A stretch of DNA of 64,000 nt from an uncultured Spirochaetota bacterium (GTDB taxonomy: Bacteria; Spirochaetota; UBA4802; UBA5550). The stretch is taken from positions 128,001 to 192,000 of the forward strand of contig CAWHAA010000007.1 of assembly GCA_963827275.1 (NCBI GenBank), read 5' to 3'. The translations under genes and the position numbers were made by a program. Positions 1 through 64,000 of the stretch are shown here, in pieces (the stretch's first letter is position 1; each line of letters opens with the position of its first letter). The notes beneath the pieces are model-generated. The model saw only the letters and a list, made by a program, of their open reading frames with translations. It was not told the origin of the DNA and made no database searches.

Positions 1-1
1 T

Positions 2-724
2 ACTCCCGGCGGCGACGAAGTGAACATGGTCCGCATGATCAAGGATGATGACGAGATCGGCATACTCAGGCAGGCGGCAAAGATCACCGATGCCTGCGTG
101 GAACATCTCAAAAAGATCATCCGGCCGGGGGACGGTGAGTGGGACATTGCCGTTGAGATCGAGCACTTTTACCGCAGGCACGGGTGCCGAAAAAGCTCGT
201 TTGAATGCATCATCGCCTCGGGGGCAGGGTCATCCATGCCTCACTACGCGACATCGATGGAGAAGAAGGTCCGCCAGGGTGAAGTGGTCCTTATCGATAT
301 GGGGTGCGAGTACCAGGGCTACAATTCAGACTTGACAAGAACCATGTTCGTCAATAGTGTTGACCCCGCCCTTGAACAGGTGTACCGCGTCGTACAGGAG
401 GCCCAGGAGGCCGCGGTCCGGGCGGTGCGGCCGGGCATCACGACAGGAAAGCTTGACGCGGTCGCGCGGGACATTATCGCAGGCGCGGGCTACGGTGAGC
501 GTTTCGGTCATTCGCTGGGGCACGGGATCGGGATGGAAGTCCATGAGCTCCCGGCGATCAAGAAGGGCGACCTGAAGCTGAAACGGAACATGGCGATTAC
601 CATCGAGCCGGGCGTCTACCTGCCGGGTGTCGGCGGCGTCCGCATTGAGGACATGGTTGTGGTAACGGCGAAAGGGTGCGAAATTCTCACAAAGTCCTCA
701 AAAGATATCATTGTATTAGGATAA
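2..724 (+). CDS. pepP: Xaa-Pro aminopeptidase (M24B), 5' end outside window
   Basis: Frame open to window edge; M24 motifs IDMGCEYQGYNSDLTRT, HSLGHGIGMEVHE, TIEPGVY, GVRIED; directly upstream of efp, a common arrangement. Confidence 0.9.
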   Translation, partial: TPGGDEVNMVRMIKDDDEIGILRQAAKITDACVEHLKKIIRPGDGEWDIAVEIEHFYRRHGCRKSSFECIIASGAGSSMPHYATSMEKKVRQGEVVLIDMGCEYQGYNSDLTRTMFVNSVDPALEQVYRVVQEAQEAAVRAVRPGITTGKLDAVARDIIAGAGYGERFGHSLGHGIGMEVHELPAIKKGDLKLKRNMAITIEPGVYLPGVGGVRIEDMVVVTAKGCEILTKSSKDIIVLG

Positions 725-730
725 TGAATT

Positions 731-1294
731 ATGATTTCAGTAAACGACCTCAGACGGGGACATGTCATCATCATTGACGGCGACCTCTTTTCCGTCGTAG
801 AGCAGCAGCACCACAAGCCGGGGAAGGGCGGCGCCATCGTTCGCGTCAAGCTCCGGAACGTCAAGAAGGGCAACATGATGGACCGGACCTATAACGCGGG
901 AGTTATGGTCGAAGACGTACGACTCGAGAAACGGCCGATGCAGTACCTCTACCGCGAAGGTGATTCGGTAGTGTTTATGGACACCGAGACATTCGACCAG
1001 GAGCACGTTCCCGTTGACGCGATCGGTGATCCGCTTCAATTTCTGAAGGAAGAGGATGTCGTCCAGATCGCCATGTATGAAGGCGAGGTGCTCACCGTGG
1101 AGCCGCCGCAGACGGTGGTCCTCAAGGTCACCTACGCGGAGCCGGGCGCCCGGGGCGACACGGCCACCAACGTGAAGAAGCCCGTCACCGTGGAGACCGG
1201 CGCGGAGGTAAAGGTCCCTCTGTTCGTGAATGAAGGCGACTTTATCAAGATAAACACCGAGACCGGCGAATACCTGGAACGGTCGAAGGGCTGA
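731..1294 (+). CDS. efp: Elongation factor P
   Basis: HHKPGKGGA loop (Lys at the modified position), PGARGDTA, VPLFVNEGD, TGEYLER. Confidence 0.97.
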   Translation: MISVNDLRRGHVIIIDGDLFSVVEQQHHKPGKGGAIVRVKLRNVKKGNMMDRTYNAGVMVEDVRLEKRPMQYLYREGDSVVFMDTETFDQEHVPVDAIGDPLQFLKEEDVVQIAMYEGEVLTVEPPQTVVLKVTYAEPGARGDTATNVKKPVTVETGAEVKVPLFVNEGDFIKINTETGEYLERSKG

Positions 1295-1296
1295 CC

Positions 1297-1524
1297 ATGG
1301 ACTTTTTCGAGCAGATCGCTGCGTGGACAAGGGAGAACCCCGGTAAGACGTTCGGCGCGATGATCGGCTTCGTCGCCGGCATCCTTGTCTTTACCCTCGG
1401 ACCGCTGAAGACAATCATCGTGGCGGTCCTGGTGCTTGTCGGCTATTTCATCGGAAAATCACGGGATGACAATGTCTCCATCGTCGATCAGATCTCAGGC
1501 TTTTTCAGGCGAAATCGTGATTGA
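1297..1524 (+). CDS. Small integral membrane protein (DUF2273-like)
   Basis: 75 aa, W..NPGK..G motif followed by two hydrophobic helices; 2 bp after efp. Confidence 0.7.
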   Translation: MDFFEQIAAWTRENPGKTFGAMIGFVAGILVFTLGPLKTIIVAVLVLVGYFIGKSRDDNVSIVDQISGFFRRNRD

Positions 1525-2766
1525 CGGACGGGGCGCCGTCATCCTATAATCATCCCGTGGACCCCACGCAAAACAATTATCGTATCGTAAAGGATGCGTA
1601 CCGCTTACTGGGAAGGAAAAAATTCCAGGAAGCGATCCTGCTCCTTGAAAATGTCCTCTCCTCCGGGGCTGGTGATGTTTACGTACTGCTCCTTCTCTCC
1701 GTGGCCTATCTTCATACCGACCAGTTCGGCAAGCTCGCGCGGTTCATCACGAAGATGAAGGAAATGGAGCCGGCATACCTTCCGCTCATACACCTGGAAG
1801 CGTTTTTAAAATTGAAATCCGCCGCGTCCCGTGAGGAGGCCCAGCGGCTGTATATTGAGCTCGCCGCCAGGTATCCGGCCGATCCCCATGTCCACCGCGG
1901 CAAGGGCCTGATCAGCGACGCCGGTGATTTCACTACGTTTCAGAAAGAGGCGAGGCTCCAGGATTTTGTCTCGGTCCCGCGGCCGGCCCGCGGGCTGAAA
2001 AAGACAGAGCGGAAAAGCGTGTATTCCGGGGAGCTCGGGCGGCGGGGCATCAGGATCAGTCAGAGGACGCCGGCTCGTATGGAGGCCCAACTATGGCATT
2101 GTGGCCATTGCGGCCATGGCGCTGGTCGCGGCCGCAGGGATCTGGTATGGCGCCGCACATGTTTTCAGCGGGTCGGAACAAGGCATGAGAAAAACGCGCA
2201 CCGATTACGGGAGCGTCGACATGGTGTCGCTGAGCGGCACGGAATATGACCTCGTGAAGAACATCCCCGCGGACAGGGTCGCCGTATATTACCAATCGGT
2301 GCGGGACGTGACCGCGGATTTTGACGGCGCCAGGAAGCTGATCAAGTCCGGAAAATACAATGACGCGCTCTATATCCTGAACGGCCTGTACAACAGCAAC
2401 GTGAACTTCGTGGTGAAGGAAAAGGTCGATTTCCTGATCCGGTTCGTAACGGACATCGATGAACGCGATTTTGATCCCGTGCCGTTCCAGGCGGTCAGGG
2501 ACCGCACCTACCGGTACCGCGGCTATGCGGTGCGCTGGAAGGGGGCGGTCGAACGGGTGAGGGAGCGTGACGACAGCCAGATACTGACCATGCGGATGGC
2601 GGCACCGGATGGCGGAACGGCAGGCGAAGCGGACGTGTACTCCCGCAGGGTGGTACCGGGCGTGGGAAAAGGCGCAACGATCCTGCTCGAAGGGGTGATC
2701 GTCGATTTTCCGGGGAAGGAGCGGCGCCCGTATATCGACGCGAGAAGCATAAAGATCATTGAATGA
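1521..2766 (+). CDS. TPR-like membrane-anchored hypothetical protein, one frameshift near 2050-2100
   Basis: ORF 1521..2249 (TPR-like helices) and ORF 2101..2766 (TM helix plus soluble domain) overlap in different frames and read as one protein. Confidence 0.55.
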
Positions 2767-2807
2767 GCGGGAAACCGCGAGGCGCAGACCGGCAGCCGCG
2801 GACCCTG

Positions 2808-5402
2808 TTATTTTCTCTTGATGACGACCATGGATACGTCGTCGGATAACCGGTACCCGTCAAGGGCCTTCAGTATGGCATCCCTGATTGCGTCGGGACT
2901 GCCGGCGCGGTTCCTGAAAAAGGTCTCCTGGAGCCGGCCAAGCCCGAACATTTCCGTGTCAGGGTCGCGGTGATTTCGCACGCTGTCCTTGCGCCAGGAC
3001 TCGGTGATGCCGTCGGTATACAGCAGCATGATATCGCCGGGCTCAAGCCGGATCTCCATCTCGCCGGCGGGATAATCGATTTTGTCCTTGAGCCCCAGGA
3101 TGATGCCGCAGGTTGGTATCGCCTCGATCATGTCCTTCGCCGCCCGGTACACCAGTATGTCCTGGTGCATCCCCGATGCCGAAAAAACACCGTCCCTCAT
3201 GCATGCCATGGCCGTAATGGTCATGAACTTTTCCTCGTTGAGCTTTTTGATGTTATCGGTGATGACCCCGTTGATCTGGTCGAGAAGCGCAGACGGCCTG
3301 ATGCCAGGCGTTCCCGCGAGAACGGTATGAATTGACGTCTGCACCATCATCATGATGATCCCGGCCGGCACCCCGTGGCCCGAGACGTCCCCGATAACCA
3401 CCCAGTCGAAACCGTCCGCGTTGATGATGTCGTAATAGTCGCCCCCCACCATCTCGGCCGGCATCATGTAGCCGGTGATTTCGTAGCCGGGTATGGCAGG
3501 TTCGAGGGGGATCAGGATCGTCTGCATCTTGCGCGCCAGCTCCATCTCGCTCCAGAGCGCGTCGCGGGCCTTTTTCAGCTCCTCCGTGCGCTCCTGCACC
3601 ATCTTTTCAAGGTTTTCAGCGTAATCGGACATGACGTCCTTCGACATGCGCAGGGTACCGGTCATCTCGTTGAAGCTGTGCGATATCGATCCCAGTTCGT
3701 CATGTACTGTGACGGGAATGACGATGTCGTCATTGCCCGCTCGTACTTCCTTGATCGCCTGCAGGAGCCGTTTTACGGGACGCACGAAGATGCCCAGGAA
3801 AAAAAACTGGAAGGCCCCCAGCATTAAGACCAATATAACCGCCAGGATCAAGATGAATTTCATCGACATGGGATGCTGGTATTCCCGGTATTTCCTGTAA
3901 TCGAAGCCGGCCTCGTATGCTGTCCTGCTCTGTTCGTCATAGAAGACGTAGGAGGTGAAGTGCTGTGATGAGCCCCGGCCTTCCCGGTACAGCCTGGTGC
4001 CCTCCGGGCTCATCGGCGACAACACTTGAAGAACATCCCGCTTGAGCGCGGCGCCGGATGCATGTCCGTCGCCGGCGAGGGCACGCATGGCCTCCTTGAA
4101 CGGGGCCATTTCGGGATGGACATGTTGCAGGTAGTTCTCGAGATGGTTTTTGAATCCATCGTCCGGCATGGCGGATATTTTCTTGGAGTAATATCGCACG
4201 CGCCACTGCAGTGCGCGGATATGAGAAACGATCTGTTTTGAGGCGTTCCTTCCCGGGGGCAGTCTTTTCATGAGGGATTCTATCGTGTCCCGGTATCCCC
4301 TGAAACATAACGTGTTCGTGTCCAGAATGAGATCCAGCTGCTCCCCGGTCCTGCGTGGATCAAGCCTGTTCAGCCGTGCGATCCGTTCATATTGGGCGGT
4401 ATTGAAGAGCCCGTTACGGGCTGACTGCAGATCAACCGGATGTGCCGAGCCGGTGGAATTATTGATTATTGCGGGCATTGATGCGCCGGGTTCAAGCTTT
4501 ATGAGATAAGATATCTCGCTGGTATGGGATCCTGCCTTTATGGCAAGCGGCAGTTGCTGGCGGCGGTAGTCATCGTAGGTCTTGTCGAGATGGCTCAATG
4601 AAATATACGAAAGCCCCTGGAATGCGATCAGAGAGGCCGCAAGTACGATGCTCATGAATTTCGTCATGAGGCTGGTCCGGTCCTGGGTCGTGTTCATGTA
4701 TATTACAAACAGCGCAAAAAAGCCGAGTATGGTCAGCATGTTCTGGGTAATCTGGTATGTGCCACGATCGAGAAATCCCAGCCTGCTCAGAAGGTTCATT
4801 GCTGCGGGTATGGATATCAAAATAAAAACGATCAGGATGATCGAGAGGAGGTATATGCGGCTTTTTGACTTCGAGACGGCGATCTTGTAAAATCCGATAG
4901 CAAGCATGATGACGAGGTAGGTGAGTATCATAATGGCAACCGCGATGCTTGCCCTGTCCGCGTCGAAGTCCCAATAGTGCCCCTCGAAATGATAGACCCT
5001 CTTCGATTCGAACGTTATGAAGATAAAAAAAATCGTAAGGGAGATTGATGCCGTATAGAGGAATACTCCCAGTCTTTTTGCGAAGGCGATGTTTGTTTCT
5101 TCCAGATAATAAAAAACGAATATGATGAAATGGGTTTCTATGAGGGTGACAATGCCGGCCGTTATCCACCGGTGATAGGCGGCAACAGGATGGTAGAGCA
5201 TGGCGGCAATGATATAGCCAAGAAAAAAAACCGAGAGCAAGAGATAGACCAGTCCGAGGTGCAGGGTTGCCCTCGATTTTTCCGGGACCCGGAGTAGAAT
5301 GACGGACAGGGAGAGGGTGAAGGCAAAGGGAACGACGGCGCCTACCGAGAAATAGTTCTGGTATATCGAATCAAATATGTATGATATATAATCTGGCGCC
5401 AT
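2808..5402 (-). CDS. Membrane sensor PP2C/SpoIIE-family Ser/Thr phosphatase with HAMP domain
   Basis: Multiple N-terminal TM helices, HAMP (RPVKRL...DELGSISHSFNEM), PP2C motifs VGGDYYD, IGDVSGHG, LYTDGITE, DDVS. Confidence 0.92.
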   Translation of the reverse strand: MAPDYISYIFDSIYQNYFSVGAVVPFAFTLSLSVILLRVPEKSRATLHLGLVYLLLSVFFLGYIIAAMLYHPVAAYHRWITAGIVTLIETHFIIFVFYYLEETNIAFAKRLGVFLYTASISLTIFFIFITFESKRVYHFEGHYWDFDADRASIAVAIMILTYLVIMLAIGFYKIAVSKSKSRIYLLSIILIVFILISIPAAMNLLSRLGFLDRGTYQITQNMLTILGFFALFVIYMNTTQDRTSLMTKFMSIVLAASLIAFQGLSYISLSHLDKTYDDYRRQQLPLAIKAGSHTSEISYLIKLEPGASMPAIINNSTGSAHPVDLQSARNGLFNTAQYERIARLNRLDPRRTGEQLDLILDTNTLCFRGYRDTIESLMKRLPPGRNASKQIVSHIRALQWRVRYYSKKISAMPDDGFKNHLENYLQHVHPEMAPFKEAMRALAGDGHASGAALKRDVLQVLSPMSPEGTRLYREGRGSSQHFTSYVFYDEQSRTAYEAGFDYRKYREYQHPMSMKFILILAVILVLMLGAFQFFFLGIFVRPVKRLLQAIKEVRAGNDDIVIPVTVHDELGSISHSFNEMTGTLRMSKDVMSDYAENLEKMVQERTEELKKARDALWSEMELARKMQTILIPLEPAIPGYEITGYMMPAEMVGGDYYDIINADGFDWVVIGDVSGHGVPAGIIMMMVQTSIHTVLAGTPGIRPSALLDQINGVITDNIKKLNEEKFMTITAMACMRDGVFSASGMHQDILVYRAAKDMIEAIPTCGIILGLKDKIDYPAGEMEIRLEPGDIMLLYTDGITESWRKDSVRNHRDPDTEMFGLGRLQETFFRNRAGSPDAIRDAILKALDGYRLSDDVSMVVIKRK

Positions 5403-5652
5403 TCAATACCGCAGCCGGAATAAACGTCAGTCCGGCGACGAAACATAAACGCCGCATAAATATCCGGAGCGCGGCGTTAGATTTATCATAAACGTGTTAC
5501 ACCCGAAAGTCCCAATGAAAGTAGTATTGCATGGCTGTTTTTAGATATCAATCAATATTTTGACCGGCCCGGTGTTTTTTTCTATCATGACTGGCGGTGT
5601 GTTATGGCGCCTCCACTGGTGCTGAATATAATGCCCGGCATGCTGCCGATTA

Positions 5653-7209
5653 TCATTTCACCGGGGAAAACATCTCTTTCAGCTCGCGTTTCAGGATTTT
5701 TCCCGATGGATTTTTCGGAAGCGCGTCCGTAAGGATGATTTTTTTCGGGCATTTGAAAGCGGCCAGATTGGCCTTGCAGTAGTCAATGATTTCTTTTTCG
5801 GTGATACTCGCTCCCTCTTTCGGCACTACCACCGCTACGACGAGCTCGATCCACCGCGGGTCGGGGAGACCGATTACCGCGGCTTCGGTCACGTCGGGGT
5901 GCCGATAGAGCACCTCTTCCACTTCCCTGGAGGCCACGTTCTCGCCGCCCGTCTTGATCATGTCTTTTTTGCGGTCCACGACATAGAGGTAGCCGTCCTC
6001 GTCGAACCTGCCGAGATCGCCGCTGTGGAACCATCCGTACGCGAACGCTTCCTCCGTTTTTTCCCTGTCATTCAGATAGCCGGTCATGACATGTCCGGAA
6101 CGGTGAACAATTTCTCCTATCGAGCCGACAGGGACGAAGTTGCCGTCATCGTCCATGAGGCGCGTCTCGACGTTCGCCGCCGGCCTGCCGGCGGACCCGG
6201 GTTTCGGGATCTGGTCTTCCGGCTTGAGGATGGTCGCGACCGGGCCCATCTCGGTCTGCCCGTAATAATTCCAGAGTCGAAGGCCCGGGAAGGCATCGGT
6301 AAGCTGCTTGATGATCTCCACCGGCATGATGCTCGCGCCGTAGGCGGCCTTCCTGAGGCTCGAAAGATCGAAGGTGGCGAGGCGGGGATGGTTCAGCAGG
6401 CCGATCCATACCGTGGGCGGTGCGAACATATGGGTCACCCGGTATTTCTCGATGCACTGCAGCATCTCGAGCGGATCGGCGCGGTGAAGGATTACATTTT
6501 CCACGCCGGTGTAGAGGAACGGCATGAGAAAGCAGTGCAGCTGGGCGCAGTGGAACAGCGGCAGCGCATGGAGGCCGACATCGGAGCTCTCATACTGGCC
6601 GTCGATGATGCAGCTGAAGTACTGGGACATCAGCGCACGGTGGGAGAGCATGGCCCCCTTGGGCCTGGATTCGGTGCCGCTCGTGTACGGTATCTGCACT
6701 ATCTCCTCGGCGCCAACGGTGATTTCAGGGTCGTCGGCCGGCACCGCGCCCATTTCATAATCGAGATCGAAGAAGCCTGAAGGCAGCCCGCCGCCGGCGA
6801 TGGGAATCAATCCCCACATGGTTATGTTTTTAAAAAGGTCCTTTCTTGATTGAAGCACCGGGAGAAGTGAATCTTCGACAAGAAAAATTTTGGCTCCCGA
6901 ATGGGTGACAACGTAATCGATCTCCTCGGCATTGAGCATGTAGTTGACCGGCACCTGGACCGCGCCGATTTTAGCAAGGCCCAGAAGGCTGATGGGGTAA
7001 TGGTGTGAATTGTATGAATTGATGGCGACCCGGTCGCCCTTCTTGACCCCCAGCCTCGTCATGAGGTTCGCAAAACGGCAGGCCTGTTGCTCGAGTTCTT
7101 TGTAGGTAAGCTCTTTTTGCCGGAAGATGCAGGCTTTTTTCTCCGGGAATTTTGCTGCGGTCCGGCGGGAGATGTCGCCGATTGTGTCACGATGGATCTT
7201 GTTGGACAT
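5653..7209 (-). CDS. Fatty-acid--CoA ligase (AMP-binding family)
   Basis: YTSGTESRPKG, YGQTE, WFHSGDLG, DRKKDMIKTGGENV, LPKNPSGKILK. Confidence 0.93.
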   Translation of the reverse strand: MSNKIHRDTIGDISRRTAAKFPEKKACIFRQKELTYKELEQQACRFANLMTRLGVKKGDRVAINSYNSHHYPISLLGLAKIGAVQVPVNYMLNAEEIDYVVTHSGAKIFLVEDSLLPVLQSRKDLFKNITMWGLIPIAGGGLPSGFFDLDYEMGAVPADDPEITVGAEEIVQIPYTSGTESRPKGAMLSHRALMSQYFSCIIDGQYESSDVGLHALPLFHCAQLHCFLMPFLYTGVENVILHRADPLEMLQCIEKYRVTHMFAPPTVWIGLLNHPRLATFDLSSLRKAAYGASIMPVEIIKQLTDAFPGLRLWNYYGQTEMGPVATILKPEDQIPKPGSAGRPAANVETRLMDDDGNFVPVGSIGEIVHRSGHVMTGYLNDREKTEEAFAYGWFHSGDLGRFDEDGYLYVVDRKKDMIKTGGENVASREVEEVLYRHPDVTEAAVIGLPDPRWIELVVAVVVPKEGASITEKEIIDYCKANLAAFKCPKKIILTDALPKNPSGKILKRELKEMFSPVK

Positions 7210-7242
7210 TTGAAGCCTCCCGGTTCAGTTTTTACCAATTTT

Positions 7243-7256
7243 GTATACTAGTACAC
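7243..7256. promoter_or_regulatory. Near-palindromic candidate operator GTATACTAGTACAC upstream of the acyl-CoA ligase
   Basis: 14-bp near-perfect dyad about 35 bp upstream of the 7209 start. Confidence 0.3.
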
Positions 7257-7329
7257 CTCGTGTCTACAAAATTATCCTACCGATTTTTGTGATTTTGTAA
7301 AATGGGAGTGGGGGTCAGAGCAAAATAAT

Positions 7330-7345
7330 ACCGATTGTTATCGGT
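7330..7345. promoter_or_regulatory. Palindromic candidate operator ACCGAT-N4-ATCGGT
   Basis: ACCGATTGTTATCGGT; near-identical copy at 14611-14626. Confidence 0.45.
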
Positions 7346-7378
7346 TAAAAATCCGTTAATTCCCCTGATAATTCCGTA

Positions 7379-7864
7379 TTATACGTTCAATTGCCAGAGG
7401 AAGAAATTCAATACTATGGCAAAGCTGACCCATAACAAGTAGGGGACCAGCAGATAGCCTGCAATCCGGGAAATGCGGTAGAATGACACGAGTGTAATGA
7501 AAATTCCAAACCATAGAATAATGATTTCGATAAAAGCGGCAAAGGGCATTTTCAAATAAAAAAACAAAAATGACCAGAGGACGTTCATGAACAGCTGGAT
7601 CGCGAAGAATGTCAGTGCTATTTTTACCTCTCTCCGGCTCAATCCTTCTTTCCATATAAATGCAAGGGCGATGCCCATCATTAGAAAGAGCAGCGTCCAT
7701 ACCGGCGCAAAGATCCAGTTCGGGGGATTGAAGGACGGCTTGTTAAGGGCGGCATACCAGGTGGGGATCGATGCCATGGTGAATAACGAACCGATTCCCC
7801 CTGCTGCCTGAGGGATGAGGATGCTCGCTATGAGTATTGTCAGGGTTGATTGTTTTTTCACCAT
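7379..7864 (-). CDS. tspO: TspO/MBR tryptophan-rich sensory protein
   Basis: WYAALNKPSFNPPNWIFAPVWT, LLVPYLLWVSFA; GGAGG RBS before ATG 7864. Confidence 0.95.
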   Translation of the reverse strand: MVKKQSTLTILIASILIPQAAGGIGSLFTMASIPTWYAALNKPSFNPPNWIFAPVWTLLFLMMGIALAFIWKEGLSRREVKIALTFFAIQLFMNVLWSFLFFYLKMPFAAFIEIIILWFGIFITLVSFYRISRIAGYLLVPYLLWVSFAIVLNFFLWQLNV

Positions 7865-7898
7865 TGATTTCCTCCATGACACGGATGGTCGTATGACA

Positions 7899-9422
7899 CT
7901 ATTCCGGCAGTCGTGCGTAGATTTGCCCCATGCGCCTGAGCCTGGTGATCATCTCCTCTGATATGCTGTCCTTTTTCATCTTGAAGCGCCAGTTGCCATC
8001 AATCGTGCCGGGACGGTTCATCCTGAACTCGGCGCCGTATCCCGGGATGTCCTGCGCCATGATGATGACCAGGTTTGCCACGCTCCTGAATGCCAGCCGT
8101 ATCAGCTTCCAGTTAAAATCCGGCCATGCCTCATAGCCGAGGTATTCCAGCACGTAGCTCCTTGTGTTGTCGTCGATCTCGTTCCCGTAGAACCAGCCGT
8201 TGGTGGTGTTGTTGTCATGGGTGCCGGTGTAGAGGACGCAATTGCGGGTGTCGATGTTGTGCGGCAGATAATAATTTTTATTGTTGAAGTCAAAGGCGAA
8301 CTGGAGTATCCGCATCCCGGGGAGCCCCAGGTCGTCCCTGAGCCGCTCCACGTCCGGGGTGATGATGCCCAGGTCCTCCGCGATCAGGTGAAGCGGCCCG
8401 GCTTCCTCGCGGAGTTTTTTGAAGAACTGGATGCCCGGGCCTTTGACCCAGGTCCCTTGTACCGCCGTGGTTTCTTTTTCGGGGATCGACCAGTATGCCT
8501 CAAATCCGCGGAAATGGTCGATGCGGATGATGTCCACGAGCCTTTCCAGGTGCGTGATGCGTTTCACCCACCAGCGAAACGTCTCGGCGTACAGTGCGGT
8601 GCCTTTTTTCCATCGATAGAGCGGATTGCCCCACCGCTGGCCCGTCTCGCTGAAATAATCGGGGGGAACGCCGGCAACGGAAAGCGGCCGGCGGGTAGTT
8701 TCGTCGAGCTGAAGTATGTCCTGGTTCGCCCATGCATCGGCGCTTTCCAGGGTAACATAGATAGGGATGTCGCCGATTATCTGGATGCCCTTGCCTTTGC
8801 AGTAGGTCCTGAACTCGTTCCATTGTTTGAAAAATACATACTGTAAAAATTTGTGAAACCTGATACGCCCGGCAAGCTCCCGGCCGGCCGCTGCCATCCG
8901 TTTCGGTTCACGTGCGGCGAGCGCCGGTTCCCATTTGAGCCAGTCGAGGGTTCCGGTCTGCTCGGCGATGGCGGAGTAGAGGGAGAAGTCGTCCAGCCAT
9001 GAAGACTCATTCGCACAGAAATGCTCAAATGGACGCATCTCGTTATCGGGGGCTTTTGAAAAAAAATCTTTGCTGGCAGCTTCAAGGACCGGCATTTTTT
9101 TCGCGATGACATCTTCAAAGGAGACAAAGAGGTCTTCCGCCGGGGCGACCGCTGAGAGCGGGCCGGTAAACCAGGATTCTTTCGCCAGCATTTCAAGGCT
9201 GATGAATAGCCAGTTGCCCGCGAAGGTGGAGGTTGAGGCATAGGGGGAATACCCGAACCGGGCGTCCACCGGACCGATGGGAAGGATCTGCCAGTAGCTC
9301 ATGCCCGCGCGCGCGAGCAGGTCTGCAAAGGCTTTCGCCTCGGGTCCCAGCGTGCCGATGCCGTACCTTCCGGGAAGGCTGGTGATGTGGAGGAGAATTC
9401 CGCTTGCACGTTCCAGATTCAT
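7899..9422 (-). CDS. malQ: 4-alpha-glucanotransferase (amylomaltase, GH77)
   Basis: GILLHITSLP, WQILP, GVPPDYFSETGQRWGNPLY, RIDHFRGF, AEDLG, YTGTHDNNT. Confidence 0.97.
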   Translation of the reverse strand: MNLERASGILLHITSLPGRYGIGTLGPEAKAFADLLARAGMSYWQILPIGPVDARFGYSPYASTSTFAGNWLFISLEMLAKESWFTGPLSAVAPAEDLFVSFEDVIAKKMPVLEAASKDFFSKAPDNEMRPFEHFCANESSWLDDFSLYSAIAEQTGTLDWLKWEPALAAREPKRMAAAGRELAGRIRFHKFLQYVFFKQWNEFRTYCKGKGIQIIGDIPIYVTLESADAWANQDILQLDETTRRPLSVAGVPPDYFSETGQRWGNPLYRWKKGTALYAETFRWWVKRITHLERLVDIIRIDHFRGFEAYWSIPEKETTAVQGTWVKGPGIQFFKKLREEAGPLHLIAEDLGIITPDVERLRDDLGLPGMRILQFAFDFNNKNYYLPHNIDTRNCVLYTGTHDNNTTNGWFYGNEIDDNTRSYVLEYLGYEAWPDFNWKLIRLAFRSVANLVIIMAQDIPGYGAEFRMNRPGTIDGNWRFKMKKDSISEEMITRLRRMGQIYARLPE

Positions 9423-9434
9423 TACCTATCTATA

Positions 9435-9586
9435 CCCCCCCCCGTCCCCCGAAGGGGGCGAGAGCAAGAATAATTATCCCAATGTAAGATCCTTCCTGAA
9501 ACACAGAGTTACAGATTTTTTCATCAAGCATGCTTATTAATAAGACCGGTATTCTCCGCCGTGCCCCCAACGGGGGACAGGGGGGA
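9435..9586. repeat. Inverted pair of REP-like hairpins (CCCCC-N3-GGGGG core) flanking an AT-rich spacer
   Basis: 9435-9460 cccccccccgtcccccgaagggggcg and 9560-9586, whose reverse complement is tcccccctgtcccccgttgggggcacg; related copy at 26704-26727. Confidence 0.55.
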
Positions 9587-9593
9587 TGAGCAT

Positions 9594-12302
9594 TTATTTC
9601 ATGCTGTTCATCCTCTCCAGAATTTCCCTGAGCATATTCAGGTGCTCGCCGTACTTGGTCCAGTTGCCCTCGCGCATGCTCGCATCCGCCTGGTTGTAGT
9701 GGTTCATCGCGCGGACCGCAAGGTCCCTGAGCCGCGATTCCAGCGACCCTTCCATGAGAGAGCCCGAGTCGATGAAGGTGGCCCCCGAGAAGAGGCGTTC
9801 CAGGGCGGCTGTCAGGTCCTTTTCCATGACGATCTTGTCGGAGAAGGCGACTATGACGCGCTTGAGCTCCGGCATCTCGCTCGATTCTGACTTGAGGTAC
9901 AGGGGCTCTATGAATAGAATCGATTCCTCAATGGGAATTGCCAGCATGTTTCCCCGTATCACGCCGGAGCCTCTCTGGTTCCAGAGGGTGAGCTGCTTGG
10001 AAATATCAGGGTTCTGGTTTATGCGGCTGTCGACCTGGAGGGGGCCATATGAGAGCTTGTCTTTCGGCAGCTGGTAGAGCTTGAGTTCGCCGTAGTCGGG
10101 CATGTCGCACTTGGCCGTGAGGAACGCGATCATGTTGTCCTTCTTGTACGGCGTGAAGGGCAGGATCATGATGAATTCATCCCGCTTCTCATCAGGGAGC
10201 TTGGTCACCAGGTAGTAGCTCCTCACCTCATCTTCCTTGTTGTCCTGGACCTGGCGCGCGATATGCCAGGAGTCCTCATTGTTGTAGAACACGTCGGGCC
10301 TTGTCATGTGGTAGCGGAGCAGGATGCGGGACTGTATCGTGAAGTAGCTTTCCGGGTAGCGGAGATGGTTTTTCAGGTCGGCGGGCATCTCCTTCATTTT
10401 TTTGAAAATGCCGGGGAAGATGTTTTGATACACCTTGATGATAGGGTCCCTCTCATCAGAAATGTAATAATCCATGGATCCGTTATATGCGTCGATGACG
10501 ATCTTGACGCTGTTGCGCACATAGTTGATGTTCCTGCTGCCGATCTCGATCGGGGTTGAATAGGGGAACTGGTCGGTTGTGGTGTATGCGTCGATTATCC
10601 AGTAGAGCTTCTTGTCCGATAGCACCAGGTAGGGATCGTTGTCGAATTCAAGGAAGGGGGTGTATTCCCTTGCCATCTCGGCGATGTTGCGGCGGTAGTG
10701 CAGCCGGCTGTTATTGTCTATGGTGCCCGATATGAGGATGTTGATGTCCTTGTATACCGCTGCGAACAGGATGCGTTTGAAAATGGAGTTGAGTTGTGTA
10801 CCGCCGGTGCCCTTGTAGACGGTGAATTTGTTGTCGTCACCGTAGGGGTAGTCGAATTCCTTCATGCTGGTGTTGGTGATGATATACGAGTTTTCATGCT
10901 CACCGAAGTAGATCTCCGGCCGCTCGAGGGGGATGTCCACGCTGAATTTAGGCGGGATGTCGTAAATGAGCATCTCGGGCTGGCCCTCTGACGTGATCTT
11001 ATCCACGCGCGAGAGCACGGCGCCGTAGCCGTGGGTGTAGAGCAGGTGGCGGTTCTGCCAGGTCTGGCTGTTTTTACCCAGGCGGTTGATATCGAGCTCC
11101 CGCGCGGAAAGGTTAACGGCGATCTTTCGGTTGTTGATCATGTACCGGTCAACGTCAACGTCATTGAAATAGTAGTACGGCTTGAGCTCCTGCATCTGCT
11201 TGTATGTCTGCTTGAGGGGCTGCCAGTCCCAGATCCGCACATTGTCGAGCGTGTTCTTGTTTTTCTGGATGTCCTGGTAGGTGAGGTTCTGCTTGTTCGC
11301 GAAGGGCACCTCACGCACCTTCTCGATGTCGTAGGCGATCCGGGTGTACTTGATGTTGTGCTCGATATAGGGCCTCTCCTTGTCCAGTTCGTTCGGTTCA
11401 ACGATAAACCGCTGCTGGATGCCCGGGAAGACGCTCCCCAGGAGAAAGTAGACGGGGATGATGGCCGCGAGGACGATCATGGGGAGCATGAAGCTACGCT
11501 TGAATATGTTGAACAGGAACAGGCCGGCCGCGATGAAGGATATGACCATAGCCGCGTTATAGGCCAGCAGGTTTGCATGTACGGCGGTATACCCGGCGCC
11601 GTAGAATTTTCCTATCTTCGAAAAAAGGAGCTCATAGGAATTCAGCTTGTATCCCAGGCCGTACAGGAACACCACCATGGCCAGCAGGGTGGAGATATGG
11701 GCGCGGGCGAAGAGAGAGAACTCGATCTTTGCGTCCCGCATCAGGATGCCGCCGTTGACAACGTGGAACACGATGGAAAAGAGCGCGGTTATGACCAGCG
11801 ATGTCATGAGCCACCCATACAGGAACTGGAGGAAGGGGAGCTTGAACACGTAGAGGCCGAGATCCATCGAGAAGATGGGATCCTTCGGGAAGCCCGTAAA
11901 GGGGACGGCATTTTTGAAGAGCAGGAATTCCTTCCAGAACGCGGAGGCCGCGCCCCCCATCATGAATCCCGCCACCAGCACGCTTGCCGCAAGCAGGATA
12001 AAGAGCGCCCTCTTCGGCGAGCCGAGGATGGGGATGTGCAGTTTGCTCAGGATGTTACTCGTGAAAATCCTGCCTTTTCCTCCCAGCAGGCGGATCAGGA
12101 GAAAGTTGAAGGAAAAGATCCCGATGAATATCAGGCCGAAAAGAATGTGGACGTTGAACTTTGTAAAGAAGAGGACCCAGAATATGTTCAGGCCCTTATA
12201 CATCCTGAACCATTCATAATCGGCATAGAAGCCGGAAGAGATGGATATGATGGTGTACACAATAATAAAAAGCGTGATGCCGATTAACATTTTTTTATTC
12301 AT
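9594..12302 (-). CDS. UPF0182 family membrane protein
   Basis: DPIFSMDLGLYVFKLP, GAGYTAVHA, NVRIWDW, YTHGYG, NYVRNSVK, HLRYPE, YGP.QV, VIRGN; start taken at MNKKM. Confidence 0.93.
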   Translation of the reverse strand: MNKKMLIGITLFIIVYTIISISSGFYADYEWFRMYKGLNIFWVLFFTKFNVHILFGLIFIGIFSFNFLLIRLLGGKGRIFTSNILSKLHIPILGSPKRALFILLAASVLVAGFMMGGAASAFWKEFLLFKNAVPFTGFPKDPIFSMDLGLYVFKLPFLQFLYGWLMTSLVITALFSIVFHVVNGGILMRDAKIEFSLFARAHISTLLAMVVFLYGLGYKLNSYELLFSKIGKFYGAGYTAVHANLLAYNAAMVISFIAAGLFLFNIFKRSFMLPMIVLAAIIPVYFLLGSVFPGIQQRFIVEPNELDKERPYIEHNIKYTRIAYDIEKVREVPFANKQNLTYQDIQKNKNTLDNVRIWDWQPLKQTYKQMQELKPYYYFNDVDVDRYMINNRKIAVNLSARELDINRLGKNSQTWQNRHLLYTHGYGAVLSRVDKITSEGQPEMLIYDIPPKFSVDIPLERPEIYFGEHENSYIITNTSMKEFDYPYGDDNKFTVYKGTGGTQLNSIFKRILFAAVYKDINILISGTIDNNSRLHYRRNIAEMAREYTPFLEFDNDPYLVLSDKKLYWIIDAYTTTDQFPYSTPIEIGSRNINYVRNSVKIVIDAYNGSMDYYISDERDPIIKVYQNIFPGIFKKMKEMPADLKNHLRYPESYFTIQSRILLRYHMTRPDVFYNNEDSWHIARQVQDNKEDEVRSYYLVTKLPDEKRDEFIMILPFTPYKKDNMIAFLTAKCDMPDYGELKLYQLPKDKLSYGPLQVDSRINQNPDISKQLTLWNQRGSGVIRGNMLAIPIEESILFIEPLYLKSESSEMPELKRVIVAFSDKIVMEKDLTAALERLFSGATFIDSGSLMEGSLESRLRDLAVRAMNHYNQADASMREGNWTKYGEHLNMLREILERMNSMK

Positions 12303-12532
12303 GGCAGTGTTCCGGTTATAATAATTATTTTCAGGCGATACGGATCGGTAAATTACGAATGATGGATTGCCCGTGTGGTGCAAGGTATATACCAAAACAA
12401 AAGTAAATCAAGCTATTTTTTTGGGGCATTCAGCAAAGACCCCTGCGCAAGCGCCTTTTTTACTTGCTTAATCTGTGCCGCGCCGGTATTTTGGGCGACA
12501 TTACCGATTCGGTCCCGGAGATGATGGATTGT

Positions 12533-13714
12533 ATGAATGATAACTGTTCCGATAACAGCAAAAAGAAGATGATATCGCGCAAGGTTGTGGGCGTCAAATC
12601 CTTCATGGTCATGGATGTGATGGCCAGGGCGGAACAACTGGAGCACGAAGGGAAGGATATTATTCATCTTGAAGTGGGCGAGCCCGATTTCGAGACCCCT
12701 GAAGTCGTGCGGGAGGCGGCCATCGAGGCTATCCGTTCCGGAAAGACCCACTACACCCATGCCATGGGTATCCTGGAACTGCGCGAGGAAATCTGCGATT
12801 TCTATCGGCGTGAATACGGCGTCTCCGTCACGCCGGACCGGGTGCTGGTGACCTCCGGCACGTCGCCGGCTATGCTTCTCATGATGCTCTCGCTCCTCGA
12901 GCCGGACGATGAGGTGATCCTGTCGAATCCCCGCTACTCATGCTATCCCAATTTTATTGAGGCCGTGGGAGGCAAGGTGGTTGAGGTGCGCACTGATCCT
13001 GATGACGGGTTCCAGTACCGCCCCGAGCGGATTCGCGCCGCCCTGACTGACAGGGCAAAGGCCATCATGATTAACTCGCCGTCAAACCCGACCGGGATCG
13101 TCATGACTGAAAAAAACATGAGGGAGATAGCCGGCTTCGGCGACCGCTTTATCCTCTCGGACGAGATTTACCACGGACTGGTGTACGAGGGAAAGGCCCA
13201 TTCCATTCTTGAATACACCGACCGGGCTTTCGTTATCAACGGGTTTTCCAAGCTCTATGCCATGACCGGGTGGCGGCTCGGATATCTGATTTTTCCTAAA
13301 GAATTTTCCCGCGTGATGGAGCGCCTTCATCAGAATTTTGCCATATCTGCCAACAGTTTCGTCCAGATAGCGGGGATCGCCGCGCTCAGGCACGGCGGCC
13401 CGGATATCGAACGGATGAAGGCGACATACAATGAGCGGCGTGTTTACATGATACGCCGGCTGGAGGAACTGGGATTCAGGATCCATGTCGAGCCTACCGG
13501 CGCATTTTACGTGTTTGCGGATGCAAGTCACTTCTGCACGGATTCATACAGAGAAGCATTCAGGATACTCGACACCGTGAAGGTCGGTGTCACTCCGGGC
13601 ATTGATTTCGGCTCAGGAGGAGAGGGCTTCATACGGTTTTCTTACGCCAATTCCCTTGAAAATATCAAGGAAGGCCTCAACAGGATTGAAGCGTATCTGA
13701 AAACCAGGATATAA
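12533..13714 (+). CDS. PLP-dependent class I aminotransferase (aspartate aminotransferase-like)
   Basis: HLEVGEPDF, INSPSNPTG, SDEIYHGL, GFSKLYAMTGWRLGY, RFSYA; start codon uncertain (12521-12569). Confidence 0.93.
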   Translation: MNDNCSDNSKKKMISRKVVGVKSFMVMDVMARAEQLEHEGKDIIHLEVGEPDFETPEVVREAAIEAIRSGKTHYTHAMGILELREEICDFYRREYGVSVTPDRVLVTSGTSPAMLLMMLSLLEPDDEVILSNPRYSCYPNFIEAVGGKVVEVRTDPDDGFQYRPERIRAALTDRAKAIMINSPSNPTGIVMTEKNMREIAGFGDRFILSDEIYHGLVYEGKAHSILEYTDRAFVINGFSKLYAMTGWRLGYLIFPKEFSRVMERLHQNFAISANSFVQIAGIAALRHGGPDIERMKATYNERRVYMIRRLEELGFRIHVEPTGAFYVFADASHFCTDSYREAFRILDTVKVGVTPGIDFGSGGEGFIRFSYANSLENIKEGLNRIEAYLKTRI

Positions 13715-13744
13715 TCGTTGTTGATCGTGAGATCTTGCCATGCC

Positions 13745-14576
13745 CTATCGGGTATCATTGCTTCCGTAATTCATTGAAAACATCTTTGCCACAAAGATGT
13801 CGAGAACCTTTCCGGGTATCAGTGTCTCCAGGTATGAAACAATCCTGTTTCCGGCTATGATATAGCGGTGCTTCGGGCGTTTGCGGGTTATATATCTGAA
13901 AATCATGGCAGCTGCCCTTCCGGGATCCATCCCCCGTGCGCCGGACATGATGAATCTATTCCGGAATGCCTCGATGCTCTTTGCTGTATTTCCTGTCAAC
14001 AAATGAGGAATCCTGCTCCAGGGACTTGTGCCATATCGGTGTCGCTATACCCCCCGGCTCAATCAGTATTGTCCTGATGCCGAATGGGTTGAGTTCCCTT
14101 CTTATTGAATCGCTCCATCCTTCGATTGCGAATTTTGATGCTGTGTAGGGAGAGAGGAAGGGAAGGGCAATGCGTCCCGCCATGGATCCATTTATCACGA
14201 GCCGCCCGCGGTTTTTAATGAGTCCCGGTAGAATTTTCTGTGTGAGCATTATCATACCGAATACATTTACCTCCATTACCTGTCGGTAGATTGAAATCGG
14301 TAGATTTTCGAAAGGCCCTCCGAGCGCAATACCTGCATTGTTGATGACGTATTTCAGCCTGTTCCCGTCTTTTTCCATCTGATTGATCAGTGAAGCAAAG
14401 GAGATGATCTCTTCAGCGTTACGTAAGTCGAGCTTCTGGGATATTACGCCAGGTTGTGTTTCAAATGGATTGTGCTCGAGGAATGAGAGAATAACCATGT
14501 AGCCGGCATCAATGAATAGGGGGACAAGGGATTTCCCTATTCCGCTGTCGCAGCCGGTTATAACCGCAAGATTCAT
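13745..14576 (-). CDS. Short-chain dehydrogenase/reductase, one frameshift near 13980
   Basis: TGCDSGIG, NNAG, YTASK; ORF 13956..14576 continues into ORF 13745..14002 after removing one A (KYSK|SIEAF). Confidence 0.88.
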
Positions 14577-14610
14577 GAACGGTTCCTCTTTACATAATGT
14601 AATAAAAATT

Positions 14611-14626
14611 ACCGATAACTATCGGA
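14611..14626. promoter_or_regulatory. Palindromic candidate operator ACCGAT-N4-ATCGGA between divergent SDR and DUF1564-like genes
   Basis: ACCGATAACTATCGGA inside a longer dyad aaaaatt...aattttt; matches 7330-7345 reverse complement at 14/16. Confidence 0.45.
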
Positions 14627-14679
14627 ATTTTTTCACTTTTTATCTCGCCTGTTCGTTTAATTTATGAAAATTATTTTAT

Positions 14680-15192
14680 ATGAAAATGCGGGAGATAATT
14701 ATGATTATTGAAACAACGCTCAATATGCACGTCGAAATCCTCGAAAGAATCGAATTTGCGTCAAAAAGATTGAATAAATCACGGATGTATATCATCCGCA
14801 TGTTGCTGGCCAAAATGATAGAAGATGATAAGAAGTTAAAGAGAATGTGGTCTCCGGTGAAATATCAAGACAGGGACATGTCGGGTAATTGGCATGTGTT
14901 TCATTTGACGTTGCGGCAGGATGAATATGAGTATGGACTTGATCTGCGTAAAATTTACAGGATGTCTTTGTCGGCGGTAGTTGCCTATGCGGTCGATAAA
15001 TACTTGGATGAGATTGTCTTGAAATTTTCGAAGCTGGATGATGAAGCTATAACCGATAACTATCTATATAAAAATTATATTATTGCTTACAGACTTGTTG
15101 AAGGAGTACATTCCTGGCGAATCTACTGGGGGTATACCCACAAAGACTTATTCAAACCCGCCGTTGGAAATATCCACGCGAATTCTATCTGA
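14680..15192 (+). CDS. Spirochaete DUF1564-like (probable ribbon-helix-helix) protein
   Basis: VKYQ...WHVFHLTL..DEYE..LDLRKIYRMSLS..VAYA pattern recalled from the Leptospira paralogous family; AT-rich; start 14680-14701. Confidence 0.55.
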   Translation: MKMREIIMIIETTLNMHVEILERIEFASKRLNKSRMYIIRMLLAKMIEDDKKLKRMWSPVKYQDRDMSGNWHVFHLTLRQDEYEYGLDLRKIYRMSLSAVVAYAVDKYLDEIVLKFSKLDDEAITDNYLYKNYIIAYRLVEGVHSWRIYWGYTHKDLFKPAVGNIHANSI

Positions 15193-16363
15193 TATAATTC
15201 ACGAAGTAATCTAAAATCCCATCAAGACGGTTTCCGGTCGCCAGCTTACGCGGAAGTGTCAAAATTAATTCAACCGTTTCTCCATGCCCCATGACGACGA
15301 GAAAAAACGGCGCGTATTCATTTGCCGGCGGGATGGCGAATAAACCAGTGGAAGTAAATCCGCCGCCCCGGTAACCGGTCAGGTCGATCCTGCCAAAGTT
15401 GGATATGAAACCTGAAATGCTGTAGATGCTGTTTTTATGCCTGCCGTGTATTATTCTGGCCCCGACCATTTTCATCAGCCACTGGGGGGCGTACCTGACA
15501 AGGTCGTCGCCCCTTGAAAGCATGCCCTCGCGTTTCTCGTCGAGTTGTAGCTTGATGTCATTGGCGATCTGTTCCGGCGTAGAGTCTTTTTTTATCTCAA
15601 TATAGATTGCGAAGGTAAGGTTAGCGGTTGAAACGAGGCCGCTCATTCTGGGCCGCATGTCAACGGGTATCCCGATCCGGACGATGCCGTCAGAATGACG
15701 CCATGCCTCCTGCGCCGTCAGTATCGCGATCTGCGCCAGCAGGTGGTGCGGGTGCGCTTTCACATTAACACGCCGCCAGACAAATCCCTTTTCGTTCATA
15801 TCGGCCGTGCCGGTAGGCGGGATATGCTCTGTGGGATACTGCTTTCTCAATTTTTTTTGAATGATTTTCGCAAGCTCCGTGTCCGTCAGTGCTGACGATG
15901 AGCCGATGCAGGGCTCCCCGCGCAGTGCCCGGAACACGTCTTCCGCCCAGGTGAAGGTTCCCCTGCCGTCCATGACGCCGTGCAGCGTGCGAAATATCAC
16001 CCGCGGCGTATCCCCCCTGACAAGAAGTACTTCACAGGTCGGGCCGTTTTTCGGGTCCAGCGGTTTTTCGAGAAACGGGGCATGTTCCGAATTGTAGCCG
16101 TTCCACCCGCTTTCGGTGATCACGATTACCGGAGGCGTTGAGCCAGAATCAACCCACCGGCTGGCCCCCAGTATGCCCTTCAGGGTCACCCGGCTGCCGG
16201 GATTTGCCTCTGAAGCGGCCGCAACAGCGGTATGCCAGAGACCGTACTCCAGCACTCCCGTGCCCTCGAAGACAATCTGGTTCGCCATGGGGGGGGATAA
16301 CTGTGCGCCGACAAGAAATGCGCGTTCGTTGAATGATAGTTTTCGTGAATATTTAGCGGGCAT
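15185..16363 (-). CDS. Stand-alone condensation-domain / CoA-dependent acyltransferase
   Basis: HxxxDG motif (TLHGVMDGRG), IPVDMRP...N, ISNFGRI. Confidence 0.75.
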   Translation of the reverse strand: MPAKYSRKLSFNERAFLVGAQLSPPMANQIVFEGTGVLEYGLWHTAVAAASEANPGSRVTLKGILGASRWVDSGSTPPVIVITESGWNGYNSEHAPFLEKPLDPKNGPTCEVLLVRGDTPRVIFRTLHGVMDGRGTFTWAEDVFRALRGEPCIGSSSALTDTELAKIIQKKLRKQYPTEHIPPTGTADMNEKGFVWRRVNVKAHPHHLLAQIAILTAQEAWRHSDGIVRIGIPVDMRPRMSGLVSTANLTFAIYIEIKKDSTPEQIANDIKLQLDEKREGMLSRGDDLVRYAPQWLMKMVGARIIHGRHKNSIYSISGFISNFGRIDLTGYRGGGFTSTGLFAIPPANEYAPFFLVVMGHGETVELILTLPRKLATGNRLDGILDYFVNYIR

Positions 16364-16478
16364 TGATGTAAAGAATCCGATCCTTTTTTTCTGGTTGCTG
16401 GCGGCAAACAGGAGTGTCCCCTGGCATACGTCTTACCCGGAGTGAAGGGTGCGCGTTGTAGTCGGGCATGTACGCAGC

Positions 16479-17606
16479 TTATATGTCTATCTGGAAGATC
16501 CGGTACCCCTTGTACCGGTCGGCGTTCACGAACTTGAGCGCGCCGATCATCTTCTTGTTGGTCTCCACGATGAGGGAGCAGTCCGATTGTATGTAGCCCA
16601 TCCCAATGCCGATTTCCATCGTCATGAGAATGAGTATCTGGTCAATGTCCTGGCCCCGGTATTCGGGCTCCACCCCGAGCAGTATGGTCCTGATGGTTTT
16701 CGTCCTTTTTACCTGCCAGAGGAGCTTGACGAGCCTCCAGGGATAGAGCCTGCCGTTAAGCTTCGCGAAACCGGGGTTCGCGTCAGGGACGGAGAGAATA
16801 AAGCCGATGGTCTTGCCGTCCTTTTCCGCGAAGATGGCGAGTTCGGGTATTATTACGAGTGAGAGCTCCTTGTACATCAGGTCGAATTGCTTGTCGGTGA
16901 GGGGAAGGTGGTCCATGTTGCCTTCCCACGCGGCGTTGAATATGCGTTTCACGTCATCCGCCCTTTTGGGAATATCGCGCTTTTTCGTCGGGATGAACTT
17001 TATGTCCGTTTTTTTCATCATCTCTTCCCGCATCTTGAAAAAGGGCTCCCAGTTGACCCCGTCTTTTTTAACCATGAAGCAGAACCAGTCGATATACTTT
17101 TCGAAGCCGAACGCGAGGGCGTGCTTTTCGTACCAGTGCGCACCGTGAAACATGCCGATGACCGGCATCCTGCCGTTATTGATGCAGTCGAACCCGACCG
17201 AATCATATATCGTAAAGCTCTGCGGTCCGTTCATCTTCTTCTTGCCTTTTGCGCGGAGACATTCGCGCGCCGCCTCAAAGAGGGCCTTGGAGACATTGAG
17301 GTCGTCTATGCATTCATAGAAGCCGAAGAAACCTGTGTCCTTGTCGTATTTCTCCTCGTAGCGGGAGTATGTATGCGCGGTGATCCTTCCCGCGGGCTTC
17401 CCGTCCTTGTAGGCGATAAAAAAGTCCGCTTCACCGTGCTCGAAAAAATACCCCTGCTTCGGGTCGAACATGTGCACCATGTCGCCGATGACCGGCGGGA
17501 CCCATGCCGGGTCATATTTGTAGATTTGCGCCGTCCATGGCACCTTGATGAATTCCATCAGCATTTTTTTGTCGGTTACTTTTTTTACCATGATTGTCGA
17601 GCTCAT
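16479..17606 (-). CDS. YghO-like double-GNAT N-acyltransferase (family includes bacterial ceramide synthase)
   Basis: YKYDPAWVPP, GRITAH, GFFGFYEC, GP.SF, FNAAWEGN, PDANP, LLGVEPEYRGQ. Confidence 0.75.
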   Translation of the reverse strand: MSSTIMVKKVTDKKMLMEFIKVPWTAQIYKYDPAWVPPVIGDMVHMFDPKQGYFFEHGEADFFIAYKDGKPAGRITAHTYSRYEEKYDKDTGFFGFYECIDDLNVSKALFEAARECLRAKGKKKMNGPQSFTIYDSVGFDCINNGRMPVIGMFHGAHWYEKHALAFGFEKYIDWFCFMVKKDGVNWEPFFKMREEMMKKTDIKFIPTKKRDIPKRADDVKRIFNAAWEGNMDHLPLTDKQFDLMYKELSLVIIPELAIFAEKDGKTIGFILSVPDANPGFAKLNGRLYPWRLVKLLWQVKRTKTIRTILLGVEPEYRGQDIDQILILMTMEIGIGMGYIQSDCSLIVETNKKMIGALKFVNADRYKGYRIFQIDI

Positions 17607-17880
17607 GAGGGTGTCCTTTTTTATCAGGTGTATCGGCGCGATCCGGGGAAACAGGGTCTTTCATGTAATGGGCGTACACTATGTCAATTATTTGTATAAT
17701 GTCCATTCTTTTTTTGAATTTAATACGGCGATACCTTCTTTATAATGAATAAATAAAGTTCTTTACAAAAAATTGCCGCATTTATAATTTCCCATAACAT
17801 CCTATTTGCAAATAATGCCTGTGATGGGCAAAAATGGCGCCCGCGCAGACGTATCTGATACCGTGTTGGGAGGTCCCTGA

Positions 17881-19990
17881 ATGCTGAAGGAATACAAAGC
17901 TGAACAGATCCGGAATATCGCCATTATCGGCCACGGCGGCACCGGAAAATCAACCCTATTTGACGCAATGCTCCTGGCGGGAGGGAAGATAGACAAGATA
18001 GGGAATCCCAACCAGGGGACTCTCACCTCTGACTATGACGACGACGAAAAGAAGAAAATGATGTCCATACGGAGCGCGCTTGGCTTCGTGGAGATCGACG
18101 GCGTTAAGATAAACATCATCGATACGCCGGGAACGGCCGATTTCATCGGCGAGGCCCGCGCCGCCATACAGGTGGCGGAGGTGGTGATCCTGGTCGTCGA
18201 TTCGGTTGACGGCGTGCAGATCGAGACCGAGAAGGCATGGCGATATCTCACTGAACACAACGTCCCGCGGATCATTTTCGTAAACAAGATGGACAAGGAG
18301 CGGGCCAGTTATCAGAAGGTCATGGACAACCTGAAGACCGCCCTCAAGGCCAATATCGCCCCCCTCTCTGTCCCCAGCGGGGAAGGTGACAAGTTCAGCG
18401 GCGTCATTGACGTGTTACACATGAAACTGCAGACCTCCAAGCCCGGCGCCAAAGACGTGACGGTCGCGGATGTGCCGGCTGATATGAAGGCAAAGGCAGA
18501 AGATGGCCGAAACAAGCTGGTGGAGGTCGCTGCCGAGGCGGATGACGCACTTATAGAAAAATTTCTTGAGGGAGGCACGCTGACGGACGAGGAGGTCAGG
18601 CGCGGTATCCAGGTCCAGCTTGCCGCCGGGAAAGCTTCACCCGGTCACCTGCGGCTCATCCCTGTCGGCCATCGGCGTGAAAAATCTTCTTTACGTGATC
18701 AAGGAATTTGCGCCCGCGCCGCAAATGGGCAAGGAAATTGTCGGGCATGATCCTGACGACGCATCGAAAGAGATAAAGATACAGTCCGGCGACGGCCCGT
18801 TCGCGGGAGTTGTGTGGAAGACCTATATCGACCAGTACGCGGGGCGCTTCACCTACTTGAAAGTCATATCAGGGGCCCTGCTCCCCGACACGGAAGTCTT
18901 TAACACGCATAAAAAATACAAGGAGCGGACGTCCAAAGTCTATTCCATGATCGGGAGCAAGCAGGAAGAGGCGCCGAAAATCAATGCCGGCGACATCGGC
19001 GTGGTGGTCAAGCTCGACAAGACCTCAACCAGCGATACCCTCTGCGATCCGAAGAGGCCGGTGGTCATCAGCCTGATCCAGGTCCCCAACCCGGTCTTTT
19101 CTTACGCGATAGAGATGGTCAACAAGGCCGATGTGGACAAGGTGGGGCAGTTCTTCAACAGGGTCACGGAGGAAAATCCCACGCTGACCTACTCGCATAA
19201 TGCGGAGACCGCCGAATCGGTCCTCTCCGGCATGGGCGAAATTCAGCTCGGGATCGTCCTGAATGCCCTCAAGGAGAAGAACAAGATCGAGGTGCTCACC
19301 AGGGAGCCCCGCGTGCCGTACCGGGAGACCATCACAAAAAAGGCCGATTCAAACTACCGGCACAAAAAACAGTCGGGCGGGCACGGGCAGTTCGGCGAAG
19401 TCTATATCCGCCTGGCGCCGCGCCCCCGCGGCGCGGGGTTTGAGTTCAAGGAGACCATTTTCGGCGGTTCGATACCGAAGCAGTATATCCCCGGCGTCGA
19501 GAAAGGCCTCATCGAAGCGCTCGAGGAGGGCGTGCTTGGGAAGTTCCCCGTCGTGGACGTCGAGGTAGAGCTCTATGACGGCAAGTACCATGATGTTGAC
19601 TCGTCAGAGCTTTCCTTCAAGATCGCATCGCGCACGGCGTTCAAGCTGGGTATGGAAAAGGCGGGCCCGCAGCTGCTTGAGCCGGTCATGACGGTGAGCA
19701 TTTTCGTCGACAAGGAGTTCATGGGCGATATCCTGAGCGATGTCACGAGCCGCCGCGGCAAGGTCCTCGGCATGGAAGGCGGCGACGACACCTCCGGCGG
19801 GGTATCGGTCATCAAGGCGCAGATACCGCTTGCCGAAATGCTCCGCTACAGCATCGACCTGCGCGGGATGACGAGCGGCAAGGCGACGTTCGAAATGAAA
19901 TTTTCCCACTATGATCCGATATCGGGCAGGGAGGCTGACAACGTGCTGGCCGCCCGCAAGAAATTGCTTGAAGAAGAGGCCGCAAAGTAG
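17881..19990 (+). CDS. fusA: Elongation factor G paralog (EF-G2 type), one frameshift near 18632
   Basis: RNIAIIGHGGTGKST, DTPG, NKMD, HKKQSGGHGQFG, GKYHDVDSSE, LLEPVM; removing one A in gggaaagctt joins the two ORFs. Confidence 0.92.
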
Positions 19991-20039
19991 GGCCGTTCAG
20001 GCTGTCGGATGTCCCCCGCAGTTCGCGTCGGGGCTTGAT

Positions 20040-20063
20040 ACGCGCGGCCGAGTGGCCGCGCGT
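20040..20063. repeat. GC-rich hairpin GCGCGGCC-N4-GGCCGCGC downstream of fusA
   Basis: acgcgcggcc gagt ggccgcgcgt; 19/20 identical copy at 27453-27472. Confidence 0.4.
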
Positions 20064-20258
20064 TCCTGTGTATAAGGCCCGTTCCAGGGGCGCCTCCGGA
20101 ACAATGTAACTATTTCAGGCGGTCAGGGTCAGCTATATATGAGGAAGGCGCGGTACATGCCGCACGGCCATGAGCTGAATAAATGTGGACGTTTTTAAAT
20201 AATATAGTACATTAATACATACGATCAATGCATCAACCTCGCGGGGGAACAACCGGCA

Positions 20259-21164
20259 ATGAACCGGCAGGCTGACATACAGATTTCACTGACGCTTATC
20301 ATTTCGTTTTTTATACACCTGGTACTCCTGGCGGGCTTTGTCGCGCCCCGGCTCGACGATCTGTGGGGTAACGCGAAGATGTTGAAGGAAATGTTCGGCG
20401 ACAGCGCCGCTTCGCGGGACATTATTGTGAATATCAACCAGGATGACCGGCGCGTGGTCACCCCGGAGACCCTGCTGTCGGACCGTGACTCGGCCGCGAA
20501 GGGATACATCACGAAAAAAGCGGGAAACCGGTGGCTCAATAATTCGCTTGATTTCAGGGCCCTGAAAGGAAGCAGGGCGCAGCAGGGCAGGGGGGATACG
20601 GCGGCGTCGTCGGGCGCGGGCAGGGACCGCGTCATGCAGTCGGACGATTCCGAGATGACCGCCGTGATAGAGCGGAACGACGCGGCGGGCGGGCAGGCGG
20701 GAAACTACGGCATTTTTGACGAGACGCTTATCCCGGACAAGAATGACGTCACCAGGGAAAACGCGCTCTTTTATTCGAGCGACGGCCGGTTCAGCTTCAA
20801 CACCGCAAAGTTCAAGGACTTCAAATATTTCCTGGACATGAAAAGCAAGATCGCGTCGAACTGGTACCCGCCCCTCATGGCGAACGCGGTCATGCACGGC
20901 TACAACCCGCTCTCGGGCGCGTACACGCCCGGCAGCACCCGCATCATGGCGATCCCGAGCCAGGAAGTGAAGACGGTGTTCGTCCTCGACAGGAAGGGCG
21001 ACATCATCCATATCCAGATCCTCGACTCGCTTGGCCAGAAGCCCCTCAACGCCTCGTGCTATGACGCCATCAGGCTTTCCAAAAGCTTCGGGCCGGTGCC
21101 CAAGGACCTCCTGAAGGGGGATGTTCTGGTCATCCCCTTTATCTTCGGGTACTATGTATACTGA
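20259..21164 (+). CDS. TonB/TolA-like energy transducer
   Basis: N-terminal TM with SxxxH (SFFIH); C-terminal domain YF..MK.KI..NW...FVLDRKGDI....ILDS.G..L. Confidence 0.72.
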   Translation: MNRQADIQISLTLIISFFIHLVLLAGFVAPRLDDLWGNAKMLKEMFGDSAASRDIIVNINQDDRRVVTPETLLSDRDSAAKGYITKKAGNRWLNNSLDFRALKGSRAQQGRGDTAASSGAGRDRVMQSDDSEMTAVIERNDAAGGQAGNYGIFDETLIPDKNDVTRENALFYSSDGRFSFNTAKFKDFKYFLDMKSKIASNWYPPLMANAVMHGYNPLSGAYTPGSTRIMAIPSQEVKTVFVLDRKGDIIHIQILDSLGQKPLNASCYDAIRLSKSFGPVPKDLLKGDVLVIPFIFGYYVY

Positions 21165-21196
21165 TGTGCGCGGTTACGTACCCGCGCATGGCAAGA

Positions 21197-23488
21197 TCAT
21201 TCTCTTTCAATTAAATCCTTCAGCGTCACATCCCCGACCGCCTTCCTCCTGCTCTCTGCTATCTGCTTGAACAGCCTGCCGAGAAAAACTCTGAACGGGG
21301 ATTTCCCCGGCGCCACCGGTATCTCAAGGCTGATGTGCATGATCGTGTCAATGACCCGGTTCAGCTGCACGTTGGCCGGGCTGTTGGCCGGGAGGTAGTC
21401 CTGGTTTTCGTCCTGCGTGATGATATTTGCTTCGAGGAAGAGCCGGCAATATTGATCGATCTCATCCGATTTTCCGGCCGCGGTTTTTTGCAGTTCCCGG
21501 AGCGACGATGCGCCGTTGCCGCGCTCGAATTTCCGGTAGATCTGTACCAGTACGGCGATACCGTAATAGACATGGTATCCGGTCCTGTCCTCCGGCGGCT
21601 TCTTCAGGCTCCGGTAGGAGTGCGGGTGCATCAGCGTGTAGGACAGCTCCGCGCCGAACAGGGTGATCATCGACGATGCGTGCACCATGAGGAGGAAGAG
21701 GGGTATCGCGGCAAGGGCCCCGTACACGGCGAAGGTCCCCTGCGCGAACCCCTTGACATACACGATGAAGATGAGGATAAAGATGACCCATACCGCCGCG
21801 GTGAAGGCGGCCCCGATCGCGGCGGGCCTGAAGGGCACCCTGGTATTGGGAAGGGTGATGTATGCCAGCAGAAAGAGGAGCCAGATGAATCCGAACGGCG
21901 CCAGGAAATTGATTGCCGTGTAGCCGAGCTTCCTCCCCTGCTTGACCGTGTCCCAGGTCGCTCCCCTGTCAGCGGAGGCCATGACGGTGCCCGACCCGCC
22001 GATGGCCCACAGCCGGTTGTTCCGGTAGATGAGGGAATTCACTCCCAGGGCGGGCAGCTTCCGGCTCTCCCAGCTTTCACCGCCGTTCCCGGTGCGAATG
22101 ACGGTCCCGTCATCCCCGCCCACGATCCCTTCCTCCGGGTTGAAGAACCACGCGGCATGATACGAGTGCTCCCTGAATTTTTTCGCGCTCCATCGTTCCC
22201 CGCCGTCGCCGGAATAGAGGAGCAGGCCATCGCTCCCCATGAGCCATAACCGGCTCTCGTCGATGAAGAAAGCGCCGTTGATGTTGACCATGCGTCCGCG
22301 CCGACTGGCCTCCGCCACCACCGCTGGGGTCCAGGTCGCCCCGCCGTCGGACGTCCTGAGGATGGCGCCCCTGCTGCCGGTGATGATCCCGGTGTTGCGG
22401 TAAAACGCGATGGAGTAGAAGTTGGGGCTTCCCTCCCATTCCCGCGCCTCCCAGGTCGCGCCCCCGTCAGCGGTCGTCATGACGATGCCGCCCTCCGCCG
22501 CGATGAATCCCCTTGTTTCGCTCAGCATGCGGATCGCGTTGAAGTTGATGGACCCGAATTTGCGTATCCGCCACGAGAGGCCGCCGTCGGCGGAAATCAG
22601 GAGCATGCCGTCGGTGCCGGCAATCCACCCCTTCCTGCCGATGAACTGCACGCTCCGGTATTTGATCTTCTTCATTTCAATGGGGTCAAGGCGGAGGTCC
22701 AGCTCGGTGAACGCGGCCGTGCCGGAGTCATAGGAGTAGATCCTCTGATTGTTGTAATCGATTTTGCCGCTGTCGCCGTTCACCGCGGTGAAGCGGACGG
22801 CGCCGGTCTCCGACTCGAGGATCGTCGACTTGTCCCCGACAACCCACAGGCGGCCTTCCGATGTGACGGCGCCCGCATTGTAATTGGCCGATGACAGCGC
22901 GGAGGAGATCTGGGCCGCTGCGGTCATCCCGGCGGCAAGCATGATGGGGCCGAGCGTCAGCGCGGCCCAGTAATAGATTATTTTCAGGAAGATGGAGCGC
23001 CCCTGCCTGACCTTCCATATGTCGTTCATCGACTTTTCCATGGTGCGGAGCATCGCCGTCGCGGAAAAGACCATCACGGCCGCGCTGATCCCGCCGATCT
23101 TGCCGGCGTTTTCAATGAGCCCCAGGACGGCGTCGAATATCGGGTCGATGTTGATCTTGATGTTGTGCTCGGTCATGAAGAGGAGGATGCGGTCAAAGAG
23201 CTCCTTCTTGTTCTGCCCCACCCCGTAATAGAGCGAATACATGGAAAGGGCTACCGTCAGGGCGGGGACCAGCGACAGTATGAGTGTATATGTTATTGAT
23301 GCCGCCTTGGTCGGGCAGTCATCCCTGAAGAATTTCCGCGCGGAAACAACAAGCACTTTTGCGGCCTGTACGATGCGGTCCAGGGCCCCGGGGAGCACGC
23401 CGCTGCCGCGGTATATGGTCATGACAAATTCGCGGGCCTTTTCAATGAATCGTGCCGTTTTTTTCTGTATCTGTTTTTTCCCTGCCAT
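21197..23488 (-). CDS. YihY/BrkB-family membrane protein with inserted BNR/YCF48-like beta-propeller
   Basis: YihY motifs AASITYTLILSLVP, MNDIW, YWAALTLGP, YGALAAIP, FGAE; central S/T-x-DGG-x-(S/T)-W Asp-box repeats. Confidence 0.85.
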   Translation of the reverse strand: MAGKKQIQKKTARFIEKAREFVMTIYRGSGVLPGALDRIVQAAKVLVVSARKFFRDDCPTKAASITYTLILSLVPALTVALSMYSLYYGVGQNKKELFDRILLFMTEHNIKINIDPIFDAVLGLIENAGKIGGISAAVMVFSATAMLRTMEKSMNDIWKVRQGRSIFLKIIYYWAALTLGPIMLAAGMTAAAQISSALSSANYNAGAVTSEGRLWVVGDKSTILESETGAVRFTAVNGDSGKIDYNNQRIYSYDSGTAAFTELDLRLDPIEMKKIKYRSVQFIGRKGWIAGTDGMLLISADGGLSWRIRKFGSINFNAIRMLSETRGFIAAEGGIVMTTADGGATWEAREWEGSPNFYSIAFYRNTGIITGSRGAILRTSDGGATWTPAVVAEASRRGRMVNINGAFFIDESRLWLMGSDGLLLYSGDGGERWSAKKFREHSYHAAWFFNPEEGIVGGDDGTVIRTGNGGESWESRKLPALGVNSLIYRNNRLWAIGGSGTVMASADRGATWDTVKQGRKLGYTAINFLAPFGFIWLLFLLAYITLPNTRVPFRPAAIGAAFTAAVWVIFILIFIVYVKGFAQGTFAVYGALAAIPLFLLMVHASSMITLFGAELSYTLMHPHSYRSLKKPPEDRTGYHVYYGIAVLVQIYRKFERGNGASSLRELQKTAAGKSDEIDQYCRLFLEANIITQDENQDYLPANSPANVQLNRVIDTIMHISLEIPVAPGKSPFRVFLGRLFKQIAESRRKAVGDVTLKDLIERE

Positions 23489-23656
23489 GGCGCAGCTCCT
23501 TGGGTGATATGCCGGAAACGGGTGTTAAATGTAACAACGGGGTTCCGCGGCCGGTCAACAATATTTTATACGACCGCGGGCGCCCCGTGCCGCGGTCGAT
23601 TCATGAAAAAACGGCGAATTAATCAGGATGGTGCGATTACAGATGGGCATTTTTAA

Positions 23657-23685
23657 TTGACAAAAAAGATATGCTTCTCTAAGGT
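23657..23685 (+). promoter_or_regulatory. Sigma70-type promoter for rpsU
   Basis: TTGACA-17 bp-TAAGGT about 50 bp upstream of the start. Confidence 0.55.
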
Positions 23686-23737
23686 GCCAGTCACTGCGTG
23701 CAAAGTAATCAATTTATACAAAAAGGATGTGATCTGG

Positions 23738-24013
23738 ATGACGAGCCCTTTAGAAGTCGATGTGAACGGCGATATCGAAAAAGCCTTTAAAAACCTGAAA
23801 AAAAAGATGGCGTTCGAAGGCATTTTCAAGGAGCTGAAACGGCGCCGCTACTATGAAAAGCCGAGCGAAGAAAAGAAGCGGAAAAAAGAAGAAGCCGAGC
23901 GCCGCAGGCTGAAAAAGATTCGCCGCATGAACGTATCGTCGGGCAGGGTCAAGCGGACCCCGATGCGGGGCGGAAGAGAATCCTCCCGTGACGAAAGCGG
24001 ACCCGAAGCGTAA
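23738..24013 (+). CDS. rpsU: 30S ribosomal protein S21 with C-terminal extension
   Basis: DIEKAFKNLKKKM..EGIFKELKRRRYYEKPSEEKKRK; AAGGA RBS before ATG 23738. Confidence 0.92.
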   Translation: MTSPLEVDVNGDIEKAFKNLKKKMAFEGIFKELKRRRYYEKPSEEKKRKKEEAERRRLKKIRRMNVSSGRVKRTPMRGGRESSRDESGPEA

Positions 24014-24027
24014 GAGAACTATATAGA

Positions 24028-24073
24028 ACACAGACATAAAAATCCGGCATTGCCGGATTTTTTATGTCTGTGT
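24028..24073. terminator. Long near-perfect inverted repeat, probable intrinsic terminator after rpsU
   Basis: acacagacataaaaatccggca-t-tgccggattttttatgtctgtgt, 22-bp arms with one extra T. Confidence 0.75.
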
Positions 24074-24102
24074 GAATGAGACGTCCACGCTCGTGGCAAT
24101 AT

Positions 24103-25386
24103 ATGGAAACAAAGGACACCTTTAGCCCCCTCGCAGACCGGTGCCGGCCCCGGACCATTGAAGAGTTCGTGGGGCAGGAGCACCTCCTGTCCGAGCACAA
24201 GATCCTGAAGACGATCATCGACAAGGGCGCCGCCTTCTCCCTCATCCTCTGGGGCGAGCCCGGCTCCGGAAAGACCACGCTCGCGCGCCTCATCGCGTCA
24301 TACTGCCGCATGGACCCCTATTTCCTGAGCGCCATATCGGCGGGCGTGGCTGACGTGCGCAAGGTCATAGAGAAAGGAAGGCAGAACCGGGAACAGGGGG
24401 CCCAGACCCTCCTCTTCCTCGACGAGATACACCGCTTCAACAAGGCCCAGCAGGATTCAGTGCTCGGCTCGGTCGAGTCGGGGGACATCATCCTGATCGG
24501 CGCCACCACGGAGAACCCGTCGTTTAACGTCATATCGCCGCTCCTGTCGCGCACCCGGGTGCTGAAGCTCTCGCGGCTTTCGGAGAAGAACCTCCTCGAT
24601 ATCCTCGACCAGGCGCTGCGCAGGGACGAGACCCTGAAAGAGGGGCAGGCCCGCTTCGAGGACGATGCAACGAAGGAAAAGCTGGTCGCCATCTCCAACG
24701 GCGATGCGCGGCGCATGCTGAACATGCTGGAGACCGCGTTCGCCCTGTCGCAGGACGGCCTCATCACCGCGGCGCACCTCGAGGAGGCGGTGCGCAACAG
24801 CATGCTCTATTACGACAGGGCCGGCGACAGGCACTACGACACCATCTCCGCCTTCATCAAGTCGCTCAGGGGGTCCGACCCGGACGCGGCGGTCTATTAC
24901 CTGGCGCGGATGATCCTCTCCGGCGAGGACCCGGTCTTCATCGCCAGAAGGATGGTGATCTTCGCCTCGGAGGACATCGGGAACGCGGCGCCCACCGCCC
25001 TCGCCATGGCGGTTTCCGCCATGACCGCGACGCAGAACATCGGCCTGCCGGAGGCGCGCATCGTCCTTTCCCAGTGCGCTACGTTCCTCGCCTCCGCGCC
25101 GAAGAGCAATGCCTCGTACCGTGCCATCGAGGCCGCCATGTCCGCGGCGAAGGACTCGAACTACGAGATCCCGCTCCATCTCAGAAATGCGCCGACCGAC
25201 CTGATGAAAAAGCTCGGCTATCATAAGGGCTATAAATACCCGCACGATTACGACCGCCACTTCGTAAAGGAACAGTATCTTCCCGATGATATCAGGGGCG
25301 AGGTGTTTTACGACCCGACGGAAGAGGCCAGCGAAAAGGCATTGCGGGACCGGCTGAAATCTTTGTGGCCGGAGCGGTATAAATAA
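24103..25386 (+). CDS. rarA: Replication-associated recombination protein A (MgsA/RarA AAA+)
   Basis: PLADRCRP, GEPGSGKTT, DEIHRFNKAQQD, GATTENP, HYDTISAFIKSLRGSDPDAA, ASEDIGNA. Confidence 0.96.
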   Translation: METKDTFSPLADRCRPRTIEEFVGQEHLLSEHKILKTIIDKGAAFSLILWGEPGSGKTTLARLIASYCRMDPYFLSAISAGVADVRKVIEKGRQNREQGAQTLLFLDEIHRFNKAQQDSVLGSVESGDIILIGATTENPSFNVISPLLSRTRVLKLSRLSEKNLLDILDQALRRDETLKEGQARFEDDATKEKLVAISNGDARRMLNMLETAFALSQDGLITAAHLEEAVRNSMLYYDRAGDRHYDTISAFIKSLRGSDPDAAVYYLARMILSGEDPVFIARRMVIFASEDIGNAAPTALAMAVSAMTATQNIGLPEARIVLSQCATFLASAPKSNASYRAIEAAMSAAKDSNYEIPLHLRNAPTDLMKKLGYHKGYKYPHDYDRHFVKEQYLPDDIRGEVFYDPTEEASEKALRDRLKSLWPERYK

Positions 25387-25387
25387 C

Positions 25388-26077
25388 ATGGACATTCAAT
25401 CCTCACTCGCGCCGACCTGTTTCATCGACAGCGACCGCCCGGCGGTCATCGACCGGGCGCGTTCAGTAATCGGCCGGGATGACAGTGATGCCGATAAGGC
25501 GGTGAAGCTCTTTTATGCGGTGCGGGACGGGATTCCCTACAACCCCTACCGCATGTCGTACCGCCGGGAAGACTACCGGGCGGGCTTCGTCCTGGAGCAG
25601 GGCGACGGCTTCTGCGTCCAGAAGGCGGTGCTGCTTGCCGCGCTGTCGCGGGCGGCCGGCGTCCCCTGCCGCCTCCGGTTCGCCGACGTGCGGAACCACC
25701 TGGTGACCAGCCGGCTCAGGGAGCTGATGAAGACCGACGTGTTCGCGTTCCACGGTTACAATGAGTTTTATCTCGGCGGCAGGTGGGTCAAGGCCACGTC
25801 CGCCTTCAACCGGTCCCTGTGCGAGAAGTTCGGCATTTGCGCCCTTGACTTCAACGGCCGCGATGATTCGGTGCTCCACCCGTTCGACAGGCAGGGGAAC
25901 AGGCACATGGAGTACCTGCGCGATTACGGCCCGTTCAACGACCTGCCATTTGAAATAATGATAGATGCATATGCCCGGCATTATCCTCACCTGGCCGGGA
26001 TTATTGAAAAGGCCGCGGCAGGCATGGCGCGGCCGGATGAATTCGAGCGGGAAGCGGGGGAAAAAAATGCCGGCTGA
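25388..26077 (+). CDS. Transglutaminase-like family protein
   Basis: GFCVQKA (Cys), FHGYNE (His), WVKATSAFN. Confidence 0.85.
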   Translation: MDIQSSLAPTCFIDSDRPAVIDRARSVIGRDDSDADKAVKLFYAVRDGIPYNPYRMSYRREDYRAGFVLEQGDGFCVQKAVLLAALSRAAGVPCRLRFADVRNHLVTSRLRELMKTDVFAFHGYNEFYLGGRWVKATSAFNRSLCEKFGICALDFNGRDDSVLHPFDRQGNRHMEYLRDYGPFNDLPFEIMIDAYARHYPHLAGIIEKAAAGMARPDEFEREAGEKNAG

Positions 26078-26100
26078 GCGCCGGTGCACGGGGGGGCGAT

Positions 26101-26676
26101 ATGGGAATCAGCAACGCCATGAATGAACTGATTGACTTTATACTGAACCGCGCCACCAGGTACGAGCTCGAGCTCGTGGGCGAGGCCCTGCGCAAGCGGA
26201 TGGAGCGGGAGTCCACCCTGGGGCTCGGGCAGGTGGATGTCCGGCACAGGGCGCGGAGCATGGCGGAGGGCATCGAGAAGCAGATGGGCGTGGACGGCAA
26301 GGGCATCCACGAGATGTCGAAGCGCCTGGTTGCCGACATGATCCGGAAAGAAAAGCCGGGGATCAGCGAGGCCGAGATACGTACGCTGGTGGACCATTTC
26401 GTCCCGGGTCCGGGCCAGGGCGCGGGCACGAAGAATGCGCCGCCTGCGGCGATACCCCGCGACATGCTCCTCGCGATGATATCGCAGTTTGTCAAGTACG
26501 GCACCGGCGGGATGAGCGAGCAGGAGAAGAGGGATTTCCCGGACGGCTGGTACGAGAAATATTGGAACGCGTTTCCTCCCGACATTCAGAACCTTGTGCG
26601 GGAATATATCAGCGGGCGCATCGGCAAGGACCGCTTCTGGAAGGGAATCGGTGAATCGCCGGCAATGAAGAAATAG
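26101..26676 (+). CDS. Hypothetical protein
   Basis: 191-aa ORF co-directional with neighbours, host-like codon usage, no motif recognised. Confidence 0.7.
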   Translation: MGISNAMNELIDFILNRATRYELELVGEALRKRMERESTLGLGQVDVRHRARSMAEGIEKQMGVDGKGIHEMSKRLVADMIRKEKPGISEAEIRTLVDHFVPGPGQGAGTKNAPPAAIPRDMLLAMISQFVKYGTGGMSEQEKRDFPDGWYEKYWNAFPPDIQNLVREYISGRIGKDRFWKGIGESPAMKK

Positions 26677-26703
26677 TCCTTGCGCCGGGGGAAGTTTTTG
26701 ATT

Positions 26704-26727
26704 TCCCTGTCCCCCTGCGGGGGCACG
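26704..26727. repeat. REP-like hairpin, same family as 9560-9586
   Basis: tccctgtccccc tgc gggggcacg; differs from the 9560 copy core only in the 3-nt loop. Confidence 0.55.
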
Positions 26728-26870
26728 AAGAAAATTGTTGTTTTTTTATTAATAGATTGTGTAAAAAACATCACATTGCAGATTGTATTGGAGCACGCAT
26801 TATGATGCGCGCCCCCTCCGTGGGTCGGGGGGATAGTAAGGATTAACAATACGTTTACCGAGGTCATGCC

Positions 26871-27449
26871 ATGAGTTCCAATCGCGACAGGCTGTTTGAC
26901 ATTCTATACACCAAGTCGTTCATATACCGGGAAGACCCGCCCTTCACGCTCGTGTCCGGGCGCCAGAGCTTTTACTACTTCGACTGCAAGGGCGCAACGC
27001 TTGACGCCGAGGGAGTGTCCCTCACCGGCGAGGTCATGCTGGATGCGCTCCTGCCGTTCATCGGCCCTGAGAAAATTGACGGGATCGGCGGCCTCACGCT
27101 CGGGGCGGACCCCATATCGATCTCCACCGCCATCGCGGCGCACCGGAGGGGGATCGCCCTGAGCCCCCTCATCGTTCGCAAGGAGCCGAAGAAGCACGGG
27201 ACGCAGAAGTGGATCGAGGGCGACGCGGGCAGGGTGAAAAAGGTCGTGGTCATAGACGACGTCATCACCACCGGCGGCTCCACCATTACTGCGATCGAGC
27301 GCCTGAGGGAATCGGGGCTTGTCGTGGTGAAGGCCGCGGTGGTCGTCGACCGGGAAGAGGGCGGCCGTGAAAACATCGAAAAGACGGGCATCGAGGTCAT
27401 CCCGCTCTTTACAAGGTCTGAATTCGACGCGCGGCGGCTCGGACGGTAG
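26871..27449 (+). CDS. pyrE: Orotate phosphoribosyltransferase
   Basis: FTLVSGRQS.YYFD, GGLTLGADP, VRKEPKKHG, VVIDDVITTGGS. Confidence 0.96.
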   Translation: MSSNRDRLFDILYTKSFIYREDPPFTLVSGRQSFYYFDCKGATLDAEGVSLTGEVMLDALLPFIGPEKIDGIGGLTLGADPISISTAIAAHRRGIALSPLIVRKEPKKHGTQKWIEGDAGRVKKVVVIDDVITTGGSTITAIERLRESGLVVVKAAVVVDREEGGRENIEKTGIEVIPLFTRSEFDARRLGR

Positions 27450-27452
27450 GGT

Positions 27453-27472
27453 GCGCGGCCGCGTGGCCGCGC
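27453..27472. repeat. GC-rich hairpin between convergent pyrE and lipoprotein genes
   Basis: gcgcggcc gcgt ggccgcgc; matches 20042-20061. Confidence 0.4.
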
Positions 27473-27487
27473 TGGTGCAATCCGATA

Positions 27488-28045
27488 TTATTTATTTTTG
27501 TCGATGTATGTTATCGCGCAGTCGGCCTGGATGGTGATGGTGAAATCGACCGGGTCGCCGGAGAAGGTCGTGTACCGTATCCGGTAGGTCGAGGCCGCGT
27601 CAAGTTTTTTGAAGTGATCTGACTTGCTGGAGGTAAGGGTCAGCTCTTTCTCGCGGTTCCAGTCAGCGTCATAGTTCCTCCCTATTTCCGCGTACATCTG
27701 CTTCCGCGGGCTGTTCGCAAAGCGCGACATGTCGATCAGCTTTTCAACGATAAAGTAGGTCTTTTTCGTTTTTTTCGCGCCGGTTATATCGGCGACGTAC
27801 TCGGCGGTGATCCCGACGGTAATCGCCTCGGCGTCTTTTTCGAGCTTGAAGTGCTGCGCGAACGCGGCGTACCGGTCGATCGGGTCATCGGCGCTCATGG
27901 CTTCGCCGGAGGGATACGACTTTTCCGACTTGTTTTTATATTCGCGCCTCGTGTGTGCGGTCGCGCAGCCAACCGTGACCGCGGCGGCCAGCAGGGCGCA
28001 GATGATCGGTGTGAAGTGTGGCGTTTTGAGCTGGTTGCGGAGCAT
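27488..28045 (-). CDS. Hypothetical lipoprotein
   Basis: Hydrophobic signal with lipobox TVGC. Confidence 0.65.
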   Translation of the reverse strand: MLRNQLKTPHFTPIICALLAAAVTVGCATAHTRREYKNKSEKSYPSGEAMSADDPIDRYAAFAQHFKLEKDAEAITVGITAEYVADITGAKKTKKTYFIVEKLIDMSRFANSPRKQMYAEIGRNYDADWNREKELTLTSSKSDHFKKLDAASTYRIRYTTFSGDPVDFTITIQADCAITYIDKNK

Positions 28046-28262
28046 GGCTCTTGTATGGTGCAGATTGCGGCCCGGTCAAGGAGTTTTTTAAGAATGCCGG
28101 CGGCATTTTTTTTGTTTGACGTAAAAATTTTCTTGCATTATGTCGTCAAAAATACCTTTAAGTATAGGCGCGGATACACGTCCGCGCCTGTACATTAATC
28201 CCCCGTGCATACCGGGGGAGCGGCCGCATGCGATGTTATCATAGAAATACCTGGTAGAATAT

Positions 28263-31012
28263 ATGTTCCTGAAATCGATGGATTTATACGGCTTCAAGTC
28301 TTTTGCCGACAAGACCCAGATCAATTTTGAGCCGGGCATCACCGTCATCATAGGCCCGAACGGGTGCGGGAAATCGAACGTCGTCGATGCGATCAAGTGG
28401 GTCCTGGGCGAAAAGCAGGCGAAGAACATCCGGGGCGATAAAATGGAGGACATCATCTTCGCGGGCACCGAGCAGCGGAAACAGCTCTCCCTGTCCGAGG
28501 TGTTCGTGACCATCGATAACACCAACCGCGTGCTCGACTTCGATTCGGATTCGGTCACGGTGGGACGGCGGATTTTCCGCGACGGCGAATCGGAATACCT
28601 CATCAACAAGTCGCCGGTGCGGCTCAAGGACGTCGAGAAGCTCTTCATGGATACCGGCATCGGCAAGTCGTCCTACTCCGTGATGGAGCAGGGGAAGATG
28701 GACCTCATCCTGTCAACCAGGCCGGAGGACCGGCGGTATATCTTCGAGGAGGCCGCGGGCATATCCAAGTACAAGTTCCAGAAGAAGGAGTCGCTGAAGA
28801 AGCTCACCGAGACCAGCGACAACCTGGAGCGGATCAACGACATCATCAAGGAAATCGAGCGGGAAAAAGACTTCAAGTCGAAGCAGGCGGAGACCACGAA
28901 GGTGTACCTCTCGCTGAAGGGGGAGCTCGCCGACCTGGACGTAAAGATAAACTGCCTCCGCTACCAGGAGCTCTCCAGGAAGCAGGCGAAGATCCAGGAC
29001 GATATCGAAAAGCACAACCAGGAGCGTGAATCCATATCGGCGCGGGTCTCCACCACGTCGGCGGACAACGAGAAGGACGAGAAGCGGAAGAACGACATCC
29101 AGCACCAGCTCTTCGAGCTGGAAAAGCGGCTCCACGCCTACCGCATCCGCGTCGAGGACATCGACGTAAAAACCGAAAAGAACAAGGGCCTCATCGAGGA
29201 AGAGAAGACGCTGAAGAAGGGGGTCGAGGACAAGATCGTCGAACGGACGAAAAACCTGGACCGCCTGCTCGACGAGAAGAAGAAGGCGGAGCAGGCGGGC
29301 GTCGAGATCGGCCGGAAGATCGAGGACGACCGGCAGAAGCTGGCGGCCTTCTTCACGACCCGGAAGCGGAAGATCGAATCGATCCACACCTCGCGGGACT
29401 CGATCGAGGAAAAGAAGCGCCAGATCAAGGATTCCGAGGGCAGCCTGAAGGAGCTCCGGGCGCTGCTTGAGGACGTCATCAGGAAGCTGGTCGACGCCAT
29501 CGAGAAACGGAAGGCCGAGCTGGAGGGGTCGGAGCAGGAGCGGTCACAGGTGCGGCGTATCATCGACGAGCGGATCGCCGCCATTGAGGAGTCGCTCCGC
29601 AGAGCGGCCTCCGAGCTCCGGGGCGGCATGGCCGACAGGGCGCTCGAGCTGCTCCTCTCGATCGACATGGGCTCGCTGAAGGGCGATATCCTGAAGTTCG
29701 AAAGCTACGAGGACGGGTTCCGCTCGATCCTCTTCGACAAGACGGGCATCCACGCCGAAAAGGAGGGGCTCGACCGGAGGATCAGGGAGCTGATCGAGGG
29801 GATCGAGCGGCTGCGGAACGAGATCGCGGCGCTGGAGGCGCACATCCAGCACGAGCAGACCGAGCTCGAGGACGTCAACCAGATGATTACGCGCATCGAG
29901 AAGGACCTCTCGCGCAACGAGACCGAGCGGGACTGGAACGAGAAAAACCTCCAGTCGCTGGGGGCCCAGATCGTCGATTTCCGCAAGCAGCTGGAGCATT
30001 ACGGCGAGGAGATACGTCCGGGCTGAAAAGAAGATCGAGGACCTCACCGCCGAGATACGGGAATGTGACCAGCGGCTTATCGAATTCAACGAGCGGAGCG
30101 AGTCGCTCGTGAAGGAGATCGCGGGCCCTTACCGAGAAACGGGTGGGGATCGAGAACAAGATACACGACCGGAAAAACGTCGCGCGCAAGGACGAGGAAG
30201 AGCTGCAGCGCGTCGTTGAAAAGATCACCAACCTCGACAAGTCGCAGGTGGAGCTTATATTCAAGAAGAACAGCATCGAGGAGCACCTCTGGATCGAGTA
30301 CGAGAAGAAGATCGACGAGATCAAGGACCTGAACGTCAGGGACGCGCAGATCGATTCCCTCCTGGCCCGCAGCCAGGACCTCAAGAAGCAGATCCAGGAC
30401 CTGGGCCCGATAAACAACCTGGCCATCGAGGAATACCGCAATCTTAAAAAGCGCTTTGAATACTACATCAAGCAGAAGAAGGACATCGAGAAGGCGAGGG
30501 AGGACATCTTCACCGTCATTGAAGACATCAACCGGACCTCCGTCGAGATGTTCATGGAGACCTTCAAGAGCATACAGAAGAACTTTTCCGATATTTTCCG
30601 CCAGCTCTTCGAGGGTGGCGAGGCGGCCATCCAGCTCGATGACATGAACAATGTCCTGGAATGCGGCATCGAGATCCTGATCCGGCCGCCGGGGAAAAAG
30701 CTGAAGAGCATCAACCTCCTCTCCGGCGGGGAGCGGGCGCTGACCGCCATCGCGCTCCTGTTCGCCACCTACATGGTCAAGCCGTCGCCATTCTGCTTCC
30801 TTGACGAGATCGACGCGCCCCTTGACGAGCTCAACGTCGGGCGCTTTGTCCGGCTTTTAAAAGAGTTCGCCCGCGGCTCGCAGTTTATCATCGTCACGCA
30901 TAACAAGAAAACCATGAGCATCGGCGAAACGCTGTATGGCGTAACGATGGAAGAGCCGGGTATCTCCAAGCTGATATCGGTAAAAATGGACAAGATTGAA
31001 GGGACCAATTGA
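28263..31012 (+). CDS. smc: Chromosome segregation protein SMC (~915 aa), two frameshifts near 30016 and 30125
   Basis: GFKSF, GPNGCGKSN, EQG Q-loop, LSGGE, FCFLDEIDAPLD, IIVTH; coiled-coil text continues across both breaks. Confidence 0.93.
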
Positions 31013-31019
31013 AAATAAC

Positions 31020-31048
31020 TTGACATTTCATATATATTAATTTATATT
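31020..31048 (+). promoter_or_regulatory. Sigma70-type promoter
   Basis: TTGACA-17 bp-TATATT upstream of CDS 31145. Confidence 0.55.
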
Positions 31049-31144
31049 CTTTTTAAAAGGTTTCTGTGTACCTTTCATGGTACCAGGCTTATAATGACCG
31101 CCCGGTCAAGAGTTTTTCTATCGAAGCACAAAGGAAGGTGTAAT

Positions 31145-31711
31145 ATGAAAGTTTCCATTGATGGAATACTGGGGACTGCGAAGAAGATCAACAGCCAGAG
31201 GGAACTGGAAGAGAACAATTCCAACAAGAAAAAGGGCGAGATAAAGACCGATTCGGTATCAATCGGCACGAGGATCAACTCGCGGCTTGACGCAATGGAG
31301 GCTGAATTCAGGGACGTGCAGTCCTCCCTTACCAAAAACCAGATTATCAGGGACGGGATCGAGCAGCTCCGTGCCGATTTCCAGAAGGGCGGGCAGGAGC
31401 GGCAGAATATCATCAATAACGTCATGTTCGAGGGAAAAAAAGCGCTCGCCGGCTTCGACGCGGAGCCCATCAACCCGCAGTTCCTTGACGCAAAGCAGGA
31501 ACATACCGCGCGGATGATCCATGATGACGTAACCCGGCTGAAACGTCTCCAGGTGGAGCTTGACAACATAATGGCATCGGACCTTGTGGGCCAGGACCGT
31601 CTCCAGAATATCATGGCCAACATCGATTCGATATTTCCCCGCTCCGGCATGACGAATATTGAGAGCATTTCATCTCTCAGACCGGATACGGTCATGAGGC
31701 TCATTAAATAG
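31145..31711 (+). CDS. Hypothetical helical protein with flagellin-like segments
   Basis: AGGAAGGT RBS; segments INNVMFEGKKAL and terminal SSLRPDTVMRLIK. Confidence 0.6.
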   Translation: MKVSIDGILGTAKKINSQRELEENNSNKKKGEIKTDSVSIGTRINSRLDAMEAEFRDVQSSLTKNQIIRDGIEQLRADFQKGGQERQNIINNVMFEGKKALAGFDAEPINPQFLDAKQEHTARMIHDDVTRLKRLQVELDNIMASDLVGQDRLQNIMANIDSIFPRSGMTNIESISSLRPDTVMRLIK

Positions 31712-32048
31712 ACATTTTTTATCCTCCTTCACCGGGCGGACCCCCCGCATGTGAATGATGCGGTCCTTCGAGAGCGGACGCGTCTTCATGGCATCCATAA
31801 TTCACCTGATCAGCCGTCACGACCTGGCCTGGATCCCGCATGCCCGGTGTCACGCGGGCAAGGGAGCATTTTTTCGGGTAAAAACTAATTTTTTTTTGAC
31901 AAAAAAAAGGCGTAATATTTTCTGATTCTTATATTTACTCCGTGACGAAAAATTGTTATTTTAGAAGCGAGTGTTGTCTCGTGCCGGGGCTTGCTGCCTG
32001 TACGAAAGCCGCGGAATGACTGTAAAACTTTGAAACCAGGGTGGGGAC

Positions 32049-32426
32049 ATGGCCAAGGACTACCACGAAAAAGACTATGATGATGAAGTATATGAAGACG
32101 GGTATTACGAAGAGCATTACGAGGAAGAGGAACTGGAAGACGAAGCCGAACTCATAGAGGAAGAGGAAGAGCTGGATGCCGGGGAAGAGGTCGCGGTAGG
32201 CGACCGCATCGACGATGAGGAAGCGGAAGAGGAGGCCGTCGTCGAGGGCGAGGAGGAGGTCAGCTGGGACGAAGAGGACCAGAAGAAGATGACCGTCAGT
32301 TACGCGTGCGAGGAATGCGACTACCGCTGGGACGATATCGTCATCAAGAAAAAAGGGGTGATCGAGGATGAGGAGCCCGATGTTATCTGCCCCATGTGCG
32401 GATCAATGAACGTTACCCTGATATGA
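32049..32426 (+). CDS. Highly acidic protein with C-terminal Zn ribbon
   Basis: E/D-rich N-terminus; CEEC and CPMC; stop overlaps uvrA start (ATGA). Confidence 0.75.
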
Positions 32427-35264
32427 GCGGTCGGTCCATTGTAATAAAGGGAGCACGAGAGCACAATCTAAAGAACATATCAGTAGAAATCCCGCGGGAC
32501 AGGCTCGTTGTCCTGACCGGGCTGTCCGGTTCCGGAAAATCATCACTTGCATTTGACACCATTTACGCCGAGGGGCAGCGCCGCTACGTGGAATCGCTTT
32601 CATCGTACGCCCGGCAGTTCCTCGGCCTCATGGAGAAGCCGGACGTCGATTACATCGACGGGCTTTCCCCCGCAATATCCATAGAACAGAAGACGACCCA
32701 CCGGAACCCCCGGTCCACGGTCGGCACCGTTACCGAGATCTACGATTACTTCAGGCTCCTCTACGCGCGTATCGGCGTGCCCCACTGCCACAAGTGCGGA
32801 AAAAAAATATCATCGCAGTCGCTCGACCAGATCGTCGAGAACCTGATGACCTACCCGCAGGGGACGCGGCTGCAGGTCCTGGCGCCGCTGGTGCGCGGCA
32901 GGAAGGGCGAGCATGCCGACAGGTTCGAGCAGGCGCGCAAGAAGGGCTTCGTGCGGGTGCGGGTCGACGGCGAGGTGAAGCGAGCTCGAGGAGGAGATCA
33001 AACTCGACAAGAACCACAAGCACACCGTGGAGATCATCGTCGACCGGATCGTCCTGAAGGACGGGGTGCGGCCGCGCTTGCCGAGTCGGTCGAGACCTCG
33101 ATGGAGCTCGCCGAGGGCCTGGTGACCGTGCTCATCGACGGCGCGGACGGGGGCGCGGCGGAGGAGCGGCTCTTTTCAACGAAGCTCTCCTGCACCGAGT
33201 GCGGCATCTCCATCCCGGAGCTGTCGCCGCGGATGTTTTCCTTCAACAGCCCCTACGGCGCCTGCCCTGCCTGCACGGGCCTGGGGTTCATCATGCAGTT
33301 CGACCCGAACCTCATCGTGTCGGACCCGGACCGGTCGCTCTATGACGGGGTGCTGGAGGTGTGGGGCAAGACCACGAGCTACTGGTACCTCGAGCAGATA
33401 AAGACCCTGGAAAAGAACCTCGGCTTTGACGCGCATACGCCCTGGAAGAAGCTCCCGAAAAAGATAAAGGACATCATCCTCTACGGATCGGAAGGGAAAG
33501 AAGATCGACTACAAGGTCAAGCGCGAGAACGCGGAGTACCGCTTCACCCGCGCCTTCGAGGGCGTGATCCCGAACCTGCACCGCCGCTACATGGAGACGA
33601 AGTCCGAGGACATGCGCATCTGGATGGAGGGCTACATGTCCAACAAGGTGTGCGAGGAGTGCGGGGGCAAGCGGCTGCGGCCGGAGAGCCTGGCCGTGAA
33701 GGTGGCGGGATACGGCATCGACGAGATCACGGCGCGGTCGATCGGCGCGGCGAACGAGCTCTTCCGGGACCTGGCGCTCACGGACACCGAGAAAAAGATC
33801 TCCGAGCAGATCATGAAGGAGATACGGGCCCGGCTCAAGTTCCTCAGCGACGTCGGCATCGATTACATCACGCTGGACCGGGCCGCCGGCACCCTCTCGG
33901 GCGGGGAGTCGCAGCGGATCCGGCTCGCCACCCAGATCGGGTCGAGCCTGACGGGGGTGCTCTATGTCCTGGACGAACCGAGCATCGGCCTCCACCAGCG
34001 CGACAACCGGAAGCTCCTGGCCACGCTGAAGCGCCTGCGCGACCTGGGAAACACGGTCATCGTGGTGGAGCACGACGAGGACACCATCCGCGAGGCCGAG
34101 TACGTCGTGGACCTGGGCCCGGGCGCGGGCCTTCACGGCGGCTACGTCGTGGCCGCGGGCACTCCCGCCGAGATCGAGGCGAACAGGGACTCCCTCACCG
34201 GCCGCTACCTGGCGGGCGAGTCCTTCATCCCGGTCCCGGGAAAGCGGCGGGAGCCGTCCGACTTCATCGAAATAAAAGGGGCGCGGGAGAATAACCTAAA
34301 GAAGATAGACGCGAAATTCCCGCTCGGCCTGTTCACCGCGGTGACCGGCGTGTCCGGCTCCGGGAAATCGACCCTCGTCATCGACATACTCTACAAGGCG
34401 CTGTCGTCCCTGGTGATGAAATCGAAGGAGTATCCGGGCGCGTTCGAAAAGTTCCTCGGCGTGGAGAAGATCGACAAGGTGATCGATATCGACCAGTCGC
34501 CCATCGGGCGGACGCCCCGTTCGAACCCCGCCACCTATACCGGCCTCTTCACGCCGATACGCGACCTCTTCACCAGGCTCCCCGAGTCGAAGCTCCGGGG
34601 CTACCAGCCGGGGCGCTTTTCCTTCAACGTGCCCGGCGGGCGCTGCGAATCGTGCTACGGGGACGGCGTCATCAAGATCGAGATGCACTTCCTGCCCGAC
34701 GTGTACATCACCTGCGAGGTGTGCAAGGGGAGGCGCTATAACCATGAGACGCTCGAGGTGCGCTACAAGGGAAAGAACATCTATGAGATACTGGAGATGA
34801 CCGTGGAGGAGGCGCTCGAATTCTTCAGCGCGGTCCCCGCGGTCAGGAGCAAGCTCGACACCCTGAACCGGGTGGGGCTCGGGTACATCAAGCTCGGGCA
34901 GCCCGCCACGACCCTGTCGGGGGGCGAGGCGCAGCGGGTGAAGCTGTCGGCCGAGCTGTCGAAGCGGGCGACCGGCAGGACCGTCTACCTGCTCGACGAG
35001 CCGACCACGGGCCTCCATTTCGCCGACATCCAGAAGCTGATCGACGTGCTCCAGTCGCTGGTGGACAAGGGGAACACCGTGATCGTCATCGAGCACAACC
35101 TGGACGTGATCAAGACCGCGGACTGGATCATCGACCTCGGGCCGGAGGGCGGCGACGCGGGAGGCCGCATCGTCGCGCAGGGCACGCCCGAGGAGGTCGC
35201 GCTCGTGAAGGAGTCGTACACGGGGCAGTTCCTCAAGAAGGCGCTTAAGAAAAAATCACGATAG
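32423..35264 (+). CDS. uvrA: Excinuclease ABC subunit A, frameshifts near 32980, 33077 and 33498
   Basis: [64 protein letters not shown], Zn fingers. Confidence 0.96.
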
Positions 35265-35442
35265 TAGCCGTTCCCTCACGGCGGACGCCTGAAAAAATAG
35301 TTGTGTTAATTATCCTTCTCTGTATTATTTAGCGAAATTGTCATCCACGAGAGCTCTTTCATTCCCATGTATGCTGGCGGAAGGGGAGGGCCGCCGGTCG
35401 TGAGAATCGGTCACCGGTATAAACACGTAGAGGTATGGATTT

Positions 35443-36087
35443 ATGAAAAACAACAGGCATGCTGCATATGCGTCCATGTGCGTTATTATCACGCTTTTTT
35501 TCCTTGCCGGGTGCGGGTCCCTGACGCGCTCCGCGACACGCGGCGACCTTAACGGAGTGAAAAAGCACCTCTCGGAAGGCGCCGATATCAACCAGTCCGA
35601 CAGGTGGGGATGGACCCCGGTGATGTGGTCTGTCTATTATAATTATTACGATGTTGTCAAATACATGCTTGAGAACGGGGCCAATGCGAACGCGCGCACC
35701 CAGAAAGCGTACGGCTCCATTGCGAAGGGAAGCACGCCGCTCATCATCGCCGCCTATTATGATTACCCGGGCATCGTGCTCAGGCTTATGAAGCACGGCG
35801 CCAACCCGAAGCTGGAAAACGAGCGGGGCGAGACCGCCTATACCGTGGCCGAAAAATTTAATTTTTCCGATATACTGGAGATCCTCGAAGGGAAGGGGAA
35901 AAAGGGGTACGCCCCGGTGAAGGACGAAGGGGAACCGGAGGAGGCCAACCAGATCATACTCATGAAGGACGGGAGCAAGATCGTGGGGAAGATAATTACC
36001 CAGACGCGCACCCATGTCACGGTCAAAACAAAGTACAGCACCATGACCATCGAAAAAGACAGGATCAGCGAGATGAAATTCAAGTAG
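35443..36087 (+). CDS. Ankyrin-repeat lipoprotein with C-terminal Sm-like module
   Basis: Lipobox LAGC; GADIN..D..GWTP, GSTPLIIAA, GETA ankyrin motifs. Confidence 0.85.
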   Translation: MKNNRHAAYASMCVIITLFFLAGCGSLTRSATRGDLNGVKKHLSEGADINQSDRWGWTPVMWSVYYNYYDVVKYMLENGANANARTQKAYGSIAKGSTPLIIAAYYDYPGIVLRLMKHGANPKLENERGETAYTVAEKFNFSDILEILEGKGKKGYAPVKDEGEPEEANQIILMKDGSKIVGKIITQTRTHVTVKTKYSTMTIEKDRISEMKFK

Positions 36088-36154
36088 GCGGACGCACCAG
36101 ATCGCCGGCAGGTTTTATGGAGTGCAAACAGGACGGGGCCCCGTCCTGTTGTGC

Positions 36155-37075
36155 TTATCGCATCCGGATTGTCTTTATGCTCCGCGTGGGCACCTGGATG
36201 ATCCCGTGGGGCGTGTGGATGCGCGCCACGGAGGTGTCCTGGTAGATGACCGCGCCCACGAGTACCGTGCCGTCATCCAGGCTCACCTCTTCAAGCTTGT
36301 TGTAATATTCCTTGATGGCCTTTTCTGTTTTAAGCACGGGCGCAGCTTGTTCCGCTGCACGCTTTTCTGCCGCTGCCGGGCCTTGCCCGGCTCCTGCCAC
36401 GGCACCGCCGGTGGCGCCGATGGTCTTTTCCAGGGCCGCTTCCTCTTGTTTGAGCTCTTCCATCGCCTGTTCCGGTATTGTCTTTATCGCCGCTTCATAG
36501 GTGCCGCGTGATACTTCAAGCGTCTCTCCTTCTCTGACCAGGCCGCCGGCCTGCGGCCTGCTGCCCGCCGTGACCTGCACCGTCCCGCGCAGCACCGTCA
36601 CGCCGGTCGCGGCGCCCGCCGATGTTTTTCCGGACCTGTCGACCGACACCACGAAGGTCGTTCCCCGGACGGACGCGACCGCGGTCGGCGTCCTGACCCT
36701 GAGGGAGTCGGGCTTCGCGAGCTTTGATATGAGCAGCATGGCCCTGCCTTTTTCCACTGCGAACTCGGTATCATCCGCGCCGGCGGTTCCGGCCGGCCCT
36801 ATTTTCGATATGATGAATTCTGAATTTTCGTAGACCTTGACGGCTGATTGTTCGGGGAACAGCAGGGTGACCATCGAATTCTCACCGGTCAGCACCCTGT
36901 CGCCGGGGCCAAGGAGAGCGTTCAGCGGCAGGTCGTTTCCCGGGACGTTAAGGCTTACCGCGCCGACCCTGTTTACCGCGGTGACCGGTCCCCCGCTCTT
37001 TTTTTCCTTCACGCATCCGTATGACAGGACGGCTGCAAGAAGAAGGAGTGCCGCGCCGCGTGTTGCACTGTTCAT
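36155..37075 (-). CDS. FecR-domain lipoprotein (LipL45-like) with C-terminal Sm-like module
   Basis: Lipobox SYGC; GD.V.TG..S, VRTPTAVASVRGTTF, VTVLRGTVQV. Confidence 0.82.
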   Translation of the reverse strand: MNSATRGAALLLLAAVLSYGCVKEKKSGGPVTAVNRVGAVSLNVPGNDLPLNALLGPGDRVLTGENSMVTLLFPEQSAVKVYENSEFIISKIGPAGTAGADDTEFAVEKGRAMLLISKLAKPDSLRVRTPTAVASVRGTTFVVSVDRSGKTSAGAATGVTVLRGTVQVTAGSRPQAGGLVREGETLEVSRGTYEAAIKTIPEQAMEELKQEEAALEKTIGATGGAVAGAGQGPAAAEKRAAEQAAPVLKTEKAIKEYYNKLEEVSLDDGTVLVGAVIYQDTSVARIHTPHGIIQVPTRSIKTIRMR

Positions 37076-37366
37076 AATCAGCTCCGGAGTAAGTGGTTTC
37101 TTTCTTAACGTTAGTAAGAAAATCAGGTCCAGTCAAGGATATTTTGCCCGCCCGGCTGCGGCGGCTTGCATTGCCCGCAGTGGGCCGCCGCGGTCTTTTT
37201 TCTGTCACCGGGCGGCTAAATCCAAAAAAACTCTTGCATTATGTCTCATTTGTTTATATAAATGCAATAATTTATTATGTCGCTAAAAACGGGCCAAATT
37301 TTACACAATTCGCTGCCCGGTTGGGACGATAATATAACAGCCATGGGTTCTACAAACACATCTTTT

Positions 37367-39376
37367 ATGAAGCGATTCTGGGCGCCGGTACTTCTTGTGT
37401 CCGTTATCTGTTTCTATCCCCCGCTTGCCTTCTCCGAGATGAAGGACATGGTCAGGTTCGAGGTGGCGAAGAAACATTACCGCCAGGGGTGCGTGCATTT
37501 CAACGCCATGCGCTATCTCGCCTCTGTCGAGTTCTTCCGCAAGGCGGTGAACGCGTATCCCGACTACTATACCGCCCGCGACCACCTTGCCCGCGCCTAC
37601 AAGCTCGCGGGGTTCACCGACGCCGCGCTGAAGGAATGGGAAAGCCTGGCGGAAGCCTCCCCGGACAATGTCGCCGTGGTGTCGAAGATCGACGGGCTCC
37701 GCTTCCAGGACGCGGCGCGCGAGAGGCCGGCGGACGGCTCGGAGTACGTTGAGTACGAGGCGTATAAATCCTCGGCGTATAACCGGTTCCGCTTCAAAAA
37801 CCCCGTCGATATAGCCGTTGACACGGACAAGAACATCTATATCACTTCCTTTTCCGAGGGATCGCTGGTCAAACTTGACACCAACGGCCGCGGCATTTTT
37901 TCCATAAAGACGTCGATCTCCGGCACCCTCTACGGTGTTGACTGCCATGCGGGCAGGGTCGCCGTTTCGGATTTCAGGGGGGACCGGGTCTATATACTGG
38001 ACTCCGGCGGGAAGACCCTGCAGAGGTTCGGCTCGAGCGGCGCCGGGGAAGGGGAGTTCCACGGGCCCGAAGGCCTCTGCTTCAATGACAGGGGCGAGCT
38101 CTATGTCGTCGATTCGGGAAACAGCCGGGTGCAGAAGTTCGATGACACGGGAAAATTCATCCTCCAGTTCGGGAAGAAGGGCGAGTACGAGGGCGAGCTT
38201 TCGAAGCCCACTGACGTCGCCGCCCTCGGCGACAGGGTATACGTCACCGATACCGGCAACCGCCGGATAGCCTGTTTTGACGATTCGGGCAATTTCATAG
38301 AGAACATTACTGGCGATGCCCTCTACTCGCCGCGCGGGATTGCGCGCCACAAGGACCTGCTCCTCGTGTCTGACGAGAAGAAGGGGCCGCTCTTCTACCG
38401 TCCCGCGGACCGGTCGCTCTCCCCCTTCGAGCCGGGGTCGGGCCTGTCGCGCGCTGTGGCGTCCGCCGTGGACAGGGACGGATATATCTACTGCCTCGAC
38501 TATAACCGGGAATCGGTGGTGCTCTTCTCGCCGGTGCAGAAGCGCTATTCCAACATGAGCCTTGAAATCACCTCGGTTGACACGGCGAGCTTCCCGGTCG
38601 TGGCGTTTTACGTCAATGTCAGGAACAGGGACGGCAGCGCGGTCTACGGGCTCGATAAAACGAATTTTACGGTCACCGAGGACGGCGCCCTCATTACGAA
38701 TATCTACAGCGATTATTTAAAGCGCCTCATGCCGTCGGTGTCGATCTCTCTCTGCGTGGACCGCTCGGACAGGGCGGAGCAGTTCCACGGCGACCTGCCC
38801 TGGACCGCGGAATTCATTCTGCAGAAGATGCGGAAGAACGACTCGATCGAGGTGATAAATTTCAACCGTGAGCCGTGGGCCGGCACGAGGTTCGACTGGA
38901 GCCGCCGGAGGACCCTCCGGGCGCTCAGGGAGCGCGAGTACGGCGGGGGAAAAAATTTCGGCAAGGCGCTCTACGGCGCGATCGGCGACCTGGTCCCGCG
39001 CCTGAACCGCCGGGGCGTCGTCATGGTCACGGACGGGAGCGTCGATGAAAATTCCTTCCGGAGCTACACCCCGGAGAACATCATCCGCTACGCGAAATCG
39101 CACTATATCCCCATCTATATTGTCTCGTTCAGGGAGCCCGATCAGCAGCTCCGGGACATAGCCGAGGAGACGGGCGGCGCAGTGTTCAGGCCGAGGGACG
39201 TGGACAGCCTCAGGTCGATCTATTCGCGCATCAAGAATTCGGAGGAATACCGGTACGTGCTGGTATACTCGACCTTCAAGCTCAAGTCGTTCCGGGGTTG
39301 GTGGTCCGACGTAAAGATAGAGGCCGACCACAAGGGACAGAAGGGCGTTGAATGGGGCGGCTATTTCGTGCCGTAG
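37367..39376 (+). CDS. Secreted TPR + NHL-repeat beta-propeller + vWA-like protein
   Basis: Signal peptide; TPR; NHL repeats F.GP.G...LYVVDSGNSRVQKF, KPTDVA...VYVTDTGNRRI; C-terminal CVDRS...VTDG...AEETGG. Confidence 0.82.
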   Translation: MKRFWAPVLLVSVICFYPPLAFSEMKDMVRFEVAKKHYRQGCVHFNAMRYLASVEFFRKAVNAYPDYYTARDHLARAYKLAGFTDAALKEWESLAEASPDNVAVVSKIDGLRFQDAARERPADGSEYVEYEAYKSSAYNRFRFKNPVDIAVDTDKNIYITSFSEGSLVKLDTNGRGIFSIKTSISGTLYGVDCHAGRVAVSDFRGDRVYILDSGGKTLQRFGSSGAGEGEFHGPEGLCFNDRGELYVVDSGNSRVQKFDDTGKFILQFGKKGEYEGELSKPTDVAALGDRVYVTDTGNRRIACFDDSGNFIENITGDALYSPRGIARHKDLLLVSDEKKGPLFYRPADRSLSPFEPGSGLSRAVASAVDRDGYIYCLDYNRESVVLFSPVQKRYSNMSLEITSVDTASFPVVAFYVNVRNRDGSAVYGLDKTNFTVTEDGALITNIYSDYLKRLMPSVSISLCVDRSDRAEQFHGDLPWTAEFILQKMRKNDSIEVINFNREPWAGTRFDWSRRRTLRALREREYGGGKNFGKALYGAIGDLVPRLNRRGVVMVTDGSVDENSFRSYTPENIIRYAKSHYIPIYIVSFREPDQQLRDIAEETGGAVFRPRDVDSLRSIYSRIKNSEEYRYVLVYSTFKLKSFRGWWSDVKIEADHKGQKGVEWGGYFVP

Positions 39377-39391
39377 GAGGCGTGGAAAGGT

Positions 39392-40015
39392 ATGCAGTTC
39401 GTACAGGAAAGCTTGATCAGCGCCCTTAAAAAGAAGGGCATATCCTCCGGCTCCGTCCTCCAGGCGATGGCGGGCGTGCCGCGCCACCTCTTCGTTTCCG
39501 AGGCCCTCCGCTTCCATGCCTACAATGACATATCGCTTCCGATCGGCCACGGCCAGACCATATCCAAGCCGTCGGTGATCGCGAAGATGGTGCAGTCCCT
39601 CGATCTGACCGGCGACGAGCGGGTCCTTGAGATCGGGACCGGCTCGGGATACCAGTCGGCGATACTCTCACGGCTCGCCGGCTCGCTGGTCACCATGGAG
39701 CGCATCGAGGAGCTGGCCAACCGCGCCAGGGGGCTCCTGTTCGGCCTGGGCTACCGCAACATCCAGTTCATCCATTCGGGCGATTTCAACGAGGTGAAGG
39801 GCGTCTTCGACGCGGTCATCGTGGCGGCGGGCGCGGACATCCTCCCGGTATCGCTGTTCGGCAAGATCGTCCCGGGCGGCAGGCTCATCATTCCGGTGGG
39901 GAGCCGGCGGGGCCACCGCATAAAGAAATTCATCGTCAAACAGAACGGCGTTGTCGTCGAGGAGGATATCGGCGAGGCCACGTTCGTGCCCTACATCATA
40001 GGCGAGACCGCGTAA
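39392..40015 (+). CDS. pcm: Protein-L-isoaspartate O-methyltransferase
   Basis: VPRHLFV, LPIGHGQTISKP, VLEIGTGSGYQ, GGRLIIPVG, FVP. Confidence 0.93.
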   Translation: MQFVQESLISALKKKGISSGSVLQAMAGVPRHLFVSEALRFHAYNDISLPIGHGQTISKPSVIAKMVQSLDLTGDERVLEIGTGSGYQSAILSRLAGSLVTMERIEELANRARGLLFGLGYRNIQFIHSGDFNEVKGVFDAVIVAAGADILPVSLFGKIVPGGRLIIPVGSRRGHRIKKFIVKQNGVVVEEDIGEATFVPYIIGETA

Positions 40016-40051
40016 TACCTCTGCCGGAGCGGGGGCCGGTCCCCACGCCGG

Positions 40052-41103
40052 TTAAAATCCTATGTAAAATCCCCTGTTCTGCACCGCCAGCTCTTTCAGG
40101 AAGTCAACCGCCTCCGAGTCCTCCTGCTTCCTGAACTCGGTGCCGACCCCGACGGTAAATATCTTTTTATCCGACCTGTTCATGGTGCGTATCTTTTTGA
40201 GAAGGGCGTCCCTGGTAAGCTTCTTTTTCCTGAGTGGAATCCGGCTGGCCGTCGCTGAAGAGAATGATCCCCGCCGCGTCCCTGTAGGCGTCCTTCGTAA
40301 GAACGAATTCCATCGCGGTTTCCGTCGGCGTGTCGTGGTACGGCTGCAGGCAGGCGATCTTCTGGTAAAAGCCGTGCTTGTCGTTCTCTGAGAGGATATT
40401 CACCAGTTTCCCCTCGAAGTATCCGTACTTGTAGCACGTCAGCGCGGGGTTGTCGTACGCTTCGTCGCGCAGCTCGTAGCCGGCGCAGCGCTTATCGGGG
40501 CCGGGGCGTATGACGAACCCCGGGTATATCTCCCTGTTGATGTTTTCGGTGAATGCCGGGAAATAGACGATATCGATCCAGTACCGCTCGTCCATGGCGG
40601 CGATGAACATCTTCAGCGCGGCCTTCACCTGCGAGAGCCGGTCCTCCCTGTACTTGTTGTTCTCCGCGGCCATGCTCCCGGACAGGTCGATCACCATCAC
40701 GATTTTATGGGGTATCCTGAACGCGATCAGCTCGCTGGTGTCGTCGGTGGCCTTGAATAATCTCATTCTTTATCTCGTTGATTTTTTTTACGACGTTCGC
40801 GAATTGTAGCGTCGTCGAGTCGATTATCTTCGTGATGGACGAAATTTTCTCAATTGTCTGTGGATGTTCCGTTTTGTATTTTTGCAGTTCCTTCCGGGTC
40901 TCCGTCAGCTCGTTGGTCGTTTTCGCGAGCTCGTCAGATGCCGTCATCAGCTCCGATTTCACGTCCTGGCAGGCCGAAGATTCCACGCCGATCTTTTGCG
41001 TCAGCAGTATGAGCATCAATATCACGACCGCGCCGAGGGCGCCTGATATGGTGTCCAGCATGGAGATGTTAAAAGAATTTATTTCCCGGCCCGGACGTTT
41101 CAT
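40052..41103 (-). CDS. Single-pass membrane protein with ExbD/MotB-like anchor, coiled coil and vWA domain; frameshifts near 40761 and 40235
   Basis: FNISMLDTISGALGAVVILMLIL anchor; MIDAS IDLSGSM, DTPT, FSDGQP; restored C-terminus KIFTVGVG...FLKELAVQNRGFYIGF ending at TAA 40052. Confidence 0.78.
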
Positions 41104-41898
41104 AGACTTTTCCGCCTGTCAAAAACATGGAGCCTGTTTATCAGATTTGTCAGCACGTACTTCCCCGCCCTGTTCAGTACGTCCTCTTCGCCTCTCTGTA
41201 CGATGTTCCATATAAACACCAGTATTGCGCTCAGGACGAGGGCGACGATCGTCGTTCCGAACGCGAAGCCGAGGTCTGCCGTGATTTTTTTAAATATCAG
41301 GACTTTTTCGGCGCCGGCCCCCATGAATTTGTTGATGTCCATCCGTCCCAGGGCGTACGCAATACCGATAACGGTCCCCATGAAGCCGAAGGTCGGTATG
41401 GCCCATACGAGATACCTGATGATCGAATAATTAAGGTCCAGGCGGTGTATGCTCAGGTCGAGATTGCTGTTCAGCACGGAGATGGTATCGCTGATCGAGT
41501 GTGATTTTGAATACTGGATGATGCTGGTGTTTATCAGGTCGGGAAGAAACGCCTCGGCCCGCACGGCGGCATTGGACACGTTGATCCTGATCGCCTCGAT
41601 GTCCTCGTCGTTTTCCAGGAGCTTCCCCGTCTTCCTCGGGAAGGAACCCCGATTTTGTAAGGAAAACATTCTCTTCGTAGGTGCAGAGCCATCGTATCCA
41701 TAATTGCCCGAGGCCAATGAAGAATAAAAGGTGCATCAGGTTTTGCAGGGAAAACGGGTACACCGGCGATGATGTTTCGCCGATCATCATGTCTCCCCAG
41801 AACGTGCCTCCGATGAAAACGGTCAGAAGGGCTATGATGACGATGGCGACAACGACTGATATGCCGAGCGCGATCCAGTTTCTGTTGGAATAACTCAT
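41100..41898 (-). CDS. MotA/TolQ/ExbB proton-channel family protein, frameshift near 41625
   Basis: YLVWAIPTFGFMGTVIGI and LGFAFGTTIVAL; two N-terminal TM helices in the other frame; AGGAG RBS before ATG 41898; ATGA overlap with next gene. Confidence 0.85.
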
Positions 41899-41930
41899 GT
41901 GATAATCTCCTCTGCCGGGCTGATTGCCGG

Positions 41931-43463
41931 TTATTTTCTCGGAACACAATCCCCTTTTTCGTCCCTGGAATAGCCGTCCCTGCACAGACAGGTATTTTTG
42001 CGGTCCGACCAGACCTCGTTGCTCTTCGAGCATTTCTTGACGCACAGGTACTTGTTCGGCCCTTTCCAGTGCGGCACCTTCCGCTCGTCGGCCCTGCACG
42101 CGTCAGTACACGCGCCGAAGGAGTTGACGAGCTCGCAGGGTTCGCACCGGTTTGTCGCCCGGTTCAGCGAATACCCTTTTACGCACACGCAGGCGCTCCG
42201 GTCGGAGTTCCATTGCTCGTGCTCACGGCAGTCGCAGTAGCCGTATTCGTTTATTATACCGCGCCGCGCGGCGCATTCGGCCGTAAGCTTCTCCCGTTTC
42301 TTCTGCTGCACCGCGTGTTCCCGTTCCCAGGTCTCTTTCTGTTTTTTAAATTCCTCGAACTCCCTGTTGAGCTCCGCCTGCTTTTTCGCGACTATTTTTT
42401 CCTCGGTCTTCCTGGCTTCGCCCGCAAGCTTTTCCCGGATGACGGTTTTGGCGTCGTCGAGCTCCTTCTGCTTCTTGTTCAGCTCGGTCTCCCTGTCGTC
42501 GAGCTTCTTCTTCGCGATATTCAGCTGGTCCTTTGTCACGGTGAGCTCTGATCTCGTGCTTTCCAGCTCTTTTTTCACCCCGCCCAGCTGGTCCCTGGCG
42601 CTCAAGAGCTTCCCCCTCGTGTCGGAGAGCTCGTTCACGGCGGTGTCGAGGTTTTCCCTGGTGCCGGCAAGCTCTGACCTGGTCCCTTCCAGCTCGTTCC
42701 GCGCCTTCGCGAGGTTGTTCGATGCCGCGTTGAGCTCGTCCCGCGCCGCGCTCAGCCTCCCCTTCGTCGCGTCAAGCTCGCCCCTTGTTTTGTCGAGCTG
42801 CCCGGCGGTTTTATCGAGCTCGCCTTTCGTCGCGGCAAGACGGTCGCTCAACTCGCCGTACTTTTCGCGCGAGTCGTCAAGATCGTCCTGGAGGGACCTC
42901 TGCCGCGCGAGCATTTTTGAAACGCCGCCGAAGCTGTAGCGCGCCGCGATGCCCCAGTTGATGTCGAATTTCATCTTCGGCGTGATGACAAGGGCGGGGG
43001 CCGCGAAGAGCGACAGGGTCAGCGGGTATTTGGTAAAGGGCATGGACAACCCGATTGGGAGCCTGACATTGCTGTGAAAGTCCCTGTCCTGGTAGTCGTA
43101 TCCTACAAGCCCGCCGACGCCGTAGAAAAACCGGAGCTGCAGGTCCCGTGACCGGTAGAGGGTGAGGTGCTCGAAGAGCAGGTCGAGGGTAAAGACAAAG
43201 TCCCGCCTGATCGACGAACCGATGGTAAAATCTATCCCGAAAAAATCGACGATCCACCACCGCGCGTTTATGCCTGAGGGCATCCCCGCCGCGCCGCCGA
43301 TCTCGAAATTGCCTTTCTGTGAAAAGGGGTAGAGCGCCGCCATGCTGGCGGGCGCCCCCTGTCCGGGTGTTGCCTTTTTTTCATCCCCGTATGACGGCGT
43401 GACGTTCAGGCCGACAAGCATGACGGAAAGGATGATAATGCCGAGAGGTGGTTTCATGTGCAT
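41931..43463 (-). CDS. Secreted protein: predicted outer-membrane beta-barrel + heptad coiled coil + Cys-rich C-terminal domain
   Basis: Signal peptide; alternating aromatic/Gly strands ending WGIAARYSF; repeated heptads such as ELDKTAG/QLDKTRG/ELDATKG; 14 Cys in last ~115 aa. Confidence 0.72.
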   Translation of the reverse strand: MHMKPPLGIIILSVMLVGLNVTPSYGDEKKATPGQGAPASMAALYPFSQKGNFEIGGAAGMPSGINARWWIVDFFGIDFTIGSSIRRDFVFTLDLLFEHLTLYRSRDLQLRFFYGVGGLVGYDYQDRDFHSNVRLPIGLSMPFTKYPLTLSLFAAPALVITPKMKFDINWGIAARYSFGGVSKMLARQRSLQDDLDDSREKYGELSDRLAATKGELDKTAGQLDKTRGELDATKGRLSAARDELNAASNNLAKARNELEGTRSELAGTRENLDTAVNELSDTRGKLLSARDQLGGVKKELESTRSELTVTKDQLNIAKKKLDDRETELNKKQKELDDAKTVIREKLAGEARKTEEKIVAKKQAELNREFEEFKKQKETWEREHAVQQKKREKLTAECAARRGIINEYGYCDCREHEQWNSDRSACVCVKGYSLNRATNRCEPCELVNSFGACTDACRADERKVPHWKGPNKYLCVKKCSKSNEVWSDRKNTCLCRDGYSRDEKGDCVPRK

Positions 43464-43533
43464 GCCCCCGTATGGTAACCAGTTTTAGAATAATTTTCGA
43501 CACACGGGTTACAAATAAATTCACGAAATGCGG

Positions 43534-44490
43534 TTACATCCCCAGTATCGAACCGAGTTCCGGCAGGGAAAAGAAATTGCTGTACAGGAACAGTCCGTAC
43601 AGGAGTAAAAGCCCGAAGGCTTCCCACCGGTTGATAATTTTTCCGGATGTAATGAATATCTGTATTATTACCGCTGAAAGCACCAGGAAGGGCATGGCAA
43701 ACCCGATTATCCCGCTGGAAATCGCAATGGGACTGATAAGGGTGCAGATGCCGAGGACCATCAGCTGCGTGAAGATGTTTGATGCGTACACCTCCCCGAT
43801 CGTCACGTCCGCCTTTTTTTTTAAGGTTGCTGCAAGGCTGATGGCGAGCTCCGGCAGGCTGGTGCCGAAGGCGAAGAGAATTACCCCCAGCGTCAGGGAG
43901 GGGATTCCCACCGCGAGTCCGAGCTTTTCACCGTTGTCCAGGGCCAGCTTCGCGCTGAAGATGATGCCGAAAATCGCGGCGACGGCCCAGAGCGCGTGGA
44001 CCAGGATTGTTCCTTTCGGGGCCTCGTCGTGCCGGTGCTTCTCCTTCCTCGCGGCGCGGATCACTGAAATGATATACGGGACATAGACAAGTATGAGCAG
44101 GGCGCCGTCAAGGCGGGAGAGCGTCCCGTCCATTGACAGGACCATGACCAGGGCGGCGGAGAGTATCATCCAGCTCGATTCCCTGTCCTTGATCTGGTCG
44201 TGGATGTCGATGGGGCGGATGAAGGCGCACACGGCGGTCACGAAGGTCAAGGTCACGAAATTGGACCCGATGACGTTGCCGACCGAGATATCCGGGTTTC
44301 CCCCGGCTATGGCGAACGCGGAGATGGTCAGCTCCGGCAGGGAGGAGAGCACGCTCACGCCGAGGACGGTGACGACCAGCTCGTTCACGCGGAAGAACTG
44401 CGCGATGGGCGTGATCTTCCTGAGAACGATCTCGGAGGACACCCAGAGGAGGGCGATCCCGGCGAGAAATAGTACGAGGTACAGAAGCAT
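43534..44490 (-). CDS. Sodium/calcium exchanger family (YrbG-like) antiporter
   Basis: Two alpha repeats SSLPEL...GNVIGSN and GTSLPEL...GEVYASN. Confidence 0.92.
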   Translation of the reverse strand: MLLYLVLFLAGIALLWVSSEIVLRKITPIAQFFRVNELVVTVLGVSVLSSLPELTISAFAIAGGNPDISVGNVIGSNFVTLTFVTAVCAFIRPIDIHDQIKDRESSWMILSAALVMVLSMDGTLSRLDGALLILVYVPYIISVIRAARKEKHRHDEAPKGTILVHALWAVAAIFGIIFSAKLALDNGEKLGLAVGIPSLTLGVILFAFGTSLPELAISLAATLKKKADVTIGEVYASNIFTQLMVLGICTLISPIAISSGIIGFAMPFLVLSAVIIQIFITSGKIINRWEAFGLLLLYGLFLYSNFFSLPELGSILGM

Positions 44491-44527
44491 GCGACATCCC
44501 CCCTGTGCCGGACCGGGCCGCCGCGCG

Positions 44528-45469
44528 TCAGGTATTGATCCGCGCCGCCACCCACTCCTGTGATTTCCTGAACTGCGCGTTGCCGCCGGCGCTGTTCCCC
44601 TCCTCGGGGTAGACCTCCATCACCTTTTCACTCCTGATGTGGTTGAAGAGGCTGAAGACGCACTCGGGCGGCGATATCGTGTCCTTGAAGCCGACCGTGG
44701 CCAGCACCGGGCAGAAGATCATGTCGGCGAAGTTGAGGGCGTCGAAATAGGTGAGGTTGTCCTTGACGAGCTTTTTCTTGTTCCGTGCGGTCGCGACAAA
44801 CTCGTTGATCTCCCTGCTGGCGTCGCTCCTGGCGAGGTTCTGGCCCAGGGCCAGGTGGCAGAACGCCGGCGTGTCGAGCACCAGGGCCGCGATGCGGCCG
44901 GTGAAGGCGGTGATGAAGACGGCCGCGGCGGCCCCGAAGCCCTTGCCCATGGCGCCGATGGCGCTGCAGTTCAGGTCGGGGATGAGCCGCAGCAGGTCAA
45001 TGGCGCGGTAGAGGTCCAGGTACACGGCCTTCACGTAGTAGGCGTCGCGGTCCAGTATGTTCTCGATCAGGTATCCCGGGGAGGACGGCTCCTCTTCGTC
45101 GACTGACGGCGCGATGATGTTCGCGTGCCCCCTGAGGGTGATGAAGAAGTGGGCAAGCGAGTCCTCCAGCTCCTGCTGGGGGCGGGGAACAAGGTTGTTG
45201 TAGTCGTGCACATGGACCAGCGCCCTCGGCTTGCGGACCTTGCGCGGCACCAGGAGTTCCGCGGTGATCGTCGTCCTGGCAAAGCCCTTGTACGAAACGT
45301 CATAGGAAGTAAAGCGGTGCGATGATTTCCGGTTGTTTTTCGCCAGCTCGGTCTCAAGGGGCGCCTTTTTCGCCTCGGTGATTGAGCGCTCCCAGAACTG
45401 GTCGAAGTCGGCCTTTTTATCCTGTGGAGGAAGGTTCAGAAAATATTTGTCGAAATTGCTGAGTGGCAT
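44528..45469 (-). CDS. Acetyl xylan esterase / cephalosporin-C deacetylase (CE7) homolog, apparently inactive
   Basis: DFDQFW, LRGH, YYVKAVYLD..RA, LTYFDALNFA, GFKDTISPP; GKGFG in place of GxSxG and GN in place of GH. Confidence 0.8.
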   Translation of the reverse strand: MPLSNFDKYFLNLPPQDKKADFDQFWERSITEAKKAPLETELAKNNRKSSHRFTSYDVSYKGFARTTITAELLVPRKVRKPRALVHVHDYNNLVPRPQQELEDSLAHFFITLRGHANIIAPSVDEEEPSSPGYLIENILDRDAYYVKAVYLDLYRAIDLLRLIPDLNCSAIGAMGKGFGAAAAVFITAFTGRIAALVLDTPAFCHLALGQNLARSDASREINEFVATARNKKKLVKDNLTYFDALNFADMIFCPVLATVGFKDTISPPECVFSLFNHIRSEKVMEVYPEEGNSAGGNAQFRKSQEWVAARINT

Positions 45470-45476
45470 GGTTCCT

Positions 45477-45893
45477 TCAGCTGTTCGTTATTTTATAGAG
45501 TAAATAGTAATTGTTGCTGAACAACAGGTAAAGGAGGAGCAGCAGCACGGACGAGACAAAGAGAAAAAAGAAGAATATGGAAACGTAGTAGAACGGCTTC
45601 CGGACCATGTACCGGGCGATCTCTTCTTCCGGCAGGCCCTCCTTTTTAAGGCGGCGGACCTTCAGCCCGATTGACAGCAGGGCAATGGCCAGCAGCCCGA
45701 ACAGGGAAAGGTCCCTGACGATAAAATTGAAGGTCTCCTTGTTGCGCACCGCGAAGACGGTGACCGGGTAAATGAGGAGGTTCATAATTATCACCGACAG
45801 GACGGCGACCCCCATTGTGAAAGCGGCAAGGGTCAGGAGGTCCCTGAACCGGTCGCGCAGTCTCCTTTTCTCATACAGATATCCATTATACAT
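45477..45893 (-). CDS. Hypothetical membrane protein (3 TM)
   Basis: Three hydrophobic segments; ATG 45893; co-directional with neighbours. Confidence 0.65.
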   Translation of the reverse strand: MYNGYLYEKRRLRDRFRDLLTLAAFTMGVAVLSVIIMNLLIYPVTVFAVRNKETFNFIVRDLSLFGLLAIALLSIGLKVRRLKKEGLPEEEIARYMVRKPFYYVSIFFFFLFVSSVLLLLLYLLFSNNYYLLYKITNS

Positions 45894-45933
45894 GCCGGGC
45901 CTTTTACTTGTTACGGGGTTACGGGTTTGTGCG

Positions 45934-47064
45934 TTATTTCTTTGTCTCTTTTTTTGCTTCAGGCTTGTCTTCTGTTTCGATGCCCATCGCTTCCAGCGCC
46001 TTTCCGGCGGCCTTCTGCACGCGCGGGTTTTGATCATATTTCATCTTGTATTTTAAAATGTCAATTGTTCTTTTGTCCTTGAAATCTTTTATCAGGCTGA
46101 TGGCCTTCAGCCGCACCTGGGCGCTGTTGCTCCTGAGCGCGTTGATCAGCTTCGGCACCGCGTCCGGGTCGCCGAGCCTCGCCAGCGCGGCGACCGAATA
46201 GAGGTAGAGGTTGTAGTATTTCTTCCGCTTCTTGGCGTCAAGGGAATCGATGGCGGTGATGACCTGCTTGATGTCGGGGGACGCCTCCTTCGCGCCGAGC
46301 TTTGCGAGAGAGCTGGCCGAATACGCCCTGAGCATTTCGTCCTCCGCCTCGTCCCTGTATATCTTCAGGAGGGCCTCCTTCGATTCCCCGGAGGGCACCT
46401 TCCCGAGGAAAAGCACCAGCTCCTCTTTCACGGCCTTGTGCGTTTTCGGGCTCTGCAGCGCTTCCTTCGCGAAGGGGACCATCTCCGCCGCCTTGAATTC
46501 GCCCAGCGTGTCTATGAGGGCCGTGGTCAGGTTGTTGTTCTCGTCCAGCTTGCGGGCCTTGAGCCGCTCCGCGAGCCGGTCTTTCGCGGCGGTCGCGTTG
46601 ATTTTCTTGAGGGCGTACACCGCCGAGGTGCGGACGTCTTCTGACCGGTGGTCGATTTTTTCCATCAGGAGGGGGAGCGCGGCGGTCTCCTTCATCTCGC
46701 CGAGCACGGTGATGGCTTTTATCAGCAGGTCGGGATCGTCCTCGTCTTTCATCAGGCTGATCACTTTTGCCGCGAGCCTGCCCCGTATGGCGGGGTCTTT
46801 CATCTTCTGGATGCTGCCGGTCGCCCGCGCCCGTTCCTCCTGCGTCCCGTACTCGAGGGTCTGCTCGATCATCCCGGCCTTTTGCTCCTCGGACATCGGG
46901 GGCTCCTTGACGGGCTCCTTTTTTTCCGCTTTCGCGGCATTGCCCGTCGCGGCAGGCGCGCCTGGTCCCGCGCTCTTTGTGGCGGTCTCCGCCGCGCGCG
47001 CGGCGCAGGCCGCCGCCATGAATATCGCCGCCGCGATTACCACGTACCGGTGTGTTCTCTTCAT
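45934..47064 (-). CDS. Secreted HEAT-repeat protein
   Basis: Signal peptide from MKRTH; repeats AITVLGEM, VRTSAVYAL, SASSLAKLG, VRLKAISLI. Confidence 0.85.
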   Translation of the reverse strand: MKRTHRYVVIAAAIFMAAACAARAAETATKSAGPGAPAATGNAAKAEKKEPVKEPPMSEEQKAGMIEQTLEYGTQEERARATGSIQKMKDPAIRGRLAAKVISLMKDEDDPDLLIKAITVLGEMKETAALPLLMEKIDHRSEDVRTSAVYALKKINATAAKDRLAERLKARKLDENNNLTTALIDTLGEFKAAEMVPFAKEALQSPKTHKAVKEELVLFLGKVPSGESKEALLKIYRDEAEDEMLRAYSASSLAKLGAKEASPDIKQVITAIDSLDAKKRKKYYNLYLYSVAALARLGDPDAVPKLINALRSNSAQVRLKAISLIKDFKDKRTIDILKYKMKYDQNPRVQKAAGKALEAMGIETEDKPEAKKETKK

Positions 47065-47204
47065 GGCTCTCCCTCCGTATCCGGACCGTGACGGCCCGCG
47101 ATTATGAATTGACAAATGATAAACCGGCCGGCATCAATTATGCGGCCAGTAAAAAAAGGGGCGGAAGGCGGTGCCTGCCTCCCCATACCGGGGGAATATA
47201 CAGC

Positions 47205-49268
47205 GTGGCGCGCGACTTGTCCATAAAAAAAAGGTTCCACGATATAATCGGCTTTATTGTGGGCCCGGCGGAAGGCGGCGCCCCTGTCCCCGGGGTGGAT
47301 ATCAGCGGCCAGTTCAGGCCCGGGGAGCGGGATGACGTCTCCCTGGCCCGCAACCTGAACGCGGCGTTTTGTATCGCCCTTTCGGGCCATGACGCTCCCT
47401 GCTACGGTACGGCCCGCGGGTACCTTGAGGGGGCGGGTGGTGCGGCGGCGGAGTTTTTCATCCGCGGGATCGGGCTCATTGAACGGGAGGTTGAAGAGCG
47501 GTACGGGGCGGACGACGGCTTCCGCCATGATGTTGACACGCTGCACAGCGCCATCACCGCCGCAGGGCCGCGCCCGGCCGGGGAGGACGCGATCGCGCGC
47601 CTGTGGCGGCTCTTTTTCCCGGAAGGAGTGTCCCGCGCCGACTTCAGCTCACGCGTGGCGGAGCTCAGGGAAAAGAGGCGCGTCACGATCACCGCGATGA
47701 ACCCGCGGCCGGTCCGGGCCCCGGAGCGGGAGGTGCTCTTCACCGCGAACGCGCTCCTGACCGTGCCGCCGCGGCCCGCCGGCGCCGCGGGCCTGTCCCC
47801 CGGGGTGCGGGAGGCGGTAGCTGCGGCCGCGGCGGAAGAACAGCGCCACTGGTATGACCACCCGGTGCCGGTTACGGACGATTGCGACAACGAGATCATA
47901 TACGGGCTGCGCAACCTGTCGGAGGCGGTCCTCTTCGAGGAGGGGGCCGGGTGCAGGGAGCCCGGCGCGGACATCGACTGCGTGCTGTCGGTGTCGGTCA
48001 CTCATCCGTCCCTCCGCGGCGCGGCCGGGCCCTGGCTCGCGTCACTGCTCGCGCGCACCGGCCAGCTGCGCGGCGTCAGCCTCTACCCATTCACTGAAGA
48101 CGACACCGTCAGGCTGCTGGACGAAGTCCTGGTGCCGGCCGCCCGTCGCTGGCTTCCCGGCCGCGACGACGCACCGCTCAGGGAGGTCTTCGGCGTTGAC
48201 GGCGAATACGGGAGGCATTACAGCTTCTTGAAAGCGATCGCGTCGTTCTGGCGCGTGTTCATCGCGCCGGAGATCCGGGCCGTCTTCAAGATCGACCTCG
48301 ACCAGGTGTTCCCCCAGGAGGAGCTCGTCCGCGTAACCGGCGCCTCGGCCTTCGGTCACCTGAAAACGCCGCTCTGGGGCGCCCGCGGCGTGGACAGCGC
48401 CGGCGAAGAAGTGTACCTGGGGATGCTGGCCGGCGCCCTTGTAAACAGGCGGGACATCGGCGCGTCCCTCTTCACCCCGGACGTGCCCTACCCGGAGAAC
48501 GTCCCGGCCGGGGACGAAGCGGTGTTCAGGAGCGCGGCGCCCCAGGCGGTGTCCACCGCCGCAGAGATGGCGAACGGCCCGCCGGGTGCCGGCGGCGGCA
48601 CGGCGGTCCAGCGCGTGCACGTTACCGGGGGCACGACCGGCATACTGACCGAGGCCCTGGAGCGGTACCGGCCCTTCACGCCCTCGTGCATCGGCAGGGC
48701 CGAGGACCAGGCCTACCTGCTTTCGGTGCTGTTCAGGCATGATGAGCGCGGCTTTCTTCGCTACGCCCACTGCCCGGGGCTCGTGATGCGTCATGACGCC
48801 GACCTCTTCGCAGAGGCGGCGGCGTCGGCGCGGAACGGCAAGGCGATCGGCGATCTCGTGCGCATCCTGCTCTTTTCCGATTACGCCCGGGCGCTCCCCT
48901 GGCCGGAGGAACGCATCAAGGAGGCGGTGGACCCCTTCACCGGCGCCTTTATCTCCCGCATACCGATAACTATCGTGTACCTGCGCTTCGCCCTCAGGGC
49001 GGCGCGGCGCTTCGCCGAAGACCCTGGCGAGGGGCTTCGCTTTTTTAATGAGGGGGTGCGGCGCCTCTCCGGCATGATGGGACCGCTGCGGCCGGGAGAA
49101 AACGCGTTTACAAACCTGTATGAAAGGGAACAACGGGGATGGGACCTTTACTACGACGTCCTGGCCGCGGCAGAGAAGAACGCCGCCGGCGGTGATGGCT
49201 TTGCCCTGGAGCTGATCGGGCGGGCCAGGGCCATCGTACGCTCGCTGAAGGCCTGTACCGGCGCCTAG
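47205..49268 (+). CDS. Large hypothetical protein with GT-A glycosyltransferase-like motifs
   Basis: ~690-aa ORF, GTG start estimated; KIDLDQ, HVTGGTTG, GRAEDQ, MRHD. Confidence 0.65.
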   Translation: MARDLSIKKRFHDIIGFIVGPAEGGAPVPGVDISGQFRPGERDDVSLARNLNAAFCIALSGHDAPCYGTARGYLEGAGGAAAEFFIRGIGLIEREVEERYGADDGFRHDVDTLHSAITAAGPRPAGEDAIARLWRLFFPEGVSRADFSSRVAELREKRRVTITAMNPRPVRAPEREVLFTANALLTVPPRPAGAAGLSPGVREAVAAAAAEEQRHWYDHPVPVTDDCDNEIIYGLRNLSEAVLFEEGAGCREPGADIDCVLSVSVTHPSLRGAAGPWLASLLARTGQLRGVSLYPFTEDDTVRLLDEVLVPAARRWLPGRDDAPLREVFGVDGEYGRHYSFLKAIASFWRVFIAPEIRAVFKIDLDQVFPQEELVRVTGASAFGHLKTPLWGARGVDSAGEEVYLGMLAGALVNRRDIGASLFTPDVPYPENVPAGDEAVFRSAAPQAVSTAAEMANGPPGAGGGTAVQRVHVTGGTTGILTEALERYRPFTPSCIGRAEDQAYLLSVLFRHDERGFLRYAHCPGLVMRHDADLFAEAAASARNGKAIGDLVRILLFSDYARALPWPEERIKEAVDPFTGAFISRIPITIVYLRFALRAARRFAEDPGEGLRFFNEGVRRLSGMMGPLRPGENAFTNLYEREQRGWDLYYDVLAAAEKNAAGGDGFALELIGRARAIVRSLKACTGA

Positions 49269-49510
49269 GGAATTACGCCGTCACGGCCCTTGCAGCTGAT
49301 GATGCTCAATGCGACGGCCCGTGATTCAACATCGAAGCAGTCGTTGTAATCGGCATAGCCGTTATCGGTAAGATAGCCGGCGTCCGAACAGTGGAGGTTC
49401 ACCACGGCCAGCTCGATCAGGGCGTACCTGTCGCAGACTTTGCCGAGATTGTCATCGCAGGAGCAGAGGAGCAGCAGCGACGCGGACAGCACTGCAAGCA
49501 GTGTTCTCAT
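49265..49510 (-). CDS. Small Cys-containing lipoprotein
   Basis: MRTLLAVLSASLLLLCSC lipobox; four further Cys. Confidence 0.55.
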   Translation of the reverse strand: MRTLLAVLSASLLLLCSCDDNLGKVCDRYALIELAVVNLHCSDAGYLTDNGYADYNDCFDVESRAVALSIISCKGRDGVIP

Positions 49511-49524
49511 GGCGTTTATTCCCC

Positions 49525-49827
49525 TCATTCCTTGCCCAGTATCCTGTTCAGGGATTCAACCTTGCCTTTCATCCGGTCGTCCATCCCGGCGCGGTAATCG
49601 ACCTTGAGCACCATGTATACCCTGCTGCAGTCGTTCTTCATCGCGTCCATGCACTCCTTGGCCACGCGGATGACGATGTCCCATTCACCCTCGAAGCAGG
49701 TCCCCATGGGGTTGATCTGGTACTCCAGCCCGCTTGATTGCACGATCTTCACCGCTTCCGCGACGTATGAACTGACGCTTTCGCCTTTATCCAGCGGGAA
49801 TATCGTAAGCTCTGCGAGTGCGCTCAT
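49525..49827 (-). CDS. MTH1187/YkoF family thiamine-binding protein
   Basis: AELTIFPL...SVSSYVA, SGL.Y..NPMGT..EGEWD, KVDYR, KVES. Confidence 0.9.
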   Translation of the reverse strand: MSALAELTIFPLDKGESVSSYVAEAVKIVQSSGLEYQINPMGTCFEGEWDIVIRVAKECMDAMKNDCSRVYMVLKVDYRAGMDDRMKGKVESLNRILGKE

Positions 49828-49891
49828 CAGCTCCTCCTTGTGATATTAATGGCCCGGCCGCGGATATACCATAGCACCGGACGGTTAAATT

Positions 49892-50275
49892 TCAATTAGT
49901 TTCCGGTTTTACCTCGACCCGTTTTAAAAATTTCCCTGTTTTGCGCTCTATATACTCGGTCGAAAAGGCGGTACGCTCCACCACCAGGAAATACCCGTCC
50001 GGGTCGATCGCGTAGCCATTGTGGTACTCAGACACCATGACCGCCTGGTGGGGCATGAGCTCAACGGCCCTCTCTTCGCTGCCGTCGTAAAGCAGCAGGC
50101 CCATTGTTCCCCCCAGGCACACGAAAAGCTCGGGGCAGGAGTGCTTCTCCAGTATTTTGATACCCTCCGGCCCGGGCGTTTCCGGTCGATAGATGCCGGC
50201 GCGCCAGCTGTTTTCATCTTTAAAGATGACCGACCAGAGCGCGTCCGGGTGCAGGGTGGTGATGTCACTGTTCAT
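49892..50275 (-). CDS. Hypothetical cupin-like protein
   Basis: LEKH..PELFV.L.G and a later YHN; beta-rich. Confidence 0.6.
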   Translation of the reverse strand: MNSDITTLHPDALWSVIFKDENSWRAGIYRPETPGPEGIKILEKHSCPELFVCLGGTMGLLLYDGSEERAVELMPHQAVMVSEYHNGYAIDPDGYFLVVERTAFSTEYIERKTGKFLKRVEVKPETN

Positions 50276-50405
50276 GGGTAGTGTCCATTCATCGGGAAGG
50301 CGGGGTCGTGCTGCCGCGCCTCCATTGTGATAGATAGCATTATTGTATGGTTATTTATTTATGTCAATTTGTAATTTGAATGACCGGGCATGCGGTTCAG
50401 TGGGC

Positions 50406-50451
50406 ACAAAACATGAAGGCGGGGTCACGTGACCACGCCTTCATGTTTTGT
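50406..50451. terminator. Near-perfect 23-bp-arm inverted repeat downstream of tRNA-Gly
   Basis: acaaaacatgaaggcggggtcac / gtgaccacgccttcatgttttgt, one mismatch. Confidence 0.75.
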
Positions 50452-50456
50452 ATCTT

Positions 50457-50527
50457 AGCGGGTGATGGGAATCGAACCCACGTGACCAGCTTGGAAGGCT
50501 GGAGTTCTACCACTGAACTACACCCGC
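50457..50527 (-). tRNA. tRNA-Gly (anticodon TCC), CCA not encoded
   Basis: Reverse complement gcgggtgtagttcagtggtagaactccagccttccaagctggtcacgtgggttcgattcccatcacccgct; acceptor stem GCGGGTG/CACCCGC, anticodon arm ccagc-cttccaa-gctgg, GTTCGATT T-loop. Confidence 0.97.
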
Positions 50528-50719
50528 GTTCGGCTTATATTGTGTATGGGGTCTTTCGCGTTACCTCCGGCGCCCCATGTTCCGCATAGTTAATTTGATC
50601 TAAATAATTAACAAAAATTATTTTAACAGCATAGTGTCAAGGTCAAAAATTGTCGCATCTTCTTATTATCCACATCTTCGAACATAAACGCTGAAAGTGT
50701 AAAGATTTTTGTTTTATTC

Positions 50720-50764
50720 TTGACAAATTATGTCACATATGGTATATAGTGGGGAAAAGTGGGG
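50720..50764 (+). promoter_or_regulatory. dcw promoter with MraZ-type GTGG direct repeats
   Basis: TTGACA at 50720, TATATA/TATAGT at 50743-50750; ATGG, GTGG, GTGG at 10-bp pitch (50739, 50749, 50759). Confidence 0.7.
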
Positions 50765-50803
50765 ATTAATGTTGAATATCTCCTGTTGGTGGTGACTAGA
50801 CTG

Positions 50804-51241
50804 ATGTTCATGGGTGAATACAATCCCACCCTGGATGAAAAAGGCAGGGTGGCGATCCCGGTGAAGCTCCGGAAGGCCTTCGGAGAGGACTCGGTCATCA
50901 ACACGCTGGTGCTTACCTACGGGTTCGACCAATGCATCATGGCCTTCCGCGAAGAGGACTGGGCGCGCTTTGTGAGCGAGAAGCTGGTGCCGCTGCCGCA
51001 GTCGAACCCCACCAACAGGAACTGGGTGCGCCACCTGATGGGCGGCGCCCGCAACCAGGAGCTTGACCGGCAGGGACGGATCGTCCTCCCCGCCAGTCAC
51101 CTTGAATACGCGCAGATAAAAAGCGACGTTACCATCCTGGGTCTGAATGACCGTATCGAGATCTGGGCGACTGATATATATAACCAGTTCCGGCCGGACC
51201 AGGATTCATTGAACGCCCTTGCGGGCGATCTCGGGATATAG
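50804..51241 (+). CDS. mraZ: Transcriptional regulator MraZ
   Basis: MFMGEY..TLDEKGRVAIP, LDRQGRIVLP, RIEIW. Confidence 0.96.
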   Translation: MFMGEYNPTLDEKGRVAIPVKLRKAFGEDSVINTLVLTYGFDQCIMAFREEDWARFVSEKLVPLPQSNPTNRNWVRHLMGGARNQELDRQGRIVLPASHLEYAQIKSDVTILGLNDRIEIWATDIYNQFRPDQDSLNALAGDLGI

Positions 51242-51345
51242 GGCGGCGGCAAGGGTGTGCCGCACACCCTTTGCGAGGCGTGTGGGACGCAGCGTGAAGG
51301 GAAAAGAAATCGGTTCTAATGCGACATAATACATGAGAGGGTGCT

Positions 51346-52312
51346 GTGGGGTACATGCACATGCCGGTAATGCCCGGTGAACTGCTCCGGTTTGTGGAGG
51401 ATTCTGAATATCGGGGAGCGGGGATGCTGGTCGACTGCACTGTCGGGGAAGGGGGGCATTCCGAACTTTTTCTCGAAACGTTTGCGAACATCCGGATCAC
51501 GCTTTTGACAGGGACAGCGAGGTCCTGGAAATAGCACGGGAGAGGCTCAGGCGCTATGCAGGCAGAATTGATTTCATTAACGATAATTTTTCTCATATTT
51601 CTCAGCATCTGGGACAGGTGAAGGGCGCGGTGAACTATTTTCTTTATGACTTCGGCATCTCCTCGTATCATTTCGATGCGAGCGGCCGCGGCTTCAGCTT
51701 CGCGCGGGACGAGCGGCTTGACATGCGGCTCGACCACGAGGGAGACAGCGCGGAGGACATCGTGAACGCGGCGGACGAGAAGCTGCTGGCAGATATCATT
51801 TTCCGCTACGGTGAAGAGCGGTGGTCGCGTAAAATCGCTTCCGCCATCGTGCGCGCCCGGAACGCGAAGCCGGTGGCAGACCACCGGCGAGCTCGCGGAC
51901 ATCGTGCTCGGGGCCATCCCGAAGCGCTTCCATGTCAGGAACATACATCCGGCGACCAGGGTGTTCCAGGCGCTGCGGATCGCCGTGAACGACGAGCTCG
52001 GCGCGATTGAAAAAAGCCTCGACGACGCGCACGCGCTCCTGGCGCCGGGCGGCAGGATCATGGCAATCTCCTTTCATTCGCTGGAGGACAGGATCGTTAA
52101 GGAAAAATTCAGGCGCCTCGGCAGGGGCTGCCTCTGCAGGGAAGAACCCCGGAATTGCCGGTGCGCGGAACAGGCCGTTTGTAAATCTATTGACGAAAAA
52201 GCCGCTGCGACCTGATGTGGAAGAGACCGGGCGCAACAGCAGGGCGCGGAGCGCGCGGCTGCGTGTCTGTGAAAAAGTGATGGAGGGACGGCCATCAGAT
52301 ACATTGTCGTGA
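51346..52312 (+). CDS. rsmH: 16S rRNA m4C1402 methyltransferase, about three frameshifts (near 51501, 51877, 52167); exact end uncertain
   Basis: [26 protein letters not shown]...[45 protein letters not shown] spread across frames. Confidence 0.93.
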
Positions 52313-52563
52313 TATTGACCATGAACCTGTTCGTCCTGCTCTTCGTGTGGCAGAACATACAGATGGTCCAGATAGAAATGGAGTACCGGTCGCTCTCCGC
52401 CGTCGAGGAACGCCTTGTCGGGGAGAATGACCGCCTCCTGTACGAGATAGAGCGGTACCGGCGGATGGACGCCGTGGCCGAGTACGCCCGGAAGAACGGC
52501 TTGCGCCGGATGCTCCCGGGCGATTTTGCGATCATGGCGGTGAAGGGGCGCGATGTTCAATAA
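52309..52563 (+). CDS. ftsL: FtsL-like cell division protein (true start probably ~30 bp upstream)
   Basis: TM helix plus short coiled coil, A...GL tail, position between rsmH and murE. Confidence 0.6.
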   Translation: MILTMNLFVLLFVWQNIQMVQIEMEYRSLSAVEERLVGENDRLLYEIERYRRMDAVAEYARKNGLRRMLPGDFAIMAVKGRDVQ

Positions 52564-54079
52564 TTCCTCGCAGATCAGGGCCTCGCTGAAGGACCTTGCC
52601 GCGGGCTCGGGCGGAGCGGTCGAGCTCGCCGGCGCGGGCGACGTGGCGGTGACCTCCGTGGAATACGATTCGCGGATGGTGAAAAAGGGCAGTCTGTTCG
52701 TCGCGGTTGAGGGTTTCAAGAGCGACGGCCACCGCTACGTGCGGGCGGCGGTCGACAGCGGCGCCGCCGCGGTCTGCGTTTCCCGGGAACGGGCCGGGGA
52801 GCTGGCCGACCTGGCCGGGCGCGGTATCGGCATACTGGCCGCCGCGGACACCAGGACCGCGCTCTCCAGCCTGTCGGCCGCTTTTTTCGGGTTTCCCTCG
52901 CGGTCCATGCTCGCCATCGGCATCACCGGCACCAACGGCAAGACCTCGATCACCTACATGCTCGAAGCGATCATGAAGCGGCACGGCCGCAACCCCGGGG
53001 TCATCGGCACCATCAACTACCGCTGGGGCGGCAGGGAGTATCCCGCTCCCAACACTACTCCCGAATCGAAAGATCTACAGGAGATCCTCTACCGGATGCG
53101 GCATGACGGCGTGGACGCCGTCATCATGGAGGTGTCTTCCCACGCCCTGGAGCTCCGGCGGGCCGACGATATCGATTTCGACGCCGTCGTGTTCACCAAC
53201 CTGACCAGGGACCACCTTGATTTTCATCATGATTTCGAAAGTTATTTCAACGCCAAGAAGCGGATATTCGGCCTTCTCGAGAAGAGCTTCAAGAAAGGGC
53301 GGTGCGGCGTCGTCAACGTTGACGACCCGTACGGCCGCGAGCTCTTCATGATGCGGAACAACTACTCGTACCCGATAGCGAGCTTCGGCATCGAAACCGA
53401 AGCGGACTACATGCCGGAACCGGGCGCGATCAGCAACACCATGCGCGGCCTGAGCTACCGGCTCGCGCGGCCCGACGCCGGCATCGCGGTGGACCTGAAC
53501 CTGCTGGGCATGTTCCAGCTCTACAATTCGCTGGCGGCGCTCGCGGTGTCGCACCGCATGGGCGTTCCGTACGGAGAGATAACGGCCGGGCTGGCCGATC
53601 TGGCGACCGTCCCCGGCAGGTTCGACGTGCTCAAGGACGAGCGGGACTTCGTGGTGATCGTGGATTATGCCCACACGGTGGACGCGCTCGAGAAGCTCCT
53701 CAAGTCGGTCAACGAGCTTGAGCACAGGCGGGTGATCACCGTGTTCGGGTGCGGCGGCGACCGCGACAGGACCAAGCGCCCCCTGATGGGGAGCGTCGCG
53801 GAGGAGAACTCCGACATGATCATCGTCACGAGCGACAATCCCCGCACCGAGGACCCGTCACGCATCATACGCGAGATCGCGGCCGGGCTGACCAGGGGCA
53901 ACCATGAAATCGTACCCGACCGGGAAGAGGCGATCGCACGCGCGATGGGGATGGCCCGTGAGGGCGATATCGTCGTCATAGCGGGCAAGGGGCACGAGGA
54001 TTACCAGATCATCGGCACGGAAAAGATACATTTTGACGACAAGGAAGTGGCGGCGCGCAGCATGCAGGTGAGGATGTGA
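52553..54079 (+). CDS. murE: UDP-MurNAc-tripeptide synthetase (meso-DAP type)
   Basis: GITGTNGKTS, TTPES, MEVSSHAL, DYAHT, FGCGGDRD, SDNPR, AGKGHE. Confidence 0.97.
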   Translation: MFNNSSQIRASLKDLAAGSGGAVELAGAGDVAVTSVEYDSRMVKKGSLFVAVEGFKSDGHRYVRAAVDSGAAAVCVSRERAGELADLAGRGIGILAAADTRTALSSLSAAFFGFPSRSMLAIGITGTNGKTSITYMLEAIMKRHGRNPGVIGTINYRWGGREYPAPNTTPESKDLQEILYRMRHDGVDAVIMEVSSHALELRRADDIDFDAVVFTNLTRDHLDFHHDFESYFNAKKRIFGLLEKSFKKGRCGVVNVDDPYGRELFMMRNNYSYPIASFGIETEADYMPEPGAISNTMRGLSYRLARPDAGIAVDLNLLGMFQLYNSLAALAVSHRMGVPYGEITAGLADLATVPGRFDVLKDERDFVVIVDYAHTVDALEKLLKSVNELEHRRVITVFGCGGDRDRTKRPLMGSVAEENSDMIIVTSDNPRTEDPSRIIREIAAGLTRGNHEIVPDREEAIARAMGMAREGDIVVIAGKGHEDYQIIGTEKIHFDDKEVAARSMQVRM

Positions 54080-55473
54080 TAGTGGCATACGCGACATCGG
54101 TGGGCAGGGTGGCGGCCGCGTGCGGCGGCAGGATCACCGCCGGCGACCCGGACGCGGTCATCGGGACCGTTACCACGGACTCGCGCGAGCCGGGCGTGAA
54201 CGGCCTCTTCATCCCCCTGGTCGGCGAGCGGTACGACGGCCATGACTTTATCGCGGGCCTTGCGGAACGCAGCAGCATCCGCTCGTTCCTCTCCATGCGG
54301 GACGGGTATACCGACATCGCCGTGCGGCACGGCGTTTCGGAGATACGGTGCGACGACACGCTGAAGGCCCTGGGCGCGATTGCCGCGCGCCACCGCGACG
54401 CGGTCGACCCGATAGTTATCGGTATCACCGGGACCAACGGAAAGACCACGACCAAGGAGCTGGCCTACGCCGCCCTGTCGTCCCGCTGGAGCTGCCTGAG
54501 GAACATAAAGAACTATAACAACGAGATCGGCGTCCCCTTCACCCTGCTGGGCCTGGCGCCGTCCCACAAGTACGCGGTCATCGAAATGGGCATGAACCAT
54601 GCGGGCGAGCTGGACCGCCTGTCCCGCATCGCGCGGCCGGACCTGGCCCTGATCACCAACGCGGGCGAGGGGCACCTCGAGTTCCTGGGCTCGGTCGAAA
54701 ACGTGGCCCGGGCCAAATCGGAGATCATGAACGGCATGAAGCCGGGCGCAAAGCTCCTGGTGAACCGCGACATGCAGTGCCTCGACATCATCATGGAAAA
54801 GGCGCGCGAGCGCGACCTCGTTGTCGCGACCTTCGGCCTGTCCGACGGCGCCGACCTGCACCCGGATGCCTACCGGCTCTACCGCGAGAGCGTCGCGGTG
54901 ACCTTCCGCGGCACCGAAATCACCGTGCCCCTCTACGGCATTCACAACGTCTATAACGTCATGGCGGCGATCGCGGTCGCCGCTGAATTCGGGATGGGGC
55001 CCGAGGCGATACGGGACGCGCTCGCGGGGTTCGTCAACGTGGACGGCCGCAGCCAGGTCATCGACCGCGGGTTCATCGTGATAAACGACAGCTATAATTC
55101 CAACCCGCTCTCGCTGGCGTACGCGCTCCGCTCGACCGGCGAGGTGTACCCCGACCGGCGGAAGATCGCCGTGCTTTCCGACATGAAGGAGCTCGGTGAG
55201 GCCGCCCCGCGGTGCCATGCCGCCGGCGGCAAGGCCGTGGCGGAAAATAAATTTGACATGCTCCTCCTCTGGGGGGATATGTCCGGATATTACGCCGACG
55301 GCGCGGCGCGCGCCGGCCTTGACCGGGACCGCATCAGGAAATTCGACGCCAAGGACGAGCTCTCGCGCTACCTGAATACGATCGTTGACGACAATGACGT
55401 GATTTTAATAAAGGGATCGCGGTCGATGAAGATGGAAGACATCGTGACCGCACTGATCGGAAGAGAGGGATAA
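54076..55473 (+). CDS. murF: UDP-MurNAc-tripeptide--D-Ala-D-Ala ligase
   Basis: GTNGKTTTKE, NYNNEIGVP, EMGMNHAGE, NDSYNSNP, DMKELG, KGSRSM. Confidence 0.97.
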   Translation: MIVAYATSVGRVAAACGGRITAGDPDAVIGTVTTDSREPGVNGLFIPLVGERYDGHDFIAGLAERSSIRSFLSMRDGYTDIAVRHGVSEIRCDDTLKALGAIAARHRDAVDPIVIGITGTNGKTTTKELAYAALSSRWSCLRNIKNYNNEIGVPFTLLGLAPSHKYAVIEMGMNHAGELDRLSRIARPDLALITNAGEGHLEFLGSVENVARAKSEIMNGMKPGAKLLVNRDMQCLDIIMEKARERDLVVATFGLSDGADLHPDAYRLYRESVAVTFRGTEITVPLYGIHNVYNVMAAIAVAAEFGMGPEAIRDALAGFVNVDGRSQVIDRGFIVINDSYNSNPLSLAYALRSTGEVYPDRRKIAVLSDMKELGEAAPRCHAAGGKAVAENKFDMLLLWGDMSGYYADGAARAGLDRDRIRKFDAKDELSRYLNTIVDDNDVILIKGSRSMKMEDIVTALIGREG

Positions 55474-55474
55474 G

Positions 55475-56560
55475 ATGTTTTATCATTTCATACTGCCGTT
55501 GAGCGAGCACCTCGGGTTCCTGAGGCTCTTCCAGTACATCACGTTCCGGTCCGCGTACGCCGCCCTCACGTCGCTCCTCCTGGTCCTCGTCTTCGGCAAC
55601 CTGGTGATACGCTGGCTGCGCGCCCTCAAGTTCGGCGAGGAGATCCGGGCGCTCGGGCCCGAGAGCCACCGGCAGAAGGCGGGCACCCCCACCATGGGCG
55701 GCATCATCATCATCGGGGCCGTGCTCGTGTCGATCGCGCTCTGGGGCAATTTCTCAAACCCCTACCTGGGCATCCTCATCGGCGCCACCGTCCTGCTGGC
55801 GGGGCTCGGGTTCGCCGATGATTACATCAAATCAATTTTAAAGAACAAAAACGGCGTGCCGGCGCGGGTGAAGCTCCTTGTCCAGGTTATCGTCGCCCTC
55901 GCCGTCGCCCTGCTGATCTATTACCTCCCGTCAAACAGCCGGGAGGTTACGAACCTGTACGTGCCCTTCATCAACAGGAGCGTGGCCGACATGGGGCTCC
56001 TCTGGATCGTGTTCGCCGTGGTGGTGATCGTGGCCACCACCAACGCCGTGAACCTGACCGACGGCCTGGACGGCCTTGCGATCGGATCGGTACTGATCGT
56101 TGGCGTGACACTGGGGATCATGGCCTACCTGGCGGGACACAGCAAGATCGCACTGTACCTCAGGATACCGTATATTCCCCAGGCGGGCGAGCTCACGGTG
56201 TTCCTCGCGGCCCTCATCGGGGCCGGTATGGGGTTCCTCTGGTTCAACAGCAACCCGGCAACGGTGTTCATGGGCGATACGGGGTCGCTCGCCCTCGGCG
56301 GCATCATCGGCATCATCGCGGTCATGATCAAGAAGGAGATATTTCTCTTCATCGTCGGCGGCGTGTTCGTGGCGGAGGCGCTGTCGGTGATCATACAGGT
56401 CGCGTCGTTCAGGCTCAGGGGCAAGCGCGTGTTCAAGATGGCGCCGATCCACCACCACTTCGAGCTTTCCGGGTGGCCGGAGCAGAAGGTGGTGGCGCGG
56501 ATGTGGATCCTCGGGATCATACTGGCGCTGCTGGGATTGAGTTCGCTGAAGATACTGTAG
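55475..56560 (+). CDS. mraY: Phospho-MurNAc-pentapeptide transferase
   Basis: KAGTPTMGG, GFADDY, NAVNLTDGLDGLA, FMGDTGSL, MAPIHHHFE. Confidence 0.98.
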   Translation: MFYHFILPLSEHLGFLRLFQYITFRSAYAALTSLLLVLVFGNLVIRWLRALKFGEEIRALGPESHRQKAGTPTMGGIIIIGAVLVSIALWGNFSNPYLGILIGATVLLAGLGFADDYIKSILKNKNGVPARVKLLVQVIVALAVALLIYYLPSNSREVTNLYVPFINRSVADMGLLWIVFAVVVIVATTNAVNLTDGLDGLAIGSVLIVGVTLGIMAYLAGHSKIALYLRIPYIPQAGELTVFLAALIGAGMGFLWFNSNPATVFMGDTGSLALGGIIGIIAVMIKKEIFLFIVGGVFVAEALSVIIQVASFRLRGKRVFKMAPIHHHFELSGWPEQKVVARMWILGIILALLGLSSLKIL

Positions 56561-56621
56561 GCCCCCTCGGGGGGCTTCCCGGCAAGAGCGAGAGTTATAA
56601 AGAAGATATAATAAGATAAGA

Positions 56622-58004
56622 ATGAAAGGAAACATAACCATACAAAAAGCCCTCGTGGTCGGAATGGGATACCGGACCGGGCTGGCGGTCGCCAACTTCC
56701 TGGCAGGAAAGGGCGTGTCCGTGGTGGCCTCCGACAGCAAGGGCGCCGCTGAGCTTGCCGAGGTGCTGCGGCAGCTTGATCCGTCCGTACGCATGGTTGC
56801 GGGGGAGCAGAAGCCCGCACTCCTCGACGAGGGGTTTGACGCCGTTGTCCTCTCCCCGGGCGTTCCGAAGACAATTCCGCTGATCGCGGAAGCCTATAAA
56901 AGAACTATACCGGTCATTGCCGAGGTGGAGCTTGCCTACCGCAGCCTCCCGGGCCGCATCGTGGCCATTACCGGCACCGACGGCAAGTCCACCACCACGG
57001 CCCTCACCGGCCATGTATTCAATTTGCTGGGCATGGACACGTACGTCGGCGGCAACATCGGCATACCGCTTATCTCCTTCGCCGGCGCGACCACGGAGCG
57101 GTCGGTGATCGTGGCGGAGCTCTCGTCGTTCCAGCTCGAGACGATCGTCGATTTCAGGCCGGACGTGGCGTCCCTCCTGAACGTGAGCCCCGACCACCTG
57201 GACCGCTACGACGGGATGGAAGATTATTTCAGGGCGAAGATGCGGATCGCCATGAACCAGGGCGCCGATGATTGCTTCATCTATAACCGGGACGATGTCA
57301 TGGCCGAACGGGGCGCCGGCATGGTGAAGTCCAGGGCCCGCTCCTTTTCCGTGGAGCGCGAGGACGCGGACATCTACCTGCGCGACGGCGTTGTGTATCT
57401 CCGTGAGGGCGGACGGCCGGTGTTCCGGGCGGCGGACATGACCATGCCCGGCCTGCACAATGTCCAGAACGCGATGGTGGCGTTCCTCTCCGTGCTCGGC
57501 ATACTCGAAAAGGCGGGGAGCGCGCCCGCGTACGACCGGATCGCCGCGGCGGTATGCTCCTTCCCGGGCCTCGAGCACCGGCTCGAGCGGGTGGGCGAGT
57601 TCAGGGGCCGCTCGTTCATCAATGATTCGAAGGCGACCACGGTCAATGCGGTGCTCACGGCGCTGCGGAGCCTCCCCGGGCAGGGCGTCCTGATCCTCGG
57701 CGGGAGGACAAAAGGCGACGACTACGCCCGTCTCAGGACGGGCCTTGAGGGCAGGGTCCGGTCGCTGGTGCTGATCGGCGAGTCGAAGGAATATTTCGCC
57801 CGGGTGCTCACCGGGTTCCGCCACGTGTATGCGGAGACGATGGATGACGCTGTCGCGCAGGCGATGCGGGAAAGCAGGGAGGGCGATACGGTCCTCCTCT
57901 CGCCGGCGTGCGCGTCCTTTGATATGTACAGAAATTACGAGGAGCGGGGGAACGAGTTCAAGCGCTCGTTCAACCGGCTCCGTGACGGGGGGGCGGCGCA
58001 ATGA
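56622..58004 (+). CDS. murD: UDP-MurNAc-L-Ala--D-Glu ligase
   Basis: SPGVP, GTDGKSTTT, GGNIG, ELSSFQL, DHLDRY, NDSKAT, LSPACASFD. Confidence 0.97.
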   Translation: MKGNITIQKALVVGMGYRTGLAVANFLAGKGVSVVASDSKGAAELAEVLRQLDPSVRMVAGEQKPALLDEGFDAVVLSPGVPKTIPLIAEAYKRTIPVIAEVELAYRSLPGRIVAITGTDGKSTTTALTGHVFNLLGMDTYVGGNIGIPLISFAGATTERSVIVAELSSFQLETIVDFRPDVASLLNVSPDHLDRYDGMEDYFRAKMRIAMNQGADDCFIYNRDDVMAERGAGMVKSRARSFSVEREDADIYLRDGVVYLREGGRPVFRAADMTMPGLHNVQNAMVAFLSVLGILEKAGSAPAYDRIAAAVCSFPGLEHRLERVGEFRGRSFINDSKATTVNAVLTALRSLPGQGVLILGGRTKGDDYARLRTGLEGRVRSLVLIGESKEYFARVLTGFRHVYAETMDDAVAQAMRESREGDTVLLSPACASFDMYRNYEERGNEFKRSFNRLRDGGAAQ

Positions 58005-59167
58005 GGGACGGCTCGGTGGACCTCAAGTCCTTCGTGGACACGCGGCGGCCGGGGGACCCTGACATGGTCCTCTTCGCGGTGATACTCGTCCTCACCGGCG
58101 CAGGCATCGTCATGAGCTACAGCGCCAGCGCGGTGTACGCGCTCAAGAATTTCGGCGACTCCTACTTTTTCCTGAAAAAGCAGCTCCTCTGGTTCGCAGT
58201 GGGCTTCGCGTTCATGTTCGTATTCAAGGAGATTGATTACCGCATCTATCAAAGGTACACCAAGCTGATGCTCCTCGTTTCCCTGGTGCTGCTGGTCATG
58301 GTGTTCCTGCCGGGGATGGGACACAGCGCGAAGGGCTCGGCGCGGTGGCTGGGCGTGGGCCCGGTCTCCTTCCAGCCCTCGGAGTTCGTGAAGCTTTTCG
58401 TGGTCATCTACCTGGCGAAGGTGTTTTCCGCTGATGCGAAGGAGCATTTCATCCGCTTCCTCGTGCCGGTGGGGGTCGTGGCGGTGATCTTCCTGATGGT
58501 CATGCTCCAGCCGGATTTCGGCACCGCGATCGATATCCTGGTGGTGTCGGTGCTCATGCTGTTCGTGTCCGGGTTTCCCTTTACCTACATCGTTATGCTC
58601 TTTATACTCAGCATCCCCATGTTTTACATGATGATATACCTGGTGGACTACCGGAAGGACAGGATGATCGCGTACCTGAACCCCTGGGCCTACCGCTACG
58701 GCATCGGCTACCATATCATCCAGTCATTCATAGCGTTCAAGAAGGGGGGCTTTCTCGGCGTGGGTCTCGGCAACGGGACCCAGAAGCTTTCCCGGCTCCC
58801 GGAGCCCCACACCGACTTCATATTCGCCGTCATAGCGGAAGAGGCGGGTCTCCTGGGGACGATGGGCATCGTGCTCCTCTACGCGGCGGTGCTCTGGCGG
58901 GGGATCGCCATAGCGGCGGGGTCGCAGGATGATTTCGGCAGGCTGCTCGCGGTGGGGCTTTCGCTCATGATCGTGGCGCAGGCGTTCTTCAACCTGGGGG
59001 TGGTCACAGGGGCGCTGCCGACCAAGGGTATCCCGCTCCCGTTCATCAGCTACGGCGGGTCGTCGCTCCTGGCGAACATGATAGCGGCCGGTATACTATT
59101 GAACATATCGCGGCACCGGGACGCGGCGCGGCAGGAAACGCAATTATTTAAAGAGGTATGGCAGTGA
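58001..59167 (+). CDS. ftsW: SEDS peptidoglycan polymerase FtsW
   Basis: MSYSAS, FQPSEFVK, QPDFGT, LPEPHTDFIF, LPTKGIPLPFISYGGSS. Confidence 0.96.
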   Translation: MRDGSVDLKSFVDTRRPGDPDMVLFAVILVLTGAGIVMSYSASAVYALKNFGDSYFFLKKQLLWFAVGFAFMFVFKEIDYRIYQRYTKLMLLVSLVLLVMVFLPGMGHSAKGSARWLGVGPVSFQPSEFVKLFVVIYLAKVFSADAKEHFIRFLVPVGVVAVIFLMVMLQPDFGTAIDILVVSVLMLFVSGFPFTYIVMLFILSIPMFYMMIYLVDYRKDRMIAYLNPWAYRYGIGYHIIQSFIAFKKGGFLGVGLGNGTQKLSRLPEPHTDFIFAVIAEEAGLLGTMGIVLLYAAVLWRGIAIAAGSQDDFGRLLAVGLSLMIVAQAFFNLGVVTGALPTKGIPLPFISYGGSSLLANMIAAGILLNISRHRDAARQETQLFKEVWQ

Positions 59168-60300
59168 AGACAGTGAATGATATATCAGTGCTCATCGTCG
59201 CCGGCGGGACCGGCGGCCACATCAGCCCGGGCCTTGCCCTGTACGATGCGTTCCGCGGGGCAGGCGTTCGGACGCTCTTCCTCTCCGGGAAGCGGGACGC
59301 GCGCTTCTCATCGCTCGACGACGTGGCGCCGGAAGACCTTCACCTGTACCGGGCGCCCTCGTTTTCGAAGAGCCCGGTGCGGCTCGCCCTGTTCCCCGCC
59401 TCGTTCGGATCGGCGATGATGTCGGTGCGGAAATTGATCGGTAAAAACAACGTCCGCGCCGTCATCGGGATGGGCGGATACGTGTCGGCCCCGGCGCTGA
59501 TGGCGGCCAGGCTCATGAAGGTCCCCCTGTTCCTGTGCGAGCAGAACTCGGTCCCCGGCAAGGTGACAAAGTTTTTCGAGAAGGACGCGCGGAAGATCTA
59601 CGGTACGTTCCGCGGGGCAACGCACTACCTTAAATCAGGGGAGAAGTACCTCCTGGCGGGCAATCCGATCCGGAAGAAGGTCATGGTGGAATCATTCAAA
59701 GAAGACGCCCGGAAGGTCTTTCATCTCGGTCACAGCAAGCAGGTGATACTGGTGATCGGCGGGAGCCAGGGCGCGGTCAGGATCAACGATCTGATCTTCG
59801 GCATGAAGAAAGACTACCCGGATGACCTGAAGGGCGTCGGGATTATCTGGAGCACGGGCGATTTTTCATACCAGAAATACAAGGACAAGGTGAATAATGA
59901 GATTGACGCGGGGTCGATATACCTGTCGCCCTTTATCGATAAGGTGGGGCTGGCCTACCGGGCGGCCGATATCGCCGTGTCGCGGTCGGGCGCCGGCGTG
60001 ATGATGGAGCTGGCGGCGATGGGAGTGCCGTCGATCCAGATCCCGTATCCCCACGCGGCGGACGATCACCAGGACAAGAACGCGGACGAATTCGTCCAGG
60101 CGGGGGCCGCGGTCAAGATCAGCAATGACGACGCGGTTCCGGCGAAGGTCATGCCGGTGCTGCTTGACCTGCTGAACAATCCCCGGGCCCTCAAGAGGAT
60201 GTCGGACAAGGCGCTGGGTATCGCCATGGTGGACGCCGCGGAAACGATCGTGAATGATATTATGAAGGAGATCGGCGCGGGGAGCCCGCCCCTCCCTTGA
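59158..60300 (+). CDS. murG: Lipid II GlcNAc transferase
   Basis: GGTGGHISP, GGYVS, EQN, GNPIR, GGSQGA, SRSGA, HQDKNA. Confidence 0.96.
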   Translation: MAVKTVNDISVLIVAGGTGGHISPGLALYDAFRGAGVRTLFLSGKRDARFSSLDDVAPEDLHLYRAPSFSKSPVRLALFPASFGSAMMSVRKLIGKNNVRAVIGMGGYVSAPALMAARLMKVPLFLCEQNSVPGKVTKFFEKDARKIYGTFRGATHYLKSGEKYLLAGNPIRKKVMVESFKEDARKVFHLGHSKQVILVIGGSQGAVRINDLIFGMKKDYPDDLKGVGIIWSTGDFSYQKYKDKVNNEIDAGSIYLSPFIDKVGLAYRAADIAVSRSGAGVMMELAAMGVPSIQIPYPHAADDHQDKNADEFVQAGAAVKISNDDAVPAKVMPVLLDLLNNPRALKRMSDKALGIAMVDAAETIVNDIMKEIGAGSPPLP

Positions 60301-60373
60301 TGGGAGGGGAAGGGGGAGGGTGATACTATATAAACCACCCCCACCCCGGCCCTCCCCCGTCAAGGGGGAGGGG
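60289..60373. repeat. Inverted REP-like doublet between murG and murC
   Basis: Left unit cccctcccttgatgggaggggaagggggagggtg; right unit reverse complement cccctcccccttgacgggggagggccggggtgggggtg. Confidence 0.7.
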
Positions 60374-60393
60374 AAACTTGTACAGGAAAGTAT

Positions 60394-61774
60394 ATGTTCA
60401 GAAAGTCAAAGAAAATGCATTTTATCGGGATCGGCGGGATCGGGATGAGCGGCATCGCCGAGATCCTTATCAACCTCGGGTACGAGGTCTCCGGCTCGGA
60501 CCTGATGGAGTCGGAACAGACCAGGAGGCTCGCGTCAATGGGCGCGAAGGTCTTCATCGGGCATTCCCCGTCCAATATCGGCGACTACCACGTGGTGGTC
60601 ACCTCGAGCGCAATCAATCCCGTGTAACCCCGAGCTGATTGAGGCGCGCACGCGCCGCATCCCGGTGATCCACCGTTCGGAGATGCTGGCGGAGCTCGTG
60701 CGCATGAAGCACGGCATCGGCGTCGCCGGCACCCACGGCAAGACCACGATCACCTCCATGCTCTCCTACGTCCTCTTCCACGGCGGCATTAACCCGACCG
60801 CGGTGGTGGGCGGCAAGGTGCTCAATTTCAACACCAATGCGCGGGTCGGCGAGGGAGAATATATCGTGTTCGAGGCGGACGAATCGGACGGCTCCTTCCT
60901 GAAGCTCCTGCCCTGCATCGGCATTGTCTCCAACATCGACGCGGACCACCTCGATTACTACAAGTATTTCCAGGGGCTCAAGGACGCGTTCCTGACCTAT
61001 ATCAACAACATTCCCTTCTACGGCTATTCGGTGCTCTGCATCGACGACGTCACCCTGCGGGAGATACTCCCCGCCGTGGAGCGCCCCTATTACACCTACG
61101 GCACCTCGGAAGACGCGGATTTCAGGGCCGTCGATATCCGGATGGACTCGAGCGGCATGACCAGGTTCGGCTGCCTGTACCGGGGCGAGCGCCAGGGCGA
61201 CTTCGCGATACGGCAGATGGGGGCCCACAACGCGGTCAATGCGCTGTCGGTCATCGCGGTGGCCCAGGAGCTTGGCATTCCGCTCGATGGCATCAGGGAG
61301 GGGCTTGCCGAGTTCAAGGGCGTGGGCCGGCGGCTCGAGTTTATCGGTGAAACGGCGGGCGTGCGGGTGTACGACGATTACGGCCACCATCCCACCGAGG
61401 TCCGCGCCACGCTGGATGCGGTCAGGAGCCTGGGACGGCGGACCGTGGTCGTGTTCCAGCCGCACCGCTACACCAGGACGCAGCTCCTCTGGGACGATTT
61501 CGGCCAGTCCTTCGCGAACGCCGACGTCCTGTACCTGACCGAGATATATCCCGCGGGCGAAGCGCCCATCGAAGGGGTCTCGTCGCGCCTGATCCAGGAA
61601 GCGGTGGTAAAGCATGAAGGCCGGAGCGCCGAAATTATAACAAAGTTCGAGGAAATCCCCGGGGTCATCGCGTCGAAGGTCCGGGAAAATGACGTTGTGA
61701 TCACGCTGGGCGCGGGCGACATCCACAAGGCGGGCCCGCGCATCATAGATGAGATCATGAAGAGGACGCATTAA
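60394..61774 (+). CDS. murC: UDP-MurNAc--L-alanine ligase, one frameshift near 60623
   Basis: [54 protein letters not shown]. Confidence 0.96.
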
Positions 61775-61778
61775 CAGA

Positions 61779-62474
61779 ATGAAGGCGGTCATGACACATG
61801 CGGCGGTAATCGCAACCTGCCTGGCGGCGGCGGGCGGCATCGCGCTGGCCGGCGACGTGCGGAAGGTGAAGGCCGTCGATTTCAGGGGCCTGAAGCTCCT
61901 GTCGAAGTACGACCTGGTCCGCAACGTGCGTCTGAAGGCCGCGGATGACGGGATCGTGATCGACCTGGAATCGCTCGGCCGCGCCCTGGCGGGGAACCGC
62001 TTTATCAAGTCGTACCGGGTGGAGGAATCCGGCGGTCGGCTGATCGTGTCGGTTGCCGAAAAGAAGCCGGAGCTGGTCATGGCGGTGGAGCGGAAGGACG
62101 GGACCGCGCTGTACGAGCTTGACGCCGCGCATGCGGTCATATCAAAGAACTCCGTGCATACGGACCGCGTGCCGGTCCTGTGCCTCACCGGGGATGACAT
62201 GGCGGCCGATGCCGCGGACGGGCGCGTCAGGGACCTCTTCACGCTGCTCGGCAGGATCAAAAAAAGCCAGCCGTCGGTCTATGGCGAGCTTTCAGAGCTG
62301 CGCCTCGACGGGAAAGAGATACGGGTCACGCTGAAGGGGAGAAAAACCGATTTTATCATGAGGCCCCTTGAGCGGGATTTTATCAAGCTGCGGTATATCG
62401 CCGGCTATTGCGATCGCGCGGGCCGGTATCCGGATGAAATAAACCTGACCGGCGATGCGGTCATTGTCAGGTGA
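61779..62474 (+). CDS. ftsQ: FtsQ/DivIB-like protein (divergent)
   Basis: N-terminal hydrophobic helix, POTRA-like V.F.G...LS...L segment, V.V.EK.P; lies between murC and ftsA. Confidence 0.6.
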   Translation: MKAVMTHAAVIATCLAAAGGIALAGDVRKVKAVDFRGLKLLSKYDLVRNVRLKAADDGIVIDLESLGRALAGNRFIKSYRVEESGGRLIVSVAEKKPELVMAVERKDGTALYELDAAHAVISKNSVHTDRVPVLCLTGDDMAADAADGRVRDLFTLLGRIKKSQPSVYGELSELRLDGKEIRVTLKGRKTDFIMRPLERDFIKLRYIAGYCDRAGRYPDEINLTGDAVIVR

Positions 62475-62490
62475 CAACGAGGAGTTAAGT

Positions 62491-63721
62491 ATGGAAGAAC
62501 ATACTGGTCGGTCTGGACATCGGCACCACGAAGACCTGCGCGGTCATCGGGACCATGAATGACAACGGCATGGTCGAGGTGATCGGGGTGGGTGTGACGC
62601 CCTCCAGGGGCCTGAAGAACGGCGTCATCGTCAATATCGACAACACCACCTCGTCGATCGTAAAGGCCATCGACGAGGCGAGCTGATGGCCGGGTACGAG
62701 GTCGACTGACGTCATCGTCGGGTGTCAGCGGCCAGCACGTCAAGGGGCAGAATTCCCGCGGGCGTGGTCGCGGTGTCGAGCCGCAACAGGACCATACGCC
62801 ACGCAGGACGTGAAACGGGTCATCGAGGCGGCGCAGGCCGTCGTGATCCCGGTGGACCGCGAGATCCTCCATGTCCTGTCGAAGGAATTCTCGGTGGACG
62901 ACCAGATCGGCATCAAGGACCCCATCGGCATGAGCGGGGTGCGCCTCGAGGCCGAGGTCCATATCGTCACCGGGGCCACGTCGAGCATCCAGAACATGAT
63001 CAAGGCGGTGGAGAAGGCCGGGTTCCAGTACCGGGACATCGTCTTCAACCCGCTGGCGGCGGCCGACGCGGTGCTCTCCCGCGACGAGATGGAGCTGGGC
63101 GTGGCGCTCCTCGACATCGGCGGCGGCACCATCGACATCATCGTGTACCTCGAGGGCGGCGTCGCCTATTCGTCGGTGCTCTCGATCGGCGGGATACACG
63201 TCACCAACGACATATCGATCGGCCTGCGGACGCCCATCGAATCGGCGGAGCTCATCAAGAAGAAATACGGCTGCGCCGTGCTCGACCTGGTGGACCCGTC
63301 CGAGGTGGTCGAGGTCCCCTCCGTGGGCGGGCGCCCGCCCCGGAAGCTGCTCCGGCAGGAGCTCACCCAGATCATCGAGCCGCGGGTGGCGGAGATGATG
63401 GAGATGGTGGAGCACGAGCTCGTCGCTGTCCGGCAAGAAGGACATGCTTGCGGCCGGGATCGTGCTGACCGGCGGCGGCAGCATGCTTGACGGATCGATC
63501 GAGGCGGCCGAGCGCGTGTTCAACATGCCGGTCAGGATCGGCGTCGCCGCGCGAGATCGCCGGGCTCGCCGACCGTGTCGCCACGCCGCAGTTCGCAAAC
63601 GGGGTGGGGCTCTTGAAGTACGGGCTCAAGATGAGCCAGCTGCAGGGCCGGGAAGCTCACGCCGGAAAAGGGCGGAAATGTTTTCGGCAGATTAAAAAAA
63701 TGGATTGAAGAATATTTATAA
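62491..63721 (+). CDS. ftsA: Cell division protein FtsA, multiple frameshifts
   Basis: GLDIGTTK, GLKNGVIVNID, PIGMSGVRLEAEVHIV, DIGGGT, GG.HVTNDI, AELIK, VLTGGGS, terminal WIEEYL in shifting frames; AGGAG RBS. Confidence 0.93.
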
Positions 63722-63835
63722 GTATGCTGGAGTCTGTTCCGGTGAAAGGACGCCGGCACAAGACATTGTATTCATATTAACGCGGTCGACGAAACCATAT
63801 AGCGCAATGAGACATAATACCGAAGGGGGACCCAC

Positions 63836-64000
63836 ATGTTTAAACTAGAAGAAGAGAAGCCTTTAACCACGGTCATCAAGGTGGTCGGTGTCGGCGGCGC
63901 CGGGTGCAACGCGGTTAACAGGATGATCGCCACCGGCATGGAAGGCGTCGAGTTCATCGTGGCGAATACCGACGCCCAGCAGCTCAGGGACAGCCTTGCG
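63836..64000 (+). CDS. ftsZ: Cell division protein FtsZ, runs off window
   Basis: MFKLEEE...[18 protein letters not shown]...ANTDAQ. Confidence 0.96.

Follow-up and report, generated by a model that had tools for sequence, protein, structure and literature searches.

A three-gene locus of an uncultured spirochaete combines a probable TPH-vWA-type motor pair with a predicted outer-membrane barrel, rod and cysteine-rich protein

The closest described relatives of the locus considered here are the 'TPH-vWA + TolQ-like' motors, a family defined in silico by Williams-Jones et al. (Mol Biol Evol 2025; PMC12204202, section 8). In this family, a tolQ-like gene adjoins a gene encoding a transmembrane (TM) Asp and a vWA domain, tolR/exbD and the SHLS motif are absent, and a heterologous pair of vWA genes is typical, not obligatory. 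Its further traits are conserved Thr residues lining the pentamer and a 5:2 assembly that has the TPH in the pore. On in silico grounds only, these motors have been proposed to rotate in the pentamer and to apply force at the outer membrane (OM) (PMC12204202). TPH-vWA motors are widespread, with 320 related channel loci retrieved here. The clade described below comprises three genes with a candidate load, which makes the ligand and the work of the vWA heads testable by co-expression and binding assays.

The analyzed window, a stretch of 64,000 nucleotides from an uncultured Spirochaetota bacterium, carries three packed minus-strand genes (Table 1), arranged as an earlier note on this DNA had described them. 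A gap of 32 bp separates gene 1 from the ATG of gene 2 (41898), the stop of gene 2 and the start of gene 3 overlap in an ATGA (41103-41100), and genes 2 and 3 are obscured by three frameshifts, each a single extra base. Order and adjacency of the trio are kept in 12 of 60 relatives, a recurrence that excludes chance. The extra base at 40236 is absent from near-identical Illumina-type contigs in 4/4 runs, and those at 40759 and 41629 are each absent in 3/4, the fourth run having no contig over the site; the comparison contigs are short-read assemblies from four studies, 95-99% identical to the window. Because such contigs lack the insertions and the 12 relatives have unbroken copies of genes 2 and 3, the three insertions are very likely assembly errors. 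A decayed operon would explain the frameshifts as they stand, and the short-read runs represent strains other than that of the source sample; against this reading, all three insertions are lacking in the near-identical contigs, every key residue of the trio is intact, and uvrA of the same window is likewise split. The pseudogene interpretation, largely refuted by the contig comparison, was rejected as scarcely credible. A promoter and terminator scan at the trio gave no decisive signal. One RNA-labelled run contains three near-identical pieces over genes 1-2, which were retrieved with the window itself and were not counted as expression evidence.

Table 1. Coordinates of the three genes and of the predicted parts of gene 1 in the window
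Feature	Position	Strand	Description
Gene 1	41931..43463	-	510 aa; predicted signal peptide followed by the four parts listed below
OM beta-barrel, 8 strands, OmpA/OprF-like	42930..43310	-	residues 52-178; AF2 and VIA
Proximal heptad coiled-coil rod	42423..42929	-	residues 179-347, about 25 nm
Gly348 helix break and 49-residue E/K/R/Q-rich arm	42276..42422	-	conservation and AF2
14-Cys disulfide-rich domain	41934..42275	-	residues 397-510; not assigned to a family, weakly resembling a TIL/EGF array
Gene 2	41100..41898	-	~265 aa; A subunit, a channel of MotA/TolQ/ExbB type; single inserted base near 41629
Gene 3	40052..41103	-	349 aa; B subunit with TM carrying Asp17, helical stalk and vWA with full MIDAS; extra bases near 40759 and 40236

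Gene 2 had been read as a MotA/TolQ/ExbB-type channel, and the Pfam MotA_ExbB model supports this with a match above cut-off (E 4e-10). Its TM3 motif aligns with that of solved MotA/PomA, but at no better than E 0.1-0.4, a profile search of the PDB gave MotA/PomA matches at E 0.1-0.6 only, and matches to NCBIfam MotA lie far under the cut-offs. At the sequence level, T215/T216 are kept in 24/24 clade members and lie outside the search patterns; T175 is also conserved, but belonged to the search pattern. Gene 3 carries Asp17 (codon at 41055) inside a single TM (residues 16-34), invariant in 13/13 sequences and conserved in at least 90% of 74. Its MIDAS is complete (DLSGS at 40688, T at 40331, D at 40253), and the DxSxS, T and D residues are invariant in all 74. 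The Pfam VWA_2 model matches above cut-off, and structural comparison recovers the vWA fold (VIA Z 17.5, rmsd 2.3 A, 158 residues). The TM Asp and the complete-MIDAS vWA domain noted earlier are thus both conserved across homologues.

The pair shows an adjacent tolQ-like gene with no syntenic tolR/exbD/motB, an N-terminal TM with a conserved Asp, no SHLS motif in the gene 3 alignment and a C-terminal vWA fold. Judged from sequence, genes 2 and 3 are members of the TPH-vWA + TolQ-like family. Within this predicted class, in which two heterologous vWA genes predominate, the trio is distinguished by a single vWA gene (a predicted homodimer), each locus holding one such gene and each genome giving one strong match. 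It also differs in a Cys-bearing insert of about 40 aa between the MIDAS residues, found only in the gene-1 clade, and in a putative dedicated OM barrel-rod-Cys partner. The hosts of the trio are Spirochaetota and a second small phylum, whereas the published family was described from Proteobacteria/Verrucomicrobia; the main text of PMC12204202 makes no mention of spirochaetes, coiled coils, cysteine or kinase. The earlier proposal of a new machine therefore stands for gene 1, which is a new component, but not for the MotA-like and TM-Asp-vWA pair, already predicted in 2025 (PMC12204202). A literature search with sparse coverage of subscription journals found no paper on the trio.

Other trans-envelope motors share parts of this plan. 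In TolQRA-TolB-Pal and ExbBD-TonB, as in the model of the trio, an ion-driven A5B2 motor reaches the OM across the periplasm through a long charged helical segment. There, an SHLS helix holds the spanning element in the inner membrane and the B subunit bears an ExbD/TolR domain, whereas gene 1 has a predicted OM barrel anchor and gene 3 a vWA domain. Ton/Tol membership was rejected, as no ExbD/TolR/TonB/TolA match above cut-off was found in the trio with Pfam or NCBIfam models; a TolA match in one gene 1 homologue is weak (E 0.02) and compositional only, and TolB_N has no match in genome G000 (92% complete; control detected in 2/14). In agreement with the earlier note, no adjacent TonB/TolA gene was seen and the trio contains neither a TonB nor a peptidoglycan-binding domain. 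MotAB/PomAB stators have the same TM3 motif, probable four-TM A subunit and TM Asp on the B subunit. An excerpt of PMC12505986 gives an OmpA-like peptidoglycan-binding domain as one stator-defining trait; gene 3 has a vWA domain and no such domain, and a flagellar stator was rejected on that account. Zorya ZorAB, whose MotA-like membrane core is common with gene 2, was rejected because the trio has no long cytoplasmic ZorA tail, no peptidoglycan-binding ZorB domain and no effector genes.

A Zorya- or MotB-like logic could also operate in an envelope-damage sensor, in which gene 1 would be a fixed anchor replacing the peptidoglycan-binding domain. Membranes shifting apart or together under phage, predator or osmotic stress would make the tether open the channel, with ion leak or ring rotation as the signal. 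Consistent with this, FHA proteins occur at 51 of the 80 nearest channel loci, most of which also hold Ser/Thr kinases and PP2C phosphatases, gene 2 has a weak match to ZorA2 (E 3e-4), the distant pair of genome G017 adjoins a kinase, a WYL protein and transposase-like ORFs, and the distribution of the trio is patchy. The channel tree is a quick version. The trio itself, however, has no effector, kinase or FHA gene, gene 2 homologues measure just 259-279 aa and have no long ZorA-type tail, the flanking ORFs are varied and mostly housekeeping-type, and trio GC broadly follows host GC (range about 0.3 to 0.59). A damage sensor is considered unlikely.

The signal peptide, barrel, coiled coil and 14-Cys domain ascribed to gene 1 were recovered. 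Its barrel has eight strands in the AF2 model and superposes on the OprF barrel 4rlc (VIA Z 15.5, rmsd 2.2 A, 120 residues aligned); the signal peptide, antiparallel strands and aromatic last strand are OmpA-like barrel traits. Stand-alone barrel homologues terminate at the last strand in GxRYYF-type motifs, and 5/5 of those scanned pass the cut-off of DUF3996 (PF13161), which we take to be the family of Borrelia BB0405-BAPKO_0422-type barrels. The fused barrel has no match reaching PF13161, and a search of genome G000 returned zero matches, with the controls silent too. Gene 1 is predicted to be an OmpA-like OM barrel protein related to the stand-alone DUF3996 barrels, the 8-stranded barrel being common to it, the small DUF3996/Borrelia OM barrels and OmpA/OprF; unlike OmpA, it has a rod of 150-250 aa and the Cys domain in place of the peptidoglycan-binding domain. 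Because nothing follows the last strand in the stand-alone homologues, and by the even-strand rule for OM barrels, the fused rod should be periplasmic.

Rod length differs among gene 1 homologues in steps of 7, while a Gly lies exactly 49 residues upstream of the first Cys in 20/20 loci and the AF2 model interrupts the helix at 346-348. The protein has exactly 14 cysteines, all within residues 397-506 and invariant in 12/12. For this domain, TIL falls below cut-off (E 0.004), Foldseek returns weak matches to Pfs25/Pvs25 (E 0.12), and the best score in the Atlas, 0.82, is a lead only. No acidic residue of the domain is invariant over both phyla, E481 being so only among 34 spirochaete-type sequences; this weighs against the model set out below. 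The full-length family is small, with about 11 clusters at 50% identity from 1.84 billion representatives searched; in genome G024, gene 1 is split.

As anticipated, gene 1 co-occurs with the motor pair, both being found in the same 12 of 60 relatives. Among 401 Spirochaetota genomes, 16 have both; a strong gene 3 is present in 17 and the Cys domain in 16, the discordant case (G379) being a cut contig of 1,914 bp. In the second phylum, gene 1 and the motor occur in the same 3 of 39 genomes on different contigs, although these three are probably kin and would count as one or two independent events; sequences from them had also entered the query alignments of several of the searches. Because gene 1 accompanies the motor there even on a separate contig, it is likely to be the functional partner of the motor. 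Ten outgroup genomes carrying the next-closest channels yielded no full gene 1, nor did G017, and no genome searched for both has gene 1 without the pair; at one locus (L194), gene 1 is seen without gene 2 in the 405 bp remaining on the contig. Gene 1 could instead be a passenger sharing an operon or lineage, working independently of the motor as an OM-peptidoglycan strut: linkage alone accounts for the spirochaete co-occurrence, and the three unlinked cases may stem from a single clade. Its retention in trans in the second phylum, together with the small size of the family and the lack, among genomes searched for both, of any gene 1 apart from the pair, makes a passenger role very unlikely.

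To our knowledge, characterised 5:2 trans-envelope motors follow the TonB/TolA layout, with a transducer that is not OM-anchored; an OM-anchored transducer, if real, would invert that layout. We infer that genes 2 and 3 very probably form a five-plus-two ion-driven motor in the inner membrane, with a two-copy axle tipped by metal-binding vWA heads. The barrel of gene 1 would suspend the rod across the periplasm, and the motor would grip and pull it, so that the membranes are tensioned or spaced. The variable proximal rod (about 19-27 nm) may serve as a periplasmic ruler, and the conserved Gly would let the fixed 49-residue arm bend back, bringing the Cys domain close to the inner membrane, next to the vWA heads and the periplasmic loops of the channel. 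Protons passing Asp17 and the Thr ring would turn the ring against the axle and load the rod. Such an 'inverted TolA', with gene 1 as OM-anchored load and the motor tensioning the envelope, is given slightly less than an even chance; envelope tensioning as the motor output is evenly balanced, and direct contact between gene 1 and the motor through the MIDAS is put forward tentatively. More speculative is the complete reversed-polarity machine of three proteins, an OM-anchored heptad ruler with a hinged disulfide-rich foot, gripped by a rotary 5:2 motor through integrin-like MIDAS heads and acting as an active Tol-Pal/Lpp substitute that sets periplasmic width. If this is true, the trio would rank as the smallest complete motor-plus-load system in its class and provide the first named ligand of a TPH-vWA motor. 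Presence within the genus is patchy (3 of 14-16), which argues against an essential envelope role.

At a helix rise of 0.15 nm per residue, the rod (176-232 aa) and the axle stalk (119-124 aa) would together measure about 45-55 nm end to end. In Leptospira interrogans, an excerpt of PMC13547282 gives a measurable OM-inner membrane range of up to 25 nm; docking in a straight line thus looks too long for a periplasm of that width, and the rod would have to fold back, lie obliquely or cross a wider periplasm, Leptospira being a width reference from which the host may differ. The earlier note had the vWA domain grip the Cys-rich tip, a contact kept here as tentative. The vWA and Cys-rich domains had been placed on the same side of the membrane, and both ectodomains are indeed predicted to be periplasmic. 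Distance correlations across 19 loci, which are noisy and based on non-independent pairs, do not single out the Cys-vWA pair (rho 0.64, against 0.82 for Cys-channel and 0.88 for barrel-vWA).

These values bear on another arrangement, in which gene 1 would be a TonB/TolA-type transducer docking on the periplasmic loop of the channel ring, leaving the vWA heads to another periplasmic ligand. The Cys domain follows the channel better than the vWA domain in distance and is net basic or neutral in 23/23 cases checked, and a loop insert of gene 2 (residues 187-202) is conserved only in the gene-1 clade, with G193, K198 and F202 each kept in 24/24. However, the vWA domain too gained its clade-specific insert, the loci showed no conserved gene beyond the three, and the correlations carry the noise and dependence just described. 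Docking on the channel appears distinctly unlikely.

Surface motility and phage sensing, also suggested as outputs of the trio, have little direct support. A minimal motility or adhesion machine like Myxococcus Agl-Glt, with the motor dragging the OM barrel along the cell, would use the same part classes, a TolQ-like motor, OM barrels and a vWA protein, as listed in an excerpt of PMC11761067, and EGF-like Cys proteins abound in the second-phylum hosts. Agl-Glt, however, is built from 17 or more proteins, among them a surface vWA adhesin and inner-membrane transducers, whereas the trio loci hold just three conserved genes with the vWA domain on the axle, and the CglB model scores no higher than 11.8-16.3 bits, its cut-off being 200. 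The barrel loops are short, no surface adhesin or cytoplasmic platform is encoded, and the vWA domain sits on the inner-membrane subunit; this function is accordingly regarded as highly doubtful. Genome G000 also encodes flagellins and, apart from the trio, a stator-like pair of genes, which likewise speaks against it.

Re-reading of the window found three minus-strand genes where the earlier note had placed them. A 32-bp gap separates gene 1 from gene 2, and the gene 2 stop overlaps the gene 3 start. The host genome (G000) comprises 4.13 Mb in 11 contigs and is 92% complete. Records holding close homologues of the trio are titled Spirochaetota or uncultured Leptospirales, and DNA nearly identical to the window comes from bioreactor, wastewater, freshwater, manure and sediment metagenomes. 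Two genes away, on the opposite strand, lies a 699-aa TPR-NHL-vWA protein (37277-39376, +); since it was near the trio in just one of 14 relative loci retrieved (L036), it is placed outside the module.

Genes of the trio in the window
Gene	Coordinates	Strand	Features
Gene 1	43463-41931	-	510 aa, 14 Cys, all within last 114 residues
Gene 2	41898-41100	-	Pfam MotA_ExbB, score over cut-off
Gene 3	41103-40052	-	Pfam VWA_2, score over cut-off

Comparison with three congeneric genomes revealed one extra base at each of three window sites. Contigs were examined from four runs in four studies, representing other strains than the source sample and mostly 95-99% identical to the window. The extra base at 40236 was absent in all four runs, and those at 40759 and 41629 in three of four each, the remaining run having no contig over the site. 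A uvrA-like gene, named from its translation (32396-35264), is broken into two overlapping ORFs, which again points to indels introduced by the assembly. On these sequence comparisons, the trio's frameshifts are very likely assembly errors. A pseudogene operon is extremely improbable, given that the extra bases are missing from other strains and the uvrA-like gene is broken as well.

The association of gene 1 with the motor, suggested by the earlier note, was borne out: the same 12 of 60 relatives have strong, adjacent matches to genes 1 and 2, in mostly different flanking contexts (in G024, gene 1 is split). Across 401 genomes of the phylum, a strong gene 3 occurs in 17 and the Cys domain in 16, the sole discordant case being a cut contig; all belong to one order, with patchy distribution. 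Gene 2 lies next to gene 1 in 10 of 13 metagenome loci; two stop at a contig edge, and L194 shows no gene 2 in 405 bp. Among the best 80 of 320 channel loci, gene 1 is present in 20, FHA modules in 51 and neither in nine. In a quick tree, the 20 gene-1 loci form a well-supported clade together with one cut contig and L067, L069 and L070, which hold the motor pair with no gene 1 alongside. The second-phylum genomes carrying these three loci (G409-G411) each encode a full barrel-rod-16-Cys orthologue on a contig separate from the pair, and pair and gene 1 are confined to the same three of 39 genomes (three of 101 in a separate search). Because these genomes are probably kin and their sequences were part of later query alignments, this co-occurrence amounts to one or two independent events. 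Full gene 1 was not found in ten outgroup genomes or G017. As G409-G411 retain gene 1 without adjacency to the pair, hitch-hiking in the operon is insufficient, and gene 1 is improbable as a passenger of the motor. The L070 record is titled Anaeromyxobacter dehalogenans; at ~26-30% GC, and grouping with L067/L069 in the 39-genome phylum, it is apparently mistitled.

Intact homologues of the channel span ~260-280 aa and those of gene 3, the axle, 347-352 aa. In a set of 13 sequences axle Asp17 never varies, and at least 90% of a set of 74 have it; the MIDAS residues D139, S141, S143, T258 and D284 are invariant in all 74. The gene 3 AF2 model (mean pLDDT 75.6; residues 1-52 under 50) contains a vWA fold (Z 17.5, rmsd 2.3 Å, 158 residues), and channel T175 and T215/T216 are conserved in the clade. 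Transpore-helix vWA proteins adjoining tolQ-like genes are a predicted class of unknown function, mostly heterologous pairs, in Proteobacteria and Verrucomicrobia (PMC12204202). Genes 2 and 3 fall exactly in this class, so the pair is already known in silico. The gene-1 clade is set apart by a single vWA gene per motor, a ~40-residue Cys-bearing insert between MIDAS residues (spacing 112-118 in clean pattern matches, versus 54-94 with 0-1 Cys in other loci) and a channel whose periplasmic loop carries a conserved insert. The outer-membrane (OM) rod partner, single-vWA form and spirochaete occurrence did not turn up in the published literature searched, although the spreadsheets of PMC12204202 could list further species. 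The axle stalk, between TM and vWA, is constant at 119-124 aa across 21 spirochaete loci. The axle head looks modular, as the FNxSxLD transpore motif recurs in B subunits without an evident vWA head (L072:8803-9543, L073:8803-9471, L123:962-1594, L101:8648-10177). The first three end in a short C-terminal domain that we take to resemble YfaP/DUF2135, a Pfam scan of L072/L073 matching coiled-coil models only; L101 presumably has Sel1-like repeats instead.

Gene 1 is seldom found at full length, with ~11 clusters (50% identity) in a set of 1.84 billion representatives. Its AF2 model (12 sequences; mean pLDDT 68.8, pTM 0.33) has eight strands, a long helix interrupted at residues 346-348 and a Cys domain rich in beta structure, to which domain and structure searches assigned no family. 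The barrel resembles OprF/OmpA-type barrels (Z 15.5, rmsd 2.2 Å, 120 residues); eight stand-alone homologues (152-196 aa) terminate at the last strand, and all five scanned pass the DUF3996 cut-off. Even-stranded OM barrels have both termini in the periplasm, so the modelled rod and Cys domain are predicted to share the periplasm with the vWA. Within the rod heptads, one position is Leu in 80%, and the third residue after it is Thr or Ala in 63%. Of 19 full-length loci, 17 gave a pattern match; their rods measure 176 to 232 aa and differ by exact multiples of seven. The register also fits 17 of 19 measurable database proteins, two deviating; the L194 rod is longer. In each of 20 loci a Gly lies exactly 49 residues upstream of the first Cys, and all length variation is N-terminal to it. 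This variable-rod/fixed-arm pattern, like the frameshift errors and the unlinked co-occurrence, was observed directly. In gene-1 homologues of non-spirochaete type (L166, L167, L172, P0100-P0104) a Cys immediately precedes the barrel and, in all but P0104, another immediately follows it; this pair likely forms a disulfide joining both barrel ends on one face. P0101 (817 aa) is a tandem barrel-rod-barrel-rod-Cys protein, a single case and possibly a read-through artefact; were both barrels inserted, its first rod would have to start from the periplasmic face of the OM and come back to it.

In A5B2 complexes, ions passing the B-subunit Asp drive rotation or pulling, and an anchor or load is required (partly PMC12505986, PMC11761067). 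Because the trio has no peptidoglycan-binding domain and no adjacent TonB/TolA, gene 1 is the simplest candidate load. Elsewhere in G000 are a TonB accompanied by ExbBD-like genes, flagellin genes and a pair resembling a stator, with no TolB_N match in this 92% complete genome; the trio itself is hardly probable as a surface motility machine. The favoured reading, and quite possibly the right one, is that it acts as an inverted TolA, the OM-anchored gene 1 tensioning the envelope; a role as envelope damage sensor is doubtful. Docked straight end to end, rod and stalk would span ~45-55 nm, beyond the measurable OM-IM range of up to 25 nm in Leptospira interrogans (PMC13547282), whereas the proximal rod by itself (127-183 aa, ~19-27 nm) fits; gene 1 may thus fold back at the Gly, which would place its Cys foot next to the vWA heads. 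Alternatively, the periplasm may be wider or the rod oblique, and additive lengths are weakly favoured because G409-G411 pair shorter rods (152-180 aa) with longer stalks (142-162 aa). Direct gene 1-vWA contact is a candidate interaction; distance correlations fail to single out the vWA as Cys-domain partner, and gene 1 alignments hold no acidic residue invariant across both phyla as MIDAS ligand. Docking of gene 1 onto the channel ring is unlikely. Although the hosts are uncultured, the three-gene size allows testing in a surrogate host.

The nearest outgroup channels (L072-L127, 51 of the 80 best loci) lie in FHA, Ser/Thr kinase and PP2C clusters, a phospho-module that the gene-1 clade lacks. 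A distant channel and single-vWA pair without gene 1, L046 (G017:C57):7713-10961, has a kinase-like ORF and a WYL protein downstream and transposase-like ORFs close by, surroundings that appear defence-like by sequence. At L047 (G039:C64):8188-10383, a further MotA-like gene precedes two ORFs with one TM each and no vWA.
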